Shown here: in pieces, positions 1 to 64,000 of the stretch
Numbering within the stretch: position 1 is the stretch's first letter
How the letters are laid out: the number at the start of each line of letters is the position of its first letter
Source of the DNA: an uncultured Gammaproteobacteria bacterium
Lineage (GTDB): Bacteria; Patescibacteriota; Microgenomatia; Woykebacterales; RBG-16-39-9b
Direction of reading: 5' to 3'
Length of the DNA: 64,000 nucleotides
Assembly: GCA_964367355.1 (NCBI GenBank)
Contig: CAYIWY010000006.1
Coordinates: 15,968-79,967 of the forward strand
Notes under the pieces: generated by a model
The model's database searches: none
What the model was told of the DNA's origin: nothing
The model's input: only the letters and a program-made list of their open reading frames with translations
Translations under genes and position numbers: made by a program

Positions 1-159
1 CTTTTTGAAAAAGATGGGGTTCCTATTGCAAACCAAGTGCAAGATTTGCTCATCACTGACGGAACAGCCTCTCGAAATTACAGAATTAACTTTTCTGCTT
101 CAGGTTTAGTTTGTGAAGAAAAAGCTAGTATAAGTCCAAGTGTTTGTGCAGCTCCTTAA
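1..159 (+). CDS. 3' end (C-terminal about 52 aa) of an unidentified CDS entering the window
   Basis: Open frame 1 runs from the window edge to TAA at 157-159; no recognisable motif. Confidence 0.3.
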   Translation, partial: LFEKDGVPIANQVQDLLITDGTASRNYRINFSASGLVCEEKASISPSVCAAP

Positions 160-168
160 AGATCTTTC

Positions 169-1950
169 TTATGACTTAAGGTGTTTAAACTGTGCTTTAT
201 ACATCTGCTCAATTTCTTTAACCGTCGTCGCATCCTCAGCTCTTTTGGAACTGCCCCGGAATGAAACTAATCTTGGAAAACGCAGTGCGTACCCGGGCTC
301 ATCATCTTTCTTTCCAGCCGTATGTAAAGGGCTGCGGGTGATCTCATCGGCAAATATTTCCAAAACAATTTCCGGTTCAACCCAAACTGAAGGCGTTATT
401 AAAGAGTTAACCCGGGCGCTCTTGTGGTCAAGTTTATTTTTGTCAGCCATTTCTTTTACTTTCCGCCACTCATCGTCTGTCAGACCAGTCCCGATTCTGC
501 TAATTGACTCGAAAGTATCTTCCTTATCGTTGTAAACCCCGACCAAAAGTCCACCCACGCCAAAATTAGTCCGTTTTCCGGTGCCAAAAATGTAACCGAG
601 CACAACACAGTCAACCGTATCGGAAAGTTCTCCGCCAATCATCCGTTTGAACTTGATCCAGTTAAAATTTCGCGCACCGGCTTGATAGGGTGAATCTAAT
701 TTCTTAATCATCACCCCTTCCAACCCTTCGGTTATCGCCTCTTCAAATTGTGTCGTTAGGTCACCCGCACTGTGGGCAATCTTACCGATTGCTTCCATAA
801 CCGTAACCGAATCATCCCGAATAATATCTTTTAGCTTCCTTCTACGTTCTTCGTATGAGAGCTTGGTAATATCTTTTCCGTTTAAATAAAGCAAATCAAA
901 ACAAAACAGTTTCAAAGGCATTTTTTCAGCTGCTTCTGCCACTCCATACTTACGACGGCGCTTAGTGGTTTCCTGAAATGGCAAGAACTCACCAGTTACT
1001 GGATTATAAGCAATCGCTTCTCCCTCCAAAATTACACTTTTAGCCTCAATTTCTTCCTTAGAACCTTGAACTAGGTCTGGAAAAGAATTGGTAAAGTCTT
1101 CGAGATTTCGGGAAAAAATCCGGATTTTGTCACCATCAATGTGCACTTGGCAACGAAAACCATCAAATTTTGGCTCGACCGCAAAACTGTCACCCATTCT
1201 TTTAACAACTGCTTCTGCATCAGGCAAACGTTCTGCCAAGGCGGGACGCATTGGTTTACCAACTTGAAGTTCCACCTGATCAATCGCTTTTATTCCTTTC
1301 TCCCAAAAAACCTTGGCGACAAATCCAAGGTCGCTGGTTTTGTTGTAGGCTTCTTCGAGATTTTTACGCAAACTTTTATCTTTAACTTTGGCGGTTGACA
1401 GCGCGTCTAAAACTGTCGGATCACCAATTCCAAGCCTAGTCAACCCGAGCGGCACGCGTACTAAATGTTTGGCACCAGCGGGATTAACTTTTTTTAAAAT
1501 GTCAGCAAACTGGGAGATTTTCTTCTCCACTGAACCTTCACCGTTAGTTTGAGCAATTTTTAATAAAACTTCATGAACATCACTGACCGATACATCTGAA
1601 TTCTTAACTTTTGCGTCAGCAAATGCTGCGCTTCCAGGCGCATGTTTTAATTCTGAGTTCAATTTCTGAGCGGCTAACCCCTGGTCTCCGGTTTTCTCGG
1701 CCAGTTTAGCCACTTTCTCCCGATCGATAACGTAGGCTAAGGCTATCGCTTGTTCAACTGTTTTTTCGGCCATACCAATCTCAGTTGAATCAAAAAAAGG
1801 CACGACCCTTCCTTGAATTAAGTAACAAATTTTATCAATCTCGTTGGCATCTGAATTAACAAAAACTTCTGATAGTATTTGTATCAGTTCGTTACGTTTT
1901 GTTTCGGATTCAAGTTTTTCAAAATAATCGGCTAGCTTTGAGAATTTCAT
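169..1950 (-). CDS. ATP-dependent DNA ligase
   Basis: 593 aa; adenylation motif I KxDG (EPKFDGFRCQVH); ligase-like OB-fold tail; clean ATG start MKFSKLADYF. Confidence 0.85.
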   Translation of the reverse strand: MKFSKLADYFEKLESETKRNELIQILSEVFVNSDANEIDKICYLIQGRVVPFFDSTEIGMAEKTVEQAIALAYVIDREKVAKLAEKTGDQGLAAQKLNSELKHAPGSAAFADAKVKNSDVSVSDVHEVLLKIAQTNGEGSVEKKISQFADILKKVNPAGAKHLVRVPLGLTRLGIGDPTVLDALSTAKVKDKSLRKNLEEAYNKTSDLGFVAKVFWEKGIKAIDQVELQVGKPMRPALAERLPDAEAVVKRMGDSFAVEPKFDGFRCQVHIDGDKIRIFSRNLEDFTNSFPDLVQGSKEEIEAKSVILEGEAIAYNPVTGEFLPFQETTKRRRKYGVAEAAEKMPLKLFCFDLLYLNGKDITKLSYEERRRKLKDIIRDDSVTVMEAIGKIAHSAGDLTTQFEEAITEGLEGVMIKKLDSPYQAGARNFNWIKFKRMIGGELSDTVDCVVLGYIFGTGKRTNFGVGGLLVGVYNDKEDTFESISRIGTGLTDDEWRKVKEMADKNKLDHKSARVNSLITPSVWVEPEIVLEIFADEITRSPLHTAGKKDDEPGYALRFPRLVSFRGSSKRAEDATTVKEIEQMYKAQFKHLKS

Positions 1951-2200
1951 ATTAGGTTCATTTCAACTGTTCTTAAATATAACTTTATAGATCAATTAAT
2001 AGTAATGTAATCTTTCTTCTAGGCTTATTATACTCCAATAAGATTTTCTTTTCTAAAACCAAAGGTAGGACTTTACTTTTGCGAAAGCAATTGATTCCGA
2101 TACTTTTACGAAGCAAATGAAAGGTACTCCTTTACAGAAAGTCGTTTTTCGTATAGATTCATTGAAATTTAGACTCGATTACATCTACAATTAACTTGTT

Positions 2201-4213
2201 ATGAGTTTGCCCAATTTATCTGTCACTGCAATCAACTTTAGGGAGGTTTTTTTAGTACCTAAAGTTTTTAAATTAAATTACCTCAAAAAACATCATGTTC
2301 TTTTTGCAGTTGAGATTGTTACTCTGAGCTTGGCTGGCTTAGCACTTGCAGTTATTGTACTTTCTGTAATTGGTGAACTTGCCTCGAAACCTGAGATTGT
2401 AAACGTGTATCCGGCAAATATAGAAAATAAAGCTGCAGTGAGTGAACCAATCACAGTCAACTTCAACCATCCAGTTAACCAAAATTCCTTAAAAGCCGAA
2501 ATTACCCCTACAGTTGAGGGTAACTGGGTTTTTTCTCAAGGCAATGGAGTTTTTTTTGAAAAAAAATTAGTGTTTGAACCAGACGTAACACTACAACCAG
2601 ACACAACTTATTCCGTTAGCTTAATAAATATCCAACCAGTTTCAGGTTTGGTTAATCCATACAACTATTCTTTTAGCTTTCGCACTAAAAAACTACCAGG
2701 AATCAGTTCTGACCAAAAATTATTGATTGGGCCGAATGACAACGTCGTCATAAACCTTGACACGGCCAATGATCATATGGCTGATTTTAGCTTTAGTTTT
2801 TCACCAACAGTTGATTTTAGTCAAAATCTTAGCCAAGACAATAAACAATACATCCTTACCCCCTCGTCTCCTTTGAAACAAGGTTCAAATTACCAACTTA
2901 CAATCGTAAAAACGGCCGTTAGTTACAACCTTAAAACTAATAAGCGGATCGAAAGAGCGTCTGTCGTATATGATTTAAAAACTAAAAAAGTGGTTGAGGG
3001 CGTCCAACCTTCTCCGGAAAAATCATTAAACTTTCTTACTTTATCTCAACCCACAATTCTCTCTGTGTCTTCCAAAGGAGATGCTGCATCGACTGGTCCA
3101 ATTACAATCAACTTTGATAAAGAAATGGATAAGTACTCAGTTGCAAGTTTACTGAGCATTAATCCAAAAGTGGACTACACCTTAAACTGGGCTGATGGCA
3201 AAACTTTGACACTCTCCCCAAATAAAACCTTGCCCTTTGGTACTAATTATCAATTAACTTTCACAAAAGGAACTAAAGCCACAGACAGTACATTCTTTGA
3301 AAATGATTTTGTTAACCAATTTACAACTATTGGTAATGTAAAGGTAAGCCAATTCACCCCTTCAAATGGTTCAAAAACTGCTGCAATCGGGTCAAAAATT
3401 TACACTACTTTTAATCAAACTGTTGATAAACAAAGCGCCCAAAGCAATTTTACAATTTCCCCAACAATTTCCGGATCTTTTAGCTGGAACCAGAATATGA
3501 TGATTTTCACACCCACATCTCCCTTTCCCTACAGCACAACTTACAACGTAACTATAAAAAGTGGGGTTAAAAGTTTGACCGCGCTTGATTCAATAACTGA
3601 ATTTAAAACAACCTTCACAACCGCAAGTCTTTATGAGGTGGTTAAGTTGACCGTACCGATTGTTAAACAAAAATACTCTCTCTCCTGTGAGTTTGCCAAT
3701 ATGAAAATGGCTCTCGCTTACAAAGGCGTTAATAAATCTGAAGATGAGCTGATTGCAGAAACACCATTCGACAACACGCCCCATTCAGGTGACATTTGGG
3801 GTGACCCTGCTCTGGGATTTGTCGGAAATTACAACGGCACTTACTTTGGTGATGGTTACGGTGCTTACTATCCAGTAATAGTTAATGAGATTTCAAAATA
3901 CCGACCAGCAGAGGCCCATGTTGGTTGGAACGTTGCTTCTTTACTTGCCGAAGTTAAAGCCGGCAACCCAGTAATTATTTGGTCTTGTCTAGTTTGTCAC
4001 AACCCTCGTTACTGGAATACTCCAGACAGCCGCCAAATTTATGCTTACGAGTATTACCACATGATGACAGTCGTGGGCTACACCGGAACAGTCGACAACC
4101 CCCAATCGATTGTCTTGAACGATTCTTATTCTGGCCGACAAATCAGTTACTCAAAAAGCCAATTTTCATCCCGTTGGTCAATTATGAACAATACTGCTGT
4201 TGTGGTTAAATAA
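2201..4213 (+). CDS. Membrane-anchored surface protein with repeated Ig-like (SbsA-like) domains and a C-terminal peptidase C39-like (papain-fold) domain
   Basis: N-terminal TM (VLFAVEIVTLSLAGLALAVIVLSV); repeated about 100-aa beta-rich modules; C-terminal QKYSLSCEFANMKMALAYKG ... YHMMTVVGYTG Cys/His pair typical of Peptidase_C39_2. Confidence 0.6.
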   Translation: MSLPNLSVTAINFREVFLVPKVFKLNYLKKHHVLFAVEIVTLSLAGLALAVIVLSVIGELASKPEIVNVYPANIENKAAVSEPITVNFNHPVNQNSLKAEITPTVEGNWVFSQGNGVFFEKKLVFEPDVTLQPDTTYSVSLINIQPVSGLVNPYNYSFSFRTKKLPGISSDQKLLIGPNDNVVINLDTANDHMADFSFSFSPTVDFSQNLSQDNKQYILTPSSPLKQGSNYQLTIVKTAVSYNLKTNKRIERASVVYDLKTKKVVEGVQPSPEKSLNFLTLSQPTILSVSSKGDAASTGPITINFDKEMDKYSVASLLSINPKVDYTLNWADGKTLTLSPNKTLPFGTNYQLTFTKGTKATDSTFFENDFVNQFTTIGNVKVSQFTPSNGSKTAAIGSKIYTTFNQTVDKQSAQSNFTISPTISGSFSWNQNMMIFTPTSPFPYSTTYNVTIKSGVKSLTALDSITEFKTTFTTASLYEVVKLTVPIVKQKYSLSCEFANMKMALAYKGVNKSEDELIAETPFDNTPHSGDIWGDPALGFVGNYNGTYFGDGYGAYYPVIVNEISKYRPAEAHVGWNVASLLAEVKAGNPVIIWSCLVCHNPRYWNTPDSRQIYAYEYYHMMTVVGYTGTVDNPQSIVLNDSYSGRQISYSKSQFSSRWSIMNNTAVVVK

Positions 4214-4229
4214 AGAAACGGAAGAAAAA

Positions 4230-4262
4230 AACTGCGCTGTCTCATTTGAAACAACGCAGCTT
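4230..4262. terminator. Bidirectional hairpin between convergent genes
   Basis: AACTGCG ... CGCAGCT stem flanked by A-run upstream and T-run downstream. Confidence 0.4.
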
Positions 4263-4271
4263 TACTTCTCT

Positions 4272-5420
4272 CTACTTCACCGACTCTCCAATCCAATCTT
4301 GAACAGTCACGCCTGGGTGCTGATTAAGAGCCGAAACGAGACCTTGATTAATCTGATGAGCGATTAGAGGTCCTTCATAAATCGCTCCTGTCCAAACCTG
4401 AACCGCCGTTGCTCCGTTGAAAATCTTAGTTAGCGCATCAATTGCGTTAAAGATTCCACCGGCGGCAATGATAGTTAGCTTTCCCTGTGTATGCTGATAA
4501 ATGTACTTAACAATCGCTGTCGACATGACGGAAAGCGGACGTCCACTCAAACCACCAACTTCGTCCCGATTTTGGCTCATCAGTCCTACACGTCGGAAGG
4601 TTGTGTTAGTCGCGATAACCCCCTGAATGTCGCGAGCAGTGATAACATCAAGCACGTCGTCGAGTTGCTCCCAGGTCAGGTCTGGAGCAATCTTGACGAA
4701 AATAGGTTTGCCAGGGAAAAACCCCGCTCTTGCTTTCAACAACTCGTCGAGTAGGTTTGCGAACGCGTCTCGGTGCTGAAAATCACGCAGACCAGGTGTG
4801 TTGGGTGAACTTACATTGACAGCGATATACTGTCCACGACGCGCCAATTGCTTGGCAACGACAACGTAGTCAGCTACTGCTTGTCCCAAGTCCACACTAA
4901 TCTTGTTCGCACCGATACTTATACCTATTACAAAACTAGCCGGCATTTTCACTGACAGGTTTCTATCAACCACGGCAGCACCAGGACTGTTGAAACCCAT
5001 GCGGTTGATCAGTGCTCGATCTTCCTTTAACCGAAAAACTCTTGGCTTAGTGTTACCTATCTGGGCTACCGGCGGAACAGTCCCTTCTTCGACGTGACTG
5101 AACCCAAGTGAGTTCAACGCACGTGGTGCGAGACCGAACTTATCGAAACCGGCTGCCATACCAACCGGACTCCGCAACCAAAGGTCTGGAGCAATCTGTA
5201 CTCGCAGTCGCGGATCGGTTGGAATAAACAATCGCCCAACAAGTCTTGAAAACAGTGGGACTTGACCGTAAAGATGAGCGAGCCGTAAAGTTCGTTCATG
5301 AACAGTTTCTGCATCCAACCTAGACAGGAGTGGAAAGATAACTGACTTGTACACTAAATCAACCTCCCTACTTTGACGCCAAGAATTTCTCCCTAACGAC
5401 CCTCGGATTTTAAAGTGCAA
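4272..5420 (-). CDS. pyrD: Dihydroorotate dehydrogenase (quinone), class 2
   Basis: GFDKFG, NRMGFNSPG, IGANK motifs of class-2 DHODH; N-terminal membrane-association extension; true start may be slightly internal. Confidence 0.8.
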   Translation of the reverse strand: MHFKIRGSLGRNSWRQSREVDLVYKSVIFPLLSRLDAETVHERTLRLAHLYGQVPLFSRLVGRLFIPTDPRLRVQIAPDLWLRSPVGMAAGFDKFGLAPRALNSLGFSHVEEGTVPPVAQIGNTKPRVFRLKEDRALINRMGFNSPGAAVVDRNLSVKMPASFVIGISIGANKISVDLGQAVADYVVVAKQLARRGQYIAVNVSSPNTPGLRDFQHRDAFANLLDELLKARAGFFPGKPIFVKIAPDLTWEQLDDVLDVITARDIQGVIATNTTFRRVGLMSQNRDEVGGLSGRPLSVMSTAIVKYIYQHTQGKLTIIAAGGIFNAIDALTKIFNGATAVQVWTGAIYEGPLIAHQINQGLVSALNQHPGVTVQDWIGESVK

Positions 5421-5445
5421 AAAAAACTGCTCAAGGGGCAGTTAA
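5419..5445 (-). terminator. Rho-independent terminator downstream of the fic gene
   Basis: AACTGC-loop-GCAGTT stem followed by T-run on the minus strand. Confidence 0.4.
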
Positions 5446-5519
5446 CTACCGCAGTATAAACTGATGTTTGCAAAAAATGAAGTTGCTATTTCAAAACATA
5501 TCTCGGAAGATCATTTTGG

Positions 5520-6578
5520 CTACTTCAAAATGTAAACCGCAGCTTTAGTTGAACCACGTTTTTTGACAATTTTATTAACCATTAACCCTCTCAAATCCCG
5601 CAAGATAGTGTCATCAGAAACCATTGGAAATAATTCGCGAAAAATCGAATTATTTATTTGACTATTTTTATCTAAATACTCAATGATTTTAATTTGGCGG
5701 CTGTTTAAGGCAATTTGCCCTTGCTTCCCTTTCAGCCGGAGGTCGATTGAAAGTTTTTTAACTTTTTCTTTGATCCGGTTAATTTCAACTGATAATCCTT
5801 CGGTAAAGTATTCCAGCCAAGTTGTTAAATCTCGCTCTGACTCATCGACAATCAACTGATCAGAGGCGGACTGCAAAGCTTTGTAGTAACCGGCAATATC
5901 CTGATCGTAATATTCTTCCAAAGAAAAGAAGCGCTTCACATCGTAATCATCTTTAAAAAGACTCAAGGTTGCCACTGCCCTGGCGGTTCGACCATTGCCT
6001 TCAGTAAAAGGGTGGATGCGGACAATTTCGTATAAAGTAATTCCGGCTTTAAGAATCGGTGAAAGTTTCTTGGCTTCAGAGGAGTTTAACCAAGTTAAAA
6101 GATTTTCAACTTGAGTATTAATCTCGATTGGATCCGGTGGTGTGAAAGTAACTTGCCCAGTTTCAACTCCACGAACGACAACCTTAACCAACCGAAAACT
6201 ACCAACCTGGTCTTCGGGCACAAGTTTCTGAACTGTGAGTTTGTGAACCTGGAGAAGAGTTTCTTTGTCAATCTCGTCTTTGTTCTTACCTTCTTTATTA
6301 ATAAAATCAACAACGTTGCGGTAATTTAAGACTTCTTGAATATCTCTAGACCTAGCTTCGATTTGTTTACCTTCAATTACGTCTTTAGCTTCATCAAGTG
6401 TCAGGTCATTTCCTTCAATATGGGTTCCGTAATGAACTGCTCGAGTGAGCGCGTCTTCACGAAACTTTTCTTCCCAGACTGGAACTAGGGGTGAATTTTC
6501 GATAATCTCGCGCGCGGTTTCAATCTTGGCGACATTAGTTAAAATGGAATTTGTAATAACAAACTTTGGGTTGAACAT
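5520..6578 (-). CDS. Fic family protein (AMPylator/Doc-like) with C-terminal winged-helix region
   Basis: Canonical Fic motif HPFTEGNGRTARA. Confidence 0.85.
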   Translation of the reverse strand: MFNPKFVITNSILTNVAKIETAREIIENSPLVPVWEEKFREDALTRAVHYGTHIEGNDLTLDEAKDVIEGKQIEARSRDIQEVLNYRNVVDFINKEGKNKDEIDKETLLQVHKLTVQKLVPEDQVGSFRLVKVVVRGVETGQVTFTPPDPIEINTQVENLLTWLNSSEAKKLSPILKAGITLYEIVRIHPFTEGNGRTARAVATLSLFKDDYDVKRFFSLEEYYDQDIAGYYKALQSASDQLIVDESERDLTTWLEYFTEGLSVEINRIKEKVKKLSIDLRLKGKQGQIALNSRQIKIIEYLDKNSQINNSIFRELFPMVSDDTILRDLRGLMVNKIVKKRGSTKAAVYILK

Positions 6579-6695
6579 TGGAGTAATTATATCCCGCTAA
6601 AGCGTGATGTATTTTTCCTTAAGTCAAATTATAGCAGATAACCGCAGTATTACCGCAAAAAGAAAGACCGCCCCAGAAAAAATTTCTGAAACGGC

Positions 6696-6920
6696 CTAGC
6701 TACTCCTTTCTTTTACCCATTCACAACCAATGTGGCAAACGAGACAACGCCACCAATTCCTGTCAGCTGAAACTTTAGCCATGGCACCGTGATTTGAACA
6801 AGTCGGATATTCACGGCTGTAAAAAATAGCTAAACCAAACTCACCAAAGTCACCTTTAGGGTGAGTCATCGGAAGTTCCGTTAACCGCTCGCTCCGTACC
6901 CAAGTTGCTTGCCAGTCCAT
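6696..6920 (-). CDS. Small Cys/His-rich hypothetical protein (possible zinc ribbon)
   Basis: 74 aa; YPTCSNHG ... WWRCLVCHIGCEW; sits at the edge of a GC-rich islet. Confidence 0.35.
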   Translation of the reverse strand: MDWQATWVRSERLTELPMTHPKGDFGEFGLAIFYSREYPTCSNHGAMAKVSADRNWWRCLVCHIGCEWVKERSS

Positions 6921-7048
6921 CTCTCCTCCTTCTCTTACCTGGCTGGTAAGTTTGGTTATATTTTAACACAAGCGTGCAAACAACTCTTATAAGACATTGT
7001 TAAATATTATTTACAATTTAATTTCACTTGGCTATAAGTCTCTAAAAC

Positions 7049-7082
7049 TTGACAAGTAATCTTATAGTTGTATACTGCTCTT
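7049..7082 (+). promoter_or_regulatory. Sigma-70-like promoter for the 7267 gene
   Basis: TTGACA - 16 nt - TATACT. Confidence 0.5.
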
Positions 7083-7266
7083 CAAGAAATCCAAAATGAG
7101 GATTAGGAATCAGCTGATTCCGAAAAAGGAAGGGCGGCTCGGGAGGTGTCTATAGATCGTCTAAGGTAGCCCCAAAGGATGCGCGAGGGCAAAATAATCT
7201 CGTCCAGATTTTGGGCAAAGACTTTAGCCGTCGAAGGGACACGACGTGTAAATCAAGGGAAAAACA

Positions 7267-8163
7267 ATGAGATCTCGTCTAATCATCTTTGTGTTCGCAA
7301 TGTTCGCAGTGTTCGCCATTGCGTCCACTTCTGTCGGGCAAGGAAAATCCACAGACCAGCAAGAGAAGTTTGTGGCTACCGAACCGCTTTCGGATCAGGT
7401 TCAGGTGCTTGTAAGCATTGTCGCCGAAAACGACAGCAACCCGATTCTCGTTAGTTCGAACAAGCGTAAGCAACGCGAAGCGACCTGCGAAAACCCTGAA
7501 GTCATGACAACCCTGGCGGTGTCTGAGGAAGAGCGAGATGCTTCTATCGAAGAGGCGACACAACGTCTTCCCCACGATGTTACTCCGGAAGAAGTTGAGG
7601 AAGTCAAGGCTGCGGCTCCGGCCCAAGAATTCACTCGTCAGGTCTACGTCGACAACGCTGAGGCTATCGGCGACCCACCCGACCCGAATCAGGATCAGGA
7701 TGGAAAGAAGTTCGAAGCGTGGGTTGAGAAGGTGAAGAAGGCTGGATGCAACACCCAGGCTGTTCCCTCAACGGGGGGACGACTTGCTTCACCGGCGGCC
7801 CAATACTTCACTTCCGGGTGGAAGTCGTGCACAAACTCCACCTGGACTACCAATTCGGTTGGTGCCACGCTGGTCAAACTGACTCAGACTTCGCAGTGGT
7901 ACGTTGACTCCCGCGGTGTGCCCTACTACCCGTCGCGCTCCTTCTACTCTTACGCAGGGTGGGGTTGGGACGAAAAAGGTGCCCCCCAAGGCCAAACCGG
8001 AGTGGTTACGATCTGGTATGGAAGTCCGCTTCAGTACTACAACTGGACTGGGCAGAACTTCCACTTTTCGCGTTTCGGGATCGAGCTGTTCACGAAGTAC
8101 CTCAGGGTAGATCAGTACTTTGGTTATCAAGGAAGGTGTGGTATTTTCCCATGGCGGCCATGA
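7267..8163 (+). CDS. Secreted hypothetical protein (signal peptide; Trp/Tyr-rich C-terminal region), GC-rich
   Basis: MRSRLIIFVFAMFAVFAIASTSVGQG signal peptide; coding GC about 52% against about 38% surroundings; no recognisable catalytic motif. Confidence 0.6.
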   Translation: MRSRLIIFVFAMFAVFAIASTSVGQGKSTDQQEKFVATEPLSDQVQVLVSIVAENDSNPILVSSNKRKQREATCENPEVMTTLAVSEEERDASIEEATQRLPHDVTPEEVEEVKAAAPAQEFTRQVYVDNAEAIGDPPDPNQDQDGKKFEAWVEKVKKAGCNTQAVPSTGGRLASPAAQYFTSGWKSCTNSTWTTNSVGATLVKLTQTSQWYVDSRGVPYYPSRSFYSYAGWGWDEKGAPQGQTGVVTIWYGSPLQYYNWTGQNFHFSRFGIELFTKYLRVDQYFGYQGRCGIFPWRP

Positions 8164-8315
8164 TGTCGAACAACTGGAAGAAGTTGATCGTACTCATCGT
8201 ATTCGTGGTTCTGCTTATTGCGGCTTGGTTCATTTGGGCACGACCAGCTGAAGACCACCGCGACGGCAACGAAGGCAGCAGCATCGTCCTCTATTCCACA
8301 ACCTTGAGGACATGA
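8151..8315 (+). CDS. Small single-TM protein overlapping the end of the secreted-protein gene
   Basis: ATG at 8151; MAAMMSNNWKKLIVLIVFVVLLIAAWFIWARP... Confidence 0.35.
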   Translation: MAAMMSNNWKKLIVLIVFVVLLIAAWFIWARPAEDHRDGNEGSSIVLYSTTLRT

Positions 8316-8415
8316 CACGAGAGAGAGACTCGTTACAAAAAACCGAGTCTGTAGCAACAATCTGGCGTGGGATTCAAAATAAACTCCGCCAGGATCAGGT
8401 TCGGTAAGATAGTTT

Positions 8416-8459
8416 GGGCGGGTACTTGTCAGCAATGACTCTTACCCGCCTCTTTTTTT
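8416..8459 (+). terminator. Rho-independent terminator
   Basis: GGGCGGGTA ... TACCCGCC stem followed by TCTTTTTTT. Confidence 0.6.
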
Positions 8460-8827
8460 GTCCACACATCTCTTTTGTGGATAAAAATATTTACCGCACT
8501 TTTACCGCAACAACTAAATTATTTATTTTTCTAATAAAGTTAGTACACTTTTTCAGTACAACTCAATTAATGTCCTTTAAATTGGGCGACTTGAACCTAA
8601 ATTTTGACTTTCTCCTCTAACCAATCTCTATAAGTCTAGTTTTAATTTGCGCTTTTAAGTCCTAGAGTAATTTGCCTATGGGTTAGATGGTGCGTTTTTA
8701 GGTTGCTTTAGGGTCGGAGTTAATTTTAATTAGTGAATTTCTAAGGCTAGAAAACGCCTTGCGGACTTCTAAAGGCTCTAAAAAGAAAAGACCAGCGAGA
8801 ACAACAGTTCCACTGGTCTTTGAATTA

Positions 8828-9295
8828 CTAAGAAGCTCTCTTGGCTGGCTTTAGCATTCCTGCTTGCTTGTCAACTTCCTGGATTAACTCCAAGACAACC
8901 CTTCCCAAATCATCTTCGCTGACTTTTGTTTGCTTTACTTCTCGGTAATGGGCTTTATCACCTGCCGTAACAGTTAACTCCCAACCATCCATATAGGGAC
9001 GGGTCATAGCCGAAACTCGACAAAGTCTGGTGTAATCGTGGCTTTGACTAAGAACAACTTCAAAACTAAAAGCCGCCAACCAAAGCTTATAACCGCCCAC
9101 ATCTTTAGGTCTTACCACCAAATTGTCTTCTGTGTGATGGATCTCAACGAAAACTCCAAGTGGCTTAAGGCCTTCGTAGATCTCGCTGATAACCGAGCAT
9201 GCGATTTCACAGGAACGCCGAACCGAATCCAGGTCTTCCTCCAGAATCTCGATTGGATCGGTTATTCTACTCCCTAAAGGCAGATTAATTTTCAT
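8828..9295 (-). CDS. Hypothetical protein (155 aa), moderately GC-rich, divergent from clpB
   Basis: ORF with a hairpin terminator downstream (8788-8822); no recognisable motif. Confidence 0.5.
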   Translation of the reverse strand: MKINLPLGSRITDPIEILEEDLDSVRRSCEIACSVISEIYEGLKPLGVFVEIHHTEDNLVVRPKDVGGYKLWLAAFSFEVVLSQSHDYTRLCRVSAMTRPYMDGWELTVTAGDKAHYREVKQTKVSEDDLGRVVLELIQEVDKQAGMLKPAKRAS

Positions 9296-9362
9296 TCGTC
9301 TCTCCTTTTCTTTCCTGAATGTTTATTCTGGATACACCTTACTCCTACAAATGTCAAATTAG

Positions 9363-9389
9363 TTAGCAGTTAGGACTTGCAAGTGCTAG
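9363..9389. promoter_or_regulatory. CIRCE-like inverted repeat (HrcA-operator-like) overlapping the clpB promoter
   Basis: TTAGCAGTT-N9-AAGTGCTAG versus CIRCE TTAGCACTC-N9-GAGTGCTAA; 7 of 9 arm matches, exact 9-nt spacer. Confidence 0.4.
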
Positions 9390-9422
9390 GAATTTGTGAT
9401 AAATTAGGCGTGATGGAAATGC

Positions 9423-11548
9423 GATACGAACCGCCAATTGAAAAGAAACCGCTTGAGGCTTATGGCCGAAACCTGACTGCTCTCGCTAAAGAAGGTAAAC
9501 TCGATCCGGTCATTGGCCGCGATGACGAGATTCGCCGTATAATGCAGGTGTTAAGCCGCCGCACAAAAAATAATCCCGTTTTGATCGGAGAAGCCGGGGT
9601 TGGTAAAACCGCGATTGTTGAAGGTTTAGCCCAAAGAATTGTCGCTGGTGATGTTCCCGACACCCTTAAAAACCGTGAGATCTTTCAACTTGATATCGCC
9701 TCACTTCTCGCCGGAGCTGCGTTCCGCGGCGAATTTGAAGAACGACTAAAAGCTGTTCTCAAAGAAATTACCGAAACCGGAAAATATATTTTGTTTATTG
9801 ATGAACTTCATCTAGTTGTTGGCGCTGGCAAGGCTGAAGGTGCAGTCGATGCGGCTAACATTCTCAAACCAGCTTTGGCTCGTGGCGAACTTCATACTGT
9901 TGGTGCCACAACTCTCAAAGAATACCGCGAATACATTGAAAAAGACCCAGCCTTGGAACGAAGGTTTCAACCAGTTTTAGTTGAAGAACCTTCGATCGAA
10001 GATACAGTCGCCATTTTGCGTGGAATTAAAGAAAAATACGAGGTCCATCATGGGATCAGAATAACTGACAGTGCACTCGTAGCTGCAGCGCAACTCTCCA
10101 GCCGTTATATTTCTGGTCGCTTACTTCCAGACAAAGCCGTTGATTTAGTCGATGAGGCAACCGCCAGCCTAAAAATGGAGGTTGAAAGTATGCCCACTGA
10201 ACTTGACCAAATGAAACGCCGTTTAATCCAACTCGAGATTGAGAAGGAAGCTTTGAAAAAAGAAAAAGATCCGGTTTCAAAAGAACGTTTAACTAAGCTC
10301 GAGGCGGAAATTAAAGAGCTTAAATCAAAGTCGGACGTACTTGAGAAAAACTGGCGCGCTGAAAAAGATGTTATTACTGGCCTGAGAGCCAAGTCAGTTG
10401 AACTTGAAAGAAGTAAAGTCCAGTTGGAACAAGCTGAACGCGAAGCTGAACTAAATAAAGCAGCTGAACTTAAATATGGTAGGATTCCCAACCTCGAAAA
10501 GGAAGTTACAAGTTTAAATAAAAAGCTCAAGGAAGTTTCCAAAGATGGCCAGATCTTGCGTGAGGAAGTCACCCCTGACGATATTGCCAGTGTTGTTTCA
10601 CGCTGGACCGGAATTCCAGTTAACCGACTTTTAGAGTCAGAAGCCGCTAAACTCGCTCATTTGGAGGATGAGATCCACAATCGCATGATTGACCAGGATA
10701 AAGCTATAAGAGCCGTAGCGAACGCTATAAGGCGTCACAGAGCCGGAATTTCCGAGGAAACAAGACCGATTGGCTCATTCATGTTTCTTGGACCGACTGG
10801 TGTTGGTAAAACTGAACTAGCGCGCTCCTTAGCTGAGTTTATGTTCAACGATGAGAAATCAATGGTGCGGATTGATATGAGTGAATACATGGAGGCCCAC
10901 GCGGTGGCGCGGTTGATCGGTGCTCCTCCGGGTTATATCGGTTACGAGGAAGGTGGCCAACTAACTGAGGCTGTAAGACGTAAACCTTATTCGGTCGTAC
11001 TCTTTGATGAAATTGAAAAAGCCCACAGTGATATGTTCAATACTCTACTTCAAGTTCTTGACGACGGCCGGTTGACTGACGGTCGCGGCCGTACGGTCGA
11101 TTTTCGCAACACGATCATAATTATGACCAGTAATTTAGGCAGCGATATTATCCAAAAATACGCTGGAAAAACTCCGGCGATTATGCAAGAAGAGTTGCTT
11201 GGTCTAGTTCGCAAAAGTTTTCGACCGGAATTCCTCAACCGCCTTGACGAGATAGTTGTTTTTGAACCGCTCGGTGAAAAAGAAATTGCCCAGATTACCA
11301 AACTTCAAGTTGCCCGCGTTGTTAAACGCTTGCAAGACCAAGGCATTGACCTACAAGTGAGTAAAGAAGTCGAAGAAAAAATTGCCAAAGAAGGTTTTGA
11401 TCCGGTTTATGGCGCTCGGCCAATCAAACGTGCGATTCAAGATTTGATCCTCGACGAACTATCTTTGGAAATTGTGGAAGGCAAAATTAAAAAAGGTGAC
11501 AAAGTCTCTACCAAACTCCAGTCTGGTAAAATTGTTTTTGAAAAATAA
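9423..11548 (+). CDS. clpB: ClpB-type AAA+ disaggregase lacking the N-terminal domain
   Basis: Two AAA+ modules (GEAGVGKT and GPTGVGKT Walker A); long coiled-coil middle domain; sequence begins at the D1 linker ([29 protein letters not shown]); ATG at 9423 preferred over the TTG at 9377. Confidence 0.85.
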
Positions 11549-11611
11549 ACCTCCGAGGGTTGAAAACCCTTCAGTTTCTTCTCTAGGTTTTTTCCTCTCT
11601 TCACTTCCTCA

Positions 11612-11629
11612 GTGGACTCTAGAGTCCAC
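11612..11629. terminator. Perfect 18-bp palindrome downstream of clpB
   Basis: GTGGACTCTAGAGTCCAC followed by GGTTTTCG. Confidence 0.35.
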
Positions 11630-11655
11630 GGTTTTCGTGAAGTCGGAAATAAAAA

Positions 11656-11680
11656 CCGCTCCTTTAAATAAAAGGAGCGG
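11656..11680 (-). terminator. Hairpin terminator for the minus-strand small gene
   Basis: CCGCTCCTT-TAAATAA-AAGGAGCGG with T-run on the minus strand. Confidence 0.4.
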
Positions 11681-11688
11681 GTTAACTG

Positions 11689-11940
11689 CTACAACCAAGA
11701 AGGTTTTTCTCCCCTCTCACCTGTGTTAAAAAAACTCCGGGAAGACTCACCGTACCACCAAGTGCAACTTACGTTAGTACAAGACCAAAAACGAACCTTG
11801 CTGCAACTTGGAGAGCAAAAGCATTCTTCTCCATGTTCTATCCAACCAGGACAGTCCCAATTCATTTCTACCAACGAACCGCACCGGGGACAAACTTCCG
11901 CTTTCTCTGTTTCTGCCGAAACAGCAGCTTGATCTACCAT
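11689..11940 (-). CDS. Small Cys-rich protein (zinc-ribbon-like), GC-rich
   Basis: MVDQAAV... CPRCGSLVEMNWDCPGWIEHGEECFCSPSCS; GGAGG RBS before the ATG. Confidence 0.35.
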   Translation of the reverse strand: MVDQAAVSAETEKAEVCPRCGSLVEMNWDCPGWIEHGEECFCSPSCSKVRFWSCTNVSCTWWYGESSRSFFNTGERGEKPSWL

Positions 11941-12064
11941 CACTCTCCTCCTTGAGAAAATTTTGATTCTAACTTGCTTCAAGTTACAAACGCGCATGGT
12001 GTGATCGCAGCGATTATAACATACAAGAAAAAGGCTGAAATTTCTTCCAGCCTTTTTTGACCAA

Positions 12065-12361
12065 CTAATCCTGTCTCTTTCTTTGAAAGTGCTTCTTCAC
12101 TTGCCAAAGAGTAAATATCGCCCCCGATATTACCGCAACCCTGATATACCAAGCTGCTGCCTCATGCGAAATAGCCTGGCGGCTATAGTCGCGAGCGATT
12201 TGCATCAGTTGCTCGGCTCTTCTCGGATCTGGATCGTTTTCCAGAATCCTTTCCGTGTTATGTTCATCCTCCTCCAGTAAAGCTGCTTCTTCTGGATCTA
12301 AAAGAACCTCTGTATCCCTACGAAAACGGTGGTGCAGGAATTCGTCTGGGTGGTGAATCAC
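12065..12361 (-). CDS. Hypothetical acidic protein with C-terminal TM (tail-anchored), GC-rich
   Basis: 98 aa; acidic N-terminal region; C-terminal AAAWYIRVAVISGAIFTLWQV. Confidence 0.4.
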   Translation of the reverse strand: MIHHPDEFLHHRFRRDTEVLLDPEEAALLEEDEHNTERILENDPDPRRAEQLMQIARDYSRQAISHEAAAWYIRVAVISGAIFTLWQVKKHFQRKRQD

Positions 12362-12374
12362 CTACAACTCCTCC

Positions 12375-12701
12375 TTAAGCTACCTTCAACAGAATCAATC
12401 GTCTTGGCTTGGTGCTGAGAAACTTAACCGGCGCACTGCGCAGGTCAACACCACGTTTGCGCAATCGTGCAAACAGACGGTGTAAATCTTTGCCATAACC
12501 AGCCAGTTTTTGATCCCTGACAACCACCCATCTATCCGGGTATTTCAAAGTCCACTCAGCTCGGTGAGAGTCAAGAAAGATACAATCTGCCCGAAAACGA
12601 CTCATACTTTCGTCCATTTCCTTGATCTGCTGTGGTGTCAAGGTCAATGGCTCAATTTTGGCCCTGACTTGATCAGGTCTGTACCTACTAATCTTAGTCA
12701 A
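12375..12701 (-). CDS. Hypothetical protein, possibly DUF5678-like small domain, GC-rich
   Basis: 108 aa; W...YPDRWVVVRDQKLAGYGKDL resembles the small beta-rich DUF5678 pattern; weak. Confidence 0.35.
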   Translation of the reverse strand: MTKISRYRPDQVRAKIEPLTLTPQQIKEMDESMSRFRADCIFLDSHRAEWTLKYPDRWVVVRDQKLAGYGKDLHRLFARLRKRGVDLRSAPVKFLSTKPRRLILLKVA

Positions 12702-12760
12702 GAGATCTCCTCCTCGAACTACACAGCTTTGTTATTAATTTTCTTGTACTACTAGGAAAT

Positions 12761-13573
12761 TTAATTGTCAATAGAGGCGGCTTTGACAAGATTCGTCATT
12801 AGCATGGCGACGGTCATCGGACCAACCCCACCGGGAACTGGTGTAATCAATGAAGCTTTTTTGGAAACATTTTCAAAATCAACATCGCCAACCAGTTTTC
12901 CAGTTTCAGGATCGCGATTCATACCAATATCAATTACAACCACGTCTTTTTTAACCATATTGGCAGTAACCAGCTTTGGTTGGCCAACGGCCGAAATTAC
13001 AATATCGCCTTTTTGAACCAAAGAATCGATTGGTTTTGGAGTTTGGGAATGGATTTGGATAATTTCAGCTCCTGCTTCTTCCAACATTGTCTTCAACGGC
13101 GCGCCGACAAGCTTACTTCGGCCTAAAACAATAGCAGTTTTTCCTTTGATTGGAACTTGGTATTCTTCGAGAATTTTCATTACACCACTTGGAGTGGCTG
13201 GTTTAAATAACGAATTTTCCGTTAAACCATCGACATCTTTCGCTGGTGAAATTAATTCAATCAATTTATCGCTCTGCAAATGCACTGGAAGAGGCAACTG
13301 AACAATTATTCCGCTCACTTGTTTGTTTGCATTTAAATTCTCAATTTTAGTCTCAACCTCTTTTTGGGCAGTATTTTCAGGGAAATTGATTAATTCAACT
13401 TTAGCGCCGATTGTTTCAGCCGCCAAAAGTTTTTGCCTAATATAGCGCTCCGACGCCTCGTTATCCCCAACCTGAATAATCGCCAAACAAGGTTTTAGGT
13501 TCTCCTTTTCAATTTTAGCTTTAAGTTCGAAAAGAATCTTATCCCTTAAAGCTTTACCGTCAACTAGCTTCAT
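12761..13573 (-). CDS. folD: Bifunctional methylenetetrahydrofolate dehydrogenase/cyclohydrolase
   Basis: GGVGPMTVAMLMTNLV and GRSKLVGAPL motifs; 270 aa. Confidence 0.9.
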   Translation of the reverse strand: MKLVDGKALRDKILFELKAKIEKENLKPCLAIIQVGDNEASERYIRQKLLAAETIGAKVELINFPENTAQKEVETKIENLNANKQVSGIIVQLPLPVHLQSDKLIELISPAKDVDGLTENSLFKPATPSGVMKILEEYQVPIKGKTAIVLGRSKLVGAPLKTMLEEAGAEIIQIHSQTPKPIDSLVQKGDIVISAVGQPKLVTANMVKKDVVVIDIGMNRDPETGKLVGDVDFENVSKKASLITPVPGGVGPMTVAMLMTNLVKAASIDN

Positions 13574-14000
13574 TTGATTTAACCCTTTTATAACTATTCA
13601 TTAAGTCTTCAATCATTTCTGTATTTCGCCGAAAAAGTAGAGGACCAAAAACCTTCTCAAGCAGCTTATTTCCAAAATTAAACGTAAGTTCAATCTTAAC
13701 TCTAGTTTGGGGTCGTAGATCCTCAAAGGTTATTTTTTGTTCAATTATAATAAATGGAACTTCTATTAAATAAAGCAGTTCTTTCTGCAGTGAAATTTTT
13801 ACAATTTTATGCCTGATTTTTAGTGGTAAATAAAGTATTGTTGTCCAATCGTACCAATAATTACCCTCTTCAAACGATCCTTCGGGAATTGCCCGATTGC
13901 AAAATTTAATATAATCCGGATAATTTTCAACCTCGGTAAATAATTTCCAGGTTCTTTCCAGTTGAAAATCTACTATCGATTCAAATTCGAGTCTTCTCAT
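13560..14000 (-). CDS. SRPBCC (START/polyketide-cyclase-like) family protein
   Basis: 146 aa; pattern typical of Polyketide_cyc2/RatA-like proteins; weak. Confidence 0.45.
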   Translation of the reverse strand: MRRLEFESIVDFQLERTWKLFTEVENYPDYIKFCNRAIPEGSFEEGNYWYDWTTILYLPLKIRHKIVKISLQKELLYLIEVPFIIIEQKITFEDLRPQTRVKIELTFNFGNKLLEKVFGPLLFRRNTEMIEDLMNSYKRVKSNEAS

Positions 14001-15246
14001 TTAATTCGTTTAGCCTTCTATTTAGTTCCTTGATGTACCTAAATAAACCAATAAACTTTTTGACTCCGTTCTGAACCCGGCTTGTAATTCTTGGTTCTTT
14101 TTTCCTAATCATGATTGCTTCTTGATAAACATTTTCAAGTTTTCTGATTAAATCCTCCTGCTTAAAAATCTCTCTTACCAACTTAGCTGAATTTTTTCCA
14201 AATACTTCTCTTTTTTTCGTATCTAGAATTAGATTCAAAACCTTACTAGCAAATAATTTTGGTTTTTCCGAAACCGCGTAACCATTGAAATCATCTTTTA
14301 TCACCCCATTAAAAGCTTCATCTTGCACTAAAACCAGTGGTAAGCCGCAAGAAGCAGCTTCAGGAACTACCATGCCTTGGGTTTCTGTTGTCGAGGCAAA
14401 CACAAAGATATCAGCATCCGAGTAAGCCTTCGGCATAAATTTTGTATCGATATAGCCGGGAAAATAAACTCGTGATTCCAAACCTAAATTTTTTACCAAG
14501 TACTTTAGTTTCTCTTCCTCTTGTCCTTCCCCAGCTATTACAAGTACAGAACTTAAGTCTTTTTTGGAAACTTCGTAGAAACTTTTAACCAGAAAGTCGA
14601 TGTTTTTTTCTTCCCCTAAACGGGAGGCTGTGAGCAAAATAATGTTTGCCTCACCAATACCTAATAGTTTCCGCAAATAACCTTTCTTTGTTTTAACAAA
14701 ACGTTCAAGATTTACTGGATTCGGTACTACAACTACTTTTTTACTGACTCCATACTTTACCAGTATTTTTTTCATCTTAATGCTCGGAACAATTACAATA
14801 TCGCTAATGTTGCAGATAAACCGGCTGCCGTTTTTGGCTATCGGAGAAGTAATCATCTTGCTTTTAATAAAGAAGTAATGGGTATATTTCTCCAGATAAG
14901 TGTGATAAGTCAAAACGAACGGATACCCTTTTGTCAGGGCGATCTGGTAACCAACCAAACTCAAAAACCCCCCACCGTGTCCGTGGATAACGTCAAATTT
15001 CATGTTTAAAATTTTTCTAAATTGCGGGGTGGGAATTGGTAATTTTTGTTCGGGTTCAGAATTGATTATTCTGATCGAACTTAGACGGATGATGTTTTTT
15101 TCGCTGTCTTTGTAACCGGCTATCTTTGGAGCAAACACATAAACCTCGTGACCTTTTTTTTCAAGCTCCTTTTTGGCAAAAACTAAGCTAATTGAGACTC
15201 CGTTTAAATGTGGAAGGTATGTTTCTGTGAAAAAAGCAATTTTCAT
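13981..15246 (-). CDS. Glycosyltransferase family 4
   Basis: GT-B C-terminal signature E...GMVVPEAASCGLPLV. Confidence 0.8.
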   Translation of the reverse strand: MKIAFFTETYLPHLNGVSISLVFAKKELEKKGHEVYVFAPKIAGYKDSEKNIIRLSSIRIINSEPEQKLPIPTPQFRKILNMKFDVIHGHGGGFLSLVGYQIALTKGYPFVLTYHTYLEKYTHYFFIKSKMITSPIAKNGSRFICNISDIVIVPSIKMKKILVKYGVSKKVVVVPNPVNLERFVKTKKGYLRKLLGIGEANIILLTASRLGEEKNIDFLVKSFYEVSKKDLSSVLVIAGEGQEEEKLKYLVKNLGLESRVYFPGYIDTKFMPKAYSDADIFVFASTTETQGMVVPEAASCGLPLVLVQDEAFNGVIKDDFNGYAVSEKPKLFASKVLNLILDTKKREVFGKNSAKLVREIFKQEDLIRKLENVYQEAIMIRKKEPRITSRVQNGVKKFIGLFRYIKELNRRLNELNEKTRI

Positions 15247-15959
15247 CTATAAACCTCAAGATCAACTTTTGGAGGCCTTCGAAACCAAACAGTATTAAAA
15301 TAACCGACCCCGTATTTCCAAAAGGCCTTAATTCTACCCTTCTCCCAGCGTCTGGTCGATGTGAGTACCCAAATATCTTTTCTCAAAATAACCTTTCCGT
15401 ACTTTTTTAACCTAAGGCCAAGATCAACATCAGGACTCATTTCAAACCGAATATCTAACCCACCGATCTGTTTAAAAAAACTCTTTCGAAAGGCAAGGTT
15501 TGGACCGGTTAAATGGGGCTTCCCAATGGAAAAATTGAAAGAAAGAAATAAATTATACAGAAAAGCAAGAAATTTTGTCCGAAACTTTGAGCTTGTTTCC
15601 GGTCTTATCTCACCAGTCAACGCGGCTAATTTCTCGTCTTCAAAAGCTTGTGCGATTTTTTTAACCCAGTCATCTGAAACTTTCGTGTCGGCATCAGTTA
15701 CAGCAATAACTTCATTTGTCGCTGAAAAAACCCCTTTATTTAAAGTAAAAACATAACCTTGTTTTTCTTCACGAACAACTTTTGCCCCAACTTTTAAAGC
15801 AATACTGGCGGTATTATCAGTTGAGTTATTATCAACAACAACGATCTCATAGTTTTCTTTTGGATAGTTTTGATTCTGAAGAGCTTTGAGGGTCGGCTCG
15901 ATATAAGCTTCTTCATTAAATGCTGGTATTACGACTGAAACATGAATATTTTTTCCCAT
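15243..15959 (-). CDS. Glycosyltransferase family 2
   Basis: VSVVIPAFNEE ... VVVDNNSTDNT ... DADT (DXD). Confidence 0.8.
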   Translation of the reverse strand: MGKNIHVSVVIPAFNEEAYIEPTLKALQNQNYPKENYEIVVVDNNSTDNTASIALKVGAKVVREEKQGYVFTLNKGVFSATNEVIAVTDADTKVSDDWVKKIAQAFEDEKLAALTGEIRPETSSKFRTKFLAFLYNLFLSFNFSIGKPHLTGPNLAFRKSFFKQIGGLDIRFEMSPDVDLGLRLKKYGKVILRKDIWVLTSTRRWEKGRIKAFWKYGVGYFNTVWFRRPPKVDLEVYR

Positions 15960-15960
15960 A

Positions 15961-17307
15961 CTAGAGACTCCAAGTCTTTTCTTTTACTCCGTTTAAAATA
16001 AGATCTACCACCTCCACTCCTTGCATTGTCGTGTGGTCTGTATTACTAATTTCGTATTTCCAAGCTCCAAAACGTCCCCGGGAATAGACCCTCCTTTTTA
16101 ATAATTCGCTCTGGACTTTATTAAGAATACCATCCCGCTCTAAAGAAGGAGTTGGGTAACCGTAAGGAACATCGAGTGACCAGGTGCTGACAATCTTTTC
16201 TCGCGATTCGATTAGTTTTGTGTTCAACATCCCTTTGATTGTTTCTTCAATTATAGTCTCTTTTTCGATTTTTTTGCTTGTTGAATAAGAAATTTCCGCC
16301 ATCAAAGACCAGTGTCCTTTCGGAACATTATTTGGTGAATAATTTGAAAAAACTGTTACCCGATAAAACGGGCAGTTACTTTCTGGAAAATACATCCAGC
16401 ATTTTGTTTTGAGTTTTTTTGGAACAGAGCCTTTCAAACCAATGCCGACGATCACATCTCCGGAGTGCTTCAGGTTTTTAACCGCAGTATGCATTGGCTT
16501 TGGCAAATCCGATTTCCAAATAAATTGGTCAAGTGGCATTGAACTAATTAAATGGTCGTAACTGTCTTTGGAACCGTCAATAAAAGTTATTTCTTTCTTG
16601 GTCGTATCGATTTTTTCAACCTTTTCATTTAAGCTCAAATTTCCCTTTATCCTCTCGCCGACTCTCAGGGCAATATCACCAATCCCGTTATTAAGTGGGA
16701 ATTTGAACTTATTGTTCGGTCCCCAACCAAACTCATCTTTTTCTAAAATAATATTTTCCAGAACTTTGCTGATATTTACCAGACTGACTCTTTCTCCAAC
16801 CCAGTTTGTACTCATTGTTTCCAAGGGAAACGCCCAGACTTTCTTGTTGTAAGGCACCATGAAATACTTCATTATTCCTTTCCCAAGTATCGACTGGTTT
16901 AGCTGTAGAAAATTCTTTGGTTTTTTCTTAGGATCGTAGTTTTGTGTGGCTTCAACCAATCCTTCAACACATTCCAAAATAACTTTTTTTGGTAAATAAC
17001 GGATATTATTTTGAAACGGATAGGGAACAAACCGATCTTGCAGCCAAACCCAAGCCTCCCGAACCAGTTCGGTGTATTGACCTTCAAGAACTTTTTCCAA
17101 ATAATCGTCGAAATATTTGTAATGGGAAAAAAGAACGTGACCACCAACGTCCCAAGTAAAACCATCTTTTTTAAAACTGGCAGCCAAGCCTCCTGGAAAA
17201 GCTTCTTTTTCGTAAAGGTGCCAATTATCATATCCAAGCTCATTTAAACGATAAGCCGCTCCTAAACCTGTAGGACCGGCACCAATTATCAAAATTCTTT
17301 TGCTCAT
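15961..17307 (-). CDS. FAD/NAD(P)-binding oxidoreductase, UDP-galactopyranose mutase-like
   Basis: ILIIGAGPTGLGAAYRL Rossmann motif; GGHVLF motif; 448 aa. Confidence 0.55.
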   Translation of the reverse strand: MSKRILIIGAGPTGLGAAYRLNELGYDNWHLYEKEAFPGGLAASFKKDGFTWDVGGHVLFSHYKYFDDYLEKVLEGQYTELVREAWVWLQDRFVPYPFQNNIRYLPKKVILECVEGLVEATQNYDPKKKPKNFLQLNQSILGKGIMKYFMVPYNKKVWAFPLETMSTNWVGERVSLVNISKVLENIILEKDEFGWGPNNKFKFPLNNGIGDIALRVGERIKGNLSLNEKVEKIDTTKKEITFIDGSKDSYDHLISSMPLDQFIWKSDLPKPMHTAVKNLKHSGDVIVGIGLKGSVPKKLKTKCWMYFPESNCPFYRVTVFSNYSPNNVPKGHWSLMAEISYSTSKKIEKETIIEETIKGMLNTKLIESREKIVSTWSLDVPYGYPTPSLERDGILNKVQSELLKRRVYSRGRFGAWKYEISNTDHTTMQGVEVVDLILNGVKEKTWSL

Positions 17308-17309
17308 TT

Positions 17310-17906
17310 TTAATTAAGTTTTACTTCCGCAACAATCGACTCCCCCAGTTCATAGGTTTTGGTTTGCCCAAAGTTACTCAAGAGTTTTTTCAACTCTGTT
17401 TCGGAAAAAGTCCACTGCGCCATTGTTTCAAAATCGTTTATACCATCATAATCGCCAAGAAGCTTGAAGAAGTAGCGGTTGTAGCCGACAAAACTGGAAA
17501 TTTTGCCTTTTTTGTGTTTAGGTTCGCAGATAATAATAGTTTTTGAGACCTTTTTTGCTTTGGCTAGAAGTTTTTTATGGTTTGGCAGAATATGATGCAA
17601 GACGTCTGAGATGACGACTGTATCGACTTGAGGAAAATCAACTTCAAATAAGTTTCCGTGGGTCACTTCCAAACCTTTTTTTTGACAATGTTCAGCGAAT
17701 CTTTTATTAGCTTCAATTCCGAAATAACTACAGCTATCATCGAGGTATTTAGTCAAAACACCACTTCCACAACCAAGGTCGAGAACCTTTTTTCTTTTTC
17801 CTATTAAATCGGCCATTAAATTGTAGCGTTTTGAAAAGTTATTCCGATGAACGAGGGACAAAACTTTTTCGTAAACGACTGGGTTTTTATAAAGAAGACT
17901 ACTCAT
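17310..17906 (-). CDS. Class I SAM-dependent methyltransferase
   Basis: VLDLGCGSGVLT motif I. Confidence 0.75.
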   Translation of the reverse strand: MSSLLYKNPVVYEKVLSLVHRNNFSKRYNLMADLIGKRKKVLDLGCGSGVLTKYLDDSCSYFGIEANKRFAEHCQKKGLEVTHGNLFEVDFPQVDTVVISDVLHHILPNHKKLLAKAKKVSKTIIICEPKHKKGKISSFVGYNRYFFKLLGDYDGINDFETMAQWTFSETELKKLLSNFGQTKTYELGESIVAEVKLN

Positions 17907-17991
17907 AAATTCGTATTACATCTTGCTCCTGCAATTCTTGCGAGTTACTTTTTTATCTGACACTTTGGCCTGCCCGCCATTAACCGGTTTG

Positions 17992-18810
17992 TTAAAGCCG
18001 TTGGCAGCTCGGGCAAAAGTGTGTTCCCCGTCCACCTACCCTTATCTTTTTTACTATAGTACCACAACGTAAACAAGGGTTACCTTCTTGGCGAAAAACG
18101 TTGAGGTTTTTGGCATGATTACCCTCTTTCCCATAAATATCGAGATAATCGTCGATACTGGTGCCTCGATCGGTGATTCCTTGGTCAAGAGCTTTGATAA
18201 TTCCTTGGTAAAGATCTTCTACTCGCTTAGCGTCAACTCTATTGCCGGCAGTTTCCGGATGAATCTTTGCGTACCAAAGTGCTTCATCTGCGTAGATATT
18301 GCCGACTCCAGCAATCTTTTTCTGGTCCATAATTAAGGTCTTTGTTGCTCGAGACGATTTCTCCAAAACTTTTTTAACAACGTCCAGTGTATAGTCTTTG
18401 GTAAACGGCTCTGGTCCAAATTCATCAGTAATTTTTTTCAAATCAGTTGAATTTTCAATTAACTTAACGTAACCAAACTTTCTTACCTCGCTAAAACGCA
18501 GTTCCCGTCCGTCCTCAAATTTGAAAGTTACGTGGGTAAAACGATCTTCTGGATCTGTTTGTTTGCGGATAAACAGTCGGCCGGAAAGTTTGAGGTGAAT
18601 TCCGATTGTACCGTCATTCTCAATTCCGAGTAACAACAATTTTCCAATCCGACCTGCCGAAACAAAATGGCGGCCAATTATTTTTTCAACTGCCTCTGCG
18701 TTAGGTTGCAACATTTTTGGAACGTCGTACCAAAGGTCAACAATTTTGTGACCAACAATTTCTTTTTCTAAATCCCTTCGAATTGTCTCAACCTCAGGAA
18801 GTTCTGGCAT
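17992..18810 (-). CDS. mutM: Formamidopyrimidine-DNA glycosylase (Fpg/Nei family)
   Basis: N-terminal MPELPEVE; C-terminal zinc finger CLRCG...CPSCQ. Confidence 0.85.
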   Translation of the reverse strand: MPELPEVETIRRDLEKEIVGHKIVDLWYDVPKMLQPNAEAVEKIIGRHFVSAGRIGKLLLLGIENDGTIGIHLKLSGRLFIRKQTDPEDRFTHVTFKFEDGRELRFSEVRKFGYVKLIENSTDLKKITDEFGPEPFTKDYTLDVVKKVLEKSSRATKTLIMDQKKIAGVGNIYADEALWYAKIHPETAGNRVDAKRVEDLYQGIIKALDQGITDRGTSIDDYLDIYGKEGNHAKNLNVFRQEGNPCLRCGTIVKKIRVGGRGTHFCPSCQRL

Positions 18811-18836
18811 GATTCCAGTATTTTAGCAGAAATAAG

Positions 18837-19670
18837 TTAAAAAAGTGATAACTGCGCTTCTCTCTGGCAGCTTTTGCAGTAATGGGTTCGTCTGCCGCCA
18901 ATTTCCGTATATTCGATCGCAGTTTTACAAGTCGGACACGGCTTGCCGGTTTTTCCATAAACTTGCAAGTAATTTTGGTTGGTTCCAGGGTTCCCGAGTA
19001 AATCTCTATACGAATCAATCGTGGTACCTCGATGTTTAATACTTGAGGTTAAAACTTCTTTTATTGAATCTAATAAATTTTGAGCTTCCTCTTCAGTAAC
19101 CAATTTTGGTGCTCGGAAAGGGTTTATTTTCGCCAGAAACAAAGCTTCATCAGCATAAATATTCCCCACTCCAGCAATAGTTTTTTGGTTAACAATGGTT
19201 TCTTTAATCGTTTTCTTGTCGCTTCGATTTATTGATAAATTGAAACGTTCAGCTTTGATTTCAAACGGCTCTGGTCCTAGGTTCTTTTCAACTTCTTTGG
19301 AATCGTGAACAATAAAAGCCTCGGCTGCGCCGTTGCGGTCACAAAAACGAACTTGCCTTCCATCATCAAGATTTAAAACAAATCTTGTAAACTCGTCAGC
19401 TCGAGCGTCTTTACCTCGCAGCAGAAGTTGGCCGGTTAGTTTCAGATGGATAATTAAACTGTTGCCGTTAGAAAGTTCAATAATTAAGTATTTTGCCCGA
19501 CGAACCGCCCGCTCGATCTTTTTTCCAGTCAACATTTGGTCAAGGTCTTGACGAGATTTAATCCGCAGATTTTCACCTAAAGAAGTAATTTTGGCCTCAT
19601 CTATTCGTCTGCCAACTAAACGCTGGTTGATATCGTTGACAATTGTGGTGACTTCAGGAAGTTCTGGCAT
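18837..19670 (-). CDS. Second Fpg/Nei-family DNA glycosylase (paralog)
   Basis: MPELPEVTT N-terminus; C-terminal CPTCK...CKSCQ zinc finger. Confidence 0.85.
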   Translation of the reverse strand: MPELPEVTTIVNDINQRLVGRRIDEAKITSLGENLRIKSRQDLDQMLTGKKIERAVRRAKYLIIELSNGNSLIIHLKLTGQLLLRGKDARADEFTRFVLNLDDGRQVRFCDRNGAAEAFIVHDSKEVEKNLGPEPFEIKAERFNLSINRSDKKTIKETIVNQKTIAGVGNIYADEALFLAKINPFRAPKLVTEEEAQNLLDSIKEVLTSSIKHRGTTIDSYRDLLGNPGTNQNYLQVYGKTGKPCPTCKTAIEYTEIGGRRTHYCKSCQREAQLSLF

Positions 19671-19732
19671 AACGGGAATATTTTAACAGAAGAAAAAGTT
19701 TGAGGCGAAAACACAGATTGTGGTTTCGCCTC

Positions 19733-19936
19733 TTAGTTAGCTGGCTCTGTTGTCATAACAATCTGCCCCGGACAGTGGTCGCAGCGAAACTTTGCCTGCC
19801 GAAACAATTGTAGGGGAAGAGTTACCGGAACGAATTCGCATTTACACTGATCACAGTATGCAGAGAGAATACGAATTCGAGCTTCACTACTTTCGATTGG
19901 TTCTCCTCTTTCGTTTTCCGAATCAATGCTGTCCAA
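19733..19936 (-). CDS. Small Cys-rich protein (zinc-ribbon-like), GC-rich islet
   Basis: 67 aa; CDQCKC ... CDHCPGQ. Confidence 0.35.
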   Translation of the reverse strand: MDSIDSENERGEPIESSEARIRILSAYCDQCKCEFVPVTLPLQLFRQAKFRCDHCPGQIVMTTEPAN

Positions 19937-20370
19937 TATGGACTCTCCTTTCTATCTCCTACCTCAGAAAACCTCGTTTGAGATTTCCTCAGGAAGAGAG
20001 GCGAGAGAGTGTTTGAAGTTCTCTCGCCTCTACTTCGGTTGTTGGTGCTACGGCCAAGGTTTCTCAGGAGCGAGAACAACGTAATCGTTCGCGTCCGGGT
20101 CGAGAAAGTCCCTGATCCCGCTGAAGCACTGTATGTCGTCGTAAAGGCCTTCGTCTGAACTCCAGCCAACTTACTTCACCTTTCTCCTGAACAAACAGGA
20201 ACTAAACAACCGAATTGGAAATATTTTAGCATAAATTAAGTTAAAAGTCAATACTATAAGATATATCTTGCGTTCTTTCGAACTTAGGACGCGCTCGTAA
20301 TTATTCGAATTCCGAACAAAAATCTACGATCGTGGAATTTTGTTCTACTTATAAACGCTTGGCTGAAAGC

Positions 20371-20427
20371 TGTCATCTCGAACCCTAGGTGAGAGATCTC
20401 TCCTTGTCAGAACTCGTCGAGATGACA
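20371..20427. repeat. Nested palindromic element, copy A
   Basis: Outer arms TGTCATCTCGA/TCGAGATGACA enclosing the perfect 12-nt palindrome GAGAGATCTCTC; near-identical architecture at 51552-51607. Confidence 0.6.
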
Positions 20428-20495
20428 AAAAGATTCCGTGATAAATGACTTGGTAGTTTGACATCAGATTTAGATATAAGAGATACTGGAAACAC

Positions 20496-21326
20496 GTGCA
20501 GCGATTTTTTAGTTTGCTAAAAATCAACTCCGCTGCTGCCCTTATCCTCTCTGCCACATTTTTAGGACTTTTTGCCAAACCGGCTCGCGCTGACACGACT
20601 GGTTTTTTGAGCTTAATTAATTCCTACCGACAGCAAAACGGGGTTGGAACGCTGAGTGAAGATCAGAGTTTAACTAACTCTGCCTGCTGGTTGGCAGCAG
20701 ATTTGGATATCAACGGCTTTAGCCACACAGATTCATTGGGTCGGGATATGTCAAAAAGGCTAGCTGATTTTGGAGTTAATGTATTCGGTATCGGTGAGAA
20801 TATTTTCTATACCACTTCTGGTTCTTCTGCTAACTATGCGTTTGATGCTTGGAAAAATTCTCTTGGACACAATACCAATATGCTGGGTGGTTCCTATACT
20901 CGAATTGGTATTGGTAGGATCAATGTCTCTGGCCGCTGGTACTGGACCACTGACTTTGCTGGTGGGACAGCAAGTACATTAAATAGTCAATGTGGTTCGA
21001 CAACAAAACCTACTCCAACTCCACCGGTTGTGAAAAAAACAATTCCTACTCCAATCCCAGCGCCAATAGTAGTTCAAACTCCGCCAACCGAAGTTGTAGT
21101 CGCAACACCATCAGCCTTGGAACCAAATTTAGTTATAGCCACAAAATCAGCTTCAATTTCAGCTAAAGTTGTGAAGTTTGAAAATAATCAACCAAAAGAA
21201 CCTGCAATAAAAAGTTTGGTTAAAGGTTCATTCTTAACAATCAGTTTCGTGGGTTATTTAATTCTTTTTGGATTTATTATTTGGCAATTATTTCATCATT
21301 TCCGCTTGCCAATAACAGAACCTTAG
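20496..21326 (+). CDS. Secreted CAP (SCP/PR-1-like) domain protein with Pro/Thr-rich linker and C-terminal TM anchor
   Basis: GTG start; signal peptide; CAP motifs GHNTNML and WYWTTDFAGG; C-terminal hydrophobic segment. Confidence 0.7.
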   Translation: MQRFFSLLKINSAAALILSATFLGLFAKPARADTTGFLSLINSYRQQNGVGTLSEDQSLTNSACWLAADLDINGFSHTDSLGRDMSKRLADFGVNVFGIGENIFYTTSGSSANYAFDAWKNSLGHNTNMLGGSYTRIGIGRINVSGRWYWTTDFAGGTASTLNSQCGSTTKPTPTPPVVKKTIPTPIPAPIVVQTPPTEVVVATPSALEPNLVIATKSASISAKVVKFENNQPKEPAIKSLVKGSFLTISFVGYLILFGFIIWQLFHHFRLPITEP

Positions 21327-21566
21327 TAAGGAGTTAACTACCTGTATACGAGTATATTGGTGCTTTAATCTATTGATAAATTGAAACATAAAAATGAAAT
21401 GGAAAAAGAAAAACGACCTCTTTCGAAGTCGTATCTCTTCTTAAATTAACCTTTCTTAAGATTAACTTGAGTGAGGGGTGATCGAGCATTCGAGTTCAGA
21501 TTGAACAAGAATGTCGACGGAACCAATCGGTGTCTTTTTGAGACAGCGATCCCTCACCACTTTGTC

Positions 21567-21998
21567 TTACGACGAAGCGATGGGTTCCGGATTTTCCTGA
21601 TGCCAAAGGTCGGCGACCTCGGTGACGTACAGGCTGATGATTCGTGAAAGTTTCCTTTCAGCGTCTCGCCAGTCCAACACCTTGTCGTCGAACTTCACAC
21701 GGAGAGTCTGCGGATCGATGGTGACGTAGATGTCACGACCAACCCTCGTGTGCTCGCCGTACTCACTGCAGTCGAGGACGCGTCCGTCGTGAAACGAATT
21801 CGCCTTCGATGCGAGATCAACAAGCCCGATCCAAAGATCCAGCTCGGTGATTTGTTCCTGGCTTAGCACGACCACCTCCTTCGAACAGAGTACGAATTCA
21901 TTTGATTCACACTCTTTCTTAAGAAAACCAGCTTCCTGATTTGCTTGAGAGAGACTTCGGGTCGTGGCAAATGTTTTACATTCGCTCGCCGAAGTCAT
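21567..21998 (-). CDS. Hypothetical protein, GC-rich islet
   Basis: 143 aa ORF in a roughly 52-55% GC segment; no motif. Confidence 0.35.
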   Translation of the reverse strand: MTSASECKTFATTRSLSQANQEAGFLKKECESNEFVLCSKEVVVLSQEQITELDLWIGLVDLASKANSFHDGRVLDCSEYGEHTRVGRDIYVTIDPQTLRVKFDDKVLDWRDAERKLSRIISLYVTEVADLWHQENPEPIASS

Positions 21999-22028
21999 GC
22001 TCTTCTATTCAGTTGTCCAGGATGGAAA

Positions 22029-22235
22029 CTAGGAGTACCGAGAGGAGGGTGTCCAGGGCTCGGGTTCGGGATCTTGCGGATAAAAACCCCCATCGTCCAC
22101 GTCCCGCGAATCTCCCGATGTGTCCTCCAAGTCGTCCTCGTCTTCCCTATGGCGTTCATCGTACTCAGCATAGGCGGCTTCCGCCTCTGCGTCGTACCAC
22201 TTCGCCAACATTGACCCTAACCATGCGACTAACAT
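22029..22235 (-). CDS. Small highly acidic hypothetical protein, GC-rich islet
   Basis: 68 aa, Asp/Glu-rich; could be spurious. Confidence 0.25.
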   Translation of the reverse strand: MLVAWLGSMLAKWYDAEAEAAYAEYDERHREDEDDLEDTSGDSRDVDDGGFYPQDPEPEPWTPSSRYS

Positions 22236-22569
22236 TTCGTCCTCCTTGGACTGAAATCTGAATTCAAAGAGCTGAAAGGGTGCAAACTTGAGGCTTGTAC
22301 CCTTCCTTAAGACAACCAGCTCAAGGCTGATCTGCTTAAGGTACTTAAAAAGGCATCTGGTAACTAGAGAGAATATTAGCTTCTTGGTTAGATTCCAAGT
22401 AGCAGGCTGAGTAGATTCAATCCAGTTACTAAATGCCTTGCAATTTCTTAGTAACTATATTTAATTGTTAATACGTATAGTATAGCATACTTTTACGTGT
22501 TTGTCAAGTGCTATAGGTTAATGTCGTAATTACTCAATAGCTTTGCAACACTTTTAGACAAACAAAGTG

Positions 22570-23510
22570 GTAGGTGCCAGACTTAGGTTAGTTACAACAT
22601 TAAGAAAGGACACCTACCATGAATTACATTAGCAACCCTTATGCCCCTAAGGCAAGGAAGGAAGCAACTAATTGGGTGAAGAAAGGTTTGAATATTTCGG
22701 TTGTAGCCAGAATGTATGGGGTTAATAGAACGACTCTGTGGCGCTGGCTAAGAAAAGCTTCGAAACACTCTCGAGAGTTCATACCCACCTTACCCTCCCG
22801 ACCAAAATCTCATCCTAACCAAGTACAGGAGGAAACAATTAGAAGGTTAGTGGAACTGAGAGCCAAACTAGGCAGATGTGCACCGGTACTACACGCTCAC
22901 CTAAACTTAGAGGGGTATAAGATTAGCCTTTCTAGTGTTGGGAGAATACTGAAGAGAAAAGGCTTGACCAGAAAGAAGAAAAGAGCCAAATACTACGTTG
23001 CCTTGCCAAGACCACTTGCAGATTGTCCTGGAGCCTTGGTACAAGTGGATACCATTCACTTTGTTAAGACTAACGGCAGCCGGTTTTATGTGTACTCTTT
23101 GATAGATACCTACTCAAGGTTAGCTTACGCTGAGTACCACCCCAAGCTGAGACAGACAATAAGCCTTAAAGTTATTCAAAATGCCCAGAAGAGCTTTGGT
23201 TTTAAGTTTAGTACTGTGCAGACCGATAATGGACCAGAGTTTAAAGACTATCTGAATATAAGTTTAAGGAGAAATAAAGTCTTGCTGAGACACTCAAGAG
23301 TCAGGAAACCCAATGATAATGCTCATGTGGAGAGGTTTAATAGGACTATTCAGGAAGAGTGTTTTCAAGGCAGATTGCCTAACCAAAGAACCGCCTCTAG
23401 GCAAATAGAAGAATATTTAATATATTACAACCAAGAAAGACTACACCTAAGTCTGGGGCTGCAAACACCGACCCAATATGTTGCAAAGGTCCTGAACTAA
23501 TTACGAATGT
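22570..23510 (+). mobile_element. IS481-family insertion sequence (approximate ends)
   Basis: Single rve-type DDE transposase; terminal GCCAGAC (22575-22581) and GTCTGGC (23509-23515) form short inverted ends. Confidence 0.5.
22619..23500 (+). CDS. IS481-family DDE transposase (integrase core domain)
   Basis: N-terminal HTH; VQVDTIHF ... LIDTYSR ... TDNGPEF ... HVERFNRTIQEE. Confidence 0.85.
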   Translation: MNYISNPYAPKARKEATNWVKKGLNISVVARMYGVNRTTLWRWLRKASKHSREFIPTLPSRPKSHPNQVQEETIRRLVELRAKLGRCAPVLHAHLNLEGYKISLSSVGRILKRKGLTRKKKRAKYYVALPRPLADCPGALVQVDTIHFVKTNGSRFYVYSLIDTYSRLAYAEYHPKLRQTISLKVIQNAQKSFGFKFSTVQTDNGPEFKDYLNISLRRNKVLLRHSRVRKPNDNAHVERFNRTIQEECFQGRLPNQRTASRQIEEYLIYYNQERLHLSLGLQTPTQYVAKVLN

Positions 23511-23512
23511 CT

Positions 23513-23537
23513 GGCTCTGGTCGAGTATGTTGAAACT
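23513..23537. repeat. About 26-bp imperfect direct repeat, copy 1
   Basis: GGCTC-TGGTCGAGTATGTTGAAACT matches 25107-25135 (GGCTCGTTCTGGTCAAGTATGTTGGAACT). Confidence 0.55.
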
Positions 23538-23669
23538 TTTTACCTAGCAACCAAAGTAGAAATAGAACGATCAGAGTTTAAAGGATGCGTTTAGGAGAAA
23601 GTAGCCTAGACTTTTACAACTATCTAGTTAACAATATAGAAAGTTATTTATAAATCAAGTCTCCAACGC

Positions 23670-24974
23670 TTATTGATTAGTCTTTTCGTGACTTATTTTC
23701 CTTGGCCATAGTAAGTTGCCATTGACGTCATAGATTGGCAAGCAGCTTGATAGATTTTTTTGATAAACATGCATCATTTGATAGGCAATTTCTTCTGCCC
23801 ATTTAGAATATTGTTCTGGAAACTTGCTTGGATTAATTTTTTCTATTGTTTGTAAATCGTTAGCAACCATATCTCTTTCCTCTTGGGTAAGCCAGCCGAT
23901 TTGGTCGCGCTGCTTTTTCATATCTTCTAAAAATCGCTGTTGTTTATCAAGATTATCTTGGTCGATGCCATCCCCGCCTTTATATAAAATGATCCCTCTA
24001 AAAAATCTCGGTGCTACACGGGGTCTTAAGATATAACCATATGATGGAGTCCCTTCTGCATCAGGTTGTTCCGCATATTCCAAACGATTTAGGGTTAACC
24101 GGGGATAAAGCCATTGTAAAAGCTCTTTCTCATGTTTATCTTCTTTATCATCATCACTATTTATTTCATCGTCGCCTGGGTCTATTAACCAACCGTTTTC
24201 GTCTTCTACATAATTATCTGGTTCACTATATTTTTTGGCTTCTCCCTCGTGTAGCCTAGCTACGTCAAAAATTATGATTAATCCGTCGTGAATATTTGAG
24301 CGGCCTCCTCTTAGGTAACTTGAATCGGCGATTTTTTTTATTCCCTGCTCACCAATTATGTTAAAGTAGACGAAGGTTTGTGAAGGATCTTCTTTCATTT
24401 CTTTTTTCCATTGTGCAATAACGTCTTGTTTATCGGTACTTTTATTAATGGTACGCCTGGGCCCGACTTCGCCATGTCCTAGCAATCCGGTTTCCAGAAC
24501 AGAGTCGAGTGTTTTGGAGATTGTTAGTTTCGTAAATGCAGTTCCAGGGGTATTGATATCTCTAACTTTCCCCATTACTTTTTCTAGATCAAGTTGCGGT
24601 AATTCTGCAAGTGGGCTTTGCTGTGAAATATCTTCTGTGTCGATGTTGGCTTCCGCCAACAGTTTAGTGTTTAATGCTACTTCTGATCTGTTTGCAACAA
24701 TATCAGAGGATTGTTCGGAATGAGTGGTTTCGGTATCCCTAACCACTGTTAGCTGATCTCTTAACGCGTCTATCCGAGCTTCATCTACTTGTCTTCTTTC
24801 TTCAATTTCTTCTGGAGTTACTCCTTTAGGTGGAGGTACCGACGCTGGAACTTGATCTACTTGAGGTTTTTCTTTTGATTCGTCTTTCTTGAGTGGATCG
24901 TCTGATCCTAATTTTTCGCCTGAAATTTCATCTGGAGTTGGAGTAAAATCTTCTGCCATAAACAAACTATACAA
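23670..24974 (-). CDS. Hypothetical acidic protein (434 aa), cargo between the direct repeats
   Basis: Long ORF with no recognisable motif; Asp/Glu-rich. Confidence 0.55.
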   Translation of the reverse strand: MYSLFMAEDFTPTPDEISGEKLGSDDPLKKDESKEKPQVDQVPASVPPPKGVTPEEIEERRQVDEARIDALRDQLTVVRDTETTHSEQSSDIVANRSEVALNTKLLAEANIDTEDISQQSPLAELPQLDLEKVMGKVRDINTPGTAFTKLTISKTLDSVLETGLLGHGEVGPRRTINKSTDKQDVIAQWKKEMKEDPSQTFVYFNIIGEQGIKKIADSSYLRGGRSNIHDGLIIIFDVARLHEGEAKKYSEPDNYVEDENGWLIDPGDDEINSDDDKEDKHEKELLQWLYPRLTLNRLEYAEQPDAEGTPSYGYILRPRVAPRFFRGIILYKGGDGIDQDNLDKQQRFLEDMKKQRDQIGWLTQEERDMVANDLQTIEKINPSKFPEQYSKWAEEIAYQMMHVYQKNLSSCLPIYDVNGNLLWPRKISHEKTNQ

Positions 24975-25106
24975 TTAACTACTGCACAAGAAAAGATTTG
25001 ATTGCTTTATCAGGAGAGTAATAAATGAGGCTAACAAAAATAGTGTCAGAACTTAAAAAGCACTATTATAACAAGGTGAGTTGTTAATTTTAACGATCAA
25101 ACAATT

Positions 25107-25135
25107 GGCTCGTTCTGGTCAAGTATGTTGGAACT
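25107..25135. repeat. About 26-bp imperfect direct repeat, copy 2, abutting the polA stop codon
   Basis: See copy 1. Confidence 0.55.
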
Positions 25136-25136
25136 A

Positions 25137-27270
25137 TTAGAGGGGTTTCATCTGGCCCCAGTTTTGGCCGATTTTGGATTCAATAATCACTGGTACATCG
25201 AGTTTGAAAGTCTTCTCCATGGTTTCTTTGATTATTGGATAAATTTTGTCAACTTCTTTATCGGGCGTTTCAAAAACCAGCTCATCGTGAACTTGGAGAA
25301 TCATTTTTGTTTGGTAATCTTTAAGTTGACTGTCGAGACGAATCATCGCCGCTTTGATAATGTCAGCTGCTGTTCCCTGGACTGGCGCGTTGATTGCCAT
25401 CCGCTCCCCGGCGGCACGAAGATGATGATTGCCTTGCTTAAGTTCAATTAAATAACGGCGAAACCCACCGAGAGTTTCGACATAACCTTTAGCGTAAGCA
25501 TCGGTTAAAGTATTTTCGAGCCAAATCTTGACTCCGGAAAATTCTTCAAAGTAGCGGTCGATGATTTGTTTGGCAGTATCGTGATCAATTTTAAGTTGTT
25601 TGGCCAAACCAAAGGGAGAAATTCCGTACATAATTCCAAAATTGACAACTTTGGCGATGCGCCGATCGTCTTTAGTTACGTCTTCTGGCTTTTTATCTAA
25701 AATTTCCGCGGCAGTGCGAGTGTGAATATCTTCACCTTTTTGAAAAATTTCTGTCAAGGCTTTGTCCCCTGAGAGATGGGCCATGACTCGAAGTTCAATT
25801 TGGTTGTAATCAGCGGAAATTAATTTACTTCCAGCTGGCGCAATAAAAGCATTGCGCACCTTGATTCCCCACTCACCTTTGACGGGAATATTTTGCAAAT
25901 TGGGATTGGTGGAAGAAAGTCGGCCGGTTTTCGTCGCATCGGTGTGATAACTGGTGTGCAAACGGTTGTTAATATCAAGCAACGGTGGCAAAGCGTCAAC
26001 ATAGGTTGATTTAAGTTTAAAAAGTTCGCGATAAGATAAGAGCATCTCAATTGCAGGATGGGCGCCGGTTAACTCGATCAAAGTTTGTTCGCCAGTGCTA
26101 GCGTGTTCCTTACCCTTCTTGAAAGGAGTCAATCCAAGTTCATCAAAAAGTACGACTGAAAGTTGTTTTGGCGAATTAAGGTTGAACTCGTGGCCGATAC
26201 TTTTATAAATGTCTTTTTCTAGACCAACTATTTTTTTATCAATTTCTTTAGCCAGTTTTTCTAAATAATTTTTATCAACTAAAACGCCGCAGTTCTCCAT
26301 TTCGCGCAAAACTTTATCAAGTTCGCCCCTTTCCTGTTTGACTGGTTCGATTTGTTCTTGGCTGCCGAAAAGTTCGGTTTGATCTTCATGAATCGTAATT
26401 TTTTTATCATTAAGTTCAACATTTGGCAAACGCTTGATCAGACTCTTAAATTCCAGTTCCTCAAAAAGGTTGATCGCCTTCTGGTGATCGTAATCTGAAA
26501 GAATACATTTATTCAAATCGAGTCGGATCGGTGCGGCCGTATCAATCGTCGCTAGTTCTTTACTCATTTTGGCACTTTCAGCATCTTCCGCCAGCTTTTT
26601 ACTAATTTTTTCTGGAATTTTATCAAGGTTTTTGTAAATTTCTTCCACACTTCCAAACTCTTGAATTAGTTTGGTTGCCGTCACTTCGCCGATACCAGAT
26701 ACCCCTGGGATATTGTCAGAAGCATCACCGACTAAAGCTTTAAAATCAATCAGTTGAATCGGTTTAAAGCCGTACTTCTCTTCAAATTTTTTGCCGTCAT
26801 AAATATGAATATCACTCAAGCTTTTGCCCGGCATGTACGTCTTTATGTGGGTGTTAACCAGTTGCAGAGCATCACGATCACCAGTGACAATATCAACTTC
26901 GAGATCAACAGCTTGACGAGCTAAGGTGCCAATAATGTCATCAGCCTCGTAACCTTCCAAAACAAAGATTGGAATATTAAGTGCGTCAACAACTTCTTTA
27001 ATTCGTGGAAGTTGCTGGTGCATTTCTTCCGGCGCGGCAATGCGATGGGCTTTGTAAGCCGTGTACTGGGTATGGCGGAAAGTCGGGGCTTTTGTATCAA
27101 AGGCAACAACGGCATACTCTGGCTTGATATCATTTAAAACTCGCAGCAGCATTGAGGTAAAACCAAAGACCGCGTTCACTAGTTCCCCTTTTGAAGTTGT
27201 CAACGGCGGCATAGCGTGAAAGGCCCGGTGAAAGAGCGCGTGCCCATCGACAAGGACTAGTTTAGACATA
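25137..27270 (-). CDS. polA: DNA polymerase I, short form (5'-3' exonuclease plus polymerase, reduced 3'-5' exonuclease region)
   Basis: N-terminal LVLVDGHALFHRAFHA; polymerase motifs RRIAKVVNFGIMYG and QVHDELVFE; ATG MSKLVLV at 27270 preferred over the TTG at 27284. Confidence 0.9.
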
Positions 27271-27322
27271 ACTCTTTCTATCAAAAAAGTTTTTTCTCAT
27301 TCGAGTGGAATTTTACCTTAGT

Positions 27323-27354
27323 TTGACTCTTTTTGTAAACGAAAGTAATATAAT
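27323..27354 (+). promoter_or_regulatory. Sigma-70-like promoter for the B12-binding-domain gene
   Basis: TTGACT - 17 nt - TAATAT; GGAGA RBS before the TTG start. Confidence 0.45.
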
Positions 27355-27375
27355 TTCACAGGAAAGGAGAATACC

Positions 27376-27798
27376 TTGGTAACTCGAACCTTCACTCGGC
27401 CAATTAAGGTTGTTACGGCTGTCATGGGCTTGGATGGTCATGATCGAGGTGTCAAAGTAGCCACCCACGCTTTTGGAGACGCGGGTATGGAGACTATTTA
27501 TTTAGGAATTCGCCAAACCGCAGTTCAGGTTGCTGAAGCAGTTTTGCAGGAAGACGCCGATATTGTCGGTTTGAGCGTTCACTCCGGTAATTTTGAGATC
27601 CTTAAGCGTCTCGTCAGGGAACTAAAAATTCGCGAGGTTAATCTCGATGAGGTGCTTCTTTTAGTTGGCGGTGTCATTCCGGAAAGAGAAATTGCCGAAC
27701 TGAAAAACGCAGGCTACAACTACGTTTTTGGCCCAGGGAGTTCAACTGGAGAAATGGTTCACGTTATTAAGGAGTGGGCAAAAACACACCCAAGATAA
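27376..27798 (+). CDS. Stand-alone cobalamin (B12)-binding domain protein (mutase small-subunit-like)
   Basis: DxHxxG motif (LDGHDRGVKV) and downstream Rossmann-like GGVIP pattern of B12-binding domains; 140 aa. Confidence 0.7.
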   Translation: MVTRTFTRPIKVVTAVMGLDGHDRGVKVATHAFGDAGMETIYLGIRQTAVQVAEAVLQEDADIVGLSVHSGNFEILKRLVRELKIREVNLDEVLLLVGGVIPEREIAELKNAGYNYVFGPGSSTGEMVHVIKEWAKTHPR

Positions 27799-27853
27799 TA
27801 CTCAAGTTACTGCTCAACCCTGAAATTTAGGAATCTAAAGGTGTTTCTTAATC

Positions 27854-29725
27854 TTAAGAAGCACCTTTTTCTTTTGGAGAAATTGATTCTTTAACTTGGT
27901 GTAGAGCTTCGCCTTTACTCATTAAGTCTTCAAATTCGTCACCTTCGAGGGTTTCTTTTTTGATTAGTTCTGATGCTACCAAGTCCAACTTTTCTTTGTT
28001 TTCACGAAGAATTTTCTTGGCTAGTTCAAATTGTCTATCCATTATTTTCTTAACTTCTTCGTCAACTTTTGCAGCTAACTCTTCTGACAAGGCTCGACCC
28101 TCCCCAATCTCTTTAGCAATCCAAGGATTTTCACCTTGAGTTCCCATCGTCATTGGTCCCAGTGGACTCATACCAAATTTGGTCACCATATTTCGAGCAA
28201 TACTAGTTGCTCTCTCAATATCACTGGAGGCCCCAACTGTAAAATCAGAAAACTCAATTTCTTCAGCCGCTCGACCTCCTAAAAGGGAAGCTATGATTTC
28301 CAAGAGTCTGGTCTTAGTTTCATTGTACCGATCAAATGCTGGTGGTATCAACGTGTGACCACCGGTTGCCCCACGAGAGATGATTGAGATTCGATGAACC
28401 GGATCGGTGTGGGGTAATACTTTAGTAACAACTGCATGTCCAGCTTCATGATAGGCAGTAATCCGCTTCTCTTCGTCGCTAGTCATTCGTTTTCTTTGGG
28501 GACCGAGTTGAACTTTTGTCGCTGCTTCTTCGAGCGCTTCATTGTCGATTGCTTTTTTGTTTACACGAGCAGCTAAAATAGCGGCTTCGTTTAACATATT
28601 GGCAAGATCGGCCCCAGAAAAACCAACTGTCCGACGGGCAATTTTATCAAGATCAACTTCAGTGGACATCGGCTTGCCTTTGGAATGAATATCAATAACT
28701 GCTCGGCGCCCGGTAATATCGGGTAAGTCCAAAGAAACCCTGCGGTCAAAACGGCCCGGCCGAACCAAAGCAGGGTCAAGCATATCGGGTCGGTTGGTTG
28801 CGGCCATAACAATCACGTTTGCATTGGCTTCAAAACCATCCATTTCCACCAAAATTTGGTTTAAGGTTTGCTCACGCTCGTCGTGTCCGCCGCCAATTCC
28901 CAAACCACGCTGTCTCCCGATGGAATCAATTTCATCAATAAAAATTATTGAAGGAGCAACTTTCTTGGCATTATCAAATAAATCCCGCACACGAGACGCC
29001 CCGACTCCAACCAACATCTCCATAAACTCGGATCCGGCAATTGAAACAAAAGGAACATTAGCTTCACCGGCAACTGCTCTAGCAAGTAATGTCTTTCCAA
29101 CTCCGGAAGGACCAACTAACAAAACTCCTTTGGGAATTTTTGCTCCCAATGCCCGAAACTTTTCTGGGGTCTTAAGAAACTGAACCACCTCTTCCAGTTC
29201 AATTTTAGCTTCATCGACACCAGCAACATCAGAAAACTTTACAACCGTTTTATCTTTGGTAAAGGTTTTAGCTCGGCTGCGGGAAAAAGATAACAAACTG
29301 TCACCTTGCCCTTTTGCCTGACGGAAAAAGAAATAAAAAATCCCGACCAGTAGTATTATTGGCAAAAACAGATTCAAAAGTCCGAAAATTGTCTTACTTG
29401 CGGAATTATCTTTTACAGTTACTGTTGTCCCTCCGGTTTTGATGTTGTTTTGGCTTAAAATCTCAAAAAAACTTTTACCTTCTTCTTTAGTTGCTTTTTG
29501 TTCTTTACCGTCGTTGAGTTTGACGTAGATCGTATCACCGTCAACTGTTACTTCTTTAGCTTTACCATCATTGATTGTTTTTAAAACTTCAGAAAGCGAT
29601 TTATTTTGACCACTATATTTTGGGGCTGAAAAACCAAAAACAAGAAACGCCGCGGCAAGAATTATCAATAGATAAAATCCTAATGATTTAAAAAAACTCT
29701 TTTGCTCCTTTTTTTGTGGTTTCAT
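27854..29725 (-). CDS. ftsH: ATP-dependent zinc metalloprotease FtsH
   Basis: Two N-terminal TMs; AAA Walker A GPSGVGKT; zinc site HEAGHAV. Confidence 0.9.
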
Positions 29726-29855
29726 GGGTTGAATATTTCCTGGGCAGAAACGAACTTAAATATAACTGAGCGATTACTTTCAGTTTCTGAATGCAAGAGC
29801 GACGTAATCGAAAGCGATTATACCATGTGCTTAAAGCTGGGGGCAACGGATCACT

Positions 29856-30206
29856 TTAACGTACTAAAGTCCCAGGATTTACTTCTTGATTAGGCTCAAG
29901 CAAAATTGCATGGCCTTCAACATCTGCAGCTAGTATCATTCCTTGGCTTTCCAAACCCATGATCTGCCGTGATTCAAGATTTGTAATAAACACAAAACTC
30001 TTGTCTACCAGAGATTCTGAATCATAGTCGTTGGCAATACCAGAAACTATTTGTCGCCTTCCCAGTCCTGAGCTCGTCGAAGGATCTCCGAAATCTACTT
30101 CTAACTTTAAAAGTTTGTCAGATTTCTCTATTTTTTCTGCCGCTACAATTTTTCCAATCTTAATTTCAATTTTTTTAAAGTCTTCAAAAGAAATTTTATC
30201 TATCAT
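29856..30206 (-). CDS. tRNA-binding domain protein (CsaA/EMAP/MetG-C-like)
   Basis: KIEIKIGKIVAAEKIEKSDKLLKLEVDFGD motif. Confidence 0.75.
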   Translation of the reverse strand: MIDKISFEDFKKIEIKIGKIVAAEKIEKSDKLLKLEVDFGDPSTSSGLGRRQIVSGIANDYDSESLVDKSFVFITNLESRQIMGLESQGMILAADVEGHAILLEPNQEVNPGTLVR

Positions 30207-30208
30207 AT

Positions 30209-31198
30209 TTAAGATAACGATTTATAAACAGCACTCTCAAAAATGTCACCAACAATTTCCTCAACTATATCCTGAGAGGTAAAAACCCCCTCCATATTAC
30301 CATTGTCATTAACCACAATACCCAAGGAGCTGCCTTTGAACTTGGATTGAGTAACAACTGTGTCTATCCTGGTGTGTTCATTGACAAAGAAGGTTGGGCG
30401 CATTATTTCTTTAAGTTTAGTTTGTAATTTTTCTGCCTTTATCACCCTCAAAACATCAATTACATCTAGTAAACCAATAATCTTTTCCTGTCTCTCTTCA
30501 TACAAAGGATAGCGATCAAAGGGAGAGTCGACTACACTATCGAGAAATTGCTCGACGGTTAGTTCAGAGTCAAAAGTAATTACCTGGGCTCTTGGGGTCA
30601 TTATTTGTTTAACAGTTATCGTTTCAAAATCTAAAACCGAATGCAAGCGTTCGCTAGCTTCTTTATCCAAAAGACCTTCTTCCCTACCCAGACTAATAAC
30701 CGAACGGATTTCTGCTTCAGTAAATGTAGTTTTTTTGTCACCGGTTAATTTATTGACAATCCTAGTGATTCCTTCCAGACCTACGACCACGGGAAAAAGT
30801 AAAAATTCAAGAATTTGCATTGGTTTAGCCATTATCAAAGCGAGGTTTTCAGCGTTTTGGATTGCAAAACTCTTTGGGACTATATCTGTAAAAACTAAGA
30901 CCAGAAGGGTTACGACCCCGGTTGCAATACCAATACCTTCATTTCCGAAAGCTTTAATTGCAATTGCAGTAAAAAAAGCCGCTGTAAAAGTATTGGTTAA
31001 ATTACTTCCAATGAGAATCGTTATTAATAACTTGTGTGGCCTAGACTTTAGTGCTAAAAGTGTGCTTGCCCCTCTTTTATTTTCGGCAACAAACGAACGG
31101 ATCCGACTTTTGCTGAGTGAAAACATTGAAGTTTCACTAGCAGAAAAAACTGCTGAGAAAGCTAAAAGTATTATTAGTAAACTAAAATCAAAAATCAT
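30209..31198 (-). CDS. HlyC/CorC (CNNM) family transporter with CBS domains
   Basis: DUF21 TM domain followed by a CBS pair; 329 aa. Confidence 0.8.
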   Translation of the reverse strand: MIFDFSLLIILLAFSAVFSASETSMFSLSKSRIRSFVAENKRGASTLLALKSRPHKLLITILIGSNLTNTFTAAFFTAIAIKAFGNEGIGIATGVVTLLVLVFTDIVPKSFAIQNAENLALIMAKPMQILEFLLFPVVVGLEGITRIVNKLTGDKKTTFTEAEIRSVISLGREEGLLDKEASERLHSVLDFETITVKQIMTPRAQVITFDSELTVEQFLDSVVDSPFDRYPLYEERQEKIIGLLDVIDVLRVIKAEKLQTKLKEIMRPTFFVNEHTRIDTVVTQSKFKGSSLGIVVNDNGNMEGVFTSQDIVEEIVGDIFESAVYKSLS

Positions 31199-31379
31199 GG
31201 GATAGTTTAATTATTGAATATTTTGATGGAAATTAACATAGATGCAAATTAAATATTACTATTTGGTGGCTGTGGTTGGAGGCAGATGCTTCGCATCCAA
31301 TCCCGCTTAAAGCGGGACCGAACCAACGACCAACGGCTTACAATTGTAAATTGCAGAGAACGAAGTGAATCTACAACTG

Positions 31380-31454
31380 TGGTGGCTGGGGTGAGATTCG
31401 AACTCACAACCGTAGCCTTATGAAGACTCTGCTCCGCCATTGAGCTACCCAGCC
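31380..31454 (-). tRNA. tRNA-Met(CAU), elongator-type (or the tRNA-Ile2 lysidine substrate)
   Basis: Manual fold: G1-C72, D-arm GCTC/GAGC, anticodon loop UUCAUAA, T-arm GUGAG-UUCGAAU-CUCAC, encoded CCA. Confidence 0.8.
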
Positions 31455-31491
31455 AAAGTGGGCAAATTATATCAGAGGTAGATAAAACGCA

Positions 31492-31518
31492 CAAATCCGT
31501 CTTTTAGAGACGGATTTG
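31492..31518. terminator. Perfect 11-bp-stem hairpin between the two tRNA genes
   Basis: CAAATCCGTCT-TTTAG-AGACGGATTTG. Confidence 0.45.
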
Positions 31519-31521
31519 CCT

Positions 31522-31596
31522 TGGTTGCGGGTGCCGGACTCGAACCGGCTTAAGGAAGATTATGAGCCTTCCGGGATTCCATACCCCCCACCCGCG
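31522..31596 (-). tRNA. Initiator tRNA-fMet(CAU)
   Basis: 5' CGCGGGU and 3' ACCCGCA-A-CCA give the C1xA72 mismatch diagnostic of bacterial initiator tRNA; loop CUCAUAA; T-arm GCCGG-UUCGAGU-CCGGC. Confidence 0.8.
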
Positions 31597-31717
31597 ACGT
31601 TTTAGTTGCCCGATTCTAACATAGGCTTGAACTTAAGTCAATTTATGCACTTCTTTAGCGTTGACTTTTCAAGCTACTTGGCAGTAACATTTAACCAGCA
31701 TTAATTTTCAAGCTGCC

Positions 31718-32188
31718 ATGGACTTAATCAAAGAATTAAAAATAGCAATCAAAAACCCCCTTAACTTTAAAAATTTACTGATTATTTTTTTCCACATTTT
31801 TTTAGTCTTGATAGTTGGTTTATCAATGTTAGTTCTGGTGAAATTTTTCTTTCTTGGCAGTTCAGCTAGAACAGCTTGTACAACCCCAAAAACAACCAGT
31901 GTAAAAAGCTCAGTAACCTCAGTTAAAAATGTAGTTTACAAAATAAATTTCTCTGGAAATGAGAAGTGCTTTATGCAATCTTGGTTTACCTGGGCAAACG
32001 ACAATAAAGACTTATCTCTCTGGGTTTATGACCCAAGTGGTAATGTCAGTATTATTGATTCAACTAAAACACAACCAAACTTAAACTATTTTTCAAACTC
32101 ACCCTTAATCAAGGGTGATTGGAGATTGATAGTAAAAACAACAAGCAAAACCAAAGTTTACTACAGTGGTGAAATCGCGATCAGATAA
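31718..32188 (+). CDS. Hypothetical membrane-anchored protein
   Basis: N-terminal TM; beta-rich C-terminus. Confidence 0.5.
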   Translation: MDLIKELKIAIKNPLNFKNLLIIFFHIFLVLIVGLSMLVLVKFFFLGSSARTACTTPKTTSVKSSVTSVKNVVYKINFSGNEKCFMQSWFTWANDNKDLSLWVYDPSGNVSIIDSTKTQPNLNYFSNSPLIKGDWRLIVKTTSKTKVYYSGEIAIR

Positions 32189-32191
32189 ACT

Positions 32192-32956
32192 ATGCTAGAA
32201 CTAATAAAAAAAACAATCGAGCCCCCTTACAATGCTCGGGATTTATACTCAATTTTTGCTGCATTATTTATTATGTTACTCGTACCGTTAACTGTTCTTG
32301 AGTCTACAAAAGCTCAAGATGACCGTACTTCTGCAGCAACGCTGCCAATACAAAAATTAAACCAAGATATAAATGTCGACATAACCTCACCACGAAATAA
32401 TGATCTTGTAAAAGGCTCTGTTGATGTGTCAGTTGAAGCTAGCAACACAAAGGACAATATTTCTAGTATCAGCCTCTACCTAAACAAAAAACTGCTAGCA
32501 ATTGTGAAAAACCCTTCCCCAACCAATGTTTTTGCAACAAGAGTTACAATTGACACGACAAAAGAAAAAAACGGCATACAATCTTTAATTGCATACGGTT
32601 ACAACAGTGTTGGCGAACAAAATAGATCAAGTAGTGTCTCAATCAATCTTGTGAATTTGGATACTACTTTGCCTTCTGTTAGCTTTAGTAATTTAAAAGA
32701 TGGTGATTATTTAAGTAATACAAGTTTTTTTGTTAAGGTTATTGCTAACGATGAGACTGCAATTTCTTCAATCTCAATTTACTTGGACAAGACACTTTTG
32801 AGACAATTCTCCAAAATTCCTTATGAAACATTTATCGATCTAAGTAAAACTACCCCAGGGAATCATGTACTTAGTGCCAAGGCTATTGACTTTGCTGGTA
32901 ATGAAAGTACCGTTAATGTTGAGTTCTATAAAGGTGTAAAAAAGATTACAAATTAA
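32192..32956 (+). CDS. Hypothetical surface protein with two Ig-like repeats
   Basis: N-terminal TM; internal repeats SSISLYLNKKLL and SSISIYLDKTLL. Confidence 0.5.
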   Translation: MLELIKKTIEPPYNARDLYSIFAALFIMLLVPLTVLESTKAQDDRTSAATLPIQKLNQDINVDITSPRNNDLVKGSVDVSVEASNTKDNISSISLYLNKKLLAIVKNPSPTNVFATRVTIDTTKEKNGIQSLIAYGYNSVGEQNRSSSVSINLVNLDTTLPSVSFSNLKDGDYLSNTSFFVKVIANDETAISSISIYLDKTLLRQFSKIPYETFIDLSKTTPGNHVLSAKAIDFAGNESTVNVEFYKGVKKITN

Positions 32957-33311
32957 TTTTTAGTAACTCTAGCCACTTGGTAAAATTTGATTTTTCTTTT
33001 TGGATTGAACTAGCCTCATTTGAATTAAGATCCCCGTCTTGTAATACAATTATAGTTTCCCCTTGCTTCCCATAACCCAATTTATCCCTTGCTTCCTTTT
33101 CCAAAGAAAACTCTGATTGTTTTAGGCTTACCTTTTGAGTTAGTTCTTGATTTTTTATTTTTAAAGATTTCAAATCATTTTGATTACTATTAATTTCTTT
33201 TAGTTTTTTGTAAGAGTCGTAGCTGCCTCGAGCAAGGTTTGAGATGGTAACTATGAGAATAATTATTACACCAATCGAAAGCAGTTTCCTCATAGTTAAA
33301 TTATACATCAT
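32946..33311 (-). CDS. Septum formation initiator (FtsB/DivIC-like)
   Basis: TM, coiled coil, then EKEARDKLGYGKQGE matching the DivIC/FtsB C-terminal motif. Confidence 0.6.
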   Translation of the reverse strand: MMYNLTMRKLLSIGVIIILIVTISNLARGSYDSYKKLKEINSNQNDLKSLKIKNQELTQKVSLKQSEFSLEKEARDKLGYGKQGETIIVLQDGDLNSNEASSIQKEKSNFTKWLELLKINL

Positions 33312-33416
33312 TCGTCTTTGGCTATTTTTGGGATAATAAGCTAGTTTTTAAACGTCCCATAGTCTCTTGACAGATGTTGAAACTCCTGTTAAACTAAGAA
33401 ATAGTTAAAGCTCACT

Positions 33417-34289
33417 ATGATTAAAATTAAAGATGCCCACTCAAAATTTGTAGATCATCTCAAGTCTCAAGGTCGCTCCAGTGCGACTGTTTTAGCATAT
33501 GGAAAAGATATTGAACAGCTCGCTACCTTTCTTGAAGAACTAAAAAAGAGCCACGTCCACGAAGTTGGTACTAAAGATCTACAAGCTTTTATGGCTAAGT
33601 TGGTTAAAGAAGGCTACACCCCAAAAAGTGTTTCCCGAAAAACAAACTCAACTAAAACTTTTTTCCGGTTTCTAAAGGTTAATGAAATTATCACCGACGA
33701 TCCAGCTACACTTCTTGAACACCCTAAATTTGAGATGAAACCGCCAAGGATTCTTTCCAAGATGGAGTATCGCGCTCTCCGCGACGCTGCAAGAAGTGAT
33801 ACTCGACTCTCAGCAATTATTGAGCTACTTCTGCAAACCGGAATTAGGATCGGTGAGCTGGCTAAGCTAAGACTTCCTGATGTAAAGTTTGGCGAAAACT
33901 CACGGGCCGGAGAACTTCATGTTCCAGCTGGAGAAAGCTACCCAGACAGAAACGTTCCTTTGAATAAAGCCTGTGAGACTTCTTTGAAGAAGTATCTGGA
34001 TATCCGTCCGCAAACTAAAGACGATACTCTTTTTATTACGAAAACTGGCCGTCCGCTACTCGTTAGAAATATCAGAACAGCAATTGACCGTTATTTCCGC
34101 CTCGCCGGAATTAAGGGAGCCAAGGTAAACGACTTGCGCCACACTTTTGTCGCTCATCACTTAATGAGTGGTACGTCTTTGGTATTGGTAAGTAAGCTTG
34201 CCGGTCACAAGCGCTTGGCTACAACTGAAAAGTATCTCAACTTGATTCAAAGCCGGTTGGATGAACCAGTTAAGCTAGAAGAGCTGTAA
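33417..34289 (+). CDS. Tyrosine recombinase (XerC/XerD-like, phage integrase family)
   Basis: C-terminal catalytic residues R...HxxR...Y (LRHTFVAHHLMSG ... TTEKYLNL). Confidence 0.8.
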   Translation: MIKIKDAHSKFVDHLKSQGRSSATVLAYGKDIEQLATFLEELKKSHVHEVGTKDLQAFMAKLVKEGYTPKSVSRKTNSTKTFFRFLKVNEIITDDPATLLEHPKFEMKPPRILSKMEYRALRDAARSDTRLSAIIELLLQTGIRIGELAKLRLPDVKFGENSRAGELHVPAGESYPDRNVPLNKACETSLKKYLDIRPQTKDDTLFITKTGRPLLVRNIRTAIDRYFRLAGIKGAKVNDLRHTFVAHHLMSGTSLVLVSKLAGHKRLATTEKYLNLIQSRLDEPVKLEEL

Positions 34290-35035
34290 GGCCTTCGAAA
34301 CGGTATTAATTTCCAAATTGTTTGCGCTTCAGCACTCTCCATTCTCCTAAGTAAAAAGATAAACATCGTTACCAAAAAAACTAGTTCCAAAATTATCCCG
34401 ACCAAACCTCCTAAAAGGAATAGATTAAAAGTTGCGTGAGTTAACATAGCTGCAAACAAACCTTTGAAAAAAACGCCCTTCTCCCCGGTAAACTTCTCTT
34501 TTCCAAGAAAATAACCAGATATCCCAGTTGCTGTCGCGTGAAGCAGAGTTGTCGCCAAGAATCGTAAAACAAATACTACAACTAGCATACCTACTCCTTT
34601 TTCCAAAGCATCAAAAAAATAAAATAAATTTTCGAGAGTTGCAAAACCGAGTGCTGCACTTACCCCTAAAACAGCCCCATCAACCACCTGGTTAAACTTG
34701 GGATCTTTATAAGCAAAAATTTTGACTGCGAAAATTTTGATTATTTCTTCGATAAAGGCTAGGAGTATGGTTAAGACGACGACAATAATCGCTAAATCCG
34801 AACTTAATGTTTTCACTTTTTCGAGGTTGAAAAAGGTTGTTCTAATATGATCTGGAAGTGGTAGGATCACTACCAAATTAATAATTATCGCAACAACAGC
34901 GCTTAGTCCACCAAAAATAAAAATTTTTGTGATAAGTCTTTTTGGGATTGGATCAAATTTTTCCTCATGTAAAAAAACAACAAACCAGAAAATTGTGGGT
35001 AAAAAAGCTAAAAAAAGTAAGATAAGCAGCGTCAT
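34247..35035 (-). CDS. PrsW-family intramembrane metalloprotease-like protein
   Basis: Polytopic; EEIIK (EExxK), FxxxH and HATFN motifs of PrsW/CPBP. Confidence 0.6.
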   Translation of the reverse strand: MTLLILLFLAFLPTIFWFVVFLHEEKFDPIPKRLITKIFIFGGLSAVVAIIINLVVILPLPDHIRTTFFNLEKVKTLSSDLAIIVVVLTILLAFIEEIIKIFAVKIFAYKDPKFNQVVDGAVLGVSAALGFATLENLFYFFDALEKGVGMLVVVFVLRFLATTLLHATATGISGYFLGKEKFTGEKGVFFKGLFAAMLTHATFNLFLLGGLVGIILELVFLVTMFIFLLRRMESAEAQTIWKLIPFRRPYSSSSLTGSSNRL

Positions 35036-35104
35036 TGATATCTAATGATATTCGGATTATTTCTTGATTGTCAATGAAAATTTAGACAAAAAGTTTTTTG
35101 GATT

Positions 35105-35506
35105 TTAGTTGTACCCACCAAGATTATCGGTTTTTGCTAAGGCTAAACTTAAGCTACTGATAGTTTTACCGTCAATATTGATATTTATCTGATAATTACC
35201 GGCTTCCGGAAAGGTTGTATTGATTAACTCAATAATGAAGTTAAAATTCTTCTTACCCTCATTTATGGGTAGGTTTACATCTCTTTCCTGTGTCTCTTGT
35301 AGGATCGACCGGCTATTTTTTTCCGAGACAATATCAATTGCTAGTTTAAACTTCTCTTTTGAAGCTGCGACGCTACCAACCAATGTAAATTTCTGATGGC
35401 TAACCGGAAAACTTCCTGCATTTATTGTCTCAAAAACACCAATTATATTGACCTTACGGTCAATTGATAAAAAAGCGCTATCACAGAGTAATGCGTAGAG
35501 TAGTTT
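35105..35506 (-). CDS. Hypothetical protein
   Basis: ORF; likely start MKLLYAL at 35506. Confidence 0.45.
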   Translation of the reverse strand, partial: KLLYALLCDSAFLSIDRKVNIIGVFETINAGSFPVSHQKFTLVGSVAASKEKFKLAIDIVSEKNSRSILQETQERDVNLPINEGKKNFNFIIELINTTFPEAGNYQININIDGKTISSLSLALAKTDNLGGYN

Positions 35507-35517
35507 CATGGTTTTTT

Positions 35518-35556
35518 GTGGACACACTTGGATTTGAACCAAGGACCCCTAATTAG
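35518..35556 (-). pseudogene. 3' half of a tRNA (anticodon-stem 3' strand, T-arm, acceptor 3' strand) with no contiguous 5' half
   Basis: AGGGGTCCTTGGTTCAAATCCAAGTGTGTCCAC; T-arm identical to the adjacent tRNA-Ile; acceptor TGTGTCC complements GGACACA at 35711-35717. Confidence 0.5.
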
Positions 35557-35591
35557 TGAGAACCTACAGTAATCAAGTCAATTAAGACCTT

Positions 35592-35667
35592 TGGTGGGCC
35601 AGCTTGGATTTGAACCAAGGACCCCTACTTTATAAGAGTAGTGCTCTAACCGCTGAGCTACTGGCCC
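35592..35667 (-). tRNA. tRNA-Ile(UAU)
   Basis: Manual fold: acceptor GGGCCAG/CUGGCCC, D-arm GCUC-AGCGGUUA-GAGC, anticodon stem CUACU/AGUAG, loop CUUAUAA (anticodon UAU), T-arm CUUGG-UUCAAAU-CCAAG, discriminator A plus CCA; Ile-type body. Confidence 0.8.
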
Positions 35668-35688
35668 TTTTGCCAGTTCTCAGTAAAA

Positions 35689-35717
35689 TAGTGCTCTAAC
35701 CACTGAGCTATGTGTCC
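35689..35717 (-). pseudogene. 5' half of a tRNA (acceptor 5' strand plus D-arm) with no contiguous 3' half
   Basis: GGACACATAGCTCAGTGGTTAGAGCAC; pairs with the 3' half at 35518-35556. Confidence 0.5.
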
Positions 35718-36058
35718 AAATTAAAGGGATTTTATCACAGTCAGATTTCAAAGTCTCTCAATAAAAGAGGGACTCCACAGTTCGAGGGTTAACCGTGGAG
35801 CTCAATAGAAATGACCAAATTACCCTTTGGAAAGTAGCGTGCCAGATCAATGGTGTGGTCGTTGGTCTAACCCATCTTTCACCACTGCAAGCCCGTTACT
35901 ACCATTTGCCTTTGAAGGTATCCATAGTGGGTCTGGACTAAATTGTCTTTTCTTTTAGCAGAACAACCCTCATTGAAACACCACTTGTTCCGCAAGACAC
36001 TCTCTCCTTTAAGGCTCTGGTTTAATTATTTTAACACTGAGGTCAAACAAACAGACTT

Positions 36059-37036
36059 TTAGTTAGTAAATTCTTGGCAAAACATTTTGCCGTTGATCCC
36101 TCCGTCAATTACCCCTACTCCTAGAGTTCCAAATTCAGCTCGTAAAATATTTTCCCGATGGCCTGGGGAATTCATTAACCCTTGATGAGCTATAGGAACA
36201 CTTGGCGCATAAGCTAGATTCTCTCCAGCCGCTATGTAATCAATCAATGCTTCTTGAATCCTGTCAAAGGGGGACTTTCCCTCTATTGTGTAATGTGAAA
36301 AATAATTACGCTTAAACATATCGCTGCAATGAGCTCGGCCAACAGCGGCAAGAGCATTGCTAAATTTTAATTGGTTCAAACCAGAGGCCTTTCTCTCTTT
36401 GTTGACAAGGTCAAACATTTCTTTTTCTGACCCTGGGTCTTCATTTAAAACAATGTTCTCTGGTAAATTAAGTTCTTGAATATCCTCGCTAACTGAATTG
36501 GTTGGGGTAAGAACATAAACCAAATTTTTGTAAGGAACTCGATTTAAGATTTTCTCTATCCTCTGGATCTGAGAGATACCCCTACTGGCAACATTTTGAC
36601 CCCACCAGGACTCTTGTACTGGCGTACGCAGCCAGGATTTAACCGGTAGCACTAGAACCAACACCATTAGTACTGAGACTAAAAATAGACCGACTAAAAC
36701 TGATGGGATTACTCCAAGATATTTATCCACTTTGGCAATTGTTTTTGATTTTTTATAAAGTGGGGCTATTTTTGAGTAGAGAAAGGTTAATAAAAAGCTG
36801 AGTGTAAATTCCAAAAGAACAAGGCAGATAATAAAGCCAATGATTGGAGATATGTTTTCATTAAAATTAAATTTACTCTCTAAAAATCCCCCTAAATAAG
36901 GATAAAATACAGTGGAAAGTACAAAGGCAGCAATTGTTGCTAGTAAATTTAAAAGTCCGCCAACCAGACCAGTTCGATAGCCTTGCCAAATCAAGTAAGC
37001 AATAAAAACGACAATAAAAACATCAACAAAATTCAT
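36059..37036 (-). CDS. CvpA-family membrane domain fused to an extracytoplasmic CAP (SCP/PR-1) domain
   Basis: N-terminal MNFVDVFIVVFIAYLIWQGYRTG (CvpA-like, 4 TM); C-terminal GHRENIL and HYTQV-like CAP motifs. Confidence 0.7.
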   Translation of the reverse strand: MNFVDVFIVVFIAYLIWQGYRTGLVGGLLNLLATIAAFVLSTVFYPYLGGFLESKFNFNENISPIIGFIICLVLLEFTLSFLLTFLYSKIAPLYKKSKTIAKVDKYLGVIPSVLVGLFLVSVLMVLVLVLPVKSWLRTPVQESWWGQNVASRGISQIQRIEKILNRVPYKNLVYVLTPTNSVSEDIQELNLPENIVLNEDPGSEKEMFDLVNKERKASGLNQLKFSNALAAVGRAHCSDMFKRNYFSHYTIEGKSPFDRIQEALIDYIAAGENLAYAPSVPIAHQGLMNSPGHRENILRAEFGTLGVGVIDGGINGKMFCQEFTN

Positions 37037-37042
37037 AATTTA

Positions 37043-37339
37043 TTAAATTCCAATTTCTGCTCTAGCTTCTGGATTAATTTTTGACAAATCCCAGACAGGA
37101 TCGAAAGTTAGCCTTAAAGTTAATTTGCCCAAGTTTTCAATCGAACCCACTGTGTCATTAATTTCTTTATTTATTATCCCACCCAAGGGACAGCCTGGAA
37201 ATGTCAAAGTCATTAAAATATCAACGTCATTTTTTTTAACCGAGATATTATAAATAAGACCAAGGTCAACAATATTTATTCCGAGTTCCGGGTCAAGTAC
37301 TTCTCGCAATTTATTTTCAACAAGTTTTTTGGTGACCAT
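37043..37339 (-). CDS. DUF59/MIP18-family Fe-S assembly protein (SufT-like)
   Basis: 98 aa; VDLGLIY ... TLTFPGCP motif. Confidence 0.7.
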   Translation of the reverse strand: MVTKKLVENKLREVLDPELGINIVDLGLIYNISVKKNDVDILMTLTFPGCPLGGIINKEINDTVGSIENLGKLTLRLTFDPVWDLSKINPEARAEIGI

Positions 37340-37387
37340 TGGACAATAATTTTAGCTGATTTTAAAGAAAAGGAAAACGTTGAAAAA

Positions 37388-37774
37388 CTAAGAGGCACCT
37401 TCGAAGAATTTCTTAACCTCATCAACTACTTGTGATGGGGTGTAGGAAACTTTCAGTAAATAACCATCCGCTCCAAGCTCAAAACCTTCTTTAATGATCG
37501 TTTCTTCTCCAAGGTTGGTTAAAAGTAGTACAGGAATTTTTTTAGTCAGCTCGTTCTCTTTCAAGGCTCGGAGAACTTCAATTCCGCTCATCTTGGGAAG
37601 CATAATATCAAGCAGCATAATATCAGGTTGTTCCTCACCAGCTTTAAGGAGACCCTCTTCCCCATCTTGGGCAACGACAACAGTGTAACCGTTGTTCAAA
37701 AATTCGTGACGATAAATCTCTCTTACGGAGTCCTCGTCGTCAACGACTAAAATTTTCTTAACTTTATCTGCCAT
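37388..37774 (-). CDS. Stand-alone response-regulator receiver (CheY-like) protein
   Basis: KILVVDDE, phospho-acceptor Asp in LLDIMLP, conserved T and K; no output domain. Confidence 0.85.
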   Translation of the reverse strand: MADKVKKILVVDDEDSVREIYRHEFLNNGYTVVVAQDGEEGLLKAGEEQPDIMLLDIMLPKMSGIEVLRALKENELTKKIPVLLLTNLGEETIIKEGFELGADGYLLKVSYTPSQVVDEVKKFFEGAS

Positions 37775-37806
37775 TAGTAATTATGGTATCTCGAAACAGG
37801 TTTCGT

Positions 37807-37866
37807 GTCAACCGCTTCGCGTTTCGCAATTGAAGACAATAGTCAACCGCTTCGCGTTTCGCAATT
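37807..37866. promoter_or_regulatory. Perfect 25-bp tandem direct repeat (period 35 bp) upstream of the receiver gene
   Basis: GTCAACCGCTTCGCGTTTCGCAATT at 37807-37831 and 37842-37866; preceded by a small hairpin CGAAAC-AG-GTTTCG. Confidence 0.7.
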
Positions 37867-37871
37867 TAAAA

Positions 37872-38639
37872 TCAAACATGTAGAACTTGAAGCGTAAGGA
37901 AAACTGTAATTATTCCAATCACAAAAAATATAGCTTGATGCCACTTCCTGTCTTTTAAGTAGACATGTTGCAACTCCGGAATAATATCTGAAGCAGCAAT
38001 ATAGATAAACATACCACCGGTGAAGGCAAGAATCAAACCTAAATAGGGCTCTATCAGATCTGCTACAAATAAAGTCACAATTGCTCCAAGCAGAGCTGCT
38101 AAACCAGACAAAATATTGAAAATAATTGCTTTTTTGGCTCCAATATCGCTTTTGAGTAAAATTGTAAAATCAGAAATTTCCTGAGGAATTTCGTGAGCAG
38201 CAACTGCGAGAGATGTGACTATTCCCAAAGGAATACTTACCAAGAAACTTGAGGCGATTACAAACCCATCAATAAAGTTGTGAAACCCATCTCCAAACAA
38301 AATTAAATTTACTACTGCCTTCCTTCGAGAGCCTTCAAGGTTTTGGGCATCGTTATGGGGATGAAAATTTATCAAAATCCTTTCTAAAAAGAAAAACATA
38401 ACCAGACCAAGCAAGGCTGCAATAAAAATGTTTGGGTTTGAATTTGATTCAGCTTGAGCCTCTGGCAAAAGATCGAGAAAAGCAGTGGCTAAAAGAACAC
38501 CAGCAGCGAAAGACAATAGATGAACACTATTTTCTCCTTCCCAAAGTTTTTTCCATAAAAGAATAAACCCCCCTGCTAGAGAAAGGATGCTTCCAAAAAA
38601 GGTAAAAATTAAAACATATAATACAATTTCAAGATTCAT
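37872..38639 (-). CDS. ZIP-family divalent metal transporter (ZupT-like)
   Basis: HNFIDGFVIA and HEIPQEISDF motifs. Confidence 0.8.
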   Translation of the reverse strand: MNLEIVLYVLIFTFFGSILSLAGGFILLWKKLWEGENSVHLLSFAAGVLLATAFLDLLPEAQAESNSNPNIFIAALLGLVMFFFLERILINFHPHNDAQNLEGSRRKAVVNLILFGDGFHNFIDGFVIASSFLVSIPLGIVTSLAVAAHEIPQEISDFTILLKSDIGAKKAIIFNILSGLAALLGAIVTLFVADLIEPYLGLILAFTGGMFIYIAASDIIPELQHVYLKDRKWHQAIFFVIGIITVFLTLQVLHV

Positions 38640-38832
38640 AAATTCTGCTTTTTAGATTTAAAATAACTTTGGATTATCATCTAAGTCTGCTAGTTCTGTC
38701 AATAGTATAGCCGTTTTTTAATTCCAACGCCAAACAATTAGGATTAATAAACTTCGTTTAATTACGTTGAATAAAATGAGGGCCGCCTCTTAGATCATTC
38801 GATCCCAAGAAACGGCCCTCTTTACCTAAGTC

Positions 38833-39597
38833 TTAATTCCTGTATGGGACGTAGACAAAAGTAACGACTAACATTCCCCCCAAAGCAACTGCCAGAACCA
38901 AATCAAGGGCGATTTTGACTTTCGTGCCATTGCTGATGCCGTTGACTGTCTCTGGTCCGGTTCCGGTCTGCGGCAAAACGATTTTCGGTGTTGCAATCGG
39001 AACAACGTGAGTCGTCGTGATCGCAACCACCCGAGTCGAAGTAGCACTCGGCGGTACTGTTGTTGACGTTGCACTCGACGGAACCGACGTGCTTGTCGGT
39101 GTCGTCGGGGTACTGGTCACTGTCGGTGTTACCGGCGTTGACGTCTTCGTCGGCGTGTTTGTCACCGTTGCCGTAACAGTTGCCGTCGATGTAGAAGTTG
39201 GCGTTGGCGGCTTCGTGCAGGGCTTAAAGCTGTCACTTTTTTCTGGTGTTGCGGTTTGTTCAACTCGAATTGAATTGATACCTCCACGCGCGTTGGAAAT
39301 ATCCAACGGCCCGAAGGAAACCATGCCACCCTCTTTACCGGCAACAACTGTTATCTTCTGACGACTTCCAGGTATTTCTACCCAGAAACCTTCACTCGGG
39401 CGATGATCGGTGACATAAATGTCAAAGCTCCCTGCAACGGGAACCCCGATTTCACCGACCACACGACCGTTTTCATCGCATTCGGCGTGAATACTCCAAG
39501 CATAAGCTGGAGTAACTGAAATTGCACCCCAAACCGTGACCAAAGATAGGGCCAAGAGCGGGGTGACTAGGACAAGCCTAATCCATGACCTTTTCAC
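38833..39597 (-). CDS. Secreted Thr/Pro-rich surface protein with LPXTG-type sorting signal
   Basis: Signal peptide; TPTxT repeats; LPQTG then hydrophobic segment and charged tail. Confidence 0.55.
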   Translation of the reverse strand: MKRSWIRLVLVTPLLALSLVTVWGAISVTPAYAWSIHAECDENGRVVGEIGVPVAGSFDIYVTDHRPSEGFWVEIPGSRQKITVVAGKEGGMVSFGPLDISNARGGINSIRVEQTATPEKSDSFKPCTKPPTPTSTSTATVTATVTNTPTKTSTPVTPTVTSTPTTPTSTSVPSSATSTTVPPSATSTRVVAITTTHVVPIATPKIVLPQTGTGPETVNGISNGTKVKIALDLVLAVALGGMLVVTFVYVPYRN

Positions 39598-39728
39598 TTC
39601 TTTCCTCCTCTACTTTTTCGTTGCTAACCATTTTGGTTAACTAAGTGTGGAAAAGCATAGCAGGTTTGAAGCTATTTGTCAACTACTATAAGACTTTCTT
39701 GAGAGATTAATTAAGAAAGTCTTGCGCT

Positions 39729-40346
39729 TTGTTATGCAAAGCTAAAGTTCTTATTTATTTTATTTGTAATGGGTATGATAATATTTTAGATGTGAACAGA
39801 AACAAAAACTTTAACTGGAATTCAATCAGAAACTTATTTTTACTAATAATTTTGGTAATTCTGCTAGTACCGTTGTTAATGATTGGTTATTTTGCCTACA
39901 ATTACCACAATCTTCCCGGAAAAAACAAAGCTCAACCAAACCCAACCAACAAACAACTGGCAAACGGCCAGACTTCTGGTTCACAAAATGAAAACCAAAG
40001 CTCAACCCCACCAACAGCGAAAATTATCCTTACTAATTCCGATCCAAACCAACCTGCATTAACCTCAGATTCTCCCGAGAATCAAACTCCTCCATCACCT
40101 CCGCCCAGTGATCCTAACCCACCACCAACACCGCCACCCCCACCCTCGCCACCCTGCCCTAAAGAATTTATTGGTACTGTAGTCTCCATTTCCGGAAATC
40201 AAGTCACTTTCAGCTACGGTGATTCACAAAGTGTAGCTATTCTGCTAACAAAAACTTCACCGGGTACTTTACCACCTGGTACCGTAGCTCATGTTCACGC
40301 AAAATTACAAAATAATGTTTGTGTAGAAGATGAGATAGAGCTTTAG
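39729..40346 (+). CDS. Membrane-anchored Pro-rich hypothetical protein
   Basis: TM then PPSPPPSDPNPPPTPPPPPSPP; start codon uncertain. Confidence 0.45.
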   Translation: MLCKAKVLIYFICNGYDNILDVNRNKNFNWNSIRNLFLLIILVILLVPLLMIGYFAYNYHNLPGKNKAQPNPTNKQLANGQTSGSQNENQSSTPPTAKIILTNSDPNQPALTSDSPENQTPPSPPPSDPNPPPTPPPPPSPPCPKEFIGTVVSISGNQVTFSYGDSQSVAILLTKTSPGTLPPGTVAHVHAKLQNNVCVEDEIEL

Positions 40347-40351
40347 CAGAT

Positions 40352-41581
40352 TTAATTTATTACCGAAGAAAGATTGAAAGAGAGATCAGCTAAGTTAACC
40401 TTGAAAGAGGTTATTTTAGTTTTATCCTTTATTAGTTTAGTTATCGCATTTCTGTCAACTGGAAGGTTTATTAGACTCGCCCCAACAATTGTTTCTTCCC
40501 GAATTAAGAGCCGTCCAAGCTTTTTATCAGCTAGGCTGCCGCGTTCAATTAGTTCGGTGTTCTCATCAACCATCGGGTCCCCAAGGAAAGAAAAGTTGCT
40601 ATCAAATATATTTATTGAGTACATACTTGTTGTCTCGAAGACTTCTCTTTGCCCAACCATATTTAACCCTGCAGCTCGACCTTGGGAAGAAGCGTTGGCC
40701 CAATTACCTAAAGAATGGGTGCGCTTAAAAACTACATCGTAAAATTCCGCCACATCACCTGCTGCCCAAACACCGGGAGCAGTAGTTTCTAAATACTCAT
40801 TTGTTAAAACACCTTTATTTAAGTTTATTCCGGAATCTTTTAAATACTCAATATCCAAATGAATTCCAATCCCGACTCCGGCAATATCAGCTTTAATTAT
40901 TGAACCAGTATTCACTTTGATCCCTTCCAGTTTTGCCTCACCGACGAACTCGACTGCTTGAGTTTCAGTTAATATTTGCACTCCATTATCAATCAAAAGT
41001 TGTGACAAAAGTTTTCCGGAGTTCTCCCCGACAACTGGTTCCCAAAAAGATTTCTCGCGAATAATTGCTGTTGTTTTAAGGCCGTTTTTAATAAAACTCT
41101 GGGCAAACTCAATCCCAATAAAACCGCCGCCCAAGACAACGGCTTCCTTACTACGAGCCATTATTTCTTTAATTTTTTTTGCGTCTTCCAGGGTTCTCAT
41201 ATAAACAACTTCCGGGAAGTTGCCCCCAGGGGTTGGCAATTTATTTACTTTACCTCCGGTTGCGATTAGTAGTTTTTCGTAATTAAAAGTTTGGTTATCG
41301 CTAGTTGTCACCAGCTTACTTTGTACATCAACTTTAACAACTCTGAGGTTTGTCAAAAATTGGATATTTTTTTGTTGGTAATTTTCCGGTGTGCGAACAA
41401 ATAAACTTTCGAGGGTGTTCTCGTTTCTGAGAAAATGTGGGACAAGTACCCGAGAATAAAGCCGGTCAGCTTCTTCGGTAATAATTGTTATTGTTGCATT
41501 TTGGTTTTTAGAGCGGATTTCTTCAGCTGCAGTTGTGCCGGCTATTCCTCCACCAATGATTAGAAAATCAACTTTAGTCAT
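40352..41581 (-). CDS. FAD-dependent pyridine nucleotide-disulfide oxidoreductase family (ferredoxin/rubredoxin reductase or NADH oxidase-like)
   Basis: DFLIIGGGIAGTTAA (FAD) and AVVLGGGFIGIEFA (NAD(P)) Rossmann motifs; 409 aa. Confidence 0.8.
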   Translation of the reverse strand: MTKVDFLIIGGGIAGTTAAEEIRSKNQNATITIITEEADRLYSRVLVPHFLRNENTLESLFVRTPENYQQKNIQFLTNLRVVKVDVQSKLVTTSDNQTFNYEKLLIATGGKVNKLPTPGGNFPEVVYMRTLEDAKKIKEIMARSKEAVVLGGGFIGIEFAQSFIKNGLKTTAIIREKSFWEPVVGENSGKLLSQLLIDNGVQILTETQAVEFVGEAKLEGIKVNTGSIIKADIAGVGIGIHLDIEYLKDSGINLNKGVLTNEYLETTAPGVWAAGDVAEFYDVVFKRTHSLGNWANASSQGRAAGLNMVGQREVFETTSMYSINIFDSNFSFLGDPMVDENTELIERGSLADKKLGRLLIREETIVGASLINLPVDRNAITKLIKDKTKITSFKVNLADLSFNLSSVIN

Positions 41582-41797
41582 TTATGGGTAAACTTGCTTT
41601 CCAGTCGGGTCGGTTAATATAATTGCTGCCACTGGACAGGTTTGAGCTGCTTCTTTGAGAGCATCGTCACTATCAACACCCTGGGCTATTACGACCGATT
41701 TACTCTCCGTATCCAATTGAAACGTTTTGGGAGCTAATCGAACACAATCACCAGATCCAATACAGAGATTACGATCAACTTTAGCAGTAAAGGGCAT
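41582..41797 (-). CDS. Small single-cluster ferredoxin
   Basis: 71 aa; CIGSGDC ... CP Cys ligands; paralog at 52679-52888. Confidence 0.7.
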   Translation of the reverse strand: MPFTAKVDRNLCIGSGDCVRLAPKTFQLDTESKSVVIAQGVDSDDALKEAAQTCPVAAIILTDPTGKQVYP

Positions 41798-41798
41798 G

Positions 41799-42701
41799 TT
41801 ATTTTTTCTCCTTAAAAAAATTATACCATTTTTTTGTTGGTTTTTCTGAAAGGGTGTTTGCCTGTGTACTGTTTACGGAAACCTTAGCGTCACTATCCTT
41901 GGAAATATCATCAACGATTTTCATTATGACCTCAGGTGATGGCTTGCTGGGAAAATCCAGTTTAATATCATAGCTTTTAGCGCTTGGGTCCAACTTTTCT
42001 TCTGGTTTTGACTTTAAACCAACTCGCTTACGGTAAACCTTAAACAACCGATAAACTATACCAAAAATTGCAAGGGCTAAGAAAGAAAAGTATAGCGTTC
42101 GAAACAACGGTTTCGTACTATCTCCACCCCCAAAAAAAGCGTGATAAACAATTAAAAACAGGGCCAAGTAGTTTATAATGTGCAACGGGCGCCACCATTT
42201 TTTACCAGTTACTCCAGGAACATGTGTAATTAAAGTATTAAAAGCAATTGTAATTAAAGCAATAAGTCCGGCAAATAATATGTTACTGGTTGCAGTCCAA
42301 GCTATGTTTGTCGGCAATAAACTGGCGATTTTAAAGTTAATTCCAAGACGGTTTTGATACAGTAGGTAGATAACAAAGTGTGAGATTGCCATACCGACAC
42401 CAACAGAAGAGGTCCATTTGGTATGGACTTCCCAAAATGAGGCGTTCTTGTAAAGAACGATTAGGAAACCTCGCAAGGCTCCGAGCACCATCGTAATACC
42501 GATCAAAACAAAAGCAAGAATTCCGGTTAACCTCAAGAAAAAAAGATAAATTGTTGCCTTGGTCAAAATTTCTGTCGCTTTTGTGGATCCGGAAATAAGT
42601 AAGAAAAAGGCATAAAACAAAGAGATAAGTGCAAAGATAACCAGAGTGAGAAAAAATGTTCCAATTGCAATGAGAGCAGCTTTTTTTATCATAGTTGACA
42701 A
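41799..42701 (-). CDS. Ferric-reductase-like transmembrane domain protein (putative bis-heme b)
   Basis: Six predicted TMs; His pairs H-x14-H in TM3 and H-x12-H in TM5 (PLHIINYLALFLIVYH); 80-aa hydrophilic tail. Confidence 0.5.
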   Translation of the reverse strand: MSTMIKKAALIAIGTFFLTLVIFALISLFYAFFLLISGSTKATEILTKATIYLFFLRLTGILAFVLIGITMVLGALRGFLIVLYKNASFWEVHTKWTSSVGVGMAISHFVIYLLYQNRLGINFKIASLLPTNIAWTATSNILFAGLIALITIAFNTLITHVPGVTGKKWWRPLHIINYLALFLIVYHAFFGGGDSTKPLFRTLYFSFLALAIFGIVYRLFKVYRKRVGLKSKPEEKLDPSAKSYDIKLDFPSKPSPEVIMKIVDDISKDSDAKVSVNSTQANTLSEKPTKKWYNFFKEKK

Positions 42702-43345
42702 GTTGGGTCAGTTGGCGCTGGCAGTGTGTAAATATAAAGAGCAATTCTTTGCCAGCAACCTAGGCCTGCGTGTTTACTTAAATAAATATTTGTCATGTTT
42801 GTTGGGGCAGATAATGTCCCGCACTGAAAACTACTACTCTTGTGAGTATGTTTTTTCCCGGAGGTTTGATCGTTAACGGACACATTGACGGCAGATTGCA
42901 TATTGTAGAGATACCCATTTACGGTGATAAAACAGCCTGACGGTGCTGGAGGCGGGGTTGCTGGCGGTGGTGTAGCTGGTGGCGGACTGCTCGATGGTGG
43001 TGAACTTGCTGGTGGGTTTTGAGTGGTTCCGCTCGATGCGGGTGGGTTTGTAGTGGAACTATTGGCAGCATTATTTGCCGGAGGATTTTGGGTGTTTTCA
43101 GTCGTCGAGGAGTTTGGGGTAGTACTTGTAGCATTGGGGTTACTAGTGTTTGAATTAACCATAGTCAAGTTTCCGGTTTTGAAGGTTGTACTTCCAATAG
43201 AAACTTTATAAACACTGTCGGCAACATAGGTAAACGTAAGAGTGACTGTGATAGATAGACAGGTTAAAAATATTGCCTCAATTAACCAACCTTTAAGAAA
43301 AAATGCTTTTACTTTTTGAAAAAATGCTCTTATTTTAGTAATCAC
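42689..43345 (-). CDS. Membrane-anchored Ser/Thr/Pro-rich hypothetical protein
   Basis: N-terminal TM; low-complexity PPATPPPATPPPA linker; Cys-containing C-terminal region. Confidence 0.4.
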   Translation of the reverse strand: MITKIRAFFQKVKAFFLKGWLIEAIFLTCLSITVTLTFTYVADSVYKVSIGSTTFKTGNLTMVNSNTSNPNATSTTPNSSTTENTQNPPANNAANSSTTNPPASSGTTQNPPASSPPSSSPPPATPPPATPPPAPSGCFITVNGYLYNMQSAVNVSVNDQTSGKKHTHKSSSFQCGTLSAPTNMTNIYLSKHAGLGCWQRIALYIYTLPAPTDPTCQL

Positions 43346-43839
43346 TACTTATCCTTTGGCAAAACTCCGAAAAAAAGTATTATCGTAAAGCTATCTGTTT
43401 TGTAAGGTGTTGGATAGTATTCGAGTTCCGCATATTGCTGACCCTTGTGATAATGTGCAACCCAAAATTTATCGCGGATTGGTTCTCCGACTAGTGTTTC
43501 CTGAGAAAAACCCTTTAATTTAAACTCTTTATCATAAAAGGCGAAGATCTCTCTAGAAATCGGGGTTGTACTAATCGCTATTGATTTTTGGCCAACCGCT
43601 AAAACCAAACGTTCTTTTTCTGTTTTCTCATCAAGTAGCACACTAACTTGTTCGTAGTTTGGTTTAGCCCAGTCTAACCCTGGAAACTGTTTTAAAGATA
43701 AGAGCGCTGCTTGTACTTGTTTCGCAGGTGGGTTTTGGGCCTCATACACTAAAAGCGGTAAAGTTCCCAGCAAGAAACTTAGGATTATTATCCCAATCAT
43801 CGTACCCTTCTTAAGATGCTTCGGTTTATACTTTCTCAT
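43345..43839 (-). CDS. Hypothetical membrane-anchored protein
   Basis: N-terminal TM; 164 aa. Confidence 0.4.
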   Translation of the reverse strand: MRKYKPKHLKKGTMIGIIILSFLLGTLPLLVYEAQNPPAKQVQAALLSLKQFPGLDWAKPNYEQVSVLLDEKTEKERLVLAVGQKSIAISTTPISREIFAFYDKEFKLKGFSQETLVGEPIRDKFWVAHYHKGQQYAELEYYPTPYKTDSFTIILFFGVLPKDK

Positions 43840-43844
43840 TAAAA

Positions 43845-44249
43845 TTAGTCCCCTAAAATACCCACAATTGGATACTTTTCTTTTATTATATCTCCCCCGA
43901 AGATTTTTAGCTGAGTTGTTGCATCCCTAGCTACAAGATAATGATAAGGTTTACCCTCCCCGTAGTACTGCTCTTTACCCGCAGTCACATCATAAACTAA
44001 ACAATCCAAACCAATATAAATGGTTGGGTCTTGCAATCCATTATGACTGAGTAGCTCTTCTTTAGAAATAGTTGGTAACTTAGCTAACATGGCTGAATTG
44101 GTGACCTCCTTGATAATCGCTTTGCACTCTGGCGGTGGTGAATAAAACCAGAAATAATAAATAACACCGGAAAAAACTATAAGAAACAAGATAATTATAC
44201 TGGTCGATCTGAATCTTGATTGTTTATTGAAAATTCTGACAGAAATCAT
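43845..44249 (-). CDS. Membrane-anchored cytochrome b5-like / MAPR-like heme-binding domain protein
   Basis: N-terminal TM; LVYDVTAGKEQYYGEGKPYHYLVARDATTQL resembles the b5/MAPR core (VYDVT ... FYGPGGPY ... AGRDAS). Confidence 0.5.
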   Translation of the reverse strand: MISVRIFNKQSRFRSTSIIILFLIVFSGVIYYFWFYSPPPECKAIIKEVTNSAMLAKLPTISKEELLSHNGLQDPTIYIGLDCLVYDVTAGKEQYYGEGKPYHYLVARDATTQLKIFGGDIIKEKYPIVGILGD

Positions 44250-44659
44250 TATTCTTCCGTCACCTCGAGGCTAGAAGGTGTAGTAAAAATTTCAAATGAA
44301 ACTCTTAGACTCAAAGCCAACAATATCACTAAATGAGCGAAAAACGATAGAACCAGAAAGTAGATCACACTGACCAAGTTCTCATCAATCCTCAATTTTG
44401 ATAAAAGATAGGCAAAAACCATTGTTGAAGCAACCCGCAGAAATAAAATTAACTTTTTTTCTCTGAGGAATTCTCGCCAAGGAGTTCTGTGAGAATAAAC
44501 AACAGCGAAATACACGTGAGTTAGGAAGAGAGCTACGAGATAAAGTTTCGTTAGGATAGCTGGCTTGTAGACCAGTATGGGGATGAGCAAAACTGAAGCT
44601 ATTACTAAAAGCAGAAGTTTTTTCCAAAATAATTCTTTATCAATTAACACCACTTTCAT
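44249..44659 (-). CDS. Small polytopic membrane protein
   Basis: Four hydrophobic segments. Confidence 0.4.
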   Translation of the reverse strand: MKVVLIDKELFWKKLLLLVIASVLLIPILVYKPAILTKLYLVALFLTHVYFAVVYSHRTPWREFLREKKLILFLRVASTMVFAYLLSKLRIDENLVSVIYFLVLSFFAHLVILLALSLRVSFEIFTTPSSLEVTEE

Positions 44660-44728
44660 ATGGGTATTTTAACTCCGTACACTAATTAGAGCAACCAAGG
44701 GCACTTGTTTTAGCATTAGTGAAACGAG

Positions 44729-45097
44729 TTAAAGCTGAGCCAGGGTTTTCTTTAAAACTTCAAGAGAAAGTAATGCACATTTTAAACGGGCGGGTCCGGG
44801 TTGAATTCCTATCAATCCCAACAAATCCTGTTTCTTAATGTTTTCGACAAACGAGAGTTTTTGTCCTTGTATTTTTTCCGCCAAGAAAGATGCTGAGACT
44901 TGGGAAATAGCACAACCATTTCCTGAATAGACTGCTTGTTCAATAACTCCATTTTTAACTGATAGTTGAAGTAATACTTCATCACCACAAAGTGGGTTTA
45001 CTAACCGGGCTTCCAAATCTGGTCGGTCAAGAACCCCTTGGTTAACTGGGTTGGATAAGCGTTCTAATAGAACTTCTCTGTATAATCTATCACTCAT
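44729..45097 (-). CDS. sufU: SufU (NifU/IscU-like sulfur-transfer protein)
   Basis: NPLCGDEV and GNGCAIS motifs; start moved to MSDRLY. Confidence 0.8.
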   Translation of the reverse strand: MSDRLYREVLLERLSNPVNQGVLDRPDLEARLVNPLCGDEVLLQLSVKNGVIEQAVYSGNGCAISQVSASFLAEKIQGQKLSFVENIKKQDLLGLIGIQPGPARLKCALLSLEVLKKTLAQL

Positions 45098-45290
45098 AGA
45101 TATCACTTTCTCGCCGTTGCGAGCATGCGTTAAGAAGAAATTAAACAAAGCGACCTAGCTCAAATTACTTTGTTTGAGTCCGCTGCTCTTGCGGACGAGT
45201 TTAGTAATTTTGCTTGAGCGACTTTAATTTCTTTAGCAGCGCAAGCCAGGCGAAAGTTTTGGTGTTACCTTTCTGAAAAGGTAACAGAAA

Positions 45291-46553
45291 CTAATTAATC
45301 TTAAAAGTTTTCTTGGCTTTTTCTATTGCAGGTAAGAGTTTATCAATTTCTGCTTTAGTATTGTAGAGATGGAAACTTACTCTGGCAGCAGCATTTATTC
45401 CAAGAACCCCCATCAAAGGTTGGGCACAGTGATGGCCGCTACGAATGGCAATACCTTCCCCATCTAAAATGGAAGCCAAATCATGAGGGTGAATTACCAC
45501 CTCACCTTTTTTGTCAACAATATTAAAGGAGATAACTCCCGAGCGTCTTTCCAATTTTTCAGGCCCATAGATCTCAACCCCTGGGGTTGATTTCAATTGG
45601 TCGATGGCGTATTTCGTCAAATCTGCTTCGTGCTCGCGCACTCTTTTCATACCAACTTTAGCTAAGTAATCACAAGCAGAGGCAAGTCCAATTGCACCAG
45701 CCACATTTGGAGTTCCCGCCTCAAATTTCCAAGGAATATAGTTGTAAGAAGCTTTCGCAAAACTTACTTCCAGTATCATATCTCCTCCACCCAAAAACGG
45801 TGGCATTTCTTCAAGCAATTCTTTCTTGGCCCAAAGAACCCCAATGCCGGTCGGTCCCAGCATCTTGTGTCCAGTAAAAACATAAAAGTCACAACCTAAA
45901 GTCTGTACCGAAACCGGCAGATGCGGTACCGCCTGCGCGCCATCAATTAAAACTTTTATTTTTGGATTGTAGGTTTTAATTTGCTCGATTATTTCTTTCA
46001 CCGGGTTAATGGTTCCCAAAACATTGGAAACATGAGTTAAGGCAACTAGTTTAGTTTTGGCAGTTAAATACGTTTTTAGTTCGTTATTCTTGATTCGTAA
46101 TTCACCACGTTCATCAATCGGGATAAATTTAAGTTTTACACCAACTTCCTGAGCTAACATTTGCCACGGAACTAAATTAGAATGATGCTCCATTTCGGTC
46201 AAAAGAATCTCATCGCCGGATTTCAGATTTGCTCGACCCCAGCTGTAAGCAACTAGGTTAATTGCCTCGGTGGCGTTACGGGTAAAAACAATCTGGCGTT
46301 TATCACCACCGTTGATAAAATCCGCCACAGTCTTTCGTGCACTCTCATACATTTCCGTCGCCTCTTCGGAAAGTTTGTGCACTCCCCGATGGACATTGGC
46401 GTTGTGGTTTTCGTAGTAATCGGCAATCGCAGCAATTACCTGCTTTGGTTTTTGACTGGTAGCTGCATTGTCAAAATAAACCAAATCGTGGTTGTAAATT
46501 TTCCGTTTCAGAATTGGAAAATCACTACGAATTTTTTCAATGTTTTCTAGCAT
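45291..46553 (-). CDS. sufS: Cysteine desulfurase SufS (class V aminotransferase)
   Basis: PLP-Lys region TGHKMLGPTGIG; active-site loop RSGHHCAQP. Confidence 0.9.
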   Translation of the reverse strand: MLENIEKIRSDFPILKRKIYNHDLVYFDNAATSQKPKQVIAAIADYYENHNANVHRGVHKLSEEATEMYESARKTVADFINGGDKRQIVFTRNATEAINLVAYSWGRANLKSGDEILLTEMEHHSNLVPWQMLAQEVGVKLKFIPIDERGELRIKNNELKTYLTAKTKLVALTHVSNVLGTINPVKEIIEQIKTYNPKIKVLIDGAQAVPHLPVSVQTLGCDFYVFTGHKMLGPTGIGVLWAKKELLEEMPPFLGGGDMILEVSFAKASYNYIPWKFEAGTPNVAGAIGLASACDYLAKVGMKRVREHEADLTKYAIDQLKSTPGVEIYGPEKLERRSGVISFNIVDKKGEVVIHPHDLASILDGEGIAIRSGHHCAQPLMGVLGINAAARVSFHLYNTKAEIDKLLPAIEKAKKTFKIN

Positions 46554-46597
46554 AGTAGATGGGTATTTTAAACCTAAAGCAAAGGAAAGTAAAATTA

Positions 46598-47245
46598 TTA
46601 CTTATTTGGTTGATGTATTACTAAGTTGTTATTCCAAAAATTGATATCACTATTCCACGCCAAAGCAAAACTCCAATAGGGATCTGACGGAGTAAATTTC
46701 TTATCAACCGATGCGTCACCTTCAAATAACGGGCTTACCAAAGCAAATGTTTGACCATCAGATGCATAATTGTAGTTTGCTTCGGGTAAAGTGATGTCAT
46801 TGAATAGTGGGTCTGATGGTATTTTGAATCGATCTCCATTTGCAAGATAAATATTATCAGGTAAATTAGAATATACTTTTCCTGCAGAATCTCTATAATC
46901 GCAAGTATTTTGCATTCCTGGGTTAGCTACAAAAGAAGTATTGTTAGTCCCTCCTAAAAGGCATGTTAATTGATCTTGCGGACTCCGACCACCAGACTGG
47001 AAAAGTATTCCCGCTGGTACGTGGAATGTACTTGGATAAAAACCATGATCGGCATGAAAATCTTCTAATGCTGCGGCAATTTTGTTCAAGTCAGTTTGTC
47101 TCTGAGCATTTCTAGCATTCCTGTTGACTGTTGTATAAGAAACAGCACCGATTGTTATCAGAACAACTATGATCGCGACAACGATTAACAATTCAATTAA
47201 CGTGAATCCAACTTGGAATTTTTTTGATTTGAGCAGTTTTTTCAT
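46598..47245 (-). CDS. Type IV pilin / pseudopilin-like protein
   Basis: Prepilin N-methylation motif KGFTLIELLIVVAIIVV. Confidence 0.75.
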   Translation of the reverse strand: MKKLLKSKKFQVGFTLIELLIVVAIIVVLITIGAVSYTTVNRNARNAQRQTDLNKIAAALEDFHADHGFYPSTFHVPAGILFQSGGRSPQDQLTCLLGGTNNTSFVANPGMQNTCDYRDSAGKVYSNLPDNIYLANGDRFKIPSDPLFNDITLPEANYNYASDGQTFALVSPLFEGDASVDKKFTPSDPYWSFALAWNSDINFWNNNLVIHQPNK

Positions 47246-47329
47246 CTACTTCTAATTGTAGTTATTTCCAAAACGATATGCAACAAAGCCATTAACAGTT
47301 TTAAACATATAAATATTTTTCTTTTAAAA

Positions 47330-48262
47330 CTAACTGGCGGTATGAATGTATTTTATACCAATTGCATATACCCCACCTTTAGCGATTCTGTCTGGGTAAT
47401 CTGCAAAAGCATTTAGGGTGTCTTTGGCCTCCGACGCGGATTTACTATATGGATAAATTTCAAGGAAATTTTCTGACTGGAGTAAACTTTCAAGTGATGG
47501 GTAATGATGAATAAAACCAACTTCAATAAATTTTGCGTGCCCCATTTTTGAACTAATAAATTTTATTATTTCTCCTACTTTAAGCACCTCTAAGTTATGA
47601 CCAGCTAATGAAGCACGAACCACTATCTTTATCATTTCCTTATCTAAAAATTCAAATGTTTTTTCTTCTAAGTACATCGACCAGACTCTTTTTCCACCAA
47701 CAATTCCATAAATATCCCAAACATGTTTTGAAAATGGCGAAAACTCGACGACGACTTCAGGAAAATCTTTAAACGATTTAAATCTGATATCAGGGTAGTT
47801 TGTTTCATTGATTGTTAATTCCCGAACGCTCCACTGCTCACCAAGTGAAACTGTTTCGGAATTAACAGCAGGCATCTGCACAATCCTTCCTTGAATCCGA
47901 AAAACCGGTGAGCGTCTATCCAGATCGTACTTATTATTACCGCTATTCCGGTATTTTTGTTCCAGTACAACTTTTTCCCATTCTAAAAGTTCTCTATGTA
48001 CTAATTTTTCTTTAAAAGCTCCCTCAACAAAACTTTCGGACTCTTCCAGTTCGCCTTGTTTTTTAACTCCCCATCTAAATTTCAAGTACGCTAAAAAAGA
48101 AATAACCAAGAAACCAGCTAAAGCCAGGGTATATTCATTAAAAACTAATCGAGAAACAATATCTTGTGTTTCTGGAACGCTAATTGCTAAAAATAGCAGT
48201 AAAGCTACAATAGCTATGAAAGAAATTGAAAATATCAGCAAACCCTTTGGATTAAGCTTCAT
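47330..48262 (-). CDS. Hypothetical membrane protein, paralog A
   Basis: Two N-terminal TMs; shared RSPVFRIQGR and ...SP..KHVWDIY motifs with the next gene. Confidence 0.5.
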   Translation of the reverse strand: MKLNPKGLLIFSISFIAIVALLLFLAISVPETQDIVSRLVFNEYTLALAGFLVISFLAYLKFRWGVKKQGELEESESFVEGAFKEKLVHRELLEWEKVVLEQKYRNSGNNKYDLDRRSPVFRIQGRIVQMPAVNSETVSLGEQWSVRELTINETNYPDIRFKSFKDFPEVVVEFSPFSKHVWDIYGIVGGKRVWSMYLEEKTFEFLDKEMIKIVVRASLAGHNLEVLKVGEIIKFISSKMGHAKFIEVGFIHHYPSLESLLQSENFLEIYPYSKSASEAKDTLNAFADYPDRIAKGGVYAIGIKYIHTAS

Positions 48263-48298
48263 TATTTAAATTTTAAACTTTTTGGAAAGAAAACTAAA

Positions 48299-49012
48299 CT
48301 AAATATCCTCTGCCTTGTATATTTTCCAAACGTGTTTGGTCCGTGGACTATACTCAACTACTACCTCATCGCCTTCTTGAATGGAATCAAAGATTTTTCT
48401 CACCTCATCGTTATTAAATTGGCTGGAAAATATTATATTTCTGACTGTGATGTAATAATAAAATGGTTGATCTCCTTTTTTTCCATCCGTAGCTTTTTGC
48501 GCTCTTCCTTGAATTCCAAACACTGGTGAACGTAAATCTAAATAACTTGGTCGTTCTCTTAAAGAAATTTGGATGATCCACGCTTGAAGTGGGATAACAA
48601 GTGGCCCAAAAAACAGTATTAAAGATTCCTGCAAGTTAAGTGGGTTGGTATCTATGAGTTCTTTGATAATTGGAGGCAAAGTTATCATCAAAAATACGTC
48701 TATTACAAGGAGAAAAGGAATTATAGCCCAGGGAAAGTTTTTAAACCTTGAAAAGTTTCTGGATAATTTTGTAAGCTCTCTACTTTCTGCTTCAGTTAAA
48801 TCTCTTAAAATCCTAGCCTCTTCAATACCACCCTCTTGTAAAGTTTCAATTCTTTCCTCTTTTACAATTTCTTTAGACCTTATAACTTTTTTGGCAATAT
48901 AAATTATAACTAATATTGGAACAGTAACAGCAAAAAGAGGAATGATAAGAAAGATAATTACTAATAAGACTAAGGCAAAGATACCTTCAATGTTCGCTAA
49001 TAAACCATCCAT
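48299..49012 (-). CDS. Hypothetical membrane protein, paralog B
   Basis: RSPVFGIQGR ... VVVEYSPRTKHVWKIY shared with paralog A. Confidence 0.5.
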   Translation of the reverse strand: MDGLLANIEGIFALVLLVIIFLIIPLFAVTVPILVIIYIAKKVIRSKEIVKEERIETLQEGGIEEARILRDLTEAESRELTKLSRNFSRFKNFPWAIIPFLLVIDVFLMITLPPIIKELIDTNPLNLQESLILFFGPLVIPLQAWIIQISLRERPSYLDLRSPVFGIQGRAQKATDGKKGDQPFYYYITVRNIIFSSQFNNDEVRKIFDSIQEGDEVVVEYSPRTKHVWKIYKAEDI

Positions 49013-49015
49013 ACT

Positions 49016-49591
49016 CTAGATTTTAAACTTTTTGGAGAGAAAAGTGTTAAGGGTCTCTTGTTCTTTGGCCGGAAGCAGACCCAAAACACTGTGGAAGTAA
49101 CCCTGCACTATCAGTCTTTTTGACTCTATCTGACCTATTCCTTTACTCGTTAAATAAAAGAGTTGTTCGCTGTCAACTGGTCCAACAGTTGAAGCATGTC
49201 CCGCTTTAACTTCATTTTCATCGATCTCAAGGGAAGGAATTGCCTCGGCCTTGGCTTGTTTCGAAAGCAGTAGAGCGTCTTCGCGGAAGTAAGTGTTGGT
49301 GTTTTTCGCACCTTTTTTGATTTTTACTAACCCGTAAAAGTTACCAACAGCTTGGTCAGTCAAAACTGACTTTATTAAAGTATCCGAAAAAGTATCTTCA
49401 CCAACATGATAGATATTAATATTCAGTTTTACTTGATCAGAATTTGCCAAAAACAAAGCTCCGAGAATAGTAAGTCTCGATCCTCTACCCACAAGAGCTG
49501 CATTGACATTAATTTCCTCTGAACCTCCTGTCCAAACTAAAGGTAATATTTTTTCTTGATTTTCTTTTAAATTTAAATTAATGTTTTTCAT
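49016..49591 (-). CDS. sufD: SufD-like Fe-S assembly protein, short (C-terminal beta-helix region only)
   Basis: 191 aa; C-terminal AGHASTVGPVDSEQLFYL matches the SufB/SufD family. Confidence 0.65.
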   Translation of the reverse strand: MKNINLNLKENQEKILPLVWTGGSEEINVNAALVGRGSRLTILGALFLANSDQVKLNINIYHVGEDTFSDTLIKSVLTDQAVGNFYGLVKIKKGAKNTNTYFREDALLLSKQAKAEAIPSLEIDENEVKAGHASTVGPVDSEQLFYLTSKGIGQIESKRLIVQGYFHSVLGLLPAKEQETLNTFLSKKFKI

Positions 49592-50129
49592 TTAGGAACT
49601 TTTTTAATTTTTTCAAGGCTTCTTTTCGAGTGGAAACTTGATTTTTCTCTTCAGGAAGCATTTCTGCATAGGTTTTTTCAAAACCATCGGGTTGGAAAAT
49701 ACGATCCCATTCCCAACCATATTCACCTCTTTGCTCTTTTGTAATTGATCCTTTTGTGGTTGCTGAGAATACTTTTGCCCCTGATTCATCACAGTAACCA
49801 ATCGAAATTTTGACTTCTGCGGTTCTATTTTTTTCTCTATCCAACATATTTAAAAAACCATCTACACCAACAGTCTCTTTTGTAAACCAAACAATTAGCG
49901 CTCCTGGCAAACCTTGCCAGGCCACAATAGATAGAGAGGAATCCTCTACAATCAAAGGCTTTTTTAATCGCGCGTAAGCATCTTCAGCTTTTTTCAAAGC
50001 CACTTTATCTGAATCAAGTTCTTGGATTTCATGAATGTCCAGGTCCCTTGAATCAAGTACCATTCCAAGAATCTGGCCAAATTCTCGAACTTTATTTTGA
50101 TTACCAGTAACAAGAATTAAGTCTTTCAT
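49578..50129 (-). CDS. rdgB: Non-canonical purine NTP pyrophosphatase (RdgB/Ham1)
   Basis: LVTGNQNKVREF motif; 183 aa. Confidence 0.85.
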   Translation of the reverse strand: MKDLILVTGNQNKVREFGQILGMVLDSRDLDIHEIQELDSDKVALKKAEDAYARLKKPLIVEDSSLSIVAWQGLPGALIVWFTKETVGVDGFLNMLDREKNRTAEVKISIGYCDESGAKVFSATTKGSITKEQRGEYGWEWDRIFQPDGFEKTYAEMLPEEKNQVSTRKEALKKLKKFLNEKH

Positions 50130-51557
50130 TTAACCTACTGCTCCGATCATCTCAAGTTGAATCAAACGATTCAGTTCAAGAGCATATTCAAGTGGAAGTT
50201 CCTTAACGATTGGCTCAATGAATCCGTTGACGATCATTGAAGTTGCATCGTTCTCACTCATCCCCCGGCTCATTAAGTAAAAGAGTTGATCCTCACCGAT
50301 TTTGGAAACACTGGCTTCATGGCCAATATTGACATCTTCTTCATCAATTTGCATGGTTGGATAAGTATCACTGCGGGAATTGCCGTCAAGAATTAGAGCG
50401 TCGCAGCGAACGTTAGCTTTGACACCAGAGGCTCCTTTAATCACTTTCAACATTCCCCGGTAAGAAGTCCGACCACCGTCTTTGGAAATGGATTTGGAAA
50501 TAATTTGCGAACTAGTATCGGGCGCTAAGTGAATTGCTTTACCGCCAGCGTCTTGATGTTGGCCTTTACCTGCAAAAGCAACTGACAAGATTTCTCCCCG
50601 AGCGCCACGACCACGCAAGTAAACACTTGGATATTTCATCGTAATTTTTGAGCCGATGTTGCCGTCGACCCATTCCATAACCGCGTTTTCATCAACAAAG
50701 GCTCTTTTAGTGACTAGATTGTAAACATTATTGGACCAGTTTTGGATCGTGGTGTAGCGGAAGCGGGCGTTCTTTTTAACAAAAATTTCCACGACCGCCG
50801 CGTGGAGTGAATCAGTCGTATAAATCGGCGCGGTGCAACCTTCAACATAATGCGCCTGCGCTCCTTCATCAATAATGATTAAAGTCCGCTCAAATTGGCC
50901 CATGTTGGCCGCATTGATACGGAAGTAGGCCTGCAAGGGAACATCAACTTTAACTCCAGGCGGGACGTAAATAAAACTCCCACCGGACCAAACTGCAGAA
51001 TTTAAAGCAGCTAACTTATTGTCAGCTGGTGGAATTGCTTTGGCAAAATATTCTTTAAAAAACTCTGGGTATTTTTGTAATGCTGAATCAGTATCGAGAA
51101 AAATTACCCCCTTTTTCTCCCACTCTTTTTTGATCGAGTGGTAGATTACTTCACTGTCGTACTGAGCACCAACTCCAGCCAAAAGCTTTTTTTCAGCTTC
51201 GGGAATTCCAATCTTGTCATAAGTATCACGAATTTCTTCCGGTAAATCTTCCCAGGTTTTGCTCTGCTTCTCAGTTGGCTTAATATAATAATAAATATCG
51301 TCGTAATTAATGGTTGAAAGGTCAGCACCCCAAGTTGGTTGCTTTTTTGCTTCAAAAATCTTCAAGGCCTTCAATCGAAAATCCAGCATCCACTCCGGTT
51401 CGCTCTTGTGAGCGGAGATTTCCTGGACAACACTCTCATCTAAACCTTTTTTCGATTTAAAAAAAGAAATATCTTTTTTTGCGAACCCGTACTTTTCGCG
51501 GTATGTTTGATTAATTTCAACCTGTGCAACTTTTGGCATATTGTTTTCATTTGTCAT
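50130..51557 (-). CDS. sufB: Fe-S cluster assembly protein SufB
   Basis: 475 aa from [10 protein letters not shown]; SufB family throughout; the longer ORF to 51608 would read through the palindromic element. Confidence 0.9.
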
Positions 51558-51607
51558 CTCGAACGTCAGTGAGAGATCTCTCGTCACCAGCGCTCCTCGA
51601 GATGACA
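51552..51607. repeat. Nested palindromic element, copy B, between the sufC stop and sufB start
   Basis: TGTCATCTCGA ... GAGAGATCTCTC ... TCGAGATGACA; first arm overlaps the sufB ATG, last arm overlaps the sufC TAA. Confidence 0.6.
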
Positions 51608-52330
51608 TTACATCTGAGCGTAACCAGTACTTTCAATCTCTTCAGCTAGTTTATAGTCCCCGCTTTTGACAATCTTGCCGTCAACCAGGATGTGGACAAA
51701 GTCTGGCTTGACGTACTTCAAAATTCGCTGGTAATGGGTGATTAACAAAATCCCAATCTCAGATCCGGCAACATTACTAATGCCTTTTGAAACGGTTTTG
51801 AGTGCGTCAACATCCAGTCCGGAATCAGTTTCGTCGAGAATCGCGTATTTTGGCTTTAAAATGGAGAGTTGCAAAATTTCTGCCTTCTTCTTCTCTCCTC
51901 CGGAAAAGCCATCATTAATACTTCGAGTTAAGAACTTTTCGTCCATTTTTAGATTTTTCATTTCCTTTTTTACTATTTTTTGAAACTCAAGGGCTGACAC
52001 TTGTTGACTCTCGAGATTTTTGTTAGCGGATCGAAGTAGGTTGAAGACAGAAACCCCAGGTACAGCCACCGGGTACTGCATTGCTAAAAACAAACCGAGT
52101 TTAGCTCGTTTGTCTGGAGTTATTAAATTAATGTTTCTACCGTCAAGAAGTATTTTCCCGGCAGTTATTTTGTAGCGCGGATGCCCCATTAACGCTAATG
52201 ACAAAGAGGATTTCCCCGAACCGTTCGGTCCCATGACGGCGTGAACCTCACCTTTATTTATTTTAAGGTTAACGCCTTTAAGGATTTCTTTGTTGTCAGT
52301 CGAAACGTGGAGGTTTTTAATTTCCAACAT
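51608..52330 (-). CDS. sufC: Fe-S cluster assembly ATPase SufC
   Basis: Walker [10 protein letters not shown]; ABC signature; start at MLEIKNLHV. Confidence 0.9.
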
Positions 52331-52402
52331 ATAGTAAACAAGAATACAAGAGAAACAAGTTTTAGGCAAACTCTTCTGGATTGGTAACAAAAAGAATGTA
52401 GT

Positions 52403-52624
52403 TCATTTTTGTTTTCCTTTATTCAACCATTCGAGAAACCACTTTACAATCATTATCAAAACAAATACCCAGCTAAAATAATAAGCAAACAATACATACG
52501 TTCCTAAGATAAGTAAATCAATTGTAACTTTTTGAAGTTCATGTGGGAATAGAAGTTCATAAAGAATAGAAGTTGTTGAAAAAAGTAAATAAATTATCAA
52601 TAAGGCGAAGATTAGTTTTTTCAT
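52403..52624 (-). CDS. Small two-TM membrane protein
   Basis: 73 aa hydrophobic ORF. Confidence 0.35.
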   Translation of the reverse strand: MKKLIFALLIIYLLFSTTSILYELLFPHELQKVTIDLLILGTYVLFAYYFSWVFVLIMIVKWFLEWLNKGKQK

Positions 52625-52678
52625 TAATTTTTTATCACCTCTAAACTTCTTTTTGTTACAAAGGTTGATAAATATTGT

Positions 52679-52888
52679 TTAAGGAAAGATTTGTTTACCA
52701 TTTTCGTCTTCGAGAATAATCGCTAAAACCGGACAGCTTTTAGCAGCGTCAATAATTCTGTCATCTGGTGCTCCGTTTGGATCCTTAACCACAGCTTTTA
52801 GCTCGCTATCCAACTCGAAAACCTCTGGAGCAATGACACTGCAAGTTCCAGCACCAATACAAAGATTTCTATCAATTTTTACTTTCAT
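52679..52888 (-). CDS. Small single-cluster ferredoxin (paralog of 41582-41797)
   Basis: 69 aa; near-identical Cys spacing and length to the first ferredoxin. Confidence 0.7.
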   Translation of the reverse strand: MKVKIDRNLCIGAGTCSVIAPEVFELDSELKAVVKDPNGAPDDRIIDAAKSCPVLAIILEDENGKQIFP

Positions 52889-52921
52889 TCTCTTCCTTTT
52901 GATGAATGCAACATTCTGATT

Positions 52922-53845
52922 TTACCTTTCACGTAAAGCCTTTCGTAAAACCTTGCCTTGTCTGTATAAAACTGCAAGAGCTTGTTTTAACCAAACTTGA
53001 ATTTGTCTTTGATGATAAACGACAAAGTAAGCAATACTAGCATAAATAATCCCAGCAATAACATCAATGACATAGTGTTCTCCCAAATAAACAACCGAGA
53101 TCCAAACTAATACGGGGTAAATAAGGAAAGTATAACCAACCTTCTTATTAAAGCTTCTCAGTGCCAAAAAAGCCAACCAAGGGTAGGCTGAGTGCAAGCT
53201 TGGCATAGCCGCTACTTGATTTGGGTTGAGCTGGTGGTAAATTGTCGATAAATCCCAACCCCAGCCAATCTGAGAAATAACAATGTCAATTATTTTTTTG
53301 ATCTCGATTAGATGAGCGTTCTGAGCGGCATACCAAGGTGGGGCTGCGGGATAAAATAAAAAAGTGATAAATCCTGAAAACGATAGGAAAAGGAGAGCAA
53401 TTACAAATTTCCAATAAGACTTTTTGTCCTTTATCCATAAATAAAACGCAACAACTAAAGGCAGTGGAAAATGAAGAAAATCAATAATTACAGCGGCAAT
53501 ATCCCAAGGTGCAATCTGGGCTGGATTGAAAAAGATTTTTTGCAGTTCAACGCCAGGTAAAAAACCAAAGAGTGACTGTTCCAGATTCACTAATTCGGCA
53601 ATATGCACCTTAAAACCAGCTGTATCAACAAAACCACGCAGCATCTCATAGCTAAGCAATAAAGCGATGAAGGGTACCCAGTCTCTTAAAAAACTTTTGG
53701 TCCGACCAATTATCACTGCCCCGAAAAGTAGGATAACAAAAAACCGGTCTGGGGTAATCGAAATATTGCGGCTCAACATAAAAAATACAATCGAGAGCAA
53801 ATACCCGATTAATAAAATATTGATGATTTTATTACGCTCAAACAT
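52922..53845 (-). CDS. PAP2-superfamily integral membrane protein (Aur1/Ipt1-like inositol phosphotransferase-like)
   Basis: PSLHSAYPW (PSGH-like) and HYVIDV motifs; polytopic. Confidence 0.55.
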   Translation of the reverse strand: MFERNKIINILLIGYLLSIVFFMLSRNISITPDRFFVILLFGAVIIGRTKSFLRDWVPFIALLLSYEMLRGFVDTAGFKVHIAELVNLEQSLFGFLPGVELQKIFFNPAQIAPWDIAAVIIDFLHFPLPLVVAFYLWIKDKKSYWKFVIALLFLSFSGFITFLFYPAAPPWYAAQNAHLIEIKKIIDIVISQIGWGWDLSTIYHQLNPNQVAAMPSLHSAYPWLAFLALRSFNKKVGYTFLIYPVLVWISVVYLGEHYVIDVIAGIIYASIAYFVVYHQRQIQVWLKQALAVLYRQGKVLRKALRER

Positions 53846-53892
53846 TTAATTATCTTATTAAAGGCAAGCTATTTTATTTTTGGCAAAAGAAA

Positions 53893-54699
53893 TTACCAAG
53901 TTCCAAATTTCTGTAAATATTCTTCAAGAATCAGACCTGCGTTAACCATTGTTTGGGCATTATTAACGCCAATATAGCGAAAGTGCCAGGGTTCATAACT
54001 ATAACCTGTCACTGTTTCTTTTCCAGCAGGATAACTAATAACAAACCCATATTTATAAGAATTGCCCTCTAACCACATCCCCTCTGGGGTCTTACCAAAA
54101 CTATCGCTAAAAGTTGATTTTCCGACTGCCCCAATATCAACCGCAGTACCTAATTGATGTTGACTGAAACCAGGCTTGGCACTAAAACTCTCAGCGTTTT
54201 TTAGTCCAGCTGAAGCAACCCACCCATTAAAAACACTTACCTGGTCTTGGTAGGAGCGATAGGCTGAAACAATTGTCAGATCAAGCCCTTCGCTTTTTGC
54301 CGCAGCAAGCATTTGTAGTAACTTATCAGCTGTTTCAACTCGCAATTTTGCACCGGTAAAACCCGAGATATCAACTAAATCAGCTGGGGCATAACTTGAT
54401 GGAAGTCGAATCTTTTTATTAATCAAAACTAGCAAATTATCCCCTTTATCTGTGGTGACAATGGTGATGGGTAGAACAACTTTGGCTCCCAAAATCTGAT
54501 CTTTGATACTAACAGCCGCGACACTGGCTTCTGGTTTAGTAAATTTACGATTATTTAAAGTAGTCGTCACTTCTGGTTTTAACTGACCGTAAATTCCAGC
54601 TTTACCAAGGGGCCAATTAACAATGTAGAAATACCCTCCAAAAATTGCTAGGATTAAAACTACAACCGGAATCAAAATTAAAATAATCTTTTTACTCAT
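53893..54699 (-). CDS. Peptidase M15 (VanY-like D,D-carboxypeptidase)
   Basis: SAYRSYQDQ ... SQHQLGTAVDI ... EPWHFRY zinc-site motifs; N-terminal TM. Confidence 0.75.
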   Translation of the reverse strand: MSKKIILILIPVVVLILAIFGGYFYIVNWPLGKAGIYGQLKPEVTTTLNNRKFTKPEASVAAVSIKDQILGAKVVLPITIVTTDKGDNLLVLINKKIRLPSSYAPADLVDISGFTGAKLRVETADKLLQMLAAAKSEGLDLTIVSAYRSYQDQVSVFNGWVASAGLKNAESFSAKPGFSQHQLGTAVDIGAVGKSTFSDSFGKTPEGMWLEGNSYKYGFVISYPAGKETVTGYSYEPWHFRYIGVNNAQTMVNAGLILEEYLQKFGTW

Positions 54700-56657
54700 T
54701 TCTTACTCTTTTTAAGTAATTTGGCTACAAACAACAATAATAGGCTTACAAAACTTACGCTACCAGCTAAATATTGGTACCAAAGTATTTCATATTTGAA
54801 AGCAATTTGGCCACTTGCCACAACTGTCATAAAATTTGGGCTGGTTTGGTAAATCTTAATCGGCTTACCGTTTTGATATGCCCTCCAATTTGGAGAGTAG
54901 GAGAATTTTACTAAAATTGGCTGCTTTAATTTTGAGTTTGAGTTCAGAGTAAAACTGCTCCAATTTTTATTATGCCGAGTTACAGTAATTTCTACAGAGT
55001 CGGCTGTTCGCTGAGGTAGTGCTTTCTCGTTCTTATTGATCTTAATTAATAACTCATTTAAAGCTCCTTTTTCTACCCACCACTCCCGGACCCTAGAGCT
55101 CCAGTTTGCTTTTATTGAAGTTAATTTGTATTTTGGGACTTCAGCTAGATTTTGTTCTTCTCTCGCGATAACAAAAAGGTCTAAACTGTTGTTTCTTGAT
55201 TGTTTAAAAAAGTTTGTGTAGAGAAGCCCTTCGACCCCAAATAAATCGAGGGCAGTTTTTAATCGACCTGTATCGATTGTTTTTTCTTCAATCAGGTTTG
55301 TCTTCGCCCTGGAATAATCTTCGGGAGAAAAGCTACGAATCAAAGAGCCGATAAACGGCCCATTTTGGTTCGCGTCAGAAAACAAACCATAAGCCCAGGG
55401 GGAATTCTTTGTAATCTGAAGTTTAGTTTGTGCTGAATAAATAAAAGGGTAGACCCTATTTCGACTAAAGGTTTCAAGAAACCGACCTGTTATTTTGTCG
55501 GGATTTAAGATCTTGGTTTGATCTTTGGCAACTAAAACCGGGGATCTAAGTACAAAGATCAAAAATCCGGCGATTATCGGGGCAAAGGCTAAAAAGTACA
55601 ATCTTGATTTCACTTTTCCAAGATTGGTGTATAACCAGGTCACGGGAAAATAACTAACTAAAACGGCAGTTAAAATAAACTCGTAGATCTGAAGACGGTA
55701 GAGATGGAAATTGTAAATTCGGTCAAATATGTAGGTGCCGGTTAGTAGTTTCTCGACAAAATAATCAGTGGCAGTAAGTAAACTTAAAAGAATCACGCAA
55801 AAAGCAATTATCTGGACCGACTCCCTCTTTTTCTTTGATCGATAGAGAAAAATCGTCAAGGCAACTAATAAACAAGCAATATTCGGCAACCCAAGAGAGC
55901 TTAGGTGGACACTGGAACTTATTTGCCCACTTTGTAAAATAAACGGCAGCCACCAGAACGCTGTCAGCAAAATAACACTAGTAAAGTGTAACAAATAATC
56001 TTTTATTGGTTTTCTGCCAACTACTTCTTTTGCTAACACCGAGATTAAAAAAATAATTGCGAAAAAACCAGCCACAAGATGAGTTAATACAACTAAAACC
56101 AGAAATAGTGTCGGCCAAAAGAGCCCAATCTTTCTTAGACGCAGTAAACTTCCAAGATAGGCAAAAACGAGTGGTGTGGAAACAAAACTTGGCAATAAAC
56201 CAACCTGAAAAAGTGCCTTCAAATCCGCGCCGAGGTAACCGGGTAGAAGAATTAACAGTAAAATCAGCAAACCAGAGACCAAAATTCTTTCTCGAATATC
56301 TTTGAAAATCGAAGCTATAAAATAATAAATGGCTGGTGGTAAAGTTAGAAGGGAAAGAGAAACAACTATTTTGGCTGCAATCTCTAGCTCAAAGAAAAAA
56401 TTTAAACTAGCCACTAGATAATGAAACAATGGTGGGTAGAATCTGCCTTGATCAAAACCAAGTAAGCTCAAAAAGTTCCAACCAGTGAAATGGGGCCAAA
56501 GATAGTTTTTCAAATACCAAGCCAAACCCACATGTCCTGAAGCATCATAAACAGCCAAACCATCGCGGGTAACATAAACGTAGACAAAGTAGGTGAAGGG
56601 TAAAATTAAAAACCCAACTAAGATAAGTTCCCAGTGCTTTTTAATTTGTGAAATCAT
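54696..56657 (-). CDS. Large polytopic membrane protein, possible GT-C-type glycosyltransferase
   Basis: 653 aa, more than 12 TMs, then a soluble C-terminal domain; no firm motif. Confidence 0.45.
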   Translation of the reverse strand: MISQIKKHWELILVGFLILPFTYFVYVYVTRDGLAVYDASGHVGLAWYLKNYLWPHFTGWNFLSLLGFDQGRFYPPLFHYLVASLNFFFELEIAAKIVVSLSLLTLPPAIYYFIASIFKDIRERILVSGLLILLLILLPGYLGADLKALFQVGLLPSFVSTPLVFAYLGSLLRLRKIGLFWPTLFLVLVVLTHLVAGFFAIIFLISVLAKEVVGRKPIKDYLLHFTSVILLTAFWWLPFILQSGQISSSVHLSSLGLPNIACLLVALTIFLYRSKKKRESVQIIAFCVILLSLLTATDYFVEKLLTGTYIFDRIYNFHLYRLQIYEFILTAVLVSYFPVTWLYTNLGKVKSRLYFLAFAPIIAGFLIFVLRSPVLVAKDQTKILNPDKITGRFLETFSRNRVYPFIYSAQTKLQITKNSPWAYGLFSDANQNGPFIGSLIRSFSPEDYSRAKTNLIEEKTIDTGRLKTALDLFGVEGLLYTNFFKQSRNNSLDLFVIAREEQNLAEVPKYKLTSIKANWSSRVREWWVEKGALNELLIKINKNEKALPQRTADSVEITVTRHNKNWSSFTLNSNSKLKQPILVKFSYSPNWRAYQNGKPIKIYQTSPNFMTVVASGQIAFKYEILWYQYLAGSVSFVSLLLLFVAKLLKKSKK

Positions 56658-57691
56658 ATTTTCAGTCTTTTTAACAAGCCTCTTGCCTGCTCGATAGTTG
56701 TCCCAAGATAGTAGGCTTTATTCAGAACTAAATCATAAGGTTTTTGGTAATAAACCTTCTTCCCTCCAAAACTTCTCTTGAATTCAGTGACCCCAGCCCA
56801 GGTATCGTTTGGATTATTATCTTTCGCTACTCCCCAAAAATCATACTTTGAAAAACCAGATTTTTTGGCATCTTCAATAATTTTCCATTGCATTAGGTAA
56901 GGCGCTCGCAGTTTCGGACTTTTCGAACTACTGGCAGCATGCAGGTACGTGACAGTATCGCCAAAGTAAATTACAATTGCGCAAGCTAGTATGTCTTGTC
57001 CAAACTCTTCTGGTTCATAAGCTAAAAACAATTTAGCCCTACTGCTGTTTTTAAAGGCAAGATACTGTTCTTTGTAGTAATCTTTATTTCTATAAAGATT
57101 GAAGTTATGGCGAATGGCAGTTTCCGAAAGTAATTTATTGAACAAGACAATATCGCTTTCATCTTCACTAAGAGTGACTCTGACACCTTTCCGTTCAACC
57201 CAACCAATATTGTAACGGGTTGAGTCACTCAAGTTACTTCTTAACTCCTCGAGTGATTTGGTTAGATCCAAAGTTAAGCTACAAGCTGGCTGAGTAAAGA
57301 GCGGTGCTTGTCTAAAACCAAGTTCAGTTAACAAAGCTTGGTTCTTCTCGATAAGTGTTCTTGGGTCAAATCGGATAAAACTCGCCTTTTCTGACTTTGC
57401 AATATTTAATATAGCCTCGACTAGGCTTTTTAAGTCTTCTCCCCAGTTATTGATAATCGGACCACCCGGAATGTAAAAAAACTCACCAAGTCGAGTTTTT
57501 AGTTGGAGTATCTGACAAAAACTGTTTATTTTCCCGTTCGTTTTTATCCCTAAACGAAAAACTTTGTTACCAATTTTTTGGTGAAACTGACCAAACTCAA
57601 ATGCCTGCAAAAAACTTGCTCCTGACATTTCCGGAAGTGAGTTGTTCCACATCTGTTGGTTTTCGATTTCTTCCCAGACAACTTTGCTCAT
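56654..57691 (-). CDS. FemAB-family peptidyltransferase (peptidoglycan interpeptide bridge formation-like)
   Basis: Tandem GNAT-like fold pattern typical of FemX/FemAB; 345 aa. Confidence 0.6.
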   Translation of the reverse strand: MSKVVWEEIENQQMWNNSLPEMSGASFLQAFEFGQFHQKIGNKVFRLGIKTNGKINSFCQILQLKTRLGEFFYIPGGPIINNWGEDLKSLVEAILNIAKSEKASFIRFDPRTLIEKNQALLTELGFRQAPLFTQPACSLTLDLTKSLEELRSNLSDSTRYNIGWVERKGVRVTLSEDESDIVLFNKLLSETAIRHNFNLYRNKDYYKEQYLAFKNSSRAKLFLAYEPEEFGQDILACAIVIYFGDTVTYLHAASSSKSPKLRAPYLMQWKIIEDAKKSGFSKYDFWGVAKDNNPNDTWAGVTEFKRSFGGKKVYYQKPYDLVLNKAYYLGTTIEQARGLLKRLKI

Positions 57692-58632
57692 AAATTTTGG
57701 GTTCCGGCTTTTATTTCTGAAAGCAGTTCTTCTTTATTTATTTTCGCCAGTCCAACATACTTGTCTGCTGCTCCATAATAAACAAAAAAATTATCTCCTA
57801 CCTCAAGAGTTGCACAGGTAAAAACTACGTTTGGTGTTAACCCAATCTTTTCATAATCTGTTTCTGGTTCAAATATAGGCTGTTCTCCACGATAAATTAC
57901 TTTTTCGGGATTATTTAAATCAAGAATTAGTACTCCCAAACGGTAGACATGCTCCTTATCGACCCCATGATAAAAAATTAACCAACCGTAAGGTGTTTTG
58001 ATCGGTACACCACCATTTCCAACCCTTTCACTATCCCAAAAATTTTCTCTCGGGCTAAGGACAATTTTTTCCGTCTCCCATTTGACCATATCATCAGAAT
58101 AGCTTAGATAAACATTTGGATAAATTCGATGCATCAAAACAAATTTCTCATTTATTTTTTCCGGAAAAAGAACACCATCTTTTGTACCACGATCAAATAA
58201 AACGCCCTTTTTTTCAAAATTCTTAAAATCTTTTGTTGAGATAATGGACGGTCGAGTTCTCCAAGGAGCTGGGCGCAAACGCGATGGTGGGAGATCATTA
58301 CTTTTAGACTCTGCTTCATAGACTGATACCGCAGTGTAAACAATATAGTAAGTATCCTCGATTTTAGTGATACGTGGATCTTCTATCCCCAACCTTTCGT
58401 AGGGATTTTCTAAATCCCCCTCGAGTATCGCGTTGTCAAAACGTTGGAATTTTTGCCCATCGTTGCTCAGAGCAACACCGAAGCGCGAAATATTGTCTCC
58501 ACCGATTGCCCGATACAAAAGTACTATTTGATTATTGAAAATTGCCGCAGCGGGATTGAAGGTTGCTTGTATCTCCCACCAATTTGAAGTTGGGCTTAAG
58601 ATTGGGTTACCTGGAAAACGGATTAGTTTCAT
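57688..58632 (-). CDS. GH130 / DUF377-like beta-propeller glycosidase or phosphorylase
   Basis: MKLIRFPGNPIL ... ATFNPAA ... GIEDPRI motifs. Confidence 0.6.
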   Translation of the reverse strand: MKLIRFPGNPILSPTSNWWEIQATFNPAAAIFNNQIVLLYRAIGGDNISRFGVALSNDGQKFQRFDNAILEGDLENPYERLGIEDPRITKIEDTYYIVYTAVSVYEAESKSNDLPPSRLRPAPWRTRPSIISTKDFKNFEKKGVLFDRGTKDGVLFPEKINEKFVLMHRIYPNVYLSYSDDMVKWETEKIVLSPRENFWDSERVGNGGVPIKTPYGWLIFYHGVDKEHVYRLGVLILDLNNPEKVIYRGEQPIFEPETDYEKIGLTPNVVFTCATLEVGDNFFVYYGAADKYVGLAKINKEELLSEIKAGTQNL

Positions 58633-58705
58633 TGCACTAAGTATACTAAAACCCTTCTTTGGTGGACACTCACTAAAAAATATTGTTAGAATTTAGTAAC
58701 CGCCC

Positions 58706-60658
58706 ATGCGTTTTCTAAAAGAAGGCTACCACAAAACCAAACATCATCATAAAAACCTTCTACTGCTGGTTTTAACCTCGCTTTTAACACCTCTACTTGT
58801 TTTTGGAATTTACTCTCTTTTTCCGCCAAAAGTAAATGCTTCTTTAACCAATCCGCTGCAATCTCTAGATAAACCGTTTTCAGCGGAAGTTTGGGGAATT
58901 TTGGACAAATCATCAATCTCTTTTGAAACTGATCCTAATATACCCGTGACGGTAAAAATGAAATCAACAAACTTCCCCCTAAAAACTTTAGTTGAGTTCG
59001 AACCTAAGGACTTATTAGCACCAAATACAAGCTACACCTTAAAATTTAGTGTTGAGAATTGGTTTGGGTTAAAGTCAAAAAAGACATTAATCAGAACTAC
59101 ATCTTCTGCGCCAAAAGTCACAAAAGTTTCACCAGACAGCGGCAGTATCGATCTTAATTCACAGACAACTCTTATCTTCCAATTAAACCAGGTCTTGAAC
59201 AAGGGTCAGTTTGAGTTAAAAACGCAACCAGAAGCAGTTTTTGAGACCACTCATAGTAAAAATCGTATCTTAGCCAGACCAAAAACTGATCTGAAACAAG
59301 GTCAAAAATATACTTACACGCTTTTTTTGACAAGCAAAGTGTTTGACGACATTAACCTTTTTGAAGGTGAGTTAACTACCCTCTCACCCCTGGAAATTAC
59401 TTCTTTGGAACCAGCAGATCAAGCTGAGGTGGTTTTGAAAAACCAAGTTATTAAAGTTTCCTTCAATAAGGGCGTTGATAAGCTTTCTTTTGAAAAGGGC
59501 TTTACGCTCGAGCCCCCAACTCCCCTCACTCTCGAATGGGTTGATGAGAAATCAGTGATTATTAAACCTGAAAGTTTACTAATTTCGGCAACTAAGTACT
59601 CCTTAATTTTAAAAGACACTATCAGCGCGCTTGATAAATCGCATTTAGCTATTCCTGTGAACAATACTTTTACTACCGCCGGACCTGTAAGAGTAGTTAG
59701 TTTTTCCCCAACCGGAGCATACCCTTATTTAAATACAAATATTGTTGTAAATTTTGACCAACCGGTCGATGAACTTTCAGCGAAGGCGCATTTCTCAATT
59801 CAGCCGGAGACTACTGGTAACTTTAGTTTAAGTGGTAATCAAATAGTATTTAAACCGAAAAGTTTAGCTGCTCTTACAGAGTATAAAATTATTCTTTCTC
59901 CAGGAATAGTCAGTCTGGGCGGTGAGAATAGTACTGAAACCTTTACCAATGTTTTCACGACCACAAGTGAACAAACTAAAGTAATTGGTTATTCAGTTCA
60001 AGGAAAGCCTATTACTGCTTCGTATTTTGGTATTGGTCCAAAGAAAATACTTTTGATTGGAGCAATGCACGGATCAGAATCAAACACCGGGAAAATGCTG
60101 ACCAACTGGGTCGGTTATTTACGAGCTAACCAAGGACAAATTGCAAAGGATAGAACTTTTATTATCGTTCCTTATGCCAATCCTGATGGAACTAGCAAAA
60201 ATCAGCGCTTCAACGCTCATGGGGTTGACCTTAATCGTAATTGGGATACTCCAGAGTGGCAAAGTTTAACTTATCTTCAAAACACTTCTTACCCAAACGG
60301 TGGTGGTTCAGCGCCTTTTTCCGAACCAGAAACTCAAGCTTTACGTAATTTAATACTGTCCGAAAACCCAAGTCGAATAGTTTCCTACCACGCTGCTGCC
60401 AATATGGTTATTGGCGACGGGATCGCCGATAGTTTCGGAGATTGGTATGCAGCACAAACAGGCTATAACAGAGTTAAGGGTGATGTACAGGAAGATCCCA
60501 ATATGAGCGCTTTGGGCTATATTATTACCGGGACATTTGAGGACTGGGTAACGGCTCGTGGTTTGGTTACTTTGGTAATTGAATTCGTTTCGCAAACTCA
60601 AAATGAATACAACCGCAATTTACCTGCGCTTAAAGGCTTACTCAATTATTCAATCTAG
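58706..60658 (+). CDS. Membrane-anchored surface protein with Ig-like repeats and a C-terminal M14 zinc-carboxypeptidase (murein peptide amidase-like) domain
   Basis: N-terminal TM; repeated SbsA-like modules; ILLIGAMHGSESNTG ... ANPDG ... GVDLNRNW ... SYHAAAN zinc and catalytic motifs. Confidence 0.7.
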   Translation: MRFLKEGYHKTKHHHKNLLLLVLTSLLTPLLVFGIYSLFPPKVNASLTNPLQSLDKPFSAEVWGILDKSSISFETDPNIPVTVKMKSTNFPLKTLVEFEPKDLLAPNTSYTLKFSVENWFGLKSKKTLIRTTSSAPKVTKVSPDSGSIDLNSQTTLIFQLNQVLNKGQFELKTQPEAVFETTHSKNRILARPKTDLKQGQKYTYTLFLTSKVFDDINLFEGELTTLSPLEITSLEPADQAEVVLKNQVIKVSFNKGVDKLSFEKGFTLEPPTPLTLEWVDEKSVIIKPESLLISATKYSLILKDTISALDKSHLAIPVNNTFTTAGPVRVVSFSPTGAYPYLNTNIVVNFDQPVDELSAKAHFSIQPETTGNFSLSGNQIVFKPKSLAALTEYKIILSPGIVSLGGENSTETFTNVFTTTSEQTKVIGYSVQGKPITASYFGIGPKKILLIGAMHGSESNTGKMLTNWVGYLRANQGQIAKDRTFIIVPYANPDGTSKNQRFNAHGVDLNRNWDTPEWQSLTYLQNTSYPNGGGSAPFSEPETQALRNLILSENPSRIVSYHAAANMVIGDGIADSFGDWYAAQTGYNRVKGDVQEDPNMSALGYIITGTFEDWVTARGLVTLVIEFVSQTQNEYNRNLPALKGLLNYSI

Positions 60659-60661
60659 TAA

Positions 60662-60994
60662 TTAGAAAGCTGCTGCAGAAGAATCAATTTGGTTTAAGTC
60701 GTTTTGGAAACTATCAAGATCAGCTGAATCTATCTCAGAACTTACAGTATCTAAGTCTGAAGTCTTAGTGATATCTGTCACCTGCTTTGTCTGACTAGTA
60801 GTCGTCACCGGGGTTTCTGCTTGTTGCTGTGGAAAGGCAGCAACGAAAACCCCTGCGATAATTACTGCGCCTACTATCAATGCCCCAATTGCGAGCATGA
60901 GATTGCGATTACCGCCTGCAGGTTTTACAACCGCTCCTGTTACCTGAGGTTGAGTTTCAATATTTGGCGTTTGTTCTACTTGCTGTTCGTCCAT
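60662..60994 (-). CDS. Small membrane-anchored hypothetical protein
   Basis: Central TM; Thr/Ser/Asp-rich tail. Confidence 0.4.
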   Translation of the reverse strand: MDEQQVEQTPNIETQPQVTGAVVKPAGGNRNLMLAIGALIVGAVIIAGVFVAAFPQQQAETPVTTTSQTKQVTDITKTSDLDTVSSEIDSADLDSFQNDLNQIDSSAAAF

Positions 60995-60996
60995 AG

Positions 60997-61677
60997 TTAA
61001 TCAATTTCTGCCGAAGAAGAGGCTTCTTTCTTCTCTTCGACAGCGTTTTTAATTGCTTTAATAAAATTCTTGAGTGAAGTGCGGTAGTCTTTCATTGCTA
61101 GGTGAACATTTTTTAACTCTGTTTTCACGGTTTCAAGTTGACTTTTTGGACTGTCTGACGCACAGTCAAATGCAGCGATATCACTCTTTAAAGTCGTTAG
61201 TAAACCTTGGACCTCACTTTTTTGTGTTTCAATATCAGCTTTTAAGGCTGCGTAGTTTTCAACAACTACACCTTTGGGAACAAGTTTGGTTGTGTAAAAA
61301 TTATCTACTTTTGTAACTAAAACTCCAAAACGATTGAAGTGCTTCTCAATTCTCTCGGCAACTTTATTAGCACGGTTAGTGATGTTGCCTTTTCTTTTCT
61401 CACAAATTTTTAGTTTTTTCTCTTCCAGTTTCTCTTTTCTTTCAGCTGACCTAGATGCAATGCGCTCTTTTGTTTCTTTCTTTCGTTTTTCGATGTTGTC
61501 TCTAATTTCTTGACGTTTCTCCTCAATTTCCGCTCTTACCGACTCTTTTGAGTCATTAGAAGAAACCGAAGTCCCCGATGAATTATCATCACTACCTTCT
61601 TCAGCGTGTAAAACTAGGTTAATGGGGGTGAGAGCAAGAAAAAGAGTAACAAAAAATACTAGGAACAGTTTTTTCAT
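60997..61677 (-). CDS. Secreted Lys/Glu-rich coiled-coil protein
   Basis: Signal peptide; charged heptad-like repeats. Confidence 0.45.
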   Translation of the reverse strand: MKKLFLVFFVTLFLALTPINLVLHAEEGSDDNSSGTSVSSNDSKESVRAEIEEKRQEIRDNIEKRKKETKERIASRSAERKEKLEEKKLKICEKRKGNITNRANKVAERIEKHFNRFGVLVTKVDNFYTTKLVPKGVVVENYAALKADIETQKSEVQGLLTTLKSDIAAFDCASDSPKSQLETVKTELKNVHLAMKDYRTSLKNFIKAIKNAVEEKKEASSSAEID

Positions 61678-61756
61678 ATTTTGTTAATATTAGTAAAAGT
61701 TACAATATATGTCAAGTCAACGATACTATTTTTGCTTTGAAAAAGCTTGGTTAAGT

Positions 61757-62050
61757 TCACTTGTTTGTAATTATTTTTCCCGAAATTTTTTCAATATTTA
61801 CTTCTCCAAAAGTCCGCGAGTCCAAACTATCTGACCTATTATCCCCCATCAAACTAACTGACTTACCATTTATTTTAGCAACGCGTTTAATCAATTCTTT
61901 ACCATCTTGCTCAAAGATTACAATATCGCCTACCCTTATCTTATTAATAAGATAAGGCCAGTTGTTGACCCAAACAACTTGACCGTTCTTTAAAGTTGGT
62001 TCCATGCTGTGACCGGAAATCTTGTAGCGCGAAAATGGAGTTAATTTCAC
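61757..62050 (-). CDS. sodX: Minimal S26-family signal-peptidase-like protease, proposed NiSOD maturation peptidase SodX
   Basis: SGHSMEPT (SxSMxPT Ser box) and GDNRSDSLDSR boxes; 97 aa, no TM; 4-nt overlap with sodN. Confidence 0.7.
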   Translation of the reverse strand: MKLTPFSRYKISGHSMEPTLKNGQVVWVNNWPYLINKIRVGDIVIFEQDGKELIKRVAKINGKSVSLMGDNRSDSLDSRTFGEVNIEKISGKIITNK

Positions 62051-62472
62051 TTTTTAGCAGTCGCTTTTACTTTGGAAAATATCTCGGCTATTTGGTCAAC
62101 CTGATCACGAAGATCTTTGGCAGCTTCGGCATTAACTTCCCTTTTGTTGGTCGAACAAAGTTTGGTTGTTTTCCAGACTAAATCATGAAGATTTGGAAAA
62201 TCAGCCAAATTTTCCTCTTTGAAGAAATCTGTCCAAAGAATTAATATTTGACGTTTACAAGCTTCCGCATGTTCTTCTTTAACAGAAACCATTCGGGTAA
62301 AGTTATTGCGGTCTTGAGGCGTTGGCTTAGTGGGAATAGCTAAGATTTTCTCGACCATCTTTTCAACGGTCTCCGCTGCTACCTTGGCTGTGTTAGTTTC
62401 ATAAATTCCACAAGGAATATCGCAGTGGGCATAGGCTTCTTTAATTGGAAAAATTAAATCAAGTATTTTCAT
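62047..62472 (-). CDS. sodN: Nickel-containing superoxide dismutase precursor
   Basis: Propeptide MKILDLIFPIKEAYA followed by Ni-hook HCDIPCGIYE (canonical HCDLPCGVYDP); about 127-aa mature protein. Confidence 0.85.
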   Translation of the reverse strand: MKILDLIFPIKEAYAHCDIPCGIYETNTAKVAAETVEKMVEKILAIPTKPTPQDRNNFTRMVSVKEEHAEACKRQILILWTDFFKEENLADFPNLHDLVWKTTKLCSTNKREVNAEAAKDLRDQVDQIAEIFSKVKATAKK

Positions 62473-62525
62473 AACCTGTAACCGTAGTTTAGCAAACAAA
62501 AAGAGTAAGGTAAATGATTGTTTAA

Positions 62526-62554
62526 TTGACACTTGTAATATTCCAGCCTACAAT
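62526..62554 (+). promoter_or_regulatory. Sigma-70-like promoter for the SPFH gene
   Basis: TTGACA - 17 nt - TACAAT. Confidence 0.5.
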
Positions 62555-62561
62555 ATTATTA

Positions 62562-63437
62562 ATGGAAACCCAACTGCCAATACCCAATACTTCTGGTATT
62601 TCTGAAAAGCTCAGAAGTATCTTCTCAGGTAAGCTCATTCTCAAACTTCTACTAGCTATCTTTATCATCTACCTATTAAGATCAACGTTTGTTTTTGTTC
62701 CAGCTGGACACGTTGGGGTAAAATACGACCGCGGCAGTGGGGTGCTCAACAGTACTTTAAAAGAAGGCTTGAATCTTTCAATTCCGTATTGGCAAACAGT
62801 CACTCTATTTGACGCCAGACTTCAAGAATATACCATGAGTGTAGTTCCGGATGAAGGGGCTCTTCTCCGCGACGATTCTCTTGATGCGCCAACAAGCGAC
62901 GGTCAACAAGTAACAATCGATGCAACGGTTCTGTTTAGGGTTAACCCGGATAAAGTTCACGAGATATTTAAATCAATTGGTCCAGATTATGTTGATAAGA
63001 TAATTCGACCAACTTCAAGAAGCCAGATTCGTATGGTTATTAGCCGCTACAGTGCCACTGCAATTTATTCAGAAAAACGTCAGGAAGCAGAAAGGGTTAT
63101 GACCACAGAGATCTCAGAACTACTCGAACCCAAAAATATCTTGATTGATAAAGTTCTTCTCAGAGCAGTTTATTTCTCCCCTGAATACTCTAACTCTATA
63201 GAACAAAAAGTAATTGCAGAACAAAAAGTCAAGCAAGCAGAGTTTGAGGTCAAAGAGGCAACCCAAAGGGCCCAGGCAAAAATTGCTGAAGCCGAAGGTC
63301 TTGCCAAAGCCCAAGCACTTCAAAAAGCCAATTTAACTTCGGAATTTATTCAACTTGAAGCAATCAAAAAATGGAATGGTGTTATGCCAACAGTCACTAG
63401 TGGCAATCCGTTTATCAATATCCCTCTAAATAAGTAG
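62562..63437 (+). CDS. SPFH/band-7 (prohibitin/HflC-like) membrane protein
   Basis: N-terminal TM; SPFH core and C-terminal coiled coil AEQKVKQAEFE... Confidence 0.8.
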   Translation: METQLPIPNTSGISEKLRSIFSGKLILKLLLAIFIIYLLRSTFVFVPAGHVGVKYDRGSGVLNSTLKEGLNLSIPYWQTVTLFDARLQEYTMSVVPDEGALLRDDSLDAPTSDGQQVTIDATVLFRVNPDKVHEIFKSIGPDYVDKIIRPTSRSQIRMVISRYSATAIYSEKRQEAERVMTTEISELLEPKNILIDKVLLRAVYFSPEYSNSIEQKVIAEQKVKQAEFEVKEATQRAQAKIAEAEGLAKAQALQKANLTSEFIQLEAIKKWNGVMPTVTSGNPFINIPLNK

Positions 63438-63513
63438 TTTTTAGATTCCTAAAATACTTTAAATAGCAATGGCTATTCTAGCTGTCCCCCTAATTATGTT
63501 AAATTGTTCCTAA

Positions 63514-64000
63514 GTGATTTTACTAGAAAAAAGCTATTGGGAAGTTAAAACAACTAAAAAGAAGGGGGAGGGTCTTTTTGCCAAAAAAAATCTTCAACCT
63601 GGAATTGTAATTGGTGATTACCTTGGAAAGGTTCTGCGCACTAGTGAAGTTGATATTACAGGTGAAAAAGAAAGTTTTTATCTAATGTACTATCATGATC
63701 AGGCTTCAATTTATCCTGATTTAACAAAACCGGGAATTCATCTTCTCAACCATTCTTGCGAACCTAATTGTGCTTTCTTTACCTACCAAGGTCATATTTT
63801 ATTTTTCACTCTCCGCCATATTTTTCTTGGAGAAGAATTAACCGTTGCCTATATGCTCAGTCCAAAAGACAGTTTCTGTGAACCTTGCAATCATATTTGT
63901 AAATGTGAGAGTAAGTTTTGCAGCCGGTCAATGCATCTTCCCCAAGATAGTTATGTAAATTGGCGCTATTTTCAAGAAACACAAAATCAAAAAACAAAAA
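63514..64000 (+). CDS. SET-domain protein (putative lysine methyltransferase), 3'-truncated by the window edge
   Basis: GTG start; NHSCEPNC and ELTVAY SET motifs; post-SET Cys cluster CEPCNHICKCESKFC. Confidence 0.6.
   Translation, partial: MILLEKSYWEVKTTKKKGEGLFAKKNLQPGIVIGDYLGKVLRTSEVDITGEKESFYLMYYHDQASIYPDLTKPGIHLLNHSCEPNCAFFTYQGHILFFTLRHIFLGEELTVAYMLSPKDSFCEPCNHICKCESKFCSRSMHLPQDSYVNWRYFQETQNQKTK

Follow-up and report, generated by a model that had tools for sequence, protein, structure and literature searches.

The three small cysteine-rich open reading frames found in intergenic islets of this 64-kb stretch of DNA (the window) are probably three independent, unrelated and very small zinc-ribbon-type genes with different histories, the variation at their slots arising by recombination or insertion and not by self-mobility. 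The host, sampled in a groundwater metagenome, has a genome of about 40% GC and no close cultured relative. All three ORFs, referred to here as ORF1, ORF2 and ORF3, are present on the minus strand where the original prediction had placed them, and they are the sole intergenic small ORFs of the window that combine at least four cysteines with a Shine-Dalgarno (SD) site. Cysteine makes up 5-10% of their residues, against 0.37% in backbone proteins. Each ORF is a small separate expression unit, consisting of a promoter-like site, a strong SD sequence, the reading frame and a hairpin terminator (Table 1). These signals, together with the conservation of putative ligands among homologues of ORF1 (7 sequences) and ORF2 (25 sequences), make all three look like real genes. 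They had been thought to escape standard annotation; ORF1, ORF2 and the neighbouring 98-aa and 108-aa genes are in fact called by NCBI, ENA and Logan, and among these genes NCBI misses only ORF3.

Table 1. Coordinates of the features discussed, numbered along the window.
Feature	Position	Strand	Remarks
ORF1 terminator hairpin, 15-bp stem then T-run	6665-6697	-	-20.8 kcal/mol, z -4.8
ORF1, 74 aa, zinc-ribbon-like, C41-x2-H44...C59-x2-C62, H63, C66	6696-6920	-	lineage-conserved
298-aa gene, signal-peptide-like N-terminus, 54% GC, GC3 0.60	7267-8163	+	variable slot ClpB-ORF1
Double-hairpin miniature element, ~100 nt, between ClpB stop and ORF2 terminator	11549-11654	.	
ORF2 intrinsic terminator, CCGCTCCTTT-loop-AAAGGAGCGG then T5	11656-11680	-	-17 kcal/mol, z -5.4
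ORF2, 83 aa, seven conserved Cys, C17xxC20...C30...C42...C46...C54...C59	11689-11940	-	member of unannotated family
ORF2 5' region: extended -10 TGTTATAAT (12021-12013), SD AAGGAGGAG (11953-11945)	11941-12027	-	read from sequence
Ancestral hairpin terminator after 98-aa gene	12028-12057	-	abuts ClpB stop codon directly in relatives
98-aa gene, acidic N-terminal part, hydrophobic 68-86, basic tail	12065-12361	-	AGGAGG SD, GTG start
108-aa basic protein, pI 10.6, DUF5678-like	12375-12701	-	GGAGGAG SD, TTG start
44-nt block: hairpin H3 GAGGCGAAACC...GGTTTCGCCTC + T-run, ORF3 terminator	19691-19734	-	
ORF3, 67-aa orphan, C28-x2-C31-x-C33...C52-x-H-C55	19733-19936	-	AAGGAGA SD 7 nt before TTG
Sigma-70-like promoter (20251-20223) and 286-nt structured leader with H1 (20030-19998)	19937-20251	-	
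Islet 4: ORFs of 143 aa (21567-21998) and 68 aa (22029-22235)	21567-22235	-	GC3 0.60, 0.65

The cysteine motifs read CSNHG...CLVCHIGC in ORF1, CPRCG...CPGW...CFC in ORF2 (open frame 11689-11997) and CDQCKC...CDHCPG in ORF3, and ligand pairs are present in each (Table 1). Judged by these motifs, all three are putative zinc-ribbon-type proteins. ORF1 and ORF3 would each fold round one zinc ion and ORF2 round two, and they may act by binding partners; for the acidic ORF2 and ORF3 (pI ~4.7), proteins would be more likely partners than DNA. In Haloferax volcanii, 43 of 282 proteins of fewer than 70 aa carry two C(P)XCG motifs (PMC10716476, PMC6562870), so that small zinc-finger proteins constitute a common class. 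These zinc-finger micro-proteins, which include HVO_2753 and HVO_0758, occur in large numbers within a genome, are not related to one another and for the most part lack annotation (PMC6562870, PMC10716476). The ORFs described here resemble them in size (~60-85 aa) and in their paired C(P)xCG/CxxC knuckles, and ORF2 begins with the same CPxCG knuckle. However, none of ORF1-3 has a significant sequence match to any haloarchaeal micro-protein, the ORF2 family is distinguished by seven conserved cysteines and by WWYREP and MGxRPxW motifs, which match no Pfam model, and the present host is a groundwater bacterium, not a haloarchaeon.

The original prediction suggested that the small ORFs form one family, and this grouping is not borne out. 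When aligned with one another they give Smith-Waterman scores of 19-31, which fall within the distributions for shuffled sequences (29-71% of shuffles equal or exceed the real score). The cysteine spacings differ among the three, and an exhaustive search with a concatenated ORF query returned separate, non-overlapping sets of hits. Searches of PDB sequences with the ORF2 family profile, the ORF1 profile, ORF3 and the 108-aa protein gave no significant match. The structure model of ORF1 is poor (pLDDT 53), and a shared fold is therefore neither excluded nor shown.

The islets had also been described as foreign-looking, with a GC content of 48-52%. The intervals in question have 46.7%, 46.0% and 45.6% GC, corresponding to the 85th-95th percentile of windows of the same size, and the GC3 values of ORF1 (0.41), ORF2 (0.39) and ORF3 (0.40) are within the normal variance of genes (0.353±0.068), which does not describe a compositional island. 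At codon position 2, the GC content of the three ORFs is 0.43-0.56 against a mean of 0.354. Since the excess lies at this position, it reflects the content of Cys, Gly, Trp and Arg; the slightly raised GC of ORF1-3 is due to the codons for these residues and not to foreign origin. The 98-aa and 108-aa genes each have a GC3 of 0.47, against the same gene mean. Clearly deviant values (0.60-0.65) are found only in the 298-aa gene and the two ORFs of islet 4. The latter adjoin an IS481-type transposase gene (22619-23500), as had been predicted, and have no family matches in Pfam, PHROGs, NCBIfam or PADLOC; the relative's contig used in the synteny comparison reaches window position ~21445, short of this islet.

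ORF1 is a vertically inherited gene of the lineage that stays beside the gene for a Fic protein (5520-6578). Its ATG is preceded by AGGAGGA at a distance of 3 nt, its six putative ligands are invariant in 7 of 7 good homologues (68-99% identity), and its position upstream of Fic is kept in four related contigs (L097, L093, L091 and L092). In the variable slot between ClpB and ORF1, the place of the 298-aa gene is taken by divergent homologues (44-53%) in L092 and L091, and by a 234-aa ORF with the same MRSRLII N-terminus in L097.

ORF2 defines a previously unannotated family of small predicted proteins with seven conserved cysteines. A cysteine-rich gene is present at 11689, as in the original prediction; its start is the ATG at 11940, giving 83 aa and not 102, with an SD sequence (AAGGAGGAG) 5 nt upstream and agreement between gene callers and the homologue P0001. 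An exhaustive HMMER search of 1.84 billion representatives recovered ~24 remote members at 26-43% identity (E 1e-10 to 7e-4), and in the resulting alignment of 25 sequences C17, P18, C20, C30, C46, C54, C59 and W61 are invariant and C42 nearly so. Members of the family have sub-threshold matches to several Zn_ribbon models of Pfam, and one has a weak match to HVO_2753_ZBP. The AF2 model of ORF2 is all-beta, with moderate confidence (pLDDT 72); Foldseek searches with it found nothing significant (best PDB match E 2.1; best BFVD match E 0.025, TM 0.40).

Within the genome, ORF2 is an accessory promoter-ORF-terminator unit lying between the ClpB stop codon and an older shared terminator. Hairpin terminators had been predicted to bound the 11.7-12.7 kb region, and they are found at 11680-11656 and 12057-12028. 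A hairpin homologous to the second is present in L097, L104, L103 and L096, and in these same four contigs the ClpB-FolD slot lacks ORF2. L096 also has the hairpin-proximal part of the ORF2 5' region (12041-12013), there in front of a different gene. Near the 3' end of ClpB, an ORF2-family gene also occurs in L099, a more distant relative, and it follows that ORF2 could be ancestral and lost elsewhere, as opposed to inserted. Phage 'morons' are autonomous promoter-ORF-terminator units inserted between genes, and ORF2 has the same anatomy, placed as it is between the end of ClpB and the terminator that abuts ClpB in relatives. Unlike a moron, it does not lie in a prophage, it has no PHROG or phage tblastn matches, and its GC3 is host-like.

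The contents of the FolD-ClpB slot vary across six contigs, and the 108-aa DUF5678-like and 98-aa tail-anchored genes are old residents of this gap. The 108-aa gene leads a two-gene unit whose second member is the 98-aa gene, and homologues of the latter occupy the same slot in L104 (76%), L097 (65%) and L103 (41%). The pair is not always kept together: in L096 the DUF5678 gene stands without the 98-aa gene, and in L103 the reverse holds. That the 98-aa product is a tail-anchored acidic protein is supported by its acidic N-terminal part and single C-terminal hydrophobic segment. As to the proposed likeness of the 108-aa protein to DUF5678 (PF18929), the protein aligns with the domain over residues 53-83, but at 17.5 bits the Pfam match is below the cut-off of 23.2, whereas its orthologue in L097, with an identity of 46% overall and 55% in the domain region, passes the gathering score with 31.4 bits. 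A literature search on DUF5678 found nothing relevant, and a scan of viral contigs yielded no relative of the 108-aa protein. The two genes were also considered as a type II toxin-antitoxin pair; this is not supported, as searches of Pfam, NCBIfam and PADLOC found no toxin or antitoxin domain in either.

The non-coding element of ~100 nt beside ORF2 looks mobile. A 77%-identical copy is found at a different locus in L097 (17911-18011), where it forms a 101-nt insertion relative to a clean empty site in the window genome (L081), with junctions GGTTTATT and GGTTCATT; the filled and empty sites and a flanking direct repeat identify it as a discrete insertion. It has no clear TIR, and the 64-kb window and the 26-kb contig of a relative contain a single copy each.

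ORF3, located between CAP and Fpg2, matched only itself in searches of 5.8 billion clusters and 1.84 billion representatives. Its slot is cassette-like in comparison with one relative: the leader with its SD is shared, the terminator hairpin is identical, and the difference is limited to the coding sequence between them. The 44-nt block containing H3 is 100% identical in L098 (2571-2614), against a backbone identity of only ~82%, and there it follows an unrelated 78-aa gene with 8 cysteines. The relative's 78-aa gene has the SD of ORF3 in its leader (AGAAAGGAGAG), and the upstream promoter, which matches at 10 of 12 positions plus TG, is conserved in L098. The leader folds with a z of -4.3; with Rfam the window matches only tRNAs, and this leader matches nothing. 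Hairpins of the GAGGCGA family are confined to the CAP-Fpg2 locus. Two further candidates were rejected at this locus. An apparent tandem of ORF3 and the 78-aa gene in L107 comes from an assembly of 1.35x coverage, and its '78-aa' ORF is a frameshifted Fpg fragment. The marginal similarity of ORF3 to a relative's 211-aa cysteine-rich protein (z 2.5) amounts to no more than a 9-residue SAxCDxCxC motif.

Relatives were reached through exact-protein look-ups of cluster members; a FolD-based genome scan recovered only distantly related FolD genes, of 49% identity or less, and gave no synteny information. The synteny map against the 26-kb relative, the backbone of which is ~82% identical to the window, shows which segments align, and the relative's variable slots hold further unrelated cysteine-rich genes of 78 and 211 aa. 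The suggestion that the islets might be missing at the same positions in relatives is supported in part, in that ORF2 is missing in four and ORF3 replaced in the one relative that covers its slot, while ORF1 and the DUF5678-like and tail-anchored genes are resident. ORF2 and ORF3 are therefore strain-variable accessory genes, and the differences in their slots between related strains are ordinary genome flexibility. In flexible genomic islets of the replacement type, conserved genes enclose a slot whose content varies between strains and is exchanged through homologous recombination in the flanks. ClpB-FolD and CAP-Fpg2 are similar in having conserved flanks and unrelated content in relatives. 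They differ from such islets in being tiny (one small gene, 0.2-0.5 kb), and in one case it is the exact coding sequence that is exchanged, between a shared SD leader and terminator. These slots would change when their conserved flanks undergo homologous recombination, or when DNA is inserted beside the terminator hairpins, giving strain variation of the replacement-islet type, not self-mobility.

A different history was put forward in the original prediction, in which the islets are copies of one horizontally acquired, GC-rich family of mobile zinc-binding modules with toxin-antitoxin, anti-defence or regulatory roles. The absence or replacement of ORF2 and ORF3 at the same positions in relatives would suit this idea, as would the presence of cysteine-rich genes and a small HicB-like/DUF7387 ORF in a relative's variable slots, and the mobile-looking element that adjoins ORF2. 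However, apart from that separate non-coding element, with its filled and empty sites, no repeat family, common flanks, terminal repeats or target duplications bound or link the islets. The ORFs have no mutual sequence similarity, their GC3 is close to the genome mean, and both ORF1 and the DUF5678/98-aa pair recur in relatives with synteny preserved. Searches of PHROGs, NCBIfam and PADLOC with the islet proteins stayed at noise level, no toxin-antitoxin or defence matches emerged from these or from toxin and antitoxin families of Pfam, and a tblastn search of phage and plasmid records with one ORF2-family member gave no match. A single mobile family is thus extremely improbable. It is somewhat less far-fetched, if still very unlikely, that small genes at CAP-Fpg2, and perhaps beside ClpB, are swapped site-specifically or under the direction of hairpins, with GAGGCGA-N17-19-TCGCCTC serving as recombination sites in the manner of attC. 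The hairpin family occurs only at CAP-Fpg2, with two copies in the window and three in the relative, each after a small gene, and the coding-sequence-only difference described above is bounded by the perfectly conserved 44-nt block; this block and the repeated hairpins could mean a dedicated site as opposed to plain homologous recombination. The locus resembles an integron in that small ORFs of unknown function lie in one orientation at a single place, each with a member of one hairpin family behind it. Yet no integrase or tyrosine recombinase was seen in a scan confined to the surroundings of the locus, the only transposase, of IS481 type (rve), lies 2.7 kb away, and no attC core motif can be read in the hairpins, of which H3 resembles an ordinary intrinsic terminator. 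Unlike integron cassettes, ORF3 and the relative's 78-aa gene have their own SD leader, ORF3 lies behind a conserved promoter ~290 nt upstream, and the locus has only 2-3 units. In addition, the comparison involves two genomes only, and recent homologous recombination can yield short identical tracts. The wider proposal, that gaps beside terminator hairpins act as cassette sites at which cysteine-rich genes are swapped between leader/SD and hairpin in a hairpin-directed process, perhaps related to the ~100-nt element, has an equally slim chance of being correct.

Two further alternatives concern the nature of single ORFs. ORF1 might serve the neighbouring Fic protein as a partner, for example by regulating or inhibiting it or as its targeting subunit. 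All related contigs recovered have the ORF1 homologue on the same strand just upstream of Fic, and the adjacency holds down to 67% identity for ORF1 and 77% for Fic. However, all these contigs come from close relatives, in which gene order is conserved in general, and the adjacency may simply be inherited; moreover, a strong terminator separates the two genes in the window and another gene, of 84-92 aa, does so in relatives. The Fic protein itself contains a Fic_N-like GTHIEGN stretch (Pfam Fic_N only E 0.022), and no (S/T)xxxE(G/N) motif can be read in ORF1. A partnership appears unlikely, and inheritance in place is the preferred account of ORF1. Slightly better placed, while still doubtful, is the possibility that ORF3 is non-coding, the region 19.7-20.25 kb being a structured transcript or a decayed larger gene in which the cysteine pairs arose by chance. 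As ORF3 has no homologue, the case for its translation comes down to its SD, frame preference and terminator. It found only itself in two very large searches, it is missing from the NCBI annotation, it scores weakly for codon usage (0.01, where genes have 0.32±0.07), and the 286 nt upstream, with their pronounced folding, stand in place of a relative's 277-aa gene. On the other side, frame 0 is the best of the three, the AAGGAGA is a good SD at proper spacing and is also found in the leader that precedes the relative's 78-aa gene, and the stop codon directly abuts the terminator. The C-x2-C...C-x-H-C arrangement with ~20-residue spacing, a cysteine content of 7.5% against a background of 0.37%, and the lack of an Rfam match also speak for a coding ORF3.

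A hidden family of mobile zinc-binding modules would, if true, be a new class of accessory element, and the evidence is against it. A hairpin-directed swap of cassettes, if true, would be a new means of reshuffling micro-protein genes, one that does without an integrase. The analysis also carries a caution of method, as micro-proteins rich in Cys, Gly and Trp lift the local GC content through codon position 2 and can so mimic foreign islets. Two leads arise from it, namely the ~100-nt mobile-looking hairpin element and the replacement of a coding sequence alone between identical regulatory flanks. For a poorly known groundwater lineage, the distinction between the strain-variable ORF2 and ORF3 and a core of ORF1 and the DUF5678-like and tail-anchored genes provides a map.

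The three small Cys-rich ORFs of the original prediction, ORF1, ORF2 and ORF3, are present as described on the minus strand, each looks like a genuine expression unit, and the hairpin terminators of the 11.7-12.7 kb region are likewise real. Their GC content had been overstated: the predicted 48-52% is too high, and the measured values of 46.7%, 46.0% and 45.6% lie at the 85th-95th percentile of equal-size windows (window GC, 39.8%). The gene mean for GC3 is 0.353±0.068, and the three ORFs have 0.41, 0.39 and 0.40; their GC2 is 0.51, 0.56 and 0.43, against 0.354±0.056. Cys makes up 5-10% of these proteins compared with 0.37% of backbone proteins, and the GC excess arises from this amino-acid content (Cys, plus Gly, Trp and Arg). 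Thus it is no signature of foreign DNA, and these three islets are not foreign-looking in composition as had been supposed. GC3 is mildly raised (0.47) in the 98-aa and 108-aa genes; the only true outliers are islet 4, the fourth predicted region (0.60, 0.65), and a 298-aa gene (0.60). Exact-protein matches of window genes come from groundwater metagenomes of the Hainich series. Among species-representative genomes no FolD exceeds 49% identity, which leaves the window without a close cultured relative. The 0.1-µm filter label, together with the gene content, suggests an ultra-small or candidate-phyla bacterium.

Coordinates of features in the window and in related metagenome contigs (L-numbers)
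Feature	Contig	Position	Strand	Details
ORF1	window	6696-6920	-	AGGAGGA 3 nt 5' of ATG
298-aa gene	window	7267-8163	+	54% GC
Intergenic region	window	8414-8819		AT-rich
~100-nt element	window	11549-11654		
ORF2 terminator	window	11680-11656	-	clean
ORF2	window	11689-11940	-	ATG at 11940; AAGGAGGAG 5' of start
TGTTATAAT	window	12021-12013		upstream of ORF2
Hairpin	window	12057-12028		closes 108-aa/98-aa unit
98-aa gene	window	12065-12361		tail-anchored
108-aa gene	window	12375-12701		DUF5678-like
Fpg/MutM paralogues	window	17992-18810, 18837-19670		tandem
ORF3	window	19733-19936	-	AAGGAGA 7 nt 5' of TTG start
ORF3 leader	window	19937-20222	-	286 nt
GAGGCGA hairpins	window	19702-19732, 19998-20030		
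GAGGCGA hairpins	L098	1936-1968, 2218-2248, 2573-2603		
Extra small genes	L098	2647-2808, 2329-2565, 3728-4363		slots empty in window
Islet 4 ORFs	window	21567-22235		143 and 68 aa
IS481-type (rve) transposase gene	window	22619-23500		adjoins islet 4
tRNA-Met(CAT), two adjacent	window	31380-31596		
tRNA-Ile, anticodon TAT	window	35592-35667		ARAGORN
84-92-aa gene	L097	10201-10479		between ORF1 and Fic
84-92-aa gene	L093	3387-3650		between ORF1 and Fic
~100-nt element	L097	17911-18011		opposite orientation
Empty site of element	L081	about 17700		

The ORFs had been proposed to belong to a single family. Pairwise Smith-Waterman scores among them (19-31) fall inside the shuffled distributions, their Cys spacings differ, and a repeat search of the window found no repeat family bounding or linking the islets. 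When ORF2, ORF3 and the 98-aa protein were concatenated as one query, HMMER run exhaustively over 1.84 billion representatives returned three disjoint match sets. Judged by these comparisons, ORF1-3 do not appear to form one family.

ORF1 has an extended -10 upstream and a terminator whose 15-bp stem overlaps the stop codon. Its homologues are 61-99% identical, with C41, H44, C59, C62, H63 and C66 invariant in all seven good sequences. Every related contig (L081-L090, where L081 is the window's own genome, L091, L092, L093 and L097) carries it a short way upstream of Fic and in the same orientation. In L097, part of a 26-kb relative, identity to the window is 84% for ORF1, 93% for ClpB and 94% for Fic. 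ORF1 belongs to the core genes of this lineage and is no islet, and its constant adjacency to Fic offers a weak functional lead.

Several other features were observed around this locus. The conserved 84-92-aa gene of L097 and L093, with the motif EDPIV..G, is missing from the window, where the ORF1 terminator stands in its place. The strongest compositional outlier near the small ORFs is the 298-aa gene, which has a signal-peptide-like N-terminus; divergent counterparts (44-53%) occupy the equivalent position in L091 and L092, and L097 has there a 234-aa ORF with an identical MRSRLII start. The intergenic region beyond it, without a convincing ORF, matches the relative at 73% over ~410 nt, the flanking genes (298 aa, 155 aa) being replaced or highly diverged there; its role may be regulatory, or it may specify a non-coding RNA.

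ORF2 encodes 83 aa, not 102; gene callers agree on this length, as does its one close homologue. It is not an orphan, as the HMMER search of 1.84 billion representatives found ~24 remote members at 26-43% identity. C17, P18, C20, C30, C46, C54, C59 and W61 are invariant in the family alignment and P31, G32, C42, G77, P80 and W82 nearly so, with the motifs CPxCG, DCPG(Y/W), MVC, CGNA, WWYREP and MGxRPxW. The family has no match in Pfam, PHROG or PDB; a few members give assorted sub-threshold matches to zinc-ribbon models. AlphaFold predicts an all-beta structure of five strands (pLDDT 72), for which a structure search found no significant neighbour.

Six contigs were compared at the FolD-ClpB gap, where ClpB runs convergently. 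In the window the gap holds the DUF5678-like, tail-anchored and ORF2 genes; in L104, the first two; in L097, two DUF5678 paralogues (105 and 112 aa) and a tail-anchored gene (94 aa); in L096, a DUF5678-like gene followed by a 176-aa membrane protein gene of 32% GC; in L103, the tail-anchored gene (99 aa) only; and in L099 (ClpB 73% identical), genes for a membrane protein, an ORF2-family protein (P0030) and PurS. The 108-aa and 98-aa genes thus belong to the resident genes of the lineage, and their separate occurrence in some relatives argues against an obligate pair. In the window they have AGGAGG-type SDs and are spaced 13 nt apart. The 108-aa protein is very basic (pI 10.6), while the 98-aa protein is acidic over residues 1-68, with a single hydrophobic segment (68-86) and then a basic tail. 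The DUF5678 assignment stands for the L097 112-aa orthologue, which at 31.4 bits exceeds the gathering score; the window protein scores 17.5.

In L097, L104 and L103 no spacer separates the ClpB stop codon from the hairpin 3' of the tail-anchored gene. In the window ~480 nt come after the corresponding hairpin: ORF2 with its own promoter and terminator, and then a double-hairpin segment of ~100 nt. In L096 the hairpin and an adjoining stretch aligned to the ORF2 -10 region (CTTGCATTTTAGAAT vs CTTGTATGTTATAAT) precede another gene. ORF2 is variable and forms a unit of its own. Given a family gene close to the 3' end of ClpB in L099, it may either have entered the window's lineage by insertion or have disappeared from the others.

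The ~100-nt segment is 77% identical to a stretch of L097 at an unrelated locus. Compared with L081, this is a clean 101-nt insertion, with junctions GGTTTATT and GGTTCATT and a single GGTTTATT at the empty site; GGTTYATT occurs at both junctions. The segment has no ORF and no clear terminal inverted repeats, and there is one copy per fragment examined. It looks like a small non-coding, MITE-like mobile element.

ORF3 is probably coding. It is missing from NCBI gene calls, searches of 5.8 billion clusters and of 1.84 billion representatives returned only the self-match, and its codon-usage score is weak, its frame still being the best of three. A hairpin with a T-run begins immediately 3' of the stop codon. 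The leader, which runs from a conserved sigma-70-like promoter to ORF3, folds much better than shuffles (z -4.3), and Rfam gave no match for it. In the relative (L097+L098) the interval flanked by the CAP-domain gene and Fpg2 contains four ORFs, namely a 277-aa gene, a hydrophobic ORF of 55 aa, an 8-Cys ORF of 78 aa without similarity to ORF3, and a DUF7387/HicB-like ORF of 52 aa. Common to both are the promoter (91% identity), the SD leader AGAAAGGAGAG and two blocks, one of 63 nt that includes hairpin H1 (94%) and one of 44 nt that includes hairpin H3 (100%, neighbouring genes being ~82%). Hairpins with the stem GAGGCGA...TCGCCTC (N17-19) are confined to this locus, with two in the window and three in the relative where chance predicts none; only H3 has a T-run.

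Each GAGGCGA hairpin comes after a small gene, and the first 184 nt of the ORF3 leader stand where the relative has its 277-aa gene. The L098 extras are the 52-aa ORF upstream of Fpg2, the 78-aa protein, and a 12-Cys protein of 211 aa whose gene is inserted between the two Fpg paralogues. Blocks of 76-79% nucleotide identity (repeat families D2, D3) link the window's Fpg/MutM paralogues at the start of each gene and in a mid-gene segment. In islet 4, the two ORFs (GC3 0.60-0.65) have no family matches, and the relative's contig breaks off right at the border of the islet (~21445), as a repeat or insertion would lead one to expect. The tRNA-Ile gene carries an anticodon uncommon in bacteria.

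Toxin-antitoxin or anti-defence roles, as originally suggested, were not borne out: islet proteins gave nothing above noise in Pfam, NCBIfam, PADLOC or PHROGs, and the 108-aa and 98-aa genes are separable. Nor did the ORFs show a mobility signature: no repeats link them, and tblastn against phages and plasmids found no match to the ORF2 family; viral contigs held no relative of the 108-aa protein. Absence from relatives holds for ORF2 and ORF3, which are strain-variable, and fails for ORF1. Overall, the observation is partly confirmed and its interpretation has only partial support: strain variation holds for two of the three ORFs, with no common family, ORF mobility signature or foreign composition.

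The most economical reading is that ORF1-3 comprise one core gene and two genes in short strain-variable slots beside terminator hairpins, the contents of which would be exchanged by recombination between conserved flanks. Hairpin-directed cassette exchange would be a more novel but improbable alternative, resting on two genomes and one locus. Two C(P)XCG motifs occur in 43 of the 282 Haloferax volcanii proteins shorter than 70 aa (PMC10716476, PMC6562870). For ORF2 and ORF3, binding to partner proteins is favoured because of their acidic pI (~4.7) and lack of DNA-binding signatures. Most economically, mutually unrelated small zinc-ribbon micro-proteins would be a common and under-annotated class.

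What the first reader, a model, noticed from the sequence alone, without database searches (positions are those of the whole stretch)
20371..20427. Nested palindromic element present twice, once precisely between sufC and sufB
Two roughly 56-nt elements 31 kb apart share 11-nt outer inverted arms TGTCATCTCGA/TCGAGATGACA and an identical inner perfect palindrome GAGAGATCTCTC. Only the loop segments differ. Copy A (20371-20427) is intergenic, upstream of the CAP-domain gene. Copy B (51552-51607) fills the whole sufC-sufB junction: one arm contains the sufC stop (TAATG) and the other contains the sufB start codon (ATGACA). The nested structure is conserved while the loops diverge, so it looks like a functional structured element. 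It could be an RNA hairpin controlling sufB translation or processing, a REP/MITE-like mobile palindrome, or a protein-binding site.
Basis: seen in the sequence. Interest (0 to 1): 0.6.

Follow-up and report, generated by a model that had tools for sequence, protein, structure and literature searches.

The report
Hairpin repeat tied to GIY-YIG nuclease
The two nested palindromes are gene-less copies of a hairpin DNA repeat found in many bacterial phyla, whose full-length form carries a small single-strand-DNA nuclease gene, so the copy between sufC and sufB is an inserted repeat element and not a dedicated suf regulator.

Summary
Both copies exist at the stated coordinates and are far beyond chance.

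Each copy is a head-to-head pair of two tagged stem-loop units with the layout TGTC-ATCTC-GA-loop-GA-GAGAT-CT. The two units are fused at GAGAG-AT-CTCTC.

These came from Bacteroidota, Gammaproteobacteria, Patescibacteria and Acidobacteriota. The usual form there is about 70 nt. Stem positions covary: C-G 188, T-A 162, other 11.

Of 80 metagenomic loci chosen only because they encode one small GIY-YIG protein, 78 carry the arm within 300 nt of the gene, and 66 carry it on both sides. That protein is 49% identical to the Neisseria gonorrhoeae SsnA-type ORF, which is flanked by NTS repeats. The element therefore belongs to the CGTC/TGTC-tagged REP kind, also called Ssn-related hairpin repeats. 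The published search motif matches none of its units.

Relatives with 92% and 89% identical SufB have tight sufC-sufB junctions without the element. A dedicated sufB riboswitch-like role is therefore not supported. No nuclease gene lies in 82 kb of the host contig.

Verdict: a new member of a known kind, of moderate interest.

The parts
20371..20427 (.). Copy A: head-to-head dimer of two tagged hairpin units, 57 nt, intergenic, 68 nt upstream of the CAP-domain gene
   Evidence: Sequence. Arms. Unit HMM hits on both strands.
20371..20399 (+). Unit A1, short-loop type: TGTC-ATCTC-GA-ACC CTA GGT-GA-GAGAT-CT
   Evidence: nhmmer E 4.3e-05. Loop-closing pairs as in the family.
20394..20427 (-). Unit A2, long-loop type (14-nt apical segment CGAGTTCTGACAAG). 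It overlaps A1 at GAGAG-AT-CTCTC.
   Evidence: nhmmer E 0.0037. Long-loop class is recurrent in the family.
51552..51607 (.). Copy B: head-to-head dimer, 56 nt. It lies between the sufC stop and the true sufB start.
51552..51579 (+). Unit B1, short-loop type: TGTC-ATCTC-GA-AC GTCA GT-GA-GAGAT-CT. It is antisense to the sufCB mRNA.
   Evidence: nhmmer E 1.4e-06.
51574..51607 (-). Unit B2, long-loop type (GGAGCGCTGGTGAC). It is on the sufCB mRNA strand.
   Evidence: nhmmer E 0.012. Resembles the recurrent words GGAGCGTGAGCGAC and GGAGCGCAAGCGAC.
51608..52330 (-). sufC (240 aa, ABC ATPase). Its stop TAA at 51610-51608 abuts the element.
   Evidence: Exact protein found on 12 contigs, Pfam ABC_tran.
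50130..51539 (-). sufB with the start used by relatives (469 aa, MPKVAQ...). The open frame runs on through the element to ATG 51608-51606.
   Evidence: Gene callers started it inside the element (485 or 492 aa).
51540..51551 (-). 12-nt spacer aatgaaaacaat between the element and the sufB start. It has no counterpart in the tight junction of relative L128.
20496..21326 (+). CAP-domain secreted protein gene downstream of copy A. The promoter-like site at 20458-20487 lies between the element and the gene.

Best explanation
Each nested palindrome is a gene-less, head-to-head dimer of a 27-34-nt tagged stem-loop repeat. The unit is TGTC tag, 5-bp stem ATCTC/GAGAT, a conserved tandem G.A/A.G mismatch, a short covarying stem extension with a 3-4-nt loop (or a 13-16-nt apical segment), and a CT tail.

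The family is a branch of the CGTC/TGTC-tagged REP repeats, the hairpin repeats associated with Ssn nucleases. In its full-length form, the same units bracket a gene of about 95 aa for a single-domain GIY-YIG nuclease homologous to Neisseria SsnA. The 70-nt form, and the 56-57-nt form seen here, are that cassette without the gene. This is comparable to the relation of a MITE to an IS, or of a REPIN to its RAYT gene.

Shown here:
- the anatomy and covariation of the unit;
- the spread across phyla;
- the mainly intergenic location;
- the tight linkage to the nuclease gene;
- the absence of the element at orthologous sites in relatives.

Inferred by homology with SsnA/NTS: the unit folded in single-stranded DNA is the binding and cleavage site of the cognate nuclease, one recognisable unit per strand of the dimer.

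Inferred, mechanism unknown: copies arise by a nuclease-dependent or repair-dependent insertion process that leaves no target-site duplication.

The sufC-sufB copy is a lineage-specific insertion. Its effects on sufB are by-products. These are a stable mRNA hairpin, loss of the tight stop-start junction, and an open frame that makes gene callers extend SufB by 16-23 residues.
For: Anatomy of the unit:
- In 154 units with a 7-nt apical word, positions 1-7 pair in 147 and positions 2-6 in 145, while positions 3-5 pair in only 4. The closing-pair types are CG, GC and AT.
- Stem position 3 and its partner are C-G in 188 units, T-A in 162 and other in 11, out of 361.
- Six different perfectly complementary 5-bp stems occur on the same scaffold.
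- In Pontibacter the left and right apical words are not complementary to each other, yet each closes on itself. The unit, not the long hairpin, is therefore what is conserved.

Distribution:
The loci came from several phyla.
- 105 of 122 elements are intergenic: 52 between co-directional genes, 27 between convergent genes and 12 between divergent genes.

Linkage to the nuclease:
- Two GIY-YIG ORFs lie next to elements, at L033:147-434 and L117:6388-6693.
- 80 loci were selected by protein similarity alone. Of these, 78 have an arm within 300 nt and 66 have arms on both sides. There are 414 arms, against 2 in a reversed-sequence control.
- A forward unit ends a median of 8 nt before the start codon in 57 of 80 loci.
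- In L133 the outermost units are exact 27-nt inverted repeats around the gene.

Homology to SsnA:
- The protein is 49% identical over 85 aa (E 1e-29, pairwise) to a 94-aa N. gonorrhoeae ORF flanked by 9 NTS copies.
- SsnA binding and cleavage of the NTS as ssDNA is published (PMC11893778).

Insertion status:
- L128 (SufB 92% identical) has TAAtATG at the junction.
- L129 (SufB 89% identical) has an overlapping ATGA.
- L126 (SufB 97% identical) has a 36-aa ORF instead.
- L132 has no arm upstream of its CAP gene.
Against: - No GIY-YIG nuclease gene was found in the window, or in about 82 kb of the 92-kb host contig. These copies may therefore be relics or depend on a gene elsewhere.
- The published SRM search pattern matches 0 of 361 units.
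- No enzyme of this branch has been assayed.
- The linkage was measured from nuclease to repeat. The converse, how many repeat-bearing genomes encode the nuclease, was not measured.
- No exact empty site was recovered, so the insertion boundaries and mechanism remain unknown.
- In the fused short form the two units overlap by 2 nt, and the predicted fold is one long hairpin rather than two unit hairpins.
Confidence: 0.8

Rival explanations
1. An evolved cis-regulatory RNA hairpin in the sufCB transcript that controls sufB translation, processing or stability.
For: The mRNA-strand fold is -27.8 kcal/mol with z = -4.0. The element sits exactly between the sufC stop and the sufB start. An ATG overlapping the stop (TAATG) opens a stop-free frame through the element into sufB.
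Against: The element is absent from the same junction in relatives with 97%, 92% and 89% identical SufB. The same element lies upstream of an unrelated gene in the opposite orientation and probably upstream of that gene's promoter. Hundreds of copies lie next to unrelated genes in other phyla. There is no Rfam family and no terminator-like tail. Being in frame and stop-free has a chance of about 0.1 (my estimate).
Confidence: 0.07
2. A REPIN, meaning a pair of inverted REPs mobilised by a RAYT (HUH Y1) transposase.
For: The element is an inverted pair of small imperfect hairpins, is intergenic, and shows tandem reiteration of unit plus flank as in REP clusters.
Against: The tag is TGTC or CGTC, not GTAG or GTGG. 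A motif search for HUH/Y1 proteins in about 1 Mb of element-bearing loci and in the window found none. The gene bracketed by the units is a GIY-YIG nuclease. The literature reports no RAYT flanked by CGTC-type REPs (PMC3733652).
Confidence: 0.04
3. A MITE derived from a DDE-transposase insertion sequence, with TG...CA terminal inverted repeats recognised as double-stranded DNA.
For: The element has perfect terminal inverted repeats beginning TG and ending CA. One family member is nested inside another MITE.
Against: There is no target-site duplication at any offset, with 0-2 matches of 3 nt or longer among 122 copies. No transposase lies between paired copies. Conserved intra-arm pairing with compensatory changes is not expected for a double-stranded binding site.
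Confidence: 0.04
4. A double-stranded operator for a host transcription factor that regulates the suf and CAP genes.
For: The element has palindromic symmetry and lies in intergenic regions.
Against: Copies lie next to unrelated genes in many phyla. They are more frequent between convergent genes (27) than between divergent genes (12). The element is not conserved at orthologous promoters.
Confidence: 0.02

Closest known systems
NTS/dRS3 repeats and the SsnA GIY-YIG single-strand nuclease of Neisseria; Ssn-related motifs, SRM (PMC11893778)
   Same: Both have a 5' YGTCAT tag followed by a hairpin whose stem starts AT and ends AT-C. Both are interspersed in many copies. In both, the repeats bracket a gene of about 94-101 aa for a single-domain GIY-YIG protein. 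The protein here is 49% identical to the NTS-flanked N. gonorrhoeae ORF.
   Different: The stem sequence is ATCTC/ATTTC rather than ATTCCCGC. A conserved tandem G.A/A.G mismatch replaces two Watson-Crick pairs. The published SRM pattern matches none of the units. The dominant form is a gene-less head-to-head dimer. The hosts include Patescibacteria and Bacteroidota. No biochemistry exists for this branch.
CGTC-tagged REP superfamily (Di Nocera et al. 2013, PMC3733652)
   Same: Both have a CGTC tag, often TGTC, at one end. The stem is 8-9 positions long and starts AT. Both have a short loop and a short unpaired tail. Head-to-head dimers predominate. Both occur in several phyla, lie between co-directional and convergent genes, form clusters that reiterate unit plus flank, and are sometimes read through by ORFs.
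   Different: The loop is 3-4 nt, or there is a 13-16-nt apical segment, rather than 4-5 nt. The tail is CTN, not CCA. There is an internal G.A/A.G mismatch. I could not see that paper's consensus figures, so identity with one of its four families is untested.
REPIN-RAYT systems (Bertels and Rainey 2011)
   Same: Both are gene-less inverted pairs of small hairpins that form a long hairpin. Both are dispersed in intergenic DNA and linked to a single protein gene flanked by the same repeats.
   Different: The partner protein is a GIY-YIG nuclease, not an HUH Y1 transposase. The tag differs. The sequence is conserved across phyla, whereas REPIN families are lineage-specific.
Rickettsia palindromic elements (RPE) and Neisseria Correia elements
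   Same: All are small palindromic repeats that can land at gene boundaries or in frame, changing annotated protein ends or transcript structure.
   Different: Correia elements have TA duplications and longer terminal repeats. RPE-4 and RPE-6 are themselves CGTC-type, but they lie in obligate intracellular bacteria and are mostly intragenic.

Membership tests
Ssn-related hairpin repeats (SRM/NTS) with their GIY-YIG nuclease | 5' tag HGTCWY followed by a hairpin, giving the unit an orientation | tested here: met
   All four window units start TGTCAT. In the family the tag is TGTC in 360 units and CGTC in 1. A CGTC-tagged dimer lies at L033:475-551.
Ssn-related hairpin repeats (SRM/NTS) with their GIY-YIG nuclease | Match to the published degenerate SRM pattern HGTCWYN(0-2)YYVSBRHN(0-5)WNVSBRGN(0-2)RNCYNB | tested here: not met
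   0 of 361 units match, and there are 0 hits in the window. The failure is caused by the GA mismatch positions.
Ssn-related hairpin repeats (SRM/NTS) with their GIY-YIG nuclease | Repeats flank the gene of a small single-domain GIY-YIG protein | tested here: met
   For the family: 78 of 80 loci have an arm within 300 nt and 66 of 80 have arms on both sides, against 2 loci in the control. Pfam GIY-YIG E 4e-17 covers residues 4-77 of 95. For the window itself the feature is not met: no such gene lies in about 82 kb of the contig.
Ssn-related hairpin repeats (SRM/NTS) with their GIY-YIG nuclease | The nuclease belongs to the SsnA clade (CDD cd10448) | tested here: inconclusive
   It is 49% identical to the 94-aa N. 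gonorrhoeae ORF flanked by 9 NTS copies. CDD assignment could not be run. That this ORF is the SsnA orthologue is my inference from its length and flanks.
Ssn-related hairpin repeats (SRM/NTS) with their GIY-YIG nuclease | Sequence-specific binding and cleavage of the unit as single-stranded DNA only | not testable with these tools
   This needs purified protein and oligonucleotides.
CGTC-tagged REP superfamily | Terminal CGTC/TGTC tag; stem of 8-9 positions beginning AT | tested here: met
   The unit is TGTC + ATCTCGAXY, 9 stem positions of which 7 are paired.
CGTC-tagged REP superfamily | Loop of 4-5 nt and a 3-nt tail close to CCA | tested here: not met
   The loop is mostly 3 nt (7-nt words in 154 of 236 units), is 3 nt in window unit A1 and 4 nt in B1, and some units have 13-16-nt segments. 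The tail is CTC, CTT, CTA or CTG.
CGTC-tagged REP superfamily | Mostly head-to-head dimers, located between co-directional or convergent genes | tested here: met
   All dimers have their tags on the outside. Locations are 52 co-directional, 27 convergent and 12 divergent.
REPIN-RAYT | GTAG/GTGG tag and a flanked HUH Y1 transposase gene | tested here: not met
   The tag is TGTC. There is no HUH/Y1-like ORF in the loci or the window (a motif search of limited sensitivity).
DDE-transposon MITE | Target-site duplication flanking the terminal inverted repeats | tested here: not met
   No duplication of 3 nt or longer beyond chance at any offset. The flanks are Y at -1 and R at +1.
Cis-regulatory RNA of the suf operon | Conserved at the orthologous junction, with structure-preserving changes | tested here: not met
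   Absent in L126, L128 and L129. No Rfam match.
Intrinsic terminator | GC-rich hairpin followed by a U tract | tested here: not met
   No terminator-like site at either copy on either strand.

The most novel reading that the evidence does not exclude
The unit-gene-unit cassette is an autonomous mobile element that moves through single-stranded DNA hairpins using a GIY-YIG nuclease. The 56-70-nt dimers are its non-autonomous derivatives. This would be a class of prokaryotic transposon driven by neither a DDE, HUH, serine nor tyrosine enzyme, and able to cross phylum boundaries. The cross-phylum reach is suggested by nearly identical 27-nt ends and 52% identical nucleases in Thiotrichaceae and Pontibacter, and by copies in Patescibacteria. 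The Ssn paper raises the resemblance to insertion sequences as a hypothesis but does not demonstrate mobility.
Probability: 0.3. Interest if true: 0.8.

Novelty: new member of a known kind. Interest (0 to 1): 0.45.

Why it matters
For this window, the result removes a tempting but wrong reading. The element is not a suf-specific regulator. The annotated SufB start in public assemblies lies inside a repeat element, so the protein is over-extended by 16-23 residues.

More broadly, it identifies a very widespread branch of the hairpin repeats associated with Ssn nucleases, conserved in sequence. This branch is missed by the published search motif. It reaches into Patescibacteria and Bacteroidota. 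It shows a clear relation between a full-length form (units bracketing the nuclease gene) and a miniature gene-less dimer.

That relation makes the open question directly testable: are these GIY-YIG single-strand nucleases domesticated genome guardians, or the engines of a mobile element? Cultivable hosts such as Pontibacter carry both many dimers and the gene.

Tried and rejected
- Rfam at gathering threshold on the window, and at E-value threshold on six loci, gave only tRNAs, a SAM riboswitch and spurious microRNA-hairpin hits.
- BLAST of a 71-nt consensus against plasmids and phages found nothing useful.
- A full-text search for the arm and core sequences returned only shRNA and primer hits.
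- An IMG/VR scan gave only 2 contigs, so phages are not an obvious vector.
- The target-site duplication test at offsets 0-5 was negative.
- A search for single arms far apart, as would mark a long IS, found only tandem reiterations and fragments.
- ORFs between neighbouring copies are housekeeping genes.
- The HUH/Y1 motif search was negative.
- The published SRM pattern gave no match.
- The attempt to find an exact empty site failed. The junctions of relatives are too diverged to define insertion boundaries, and the CAP relative is only 72% identical.
- A search for a nuclease gene or further copies in the rest of the host contig found none.
- The supplements of the two key papers, which would hold consensus sequences and curated SRM lists, were not available as text.
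- I considered and dropped attC sites, dif/Xer sites, ribozymes and sequencing-adapter artefacts. The end motifs do not fit, and the copies have genuine, different genomic flanks in type-strain genomes.

Full report
**1. The observation**

Copy A (20371-20427, 57 nt) and copy B (51552-51607, 56 nt) read:
- A: TGTCATCTCGA-ACCCTAGGT-GAGAGATCTCTC-CTTGTCAGAACTCG-TCGAGATGACA
- B: TGTCATCTCGA-ACGTCAGT-GAGAGATCTCTC-GTCACCAGCGCTCC-TCGAGATGACA

The 11-mer with up to one mismatch occurs four times, against 0.63 expected, and none of 100 shuffles reached four. The core occurs exactly twice. A profile of the repeat unit finds four units in the window, two per copy, and nothing else.

The window is part of a 92-kb contig from Hainich groundwater well H52. 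The same sufC-sufB junction is present, base for base, in seven independently assembled contigs. The named SufB homologues are from Patescibacteria: Woykebacteria, Curtissbacteria and Saccharimonadales.

**2. Gene context**

On the minus strand, sufC ends with TAA at 51610-51608, directly abutting the element. The sufB reading frame is open from an ATG that overlaps that stop (TAATG), runs through the whole element, and contains a second in-frame ATG in the distal arm.

SufB of all close relatives is 469 aa and begins MPKVAQ. That start corresponds to ATG 51539-51537, 12 nt beyond the element. Public gene calls start SufB inside the element, at 485 or 492 aa.

Copy A lies 68 nt upstream of a CAP-domain gene. 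A promoter-like site at 20458-20487 lies between the element and that gene. Neither copy has a terminator-like tail.

**3. The element is not specific to this genome**

The hits come from:
- Pontibacter, Prevotella and other Bacteroidales, and Spirosoma;
- Thiotrichaceae and other Gammaproteobacteria, including Luteimonas;
- a Rickettsiales MAG;
- Acidobacteriota;
- Saccharibacteria and Blackburnbacteria.

The commonest form is about 70 nt: TGTCATCTCGA-N7-GAGAGATCT-(about 14 nt)-AGATCTCTC-N7-TCGAGATGACA. Shorter forms of 48-61 nt have the fused core GAGAGATCTCTC, as in the window. The Blackburnbacteria copy shares 33 of 34 nt with copy B (GACGAGAGATCTCTCACTGNCGTTCGAGATGACA).

Of 122 elements, 105 are intergenic: 52 between co-directional genes, 27 between convergent genes and 12 between divergent genes. 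There is no target-site duplication. The flanking bases are a pyrimidine at -1 and a purine at +1.

**4. Anatomy: two units, not one hairpin with loops**

In Pontibacter the left and right 7-nt segments are not complementary to each other. Each segment does close on itself. In 154 seven-nt segments, positions 1 and 7 pair in 147 and positions 2 and 6 in 145, while positions 3 and 5 pair in only 4. The closing pairs are CG, GC or AT.

Each half is therefore its own stem-loop: TGTC-ATCTC-GA-XY-NNN-Y'X'-GA-GAGAT-CT, with a conserved tandem G.A/A.G mismatch.

Across all loci, the third stem base and its partner are C-G in 188 units, T-A in 162 and anything else in 11 of 361. On the same scaffold, the perfectly complementary stems ATTTC, ATTCC, ATCTC, ATATC, ACTTC and ATCCC all occur.

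A second unit type has a 13-16-nt apical segment, for example GGAGCGCAGCGAC(T). Each window copy is one short-loop unit on the + strand and one long-loop unit on the - strand. The tags face outward, and the units are fused with a 2-nt overlap at GAGAG-AT-CTCTC.

**5. What is known about such repeats**

This architecture is that of the CGTC-tagged REP superfamily of Di Nocera et al. (PMC3733652). That paper describes:
- a CGTC tag, often TGTC;
- stems of 8-9 positions beginning AT;
- short loops and a short tail;
- predominantly head-to-head dimers;
- presence in five phyla;
- clusters that reiterate a unit together with flanking DNA;
- no dedicated transposase.

I saw the same tandem reiteration of arm plus flank in Bacteroidales loci and on a Planktothrix plasmid.

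The Neisseria member of that superfamily (dRS3, within the NTS) was recently shown to be the binding and cleavage site, as single-stranded DNA only, of SsnA. SsnA is a 94-aa single-domain GIY-YIG nuclease whose gene is bracketed by its repeats. Homologues with their own hairpin repeats are widespread (PMC11893778).

**6. Link to the nuclease, tested here**

Among the element-bearing loci, two small GIY-YIG ORFs lie directly next to elements.
- L033:147-434 (95 aa, Thiotrichaceae) has a unit 35 nt upstream and a CGTC-tagged dimer 41 nt downstream.
- L117:6388-6693 (101 aa, Pontibacter diazotrophicus) has a dimer 51 nt upstream.

The two proteins are 52% identical across phyla.

I then fetched 80 metagenomic loci chosen only because they encode a relative of these proteins (63-91% identity).
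- 78 carry an arm (up to one mismatch) within 300 nt of the gene, and 66 carry arms on both sides.
- They hold 414 arms, against 2 in reversed-sequence controls.
- Under a strict unit definition, a forward unit ends a median of 8 nt before the start codon in 57 loci, and a reverse unit follows the stop within 80 nt in 35 loci.
- In L133 the outermost units are exact 27-nt inverted repeats around the gene.

The gene-less dimers are thus the two ends of this cassette without the gene.

A translated search of plasmid records also hit a chromosome-sized N. gonorrhoeae record. There, a 94-aa ORF is 49% identical to the Thiotrichaceae protein (pairwise E 1e-29) and is surrounded by nine NTS copies within 400 nt. 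I take this ORF to be the SsnA orthologue.

The Planktothrix and Spirosoma homologues are flanked by units on the same scaffold with other stems, ATTCT and ATCCC. The published SRM search pattern matches none of the 361 units. This branch therefore lies outside that motif, although it shares the architecture.

**7. The sufC-sufB copy is an insertion**

- L128 (SufB 92% identical) has ...TAAtATG... at the junction.
- L129 (89% identical) has overlapping ATGA.
- L126 (97% identical, from the same aquifer) has a 36-aa hydrophobic ORF instead.
- A CAP-gene relative (72% identical) has no arm upstream.

No further copy and no nuclease gene lie in about 82 kb of the host contig.

**8. Mechanism and confidence**

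- Shown: the unit structure and covariation, the spread, the linkage to the nuclease gene, and the absence at orthologous sites.
- Inferred from SsnA/NTS: the folded single-stranded unit is the nuclease's recognition and cleavage site.
- Unknown: how copies are made.

At the sufCB junction the element adds a hairpin of -27.8 kcal/mol to the mRNA and separates a formerly tight stop-start pair. Whether translation restarts at TAATG, at the in-arm ATG or at MPKV cannot be decided from sequence. Being in frame and stop-free has a chance of about one in ten.

I rate the overall explanation at 0.8, and an evolved sufB regulatory role at below 0.1.

**9. Novelty**

This is a new member of a known kind. 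The cross-phylum conservation, the presence in Patescibacteria, the conserved G.A/A.G mismatch and the clear relation between full-length and miniature forms are of moderate interest. Together they make the mobility hypothesis for Ssn cassettes testable.

Noticed in passing
window 50130-51608 (- strand): Public gene calls for SufB start inside the repeat element (485 aa from a GTG, or 492 aa from the ATG overlapping the sufC stop). Relatives have 469 aa. This is an annotation artefact caused by the stop-free frame through the element.
   Followed up: yes
window 49578-50129 (- strand): A Ham1-like (ITPase) gene sits between sufB and the short 191-aa SufBD-core gene. In relatives L126 and L128 these two suf genes are adjacent, so this is another lineage-specific insertion in the operon.
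   Followed up: partly
L126 2885-2995: In the closest relative (SufB 97% identical, same aquifer) the sufC-sufB junction holds a 36-aa hydrophobic ORF (MKKLILVILVVIILVLMYLLYKQATDIHCFSLTNNC) instead of the element. The junction appears to be a hot spot for insertions.
   Followed up: no
window 35514-35561 and 35592-35667: A 48-nt copy, 81% identical, of the 3' half of the tRNA-Ile gene lies 76 nt from that gene. Neither ARAGORN nor Rfam recognises it as a tRNA. It may be a remnant of integration at the tRNA. The tRNA-Ile has the unusual anticodon TAT.
   Followed up: partly
window 17992-19670 (- strand): Two tandem paralogous Fpg/Nei-type DNA glycosylase genes (272 and 277 aa), with conserved blocks that show up as direct repeats.
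   Followed up: no
window 21500-22300: A stretch with overlapping ORFs on both strands whose translations are very acidic or arginine/proline-rich, unlike the rest of the window. It may be foreign or non-coding DNA.
   Followed up: no
L113 5768-5960; L095 4149-4330; L082 5728-5860; L058 4209-4326; L107 2416-2513; L214 95-160 and 735-930: In Bacteroidales genomes and on a Planktothrix plasmid, one arm plus a few inner bases plus a purine-rich flank (for example aggagggggaacgc) is reiterated in tandem 3-5 times beside a complete dimer. The period is 20-37 nt. The mechanism is unknown.
   Followed up: partly
L020, L027, L036, L055, L059, L084 (one Thiotrichaceae MAG): The dimer is nested in the middle of a different repeat of about 220 nt, with terminal inverted repeats CCTGATTAGCCAT. 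It has apparently been amplified as a passenger. In Pontibacter it is one module of mosaic multi-module intergenic repeats.
   Followed up: partly
L214 (Planktothrix agardhii plasmid p1, 18450-19516): The repeat-flanked GIY-YIG gene lies between an MmeI-type restriction-modification gene and the DISARM helicase gene drmA, that is, inside a defence-gene neighbourhood.
   Followed up: no
L133-L212, upstream of the GIY-YIG genes: The 3' half of the upstream unit (GGGAGAAATCT) ends a median of 8 nt before the start codon. It could supply the Shine-Dalgarno sequence of the nuclease gene, which would couple its expression to the folding state of the unit.
   Followed up: no
P0049 (SufB homologue, 723 aa): One SufB homologue carries Hint/intein domains (PF13403, PF14890), so it is an intein-containing SufB among relatives.
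   Followed up: no

Follow-up and report, generated by a model that had tools for sequence, protein, structure and literature searches.

An IS481-like insertion beside a direct repeat enclosing a single acidic gene in the polA–CAP slot of a groundwater Patescibacteria bacterium

In the genome of an uncultivated groundwater Patescibacteria bacterium, a transposase gene lies next to a pair of short direct repeats (copies c1 and c2) that enclose a single gene, o434, just downstream of polA. This arrangement raises the question of whether the insertion sequence (IS), the repeat and the enclosed gene share one origin. The earlier note on this DNA was right about the presence of a transposase, a direct repeat and one acidic ORF, but misread where the element ends. 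Below, the window is the whole stretch of DNA that was analyzed (64 kb).

The slot between polA and the CAP-domain gene

The genes encoding PolA (stop codon at 25137–25139) and a CAP-domain protein (stop at 21326) are convergent, with a gap between them. Comparison with four relatives, whose PolA proteins are 80–86% identical, showed that this gap is a hypervariable slot in this Patescibacteria clade, since its content differs in each of the four: in L017 the CAP-domain gene directly abuts polA, while in L015, L016 and L018 the genes located 3′ of polA differ from one another. The C-terminal tail of PolA diverges in every relative directly past the GQNWGxM motif, which means that homology stops at the polA stop codon, i.e., at the position of c2. 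In the genome under study, the slot contains two minus-strand transcription units, one made up of o434, the other of two small GC-rich ORFs, o68 and o100.

21413–22235, minus strand: GC-rich (52%) two-gene unit with terminator, occupying the remainder of the lineage-specific slot
21413–21432, minus strand: terminator hairpin of the o68/o100 unit
21567–21869, minus strand: o100 (143 aa if the start is at 21998)
22029–22235, minus strand: o68 (ORF list and translation, composition)
23670–24959, minus strand: o434, the sole gene between c1 and c2 (429 aa from ATG)

One and the same arrangement was seen in all contigs that encode the identical transposase, o434, o68 or CAP protein; those aligned with the window were 100% identical, and the available assemblies are all clonal. 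Two assemblies end at about 21458–21487, the left edge of the GC-rich unit; contig breaks were also found at other places, e.g., at 25647 within polA. The nearest tyrosine recombinase gene (33417–34289) lies at a distance of 8 kb; judged by its Pfam domains, the product resembles XerC/D-type housekeeping enzymes.

Extent and insertion of the IS element

The boundaries of the element were determined by comparison with six related copies.

22520–22524: target-site duplication AATGT, left copy (read from the sequence)
22525–23505, plus strand: complete IS481-like insertion sequence, 981 bp (conservation across the six related copies, L035–L041)
22525–22550, plus strand: left terminal inverted repeat, CGTAATTACTCAATAGCTTTGCAACA (invariant in 6/6 related copies; pairs with 23479–23505)
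22619–23500, plus strand: gene for the 293-aa transposase (HTH at the N-terminus; DDE core of the rve type, Pfam rve 2e-12 and rve_3 7e-15)
23479–23505, plus strand: right terminal inverted repeat, reverse complement CGTAATTAGTTCAGGACCTTTGCAACA (related-copy alignment, repeat search)
23506–23510: target-site duplication AATGT, right copy (read from the sequence)

Conservation among the related copies begins exactly at 22525 and ends at 23505, and one metagenome contig of 986 bp (L041) consists of the IS alone. The inverted repeats are imperfect and 26 and 27 nt long (CGTAATTA...TTTGCAACA); the right one extends over the 3′-terminal codons of the transposase gene, its stop included, and a pair from the repeat search (I21) spans the inner portion of the left one. 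The earlier assignment of GCCAGAC and GTCTGGC as the terminal inverted ends does not hold. The former (22576–22582) lies 51 nt into the IS and is not constant among relatives (ACCAAAC, GCCAAAC, GTCAGAC), and the latter (23509–23515) is flanking DNA that overlaps the target duplication.

The AATGT duplication is perfect, 5 bp long and directly abuts both ends of the IS; in L037, the related copy is likewise flanked by a 5-bp duplication, AAGAT. No second copy of the IS was found in the window by a BLAST-type self-comparison. Thus, the element is an intact single-copy IS inserted by ordinary DDE transposition later than the units of the slot, and the event is an ordinary IS insertion into the hypervariable polA–CAP slot.

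The direct repeat

The repeat copies were identified by repeat search, motif scan, BLAST and flank alignment.

23513–23537, plus strand: repeat copy c1, GGCTCTGGTCGAGTATGTTGAAACT
25107–25135, plus strand: repeat copy c2, GGCTCGTTCTGGTCAAGTATGTTGGAACT

The copies share a 21-nt core, CTGGTCRAGTATGTTGRAACT, located at 23517–23537 and 25115–25135, in which they agree at 19/21 positions; with the GGCTC prefix included, they differ by a 4-nt indel, so that the repeat is 25–29 bp long. A BLAST comparison of c1 with c2 aligned 33 nt at 82%. At up to three mismatches, the core has only two matches in 64 kb versus 0.01 expected by chance, the flank-versus-flank alignment gave z = 7, and the next-best ungapped motif match in the 64 kb reached 21/30 against 30/30. 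The direct repeats of roughly 26 bp described previously are therefore real. A candidate third copy just past the stop of the CAP-domain gene (about 21340–21366) was rejected, as its 14/22 match ranked 220th of 2130 windows, which is chance level.

Repeat copy c1 starts 12 nt past the transposase stop, 8 nt past the end of the IS and 3 nt past the target duplication, and c2 ends 1 nt short of the polA stop codon. As c1 is external to the IS and to the target duplication, the repeat belongs neither to the element nor to the products of its insertion, and it predates the arrival of the IS. This fits the earlier proposal that the IS arrived next to the repeat in an event of its own.

No further copies of the motif were found in ~82 kb of this genome and it forms no hairpin, which favors the earlier note over a motif recurring at many gene ends. 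The motif was absent from the four relatives, where motif-like matches were at chance level, so that the expected site with polA followed by one motif copy, i.e., an "empty site", was not seen in the relatives examined. Neither dyad symmetry nor direct-repeat half-sites were found in the motif, and no recombinase or integrase was found between or beside c1 and c2. The motif was also absent from the right flanks of other related IS copies, and viral contigs yielded only chance 18-mers.

The enclosed gene

Translation of o434 from an alternative start (TTG at 24974) gives 434 aa. The protein has a pI of 4.7 and consists of an acidic disordered N-terminal region of ~100 aa followed by a conserved ~320-aa domain of an uncharacterized Patescibacteria family. 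Searches of Pfam, NCBIfam, PHROGs, PADLOC and PDB sequences returned no matches, in agreement with the previous description of a single acidic gene with no recognized domain. The gene is not an orphan: the family is chromosomal, comprises 301 cluster representatives and has housekeeping-gene surroundings elsewhere in Patescibacteria. At 3 of ~15 independent loci of the family, these three in distant Patescibacteria, ftsH (L062), polA (L075) or mutM (L071) is a neighbor. Family members lie on opposite sides of dnaK–dnaJ in L048 and L052, and some adjoin MazF-like, RhuM-family or IS200-like genes. These varied housekeeping neighborhoods fit relocation over evolutionary time.

None of the four relatives has the gene in its slot downstream of polA, which is in line with the earlier note, and a homologue within 10 kb of polA was found at 0/20 polA loci. 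Repeats of the c1/c2 type bracketing family members elsewhere were not found. The GC content of o434 is 39.4% versus 39.8% for the window, its codon usage ranks 15/42 and its tetranucleotide distance is at the 71st percentile; o434 is compositionally native, which does not support its earlier designation as cargo. Nothing shows that it is mobile cargo, and there is no sign that the unit is mobile now.

Predicted promoters

25065–25093, minus strand: predicted o434 promoter, TTAAAA-17-TATAAT, TG-extended, 10/12 (consensus match only)
22479–22507, minus strand: predicted o68–o100 operon promoter, TTGACA-17-TATACT, TG-extended, 11/12, preceded by CCTATAGCAC

These are the two best predicted minus-strand sites of the region; both are consensus matches, and promoter-like sites in the region number 10 versus 7.9 in shuffles. 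The c2 core is located 21 nt upstream of the predicted −35 box of o434, and the c1 core 23 nt upstream of that of o68 after removal of the IS and one copy of its duplication. The IS now stands between c1 and the predicted o68 promoter. A counterpart of the motif was not found upstream of polA-downstream promoters in the relatives or upstream of o434 family members elsewhere.

Origin of the repeat

The best overall explanation, advanced tentatively and with slightly less than even confidence, combines the variable slot, a later IS and a repeat derived from insertion of the o434 unit. In this model, c1 and c2 would be the 5′ edges of two stacked units: the o434 unit with its own promoter would have come to lie between polA and the o68 unit, and both copies would descend from one sequence. 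Such common descent upon placement of the unit is, taken by itself, a shade more doubtful. Placement could have occurred by a single crossover of the Campbell type within a short sequence common to both partners, with a recombinase acting in trans or through short homology, which would leave the junction sequence duplicated on either side of the unit. Because o434 looks native, the donor would have to resemble this genome in composition, or the insertion would have to be old. Counting against a junction duplication are the missing recombinase, dyad or hairpin and empty site, the native composition of o434, the clonal assemblies, which give no population sign of gain or loss, and the near-equal distances from the cores to the predicted −35 boxes, which would be expected of a regulatory element instead. 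In addition, the family is weakly linked to ftsH, polA and mutM in distant lineages, so that o434 may be an old resident and not an insert. The repeat may thus have originated either as an att-like duplication of the insertion junction or as an element upstream of promoters.

A less likely alternative is that the repeat acts in cis as a regulatory element upstream of promoters (an operator or activator site) shared by two adjacent units, with o434 a long-term resident and one site uncoupled by the IS. The spacing of 23 and 21 nt, the native composition of o434, the distant ftsH, polA and mutM neighbors and the segment devoid of a recombinase are consistent with it. Yet the promoters are consensus matches, of which the region has 10 versus 7.9 in shuffles, the motif lacks dyad or half-site structure, a third site and conserved counterparts were not found, and the position of c2 flush with the polA stop is left unexplained. 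Moreover, the 19/21 identity with a common GGCTC prefix exceeds the usual binding constraint and points to recent common descent. Putative mobile promoters are repeated promoter-upstream elements found before unrelated genes. The repeat resembles them in being a short homologous sequence at a fixed distance upstream of the predicted promoters of two unrelated neighbors; unlike them, it has two copies only, the two predicted promoters are not homologous and no known regulator is associated. A neutral relic of an old local duplication or rearrangement, or a functionless chance similarity, would agree with two copies that lack structure and are not conserved in relatives, but it is improbable given the match statistics, and neither the gene-boundary position nor the matching promoter distances would be expected of it.

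Cis-mobilizable elements (CIMEs) are integrase-less islets flanked by att repeats, described in streptococci. The segment is similar to them in that it is small, has no recombinase of its own, is enclosed by short direct repeats and occupies a variable slot at a conserved gene's 3′ end; it differs in that a cognate integrative element or integrase, an empty site and an excised form were not seen here, the repeats are imperfect and without recombinase-type symmetry, and the content is native. It seems quite unlikely that c1 and c2 represent the attL and attR sites of a small cassette that lacks an integrase but can still be mobilized in trans (a CIME, or a module of a cassette array behind polA with the motif as recombination site). 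The enclosure of exactly one gene with a predicted promoter, the location of c2 on the border between conserved and lineage-specific DNA, the different slot in every relative, the recombinase gene 8 kb away and the two assembly breaks at about 21458–21487, which could reflect variant alleles, speak for it. Against it are the asymmetric motif, which has no third copy where the slot ends on its far side and is absent from relatives and (chance 18-mers aside) viral contigs, family members without bracketing repeats, identical assemblies and breaks elsewhere. Of the att-like cassette proposed earlier, the absence of the gene from the relatives' slot stands, while recombinase, dyad and empty site are missing. 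It is very improbable that the IS made the repeat as a long IS481/IS1202-type target duplication, or moved o434 by ISEcp1-like one-ended transposition with c1 and c2 as surrogate right ends. As in ISEcp1-type units, an IS adjoins a gene bounded by a sequence in right-inverted-repeat orientation, the motif having TTTCAACA in common with the inner portion of the inverted repeat (TTTGCAACA), but this likeness covers 8–9 nt only. The 25–29 bp repeat falls in the long duplication class of the IS1202 group/IS481EU relatives, and IS481-family relatives can give discrete duplication lengths, including about 15 and about 24–29 bp (PMC10045372). However, this IS has its own 5-bp duplication with c1 and c2 both on one side, a duplication shared by the flanks of the left inverted repeat and of c2 was not found, IR-like ends are missing beside c1 and c2, and o434 is not a transposase.

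Affiliation of the insertion sequence

Judged from its sequence, the element is IS481-like, as proposed earlier for its rve-type DDE transposase (catalytic residues D144, D203 and E238). The best NCBIfam match was IS481 with 194.9 bits, below the NCBI curated cutoff of 224 bits for this profile, and the next best was IS3 (120.5 bits). Over its full length, the transposase is ~29–30% identical to plasmid genes annotated as IS481 family transposase, its best plasmid matches, and it has more than 2000 homologues, many on ~1 kb contigs. Like members of the IS481 family (ISfinder; NCBIfam NF033577), the element measures ~1 kb, ends in imperfect inverted repeats and has a single ORF of ~300 aa, whose product combines an N-terminal HTH with an rve DDE core of D..D..35..E spacing. 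Its 5-bp duplication is within the 2–15 bp reported for the family (PMC10045372), whereas most members produce 6 bp. It also differs from annotated members in the low identity and the profile score, and in its CG...CG ends compared with the TG...CA signature of IS481-type termini (PMC10045372). A further difference concerns the target: relatives of this IS apparently prefer promoter-adjacent sites 8–9 nt from a (C)TATRRG motif. The insertion point in the present genome, upstream of the o68 promoter, is likewise 8–9 nt from such a motif.

Organization of the Locus

The window comes from a Patescibacteria (CPR) genome with a GC content of roughly 40%, and its PolA protein shares 80-86% identity with PolA from four metagenome-assembled genomes, which carry labels such as Patescibacteria and Saccharimonadales. 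At least ten samples, Hainich groundwater assemblies among them, yielded contigs identical to the window. The organism is present in SRR32696696-706, ERR3858110-112, ERR3654040 and the Hainich H52 runs underlying ERZ1292618 and ERZ1292621, among others. Every contig that aligned to the window matched it at 100% across the locus; therefore, no population variation was on hand. All contigs with the exact proteins showed the same arrangement, and none of them was a variant lacking the insertion sequence (IS) or o434, the gene bracketed by the direct repeat. Assemblies from ERR3858110 and ERR3858111 break at 21458-21487, which is the left edge of a GC-rich unit, and those from ERR3858110 and SRR32696697 break at 25647, within polA. 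Strain variants or low coverage might account for these breaks.

The locus is an IS insertion in a variable slot between polA and a CAP-domain gene, plus a two-copy repeat; what is new in it is a divergent IS481-like member.

Features of the locus (window positions, strand, description)
20496-21326, plus strand, CAP-domain gene
21413-21432, minus strand, terminator of the GC-rich (52%) unit with two small ORFs
21567-21869, minus strand, o100, small ORF of the GC-rich unit
22029-22235, minus strand, o68, small ORF of the GC-rich unit
22507..22479, minus strand, strong promoter-like site before the o68 unit
22619-23500, plus strand, transposase gene
23513-23537, repeat copy c1
23670-24959, minus strand, o434, acidic ORF (429/434 aa)
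25093..25065, minus strand, promoter-like site before o434
25107-25135, repeat copy c2
25137-25139, polA stop codon
25137-27284, minus strand, polA

The IS481-like Element

The transposase is encoded by one 293-aa ORF without a frameshift, contains the Pfam domains rve, rve_3 and, at its N-terminus, HTH_23, and has D144, D203 and E238 as its catalytic residues. The best family score was obtained with the IS481 profile NF033577 (194.9 bits, versus 120.5 for IS3), which is under the curated cutoff of 224. With a score below this threshold, the element is classified as IS481-like and not as a certified IS481 member. More than 2000 homologues of the transposase were found, many of them on contigs of ~1 kb. 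Multicopy IS elements break assemblies, and ~1 kb contigs are typical of them, which suggests that the related IS copies are multicopy in those other metagenomes.

In order to set the ends of the element, the DNA around transposase homologues of 76-88% identity was fetched. Conservation among the related copies starts exactly at 22525 (CGTAATTACTC...) and stops exactly at 23505 (...CTAATTACG), and one contig of 986 bp consists of the IS element alone. The ends are imperfect inverted repeats (26/27 nt), namely CGTAATTACTCAATAGCTTTGCAACA and CGTAATTAGTTCAGGACCTTTGCAACA. The sequence AATGT flanks the IS directly at both ends (22520-22524 and 23506-23510), and AAGAT flanks an independent copy in the locus L037; therefore, this IS group generates 5-bp target duplications. 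This length falls within the range of 2-15 bp reported for the IS481 family (PMC10045372). The terminal inverted ends proposed in the earlier note, GCCAGAC and GTCTGGC, had been misread: GCCAGAC (22576-22582) is internal and variable among relatives, and GTCTGGC (23509-23515) is flanking DNA. The IS-free allele of the insertion site is expected to read ...GCTATAGGTTAATGTCTGGCTCTGG....

The IS is intact, occurs as a single copy in the ~82 kb examined and has the same position in every assembly. It was placed upstream of the o68-unit promoter, with its 5-bp duplication, by ordinary DDE transposition. It is a new, divergent IS481-like member, with a score below the NCBI curated threshold and CG...CG ends. 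For a Patescibacteria genome, an intact IS481-like element is thereby documented, together with its exact ends and its target duplication.

The motif (C)TATRRG was located 8-14 nt outside the left end in 6/6 related IS copies (window 22505-22524; left flanks of L035, L037, L038, L039 and L040), and in four of the six it formed the upstream edge of a divergent TTGAC(A/T)-N17-TAnAnT promoter. This pattern suggests that the IS group favours insertion just upstream of one particular promoter type.

Two GC-rich islets were found in this 40% GC genome (21470-22330, 52%; 38800-39690, 57%), each behind a CYTATAG-N3-TTGACA promoter (22503-22515; 39678-39690), and their codon usage deviates more strongly than that of any other part of the window. 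The first contains two small ORFs, each with an AGCTGGTTkTCTTAAGrAAGrGT leader ~50 nt ahead of a strong ribosome-binding site; the product of the second is a Thr/Pro-rich protein with a signal peptide and an LPQTG motif.

The polA-CAP Slot in Related Genomes

The slot between polA and the CAP-domain gene, in which the o68 unit lies, is hypervariable and was occupied differently in the loci of four relatives: in L017, the CAP-domain gene directly adjoins polA, and L015, L016 and L018 each contain different genes after polA. The gene o434 is absent from this site in all four, and a family profile search found no o434 homologue within 10 kb of polA in 20 polA loci. The C-terminal tail of PolA diverges in every relative directly after GQNWGxM (25137-25150; ~12136 in L015, ~12150 in L016, ~3152 in L017 and ~11590 in L018); therefore, homology breaks at the polA stop, where c2 sits. 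The polA 3' end is a recombination breakpoint, and the polA-CAP junction a clear recombination hot spot, in the clade.

On the other side of polA, a 140-aa B12-binding-domain protein is encoded between ftsH and polA (window 27376-27798, plus strand). Tblastn revealed no counterpart in L015, L016 and L018, where ftsH runs almost straight into polA (gaps of 54-113 nt), and the gene is probably another lineage-specific insertion in the polA neighbourhood. In addition, small proteins of 66-67 aa with a CxxC...(A/Q)K(F/Y)RC(D/E)xC pattern are encoded in slightly GC-rich DNA in the window (19733-19936, minus strand) and in L015 (12356-12556, plus strand). The two look homologous, and they lie in differing slots of one and the same neighbourhood, namely the gap between mutM and the CAP-domain gene in the window and the position directly after polA in L015.

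The Direct Repeat

The 21-nt cores of c1 and c2 differ at two positions; counted with the common GGCTC prefix, c1 measures 25 nt and c2 29 nt, the difference being a 4-nt indel. No further copy was found in the additional 17-18 kb of flanking sequence (~82 kb examined in total). When compared with shuffled sequences, c1 and c2 showed no significant fold on either strand (z from -1.3 to +0.8), and no dyad symmetry was seen on inspection of the motif. Since there are only two copies in ~82 kb, the motif is neither REP-like nor a general gene-end motif, a possibility that the earlier note had named as a refutation of the att reading. A true example of REP-like repeats is found in L062, a locus of another Patescibacteria genome, where palindromes (CAAGGGTGCCCCTTG and its complement) are present in at least 7 copies in 1.7 kb (5100-6800) beside a 209-aa IS200-like Y1 transposase, which looks like a REP/RAYT-type pair; the motif of c1 and c2, with two copies and no hairpin, contrasts with it.

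A number of other candidates were considered and rejected. A third copy after the stop of the CAP-domain gene (~21340-21366) was at chance level (ungapped 14/22; gapped rank 220/2130). The motif has neither the usable dyad symmetry nor the significant fold of a dif/Xer-like, attC-like or parS-like structure, and an integron attC cassette was dismissed in view of the lack of a significant fold and of any IntI among the genes called in the surrounding 21 kb. An RNA- or tRNA-derived att site was not supported, with all Rfam matches below half of the gathering score of the respective family and the closest tRNA 6 kb off. In viral contigs, three 18-mer matches were found, at chance expectation, and none extended past the 18-mer. 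In the four relatives, the best matches to the motif were at chance level and the intergenic DNA is unalignable at this divergence; no counterpart was found in them or upstream of the o434-family members. Motif-like half-sites seen by eye in L015 (ACTTGACCA upstream of a CCTATAGCGCTTGAC promoter and TTGACAATTTGAACGGAGC directly after polA) were rejected, as 26% of random windows align equally well (scores of 8-9).

The copy c1 begins 8 nt past the IS end, outside the target duplication, and the other IS copies lack the repeat in their right-hand flanks; hence, the repeat is not part of the IS and was not produced by it, and the IS entered a sequence that already contained c1. The suggestion that the IS landed beside the repeat as a separate event was borne out, with the 5-bp duplication enclosing the 981-bp IS alone and c1 and c2 both lying to its right.

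Origin of the Repeat

The minus strand carries the region's two best sigma-70-like sites, one before each of the two units. The predicted o68-unit promoter is TTGACA-17-TATACT (11/12, TG-extended) and that of o434 is TTAAAA-17-TATAAT (10/12, TG-extended). When 986 bp (the IS plus one copy of its duplication) are taken out, the c1 core lies 23 nt upstream of the predicted o68 -35 hexamer, and the c2 core lies 21 nt upstream of that of o434. This 21/23-nt spacing is predicted by a promoter-upstream element and not by a pure att scar, whereas the position of c2, 1 nt from the polA stop, is predicted by a junction origin and not by a regulatory one. Under the hypothesis that does not predict it, each of the two coincidences would arise by chance with a probability of roughly 3-5%. 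The promoters are predicted only, and the evidence does not tell the junction and the regulatory readings apart.

Our preferred reading, which is a tentative one, is that c1 and c2 descend from one ancestral sequence. Insertion of the o434 unit between polA and the o68 unit, through a single-crossover event at a short shared site, would have duplicated this sequence. It is somewhat doubtful that the repeat is instead a regulatory element shared upstream of both promoters: the copies resemble a shared operator in position, with cores 21 and 23 nt upstream of the -35 boxes (predicted promoters and two instances only), but they have no symmetry and are not conserved in relatives or upstream of o434-family members. 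A neutral relic or chance similarity is very unlikely; a search of the window that allowed up to 3 mismatches gave c1 and c2 and nothing else (0.01 expected), the next-best ungapped match there was 21/30 versus 30/30 for c1/c2, and the flank-versus-flank alignment gave z = 7. Generation of the repeat by the IS, through ISEcp1-like mobilisation or a long target duplication of the IS1202 or IS481EU kind, is hardly credible: the element has its own 5-bp duplication around itself only, no outer duplication was found and both copies are on its right side. Since the repeat pre-dates the insertion, both mechanisms are excluded.

As for the integrated cassette with att-like ends envisaged in the earlier note, the flanking direct repeats are present, but a recombinase in or next to the segment and a foreign composition are not. 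The only gene between c1 and c2 has no recombinase domain. The enzyme of the adjacent IS is a DDE transposase, and this element has a duplication of its own. The segment is like an integrase-less att-flanked islet in layout, and differs from one in that it has neither a recombinase nor a foreign composition. In the four relatives, which lack o434 at this site, no single copy of the motif stood out above chance level in intergenic DNA too divergent to align. We consider it unlikely that the cassette can still be mobilised in trans. Among the genes called in the surrounding 21 kb there is one tyrosine recombinase only, XerC/D-like in its domains; this 290-aa protein (33417-34289, plus strand; Phage_int_SAM_1 and Phage_integrase), encoded 8 kb from c2, is the only candidate near the locus for acting in trans. 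It is rather improbable, too, that the post-polA slot is a small cassette array of promoter-bearing modules (o434; o68 plus o100), each headed by a 25-29-nt junction motif at a fixed promoter distance, which strains would swap at the motif in trans or via short homology. Such an array would explain both the position of c2 flush with the polA stop and the equal promoter distance of the copies. If true, it would represent integrase-less gene shuffling in an ultra-small genome, and only then would the repeat, as a module-exchange recombination site, bear on strain-specific gene acquisition by reduced, symbiotic genomes. If the present reading of the locus holds, it matters little; three by-products, namely the polA-CAP hot spot, the o434 family and the apparent promoter-site choice of the IS group, are of modest value.

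The o434 Family

The composition of o434 is native (GC 39.4% vs. 39.8%; codon-usage rank 15/42; tetranucleotide distance at the 71st percentile), and, judged by these measures, the IS and the GC-rich unit are conspicuous. An exhaustive HMMER search revealed a family of 301 cluster representatives at 50% identity, mostly of 300-360 aa and aligning to residues 105-428; a word-index search from the alignment recovered three members only. The family domain, which defines an uncharacterised Patescibacteria family, is the C-terminal 325 aa (window 23670-24647). It contains the motifs FNIVGR, LSxRVAPRxFxGIV and PIYDxxGNLxWP and the invariant residues K, G, R, P, G, W and P, with a Tyr and another Gly that are either invariant or almost invariant in the alignments used. 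No family member was found in viral contigs.

At 32 metagenome loci, the members have housekeeping neighbours (dnaK-dnaJ, leuS, nusA, recG, ftsH, polA and mutM), and for several of them these are DNA-repair genes (polA, mutM and recG). Neighbouring genes within the window itself recur in 3 of ~15 independent contexts, namely ftsH (L062), polA (L075) and mutM (L071), with an estimated chance of ~0.02 when the post-hoc choice of genes is allowed for. A comparable repeat bracket was found in none of the 18 testable loci (20 loci, 18 with both flanks long enough); a 17-nt repeat in L062 was rejected as such a bracket, being the genome-wide REP-like palindrome adjoining the IS200-like gene. The differing content of the slot in four relatives, the break of homology at the polA stop and the absence of homologues near polA speak for o434 as cargo; its native composition, the family of 301 clusters, the housekeeping neighbours and the lack of brackets elsewhere speak against it. 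Rather than recent foreign cargo, o434 resembles a fast-evolving gene of Patescibacteria chromosomes that changes its place over evolutionary time.

Searches against Pfam, NCBIfam, PHROGs, PADLOC and a PDB sequence profile gave no match that would indicate the function of o434. AlphaFold modeling was moderately confident: the full-length protein had a pLDDT of 68, and the trimmed domain reached a pLDDT of 73 and a pTM of 0.73, with >100 residues above 90. This sizeable, unannotated family, with its confidently modelled core and sharply conserved motifs, deserves a family definition. Foldseek comparison of the models with PDB and BFVD gave nothing significant. The top 13 PDB matches of the trimmed model were all ADP-ribosyltransferase toxins (TreX, pertussis S1, CARDS, DarT, LT, MTX and pierisin), with E-values no better than 0.25 and TM-scores no higher than 0.40, and this predicted likeness of the o434 domain may serve as a lead.
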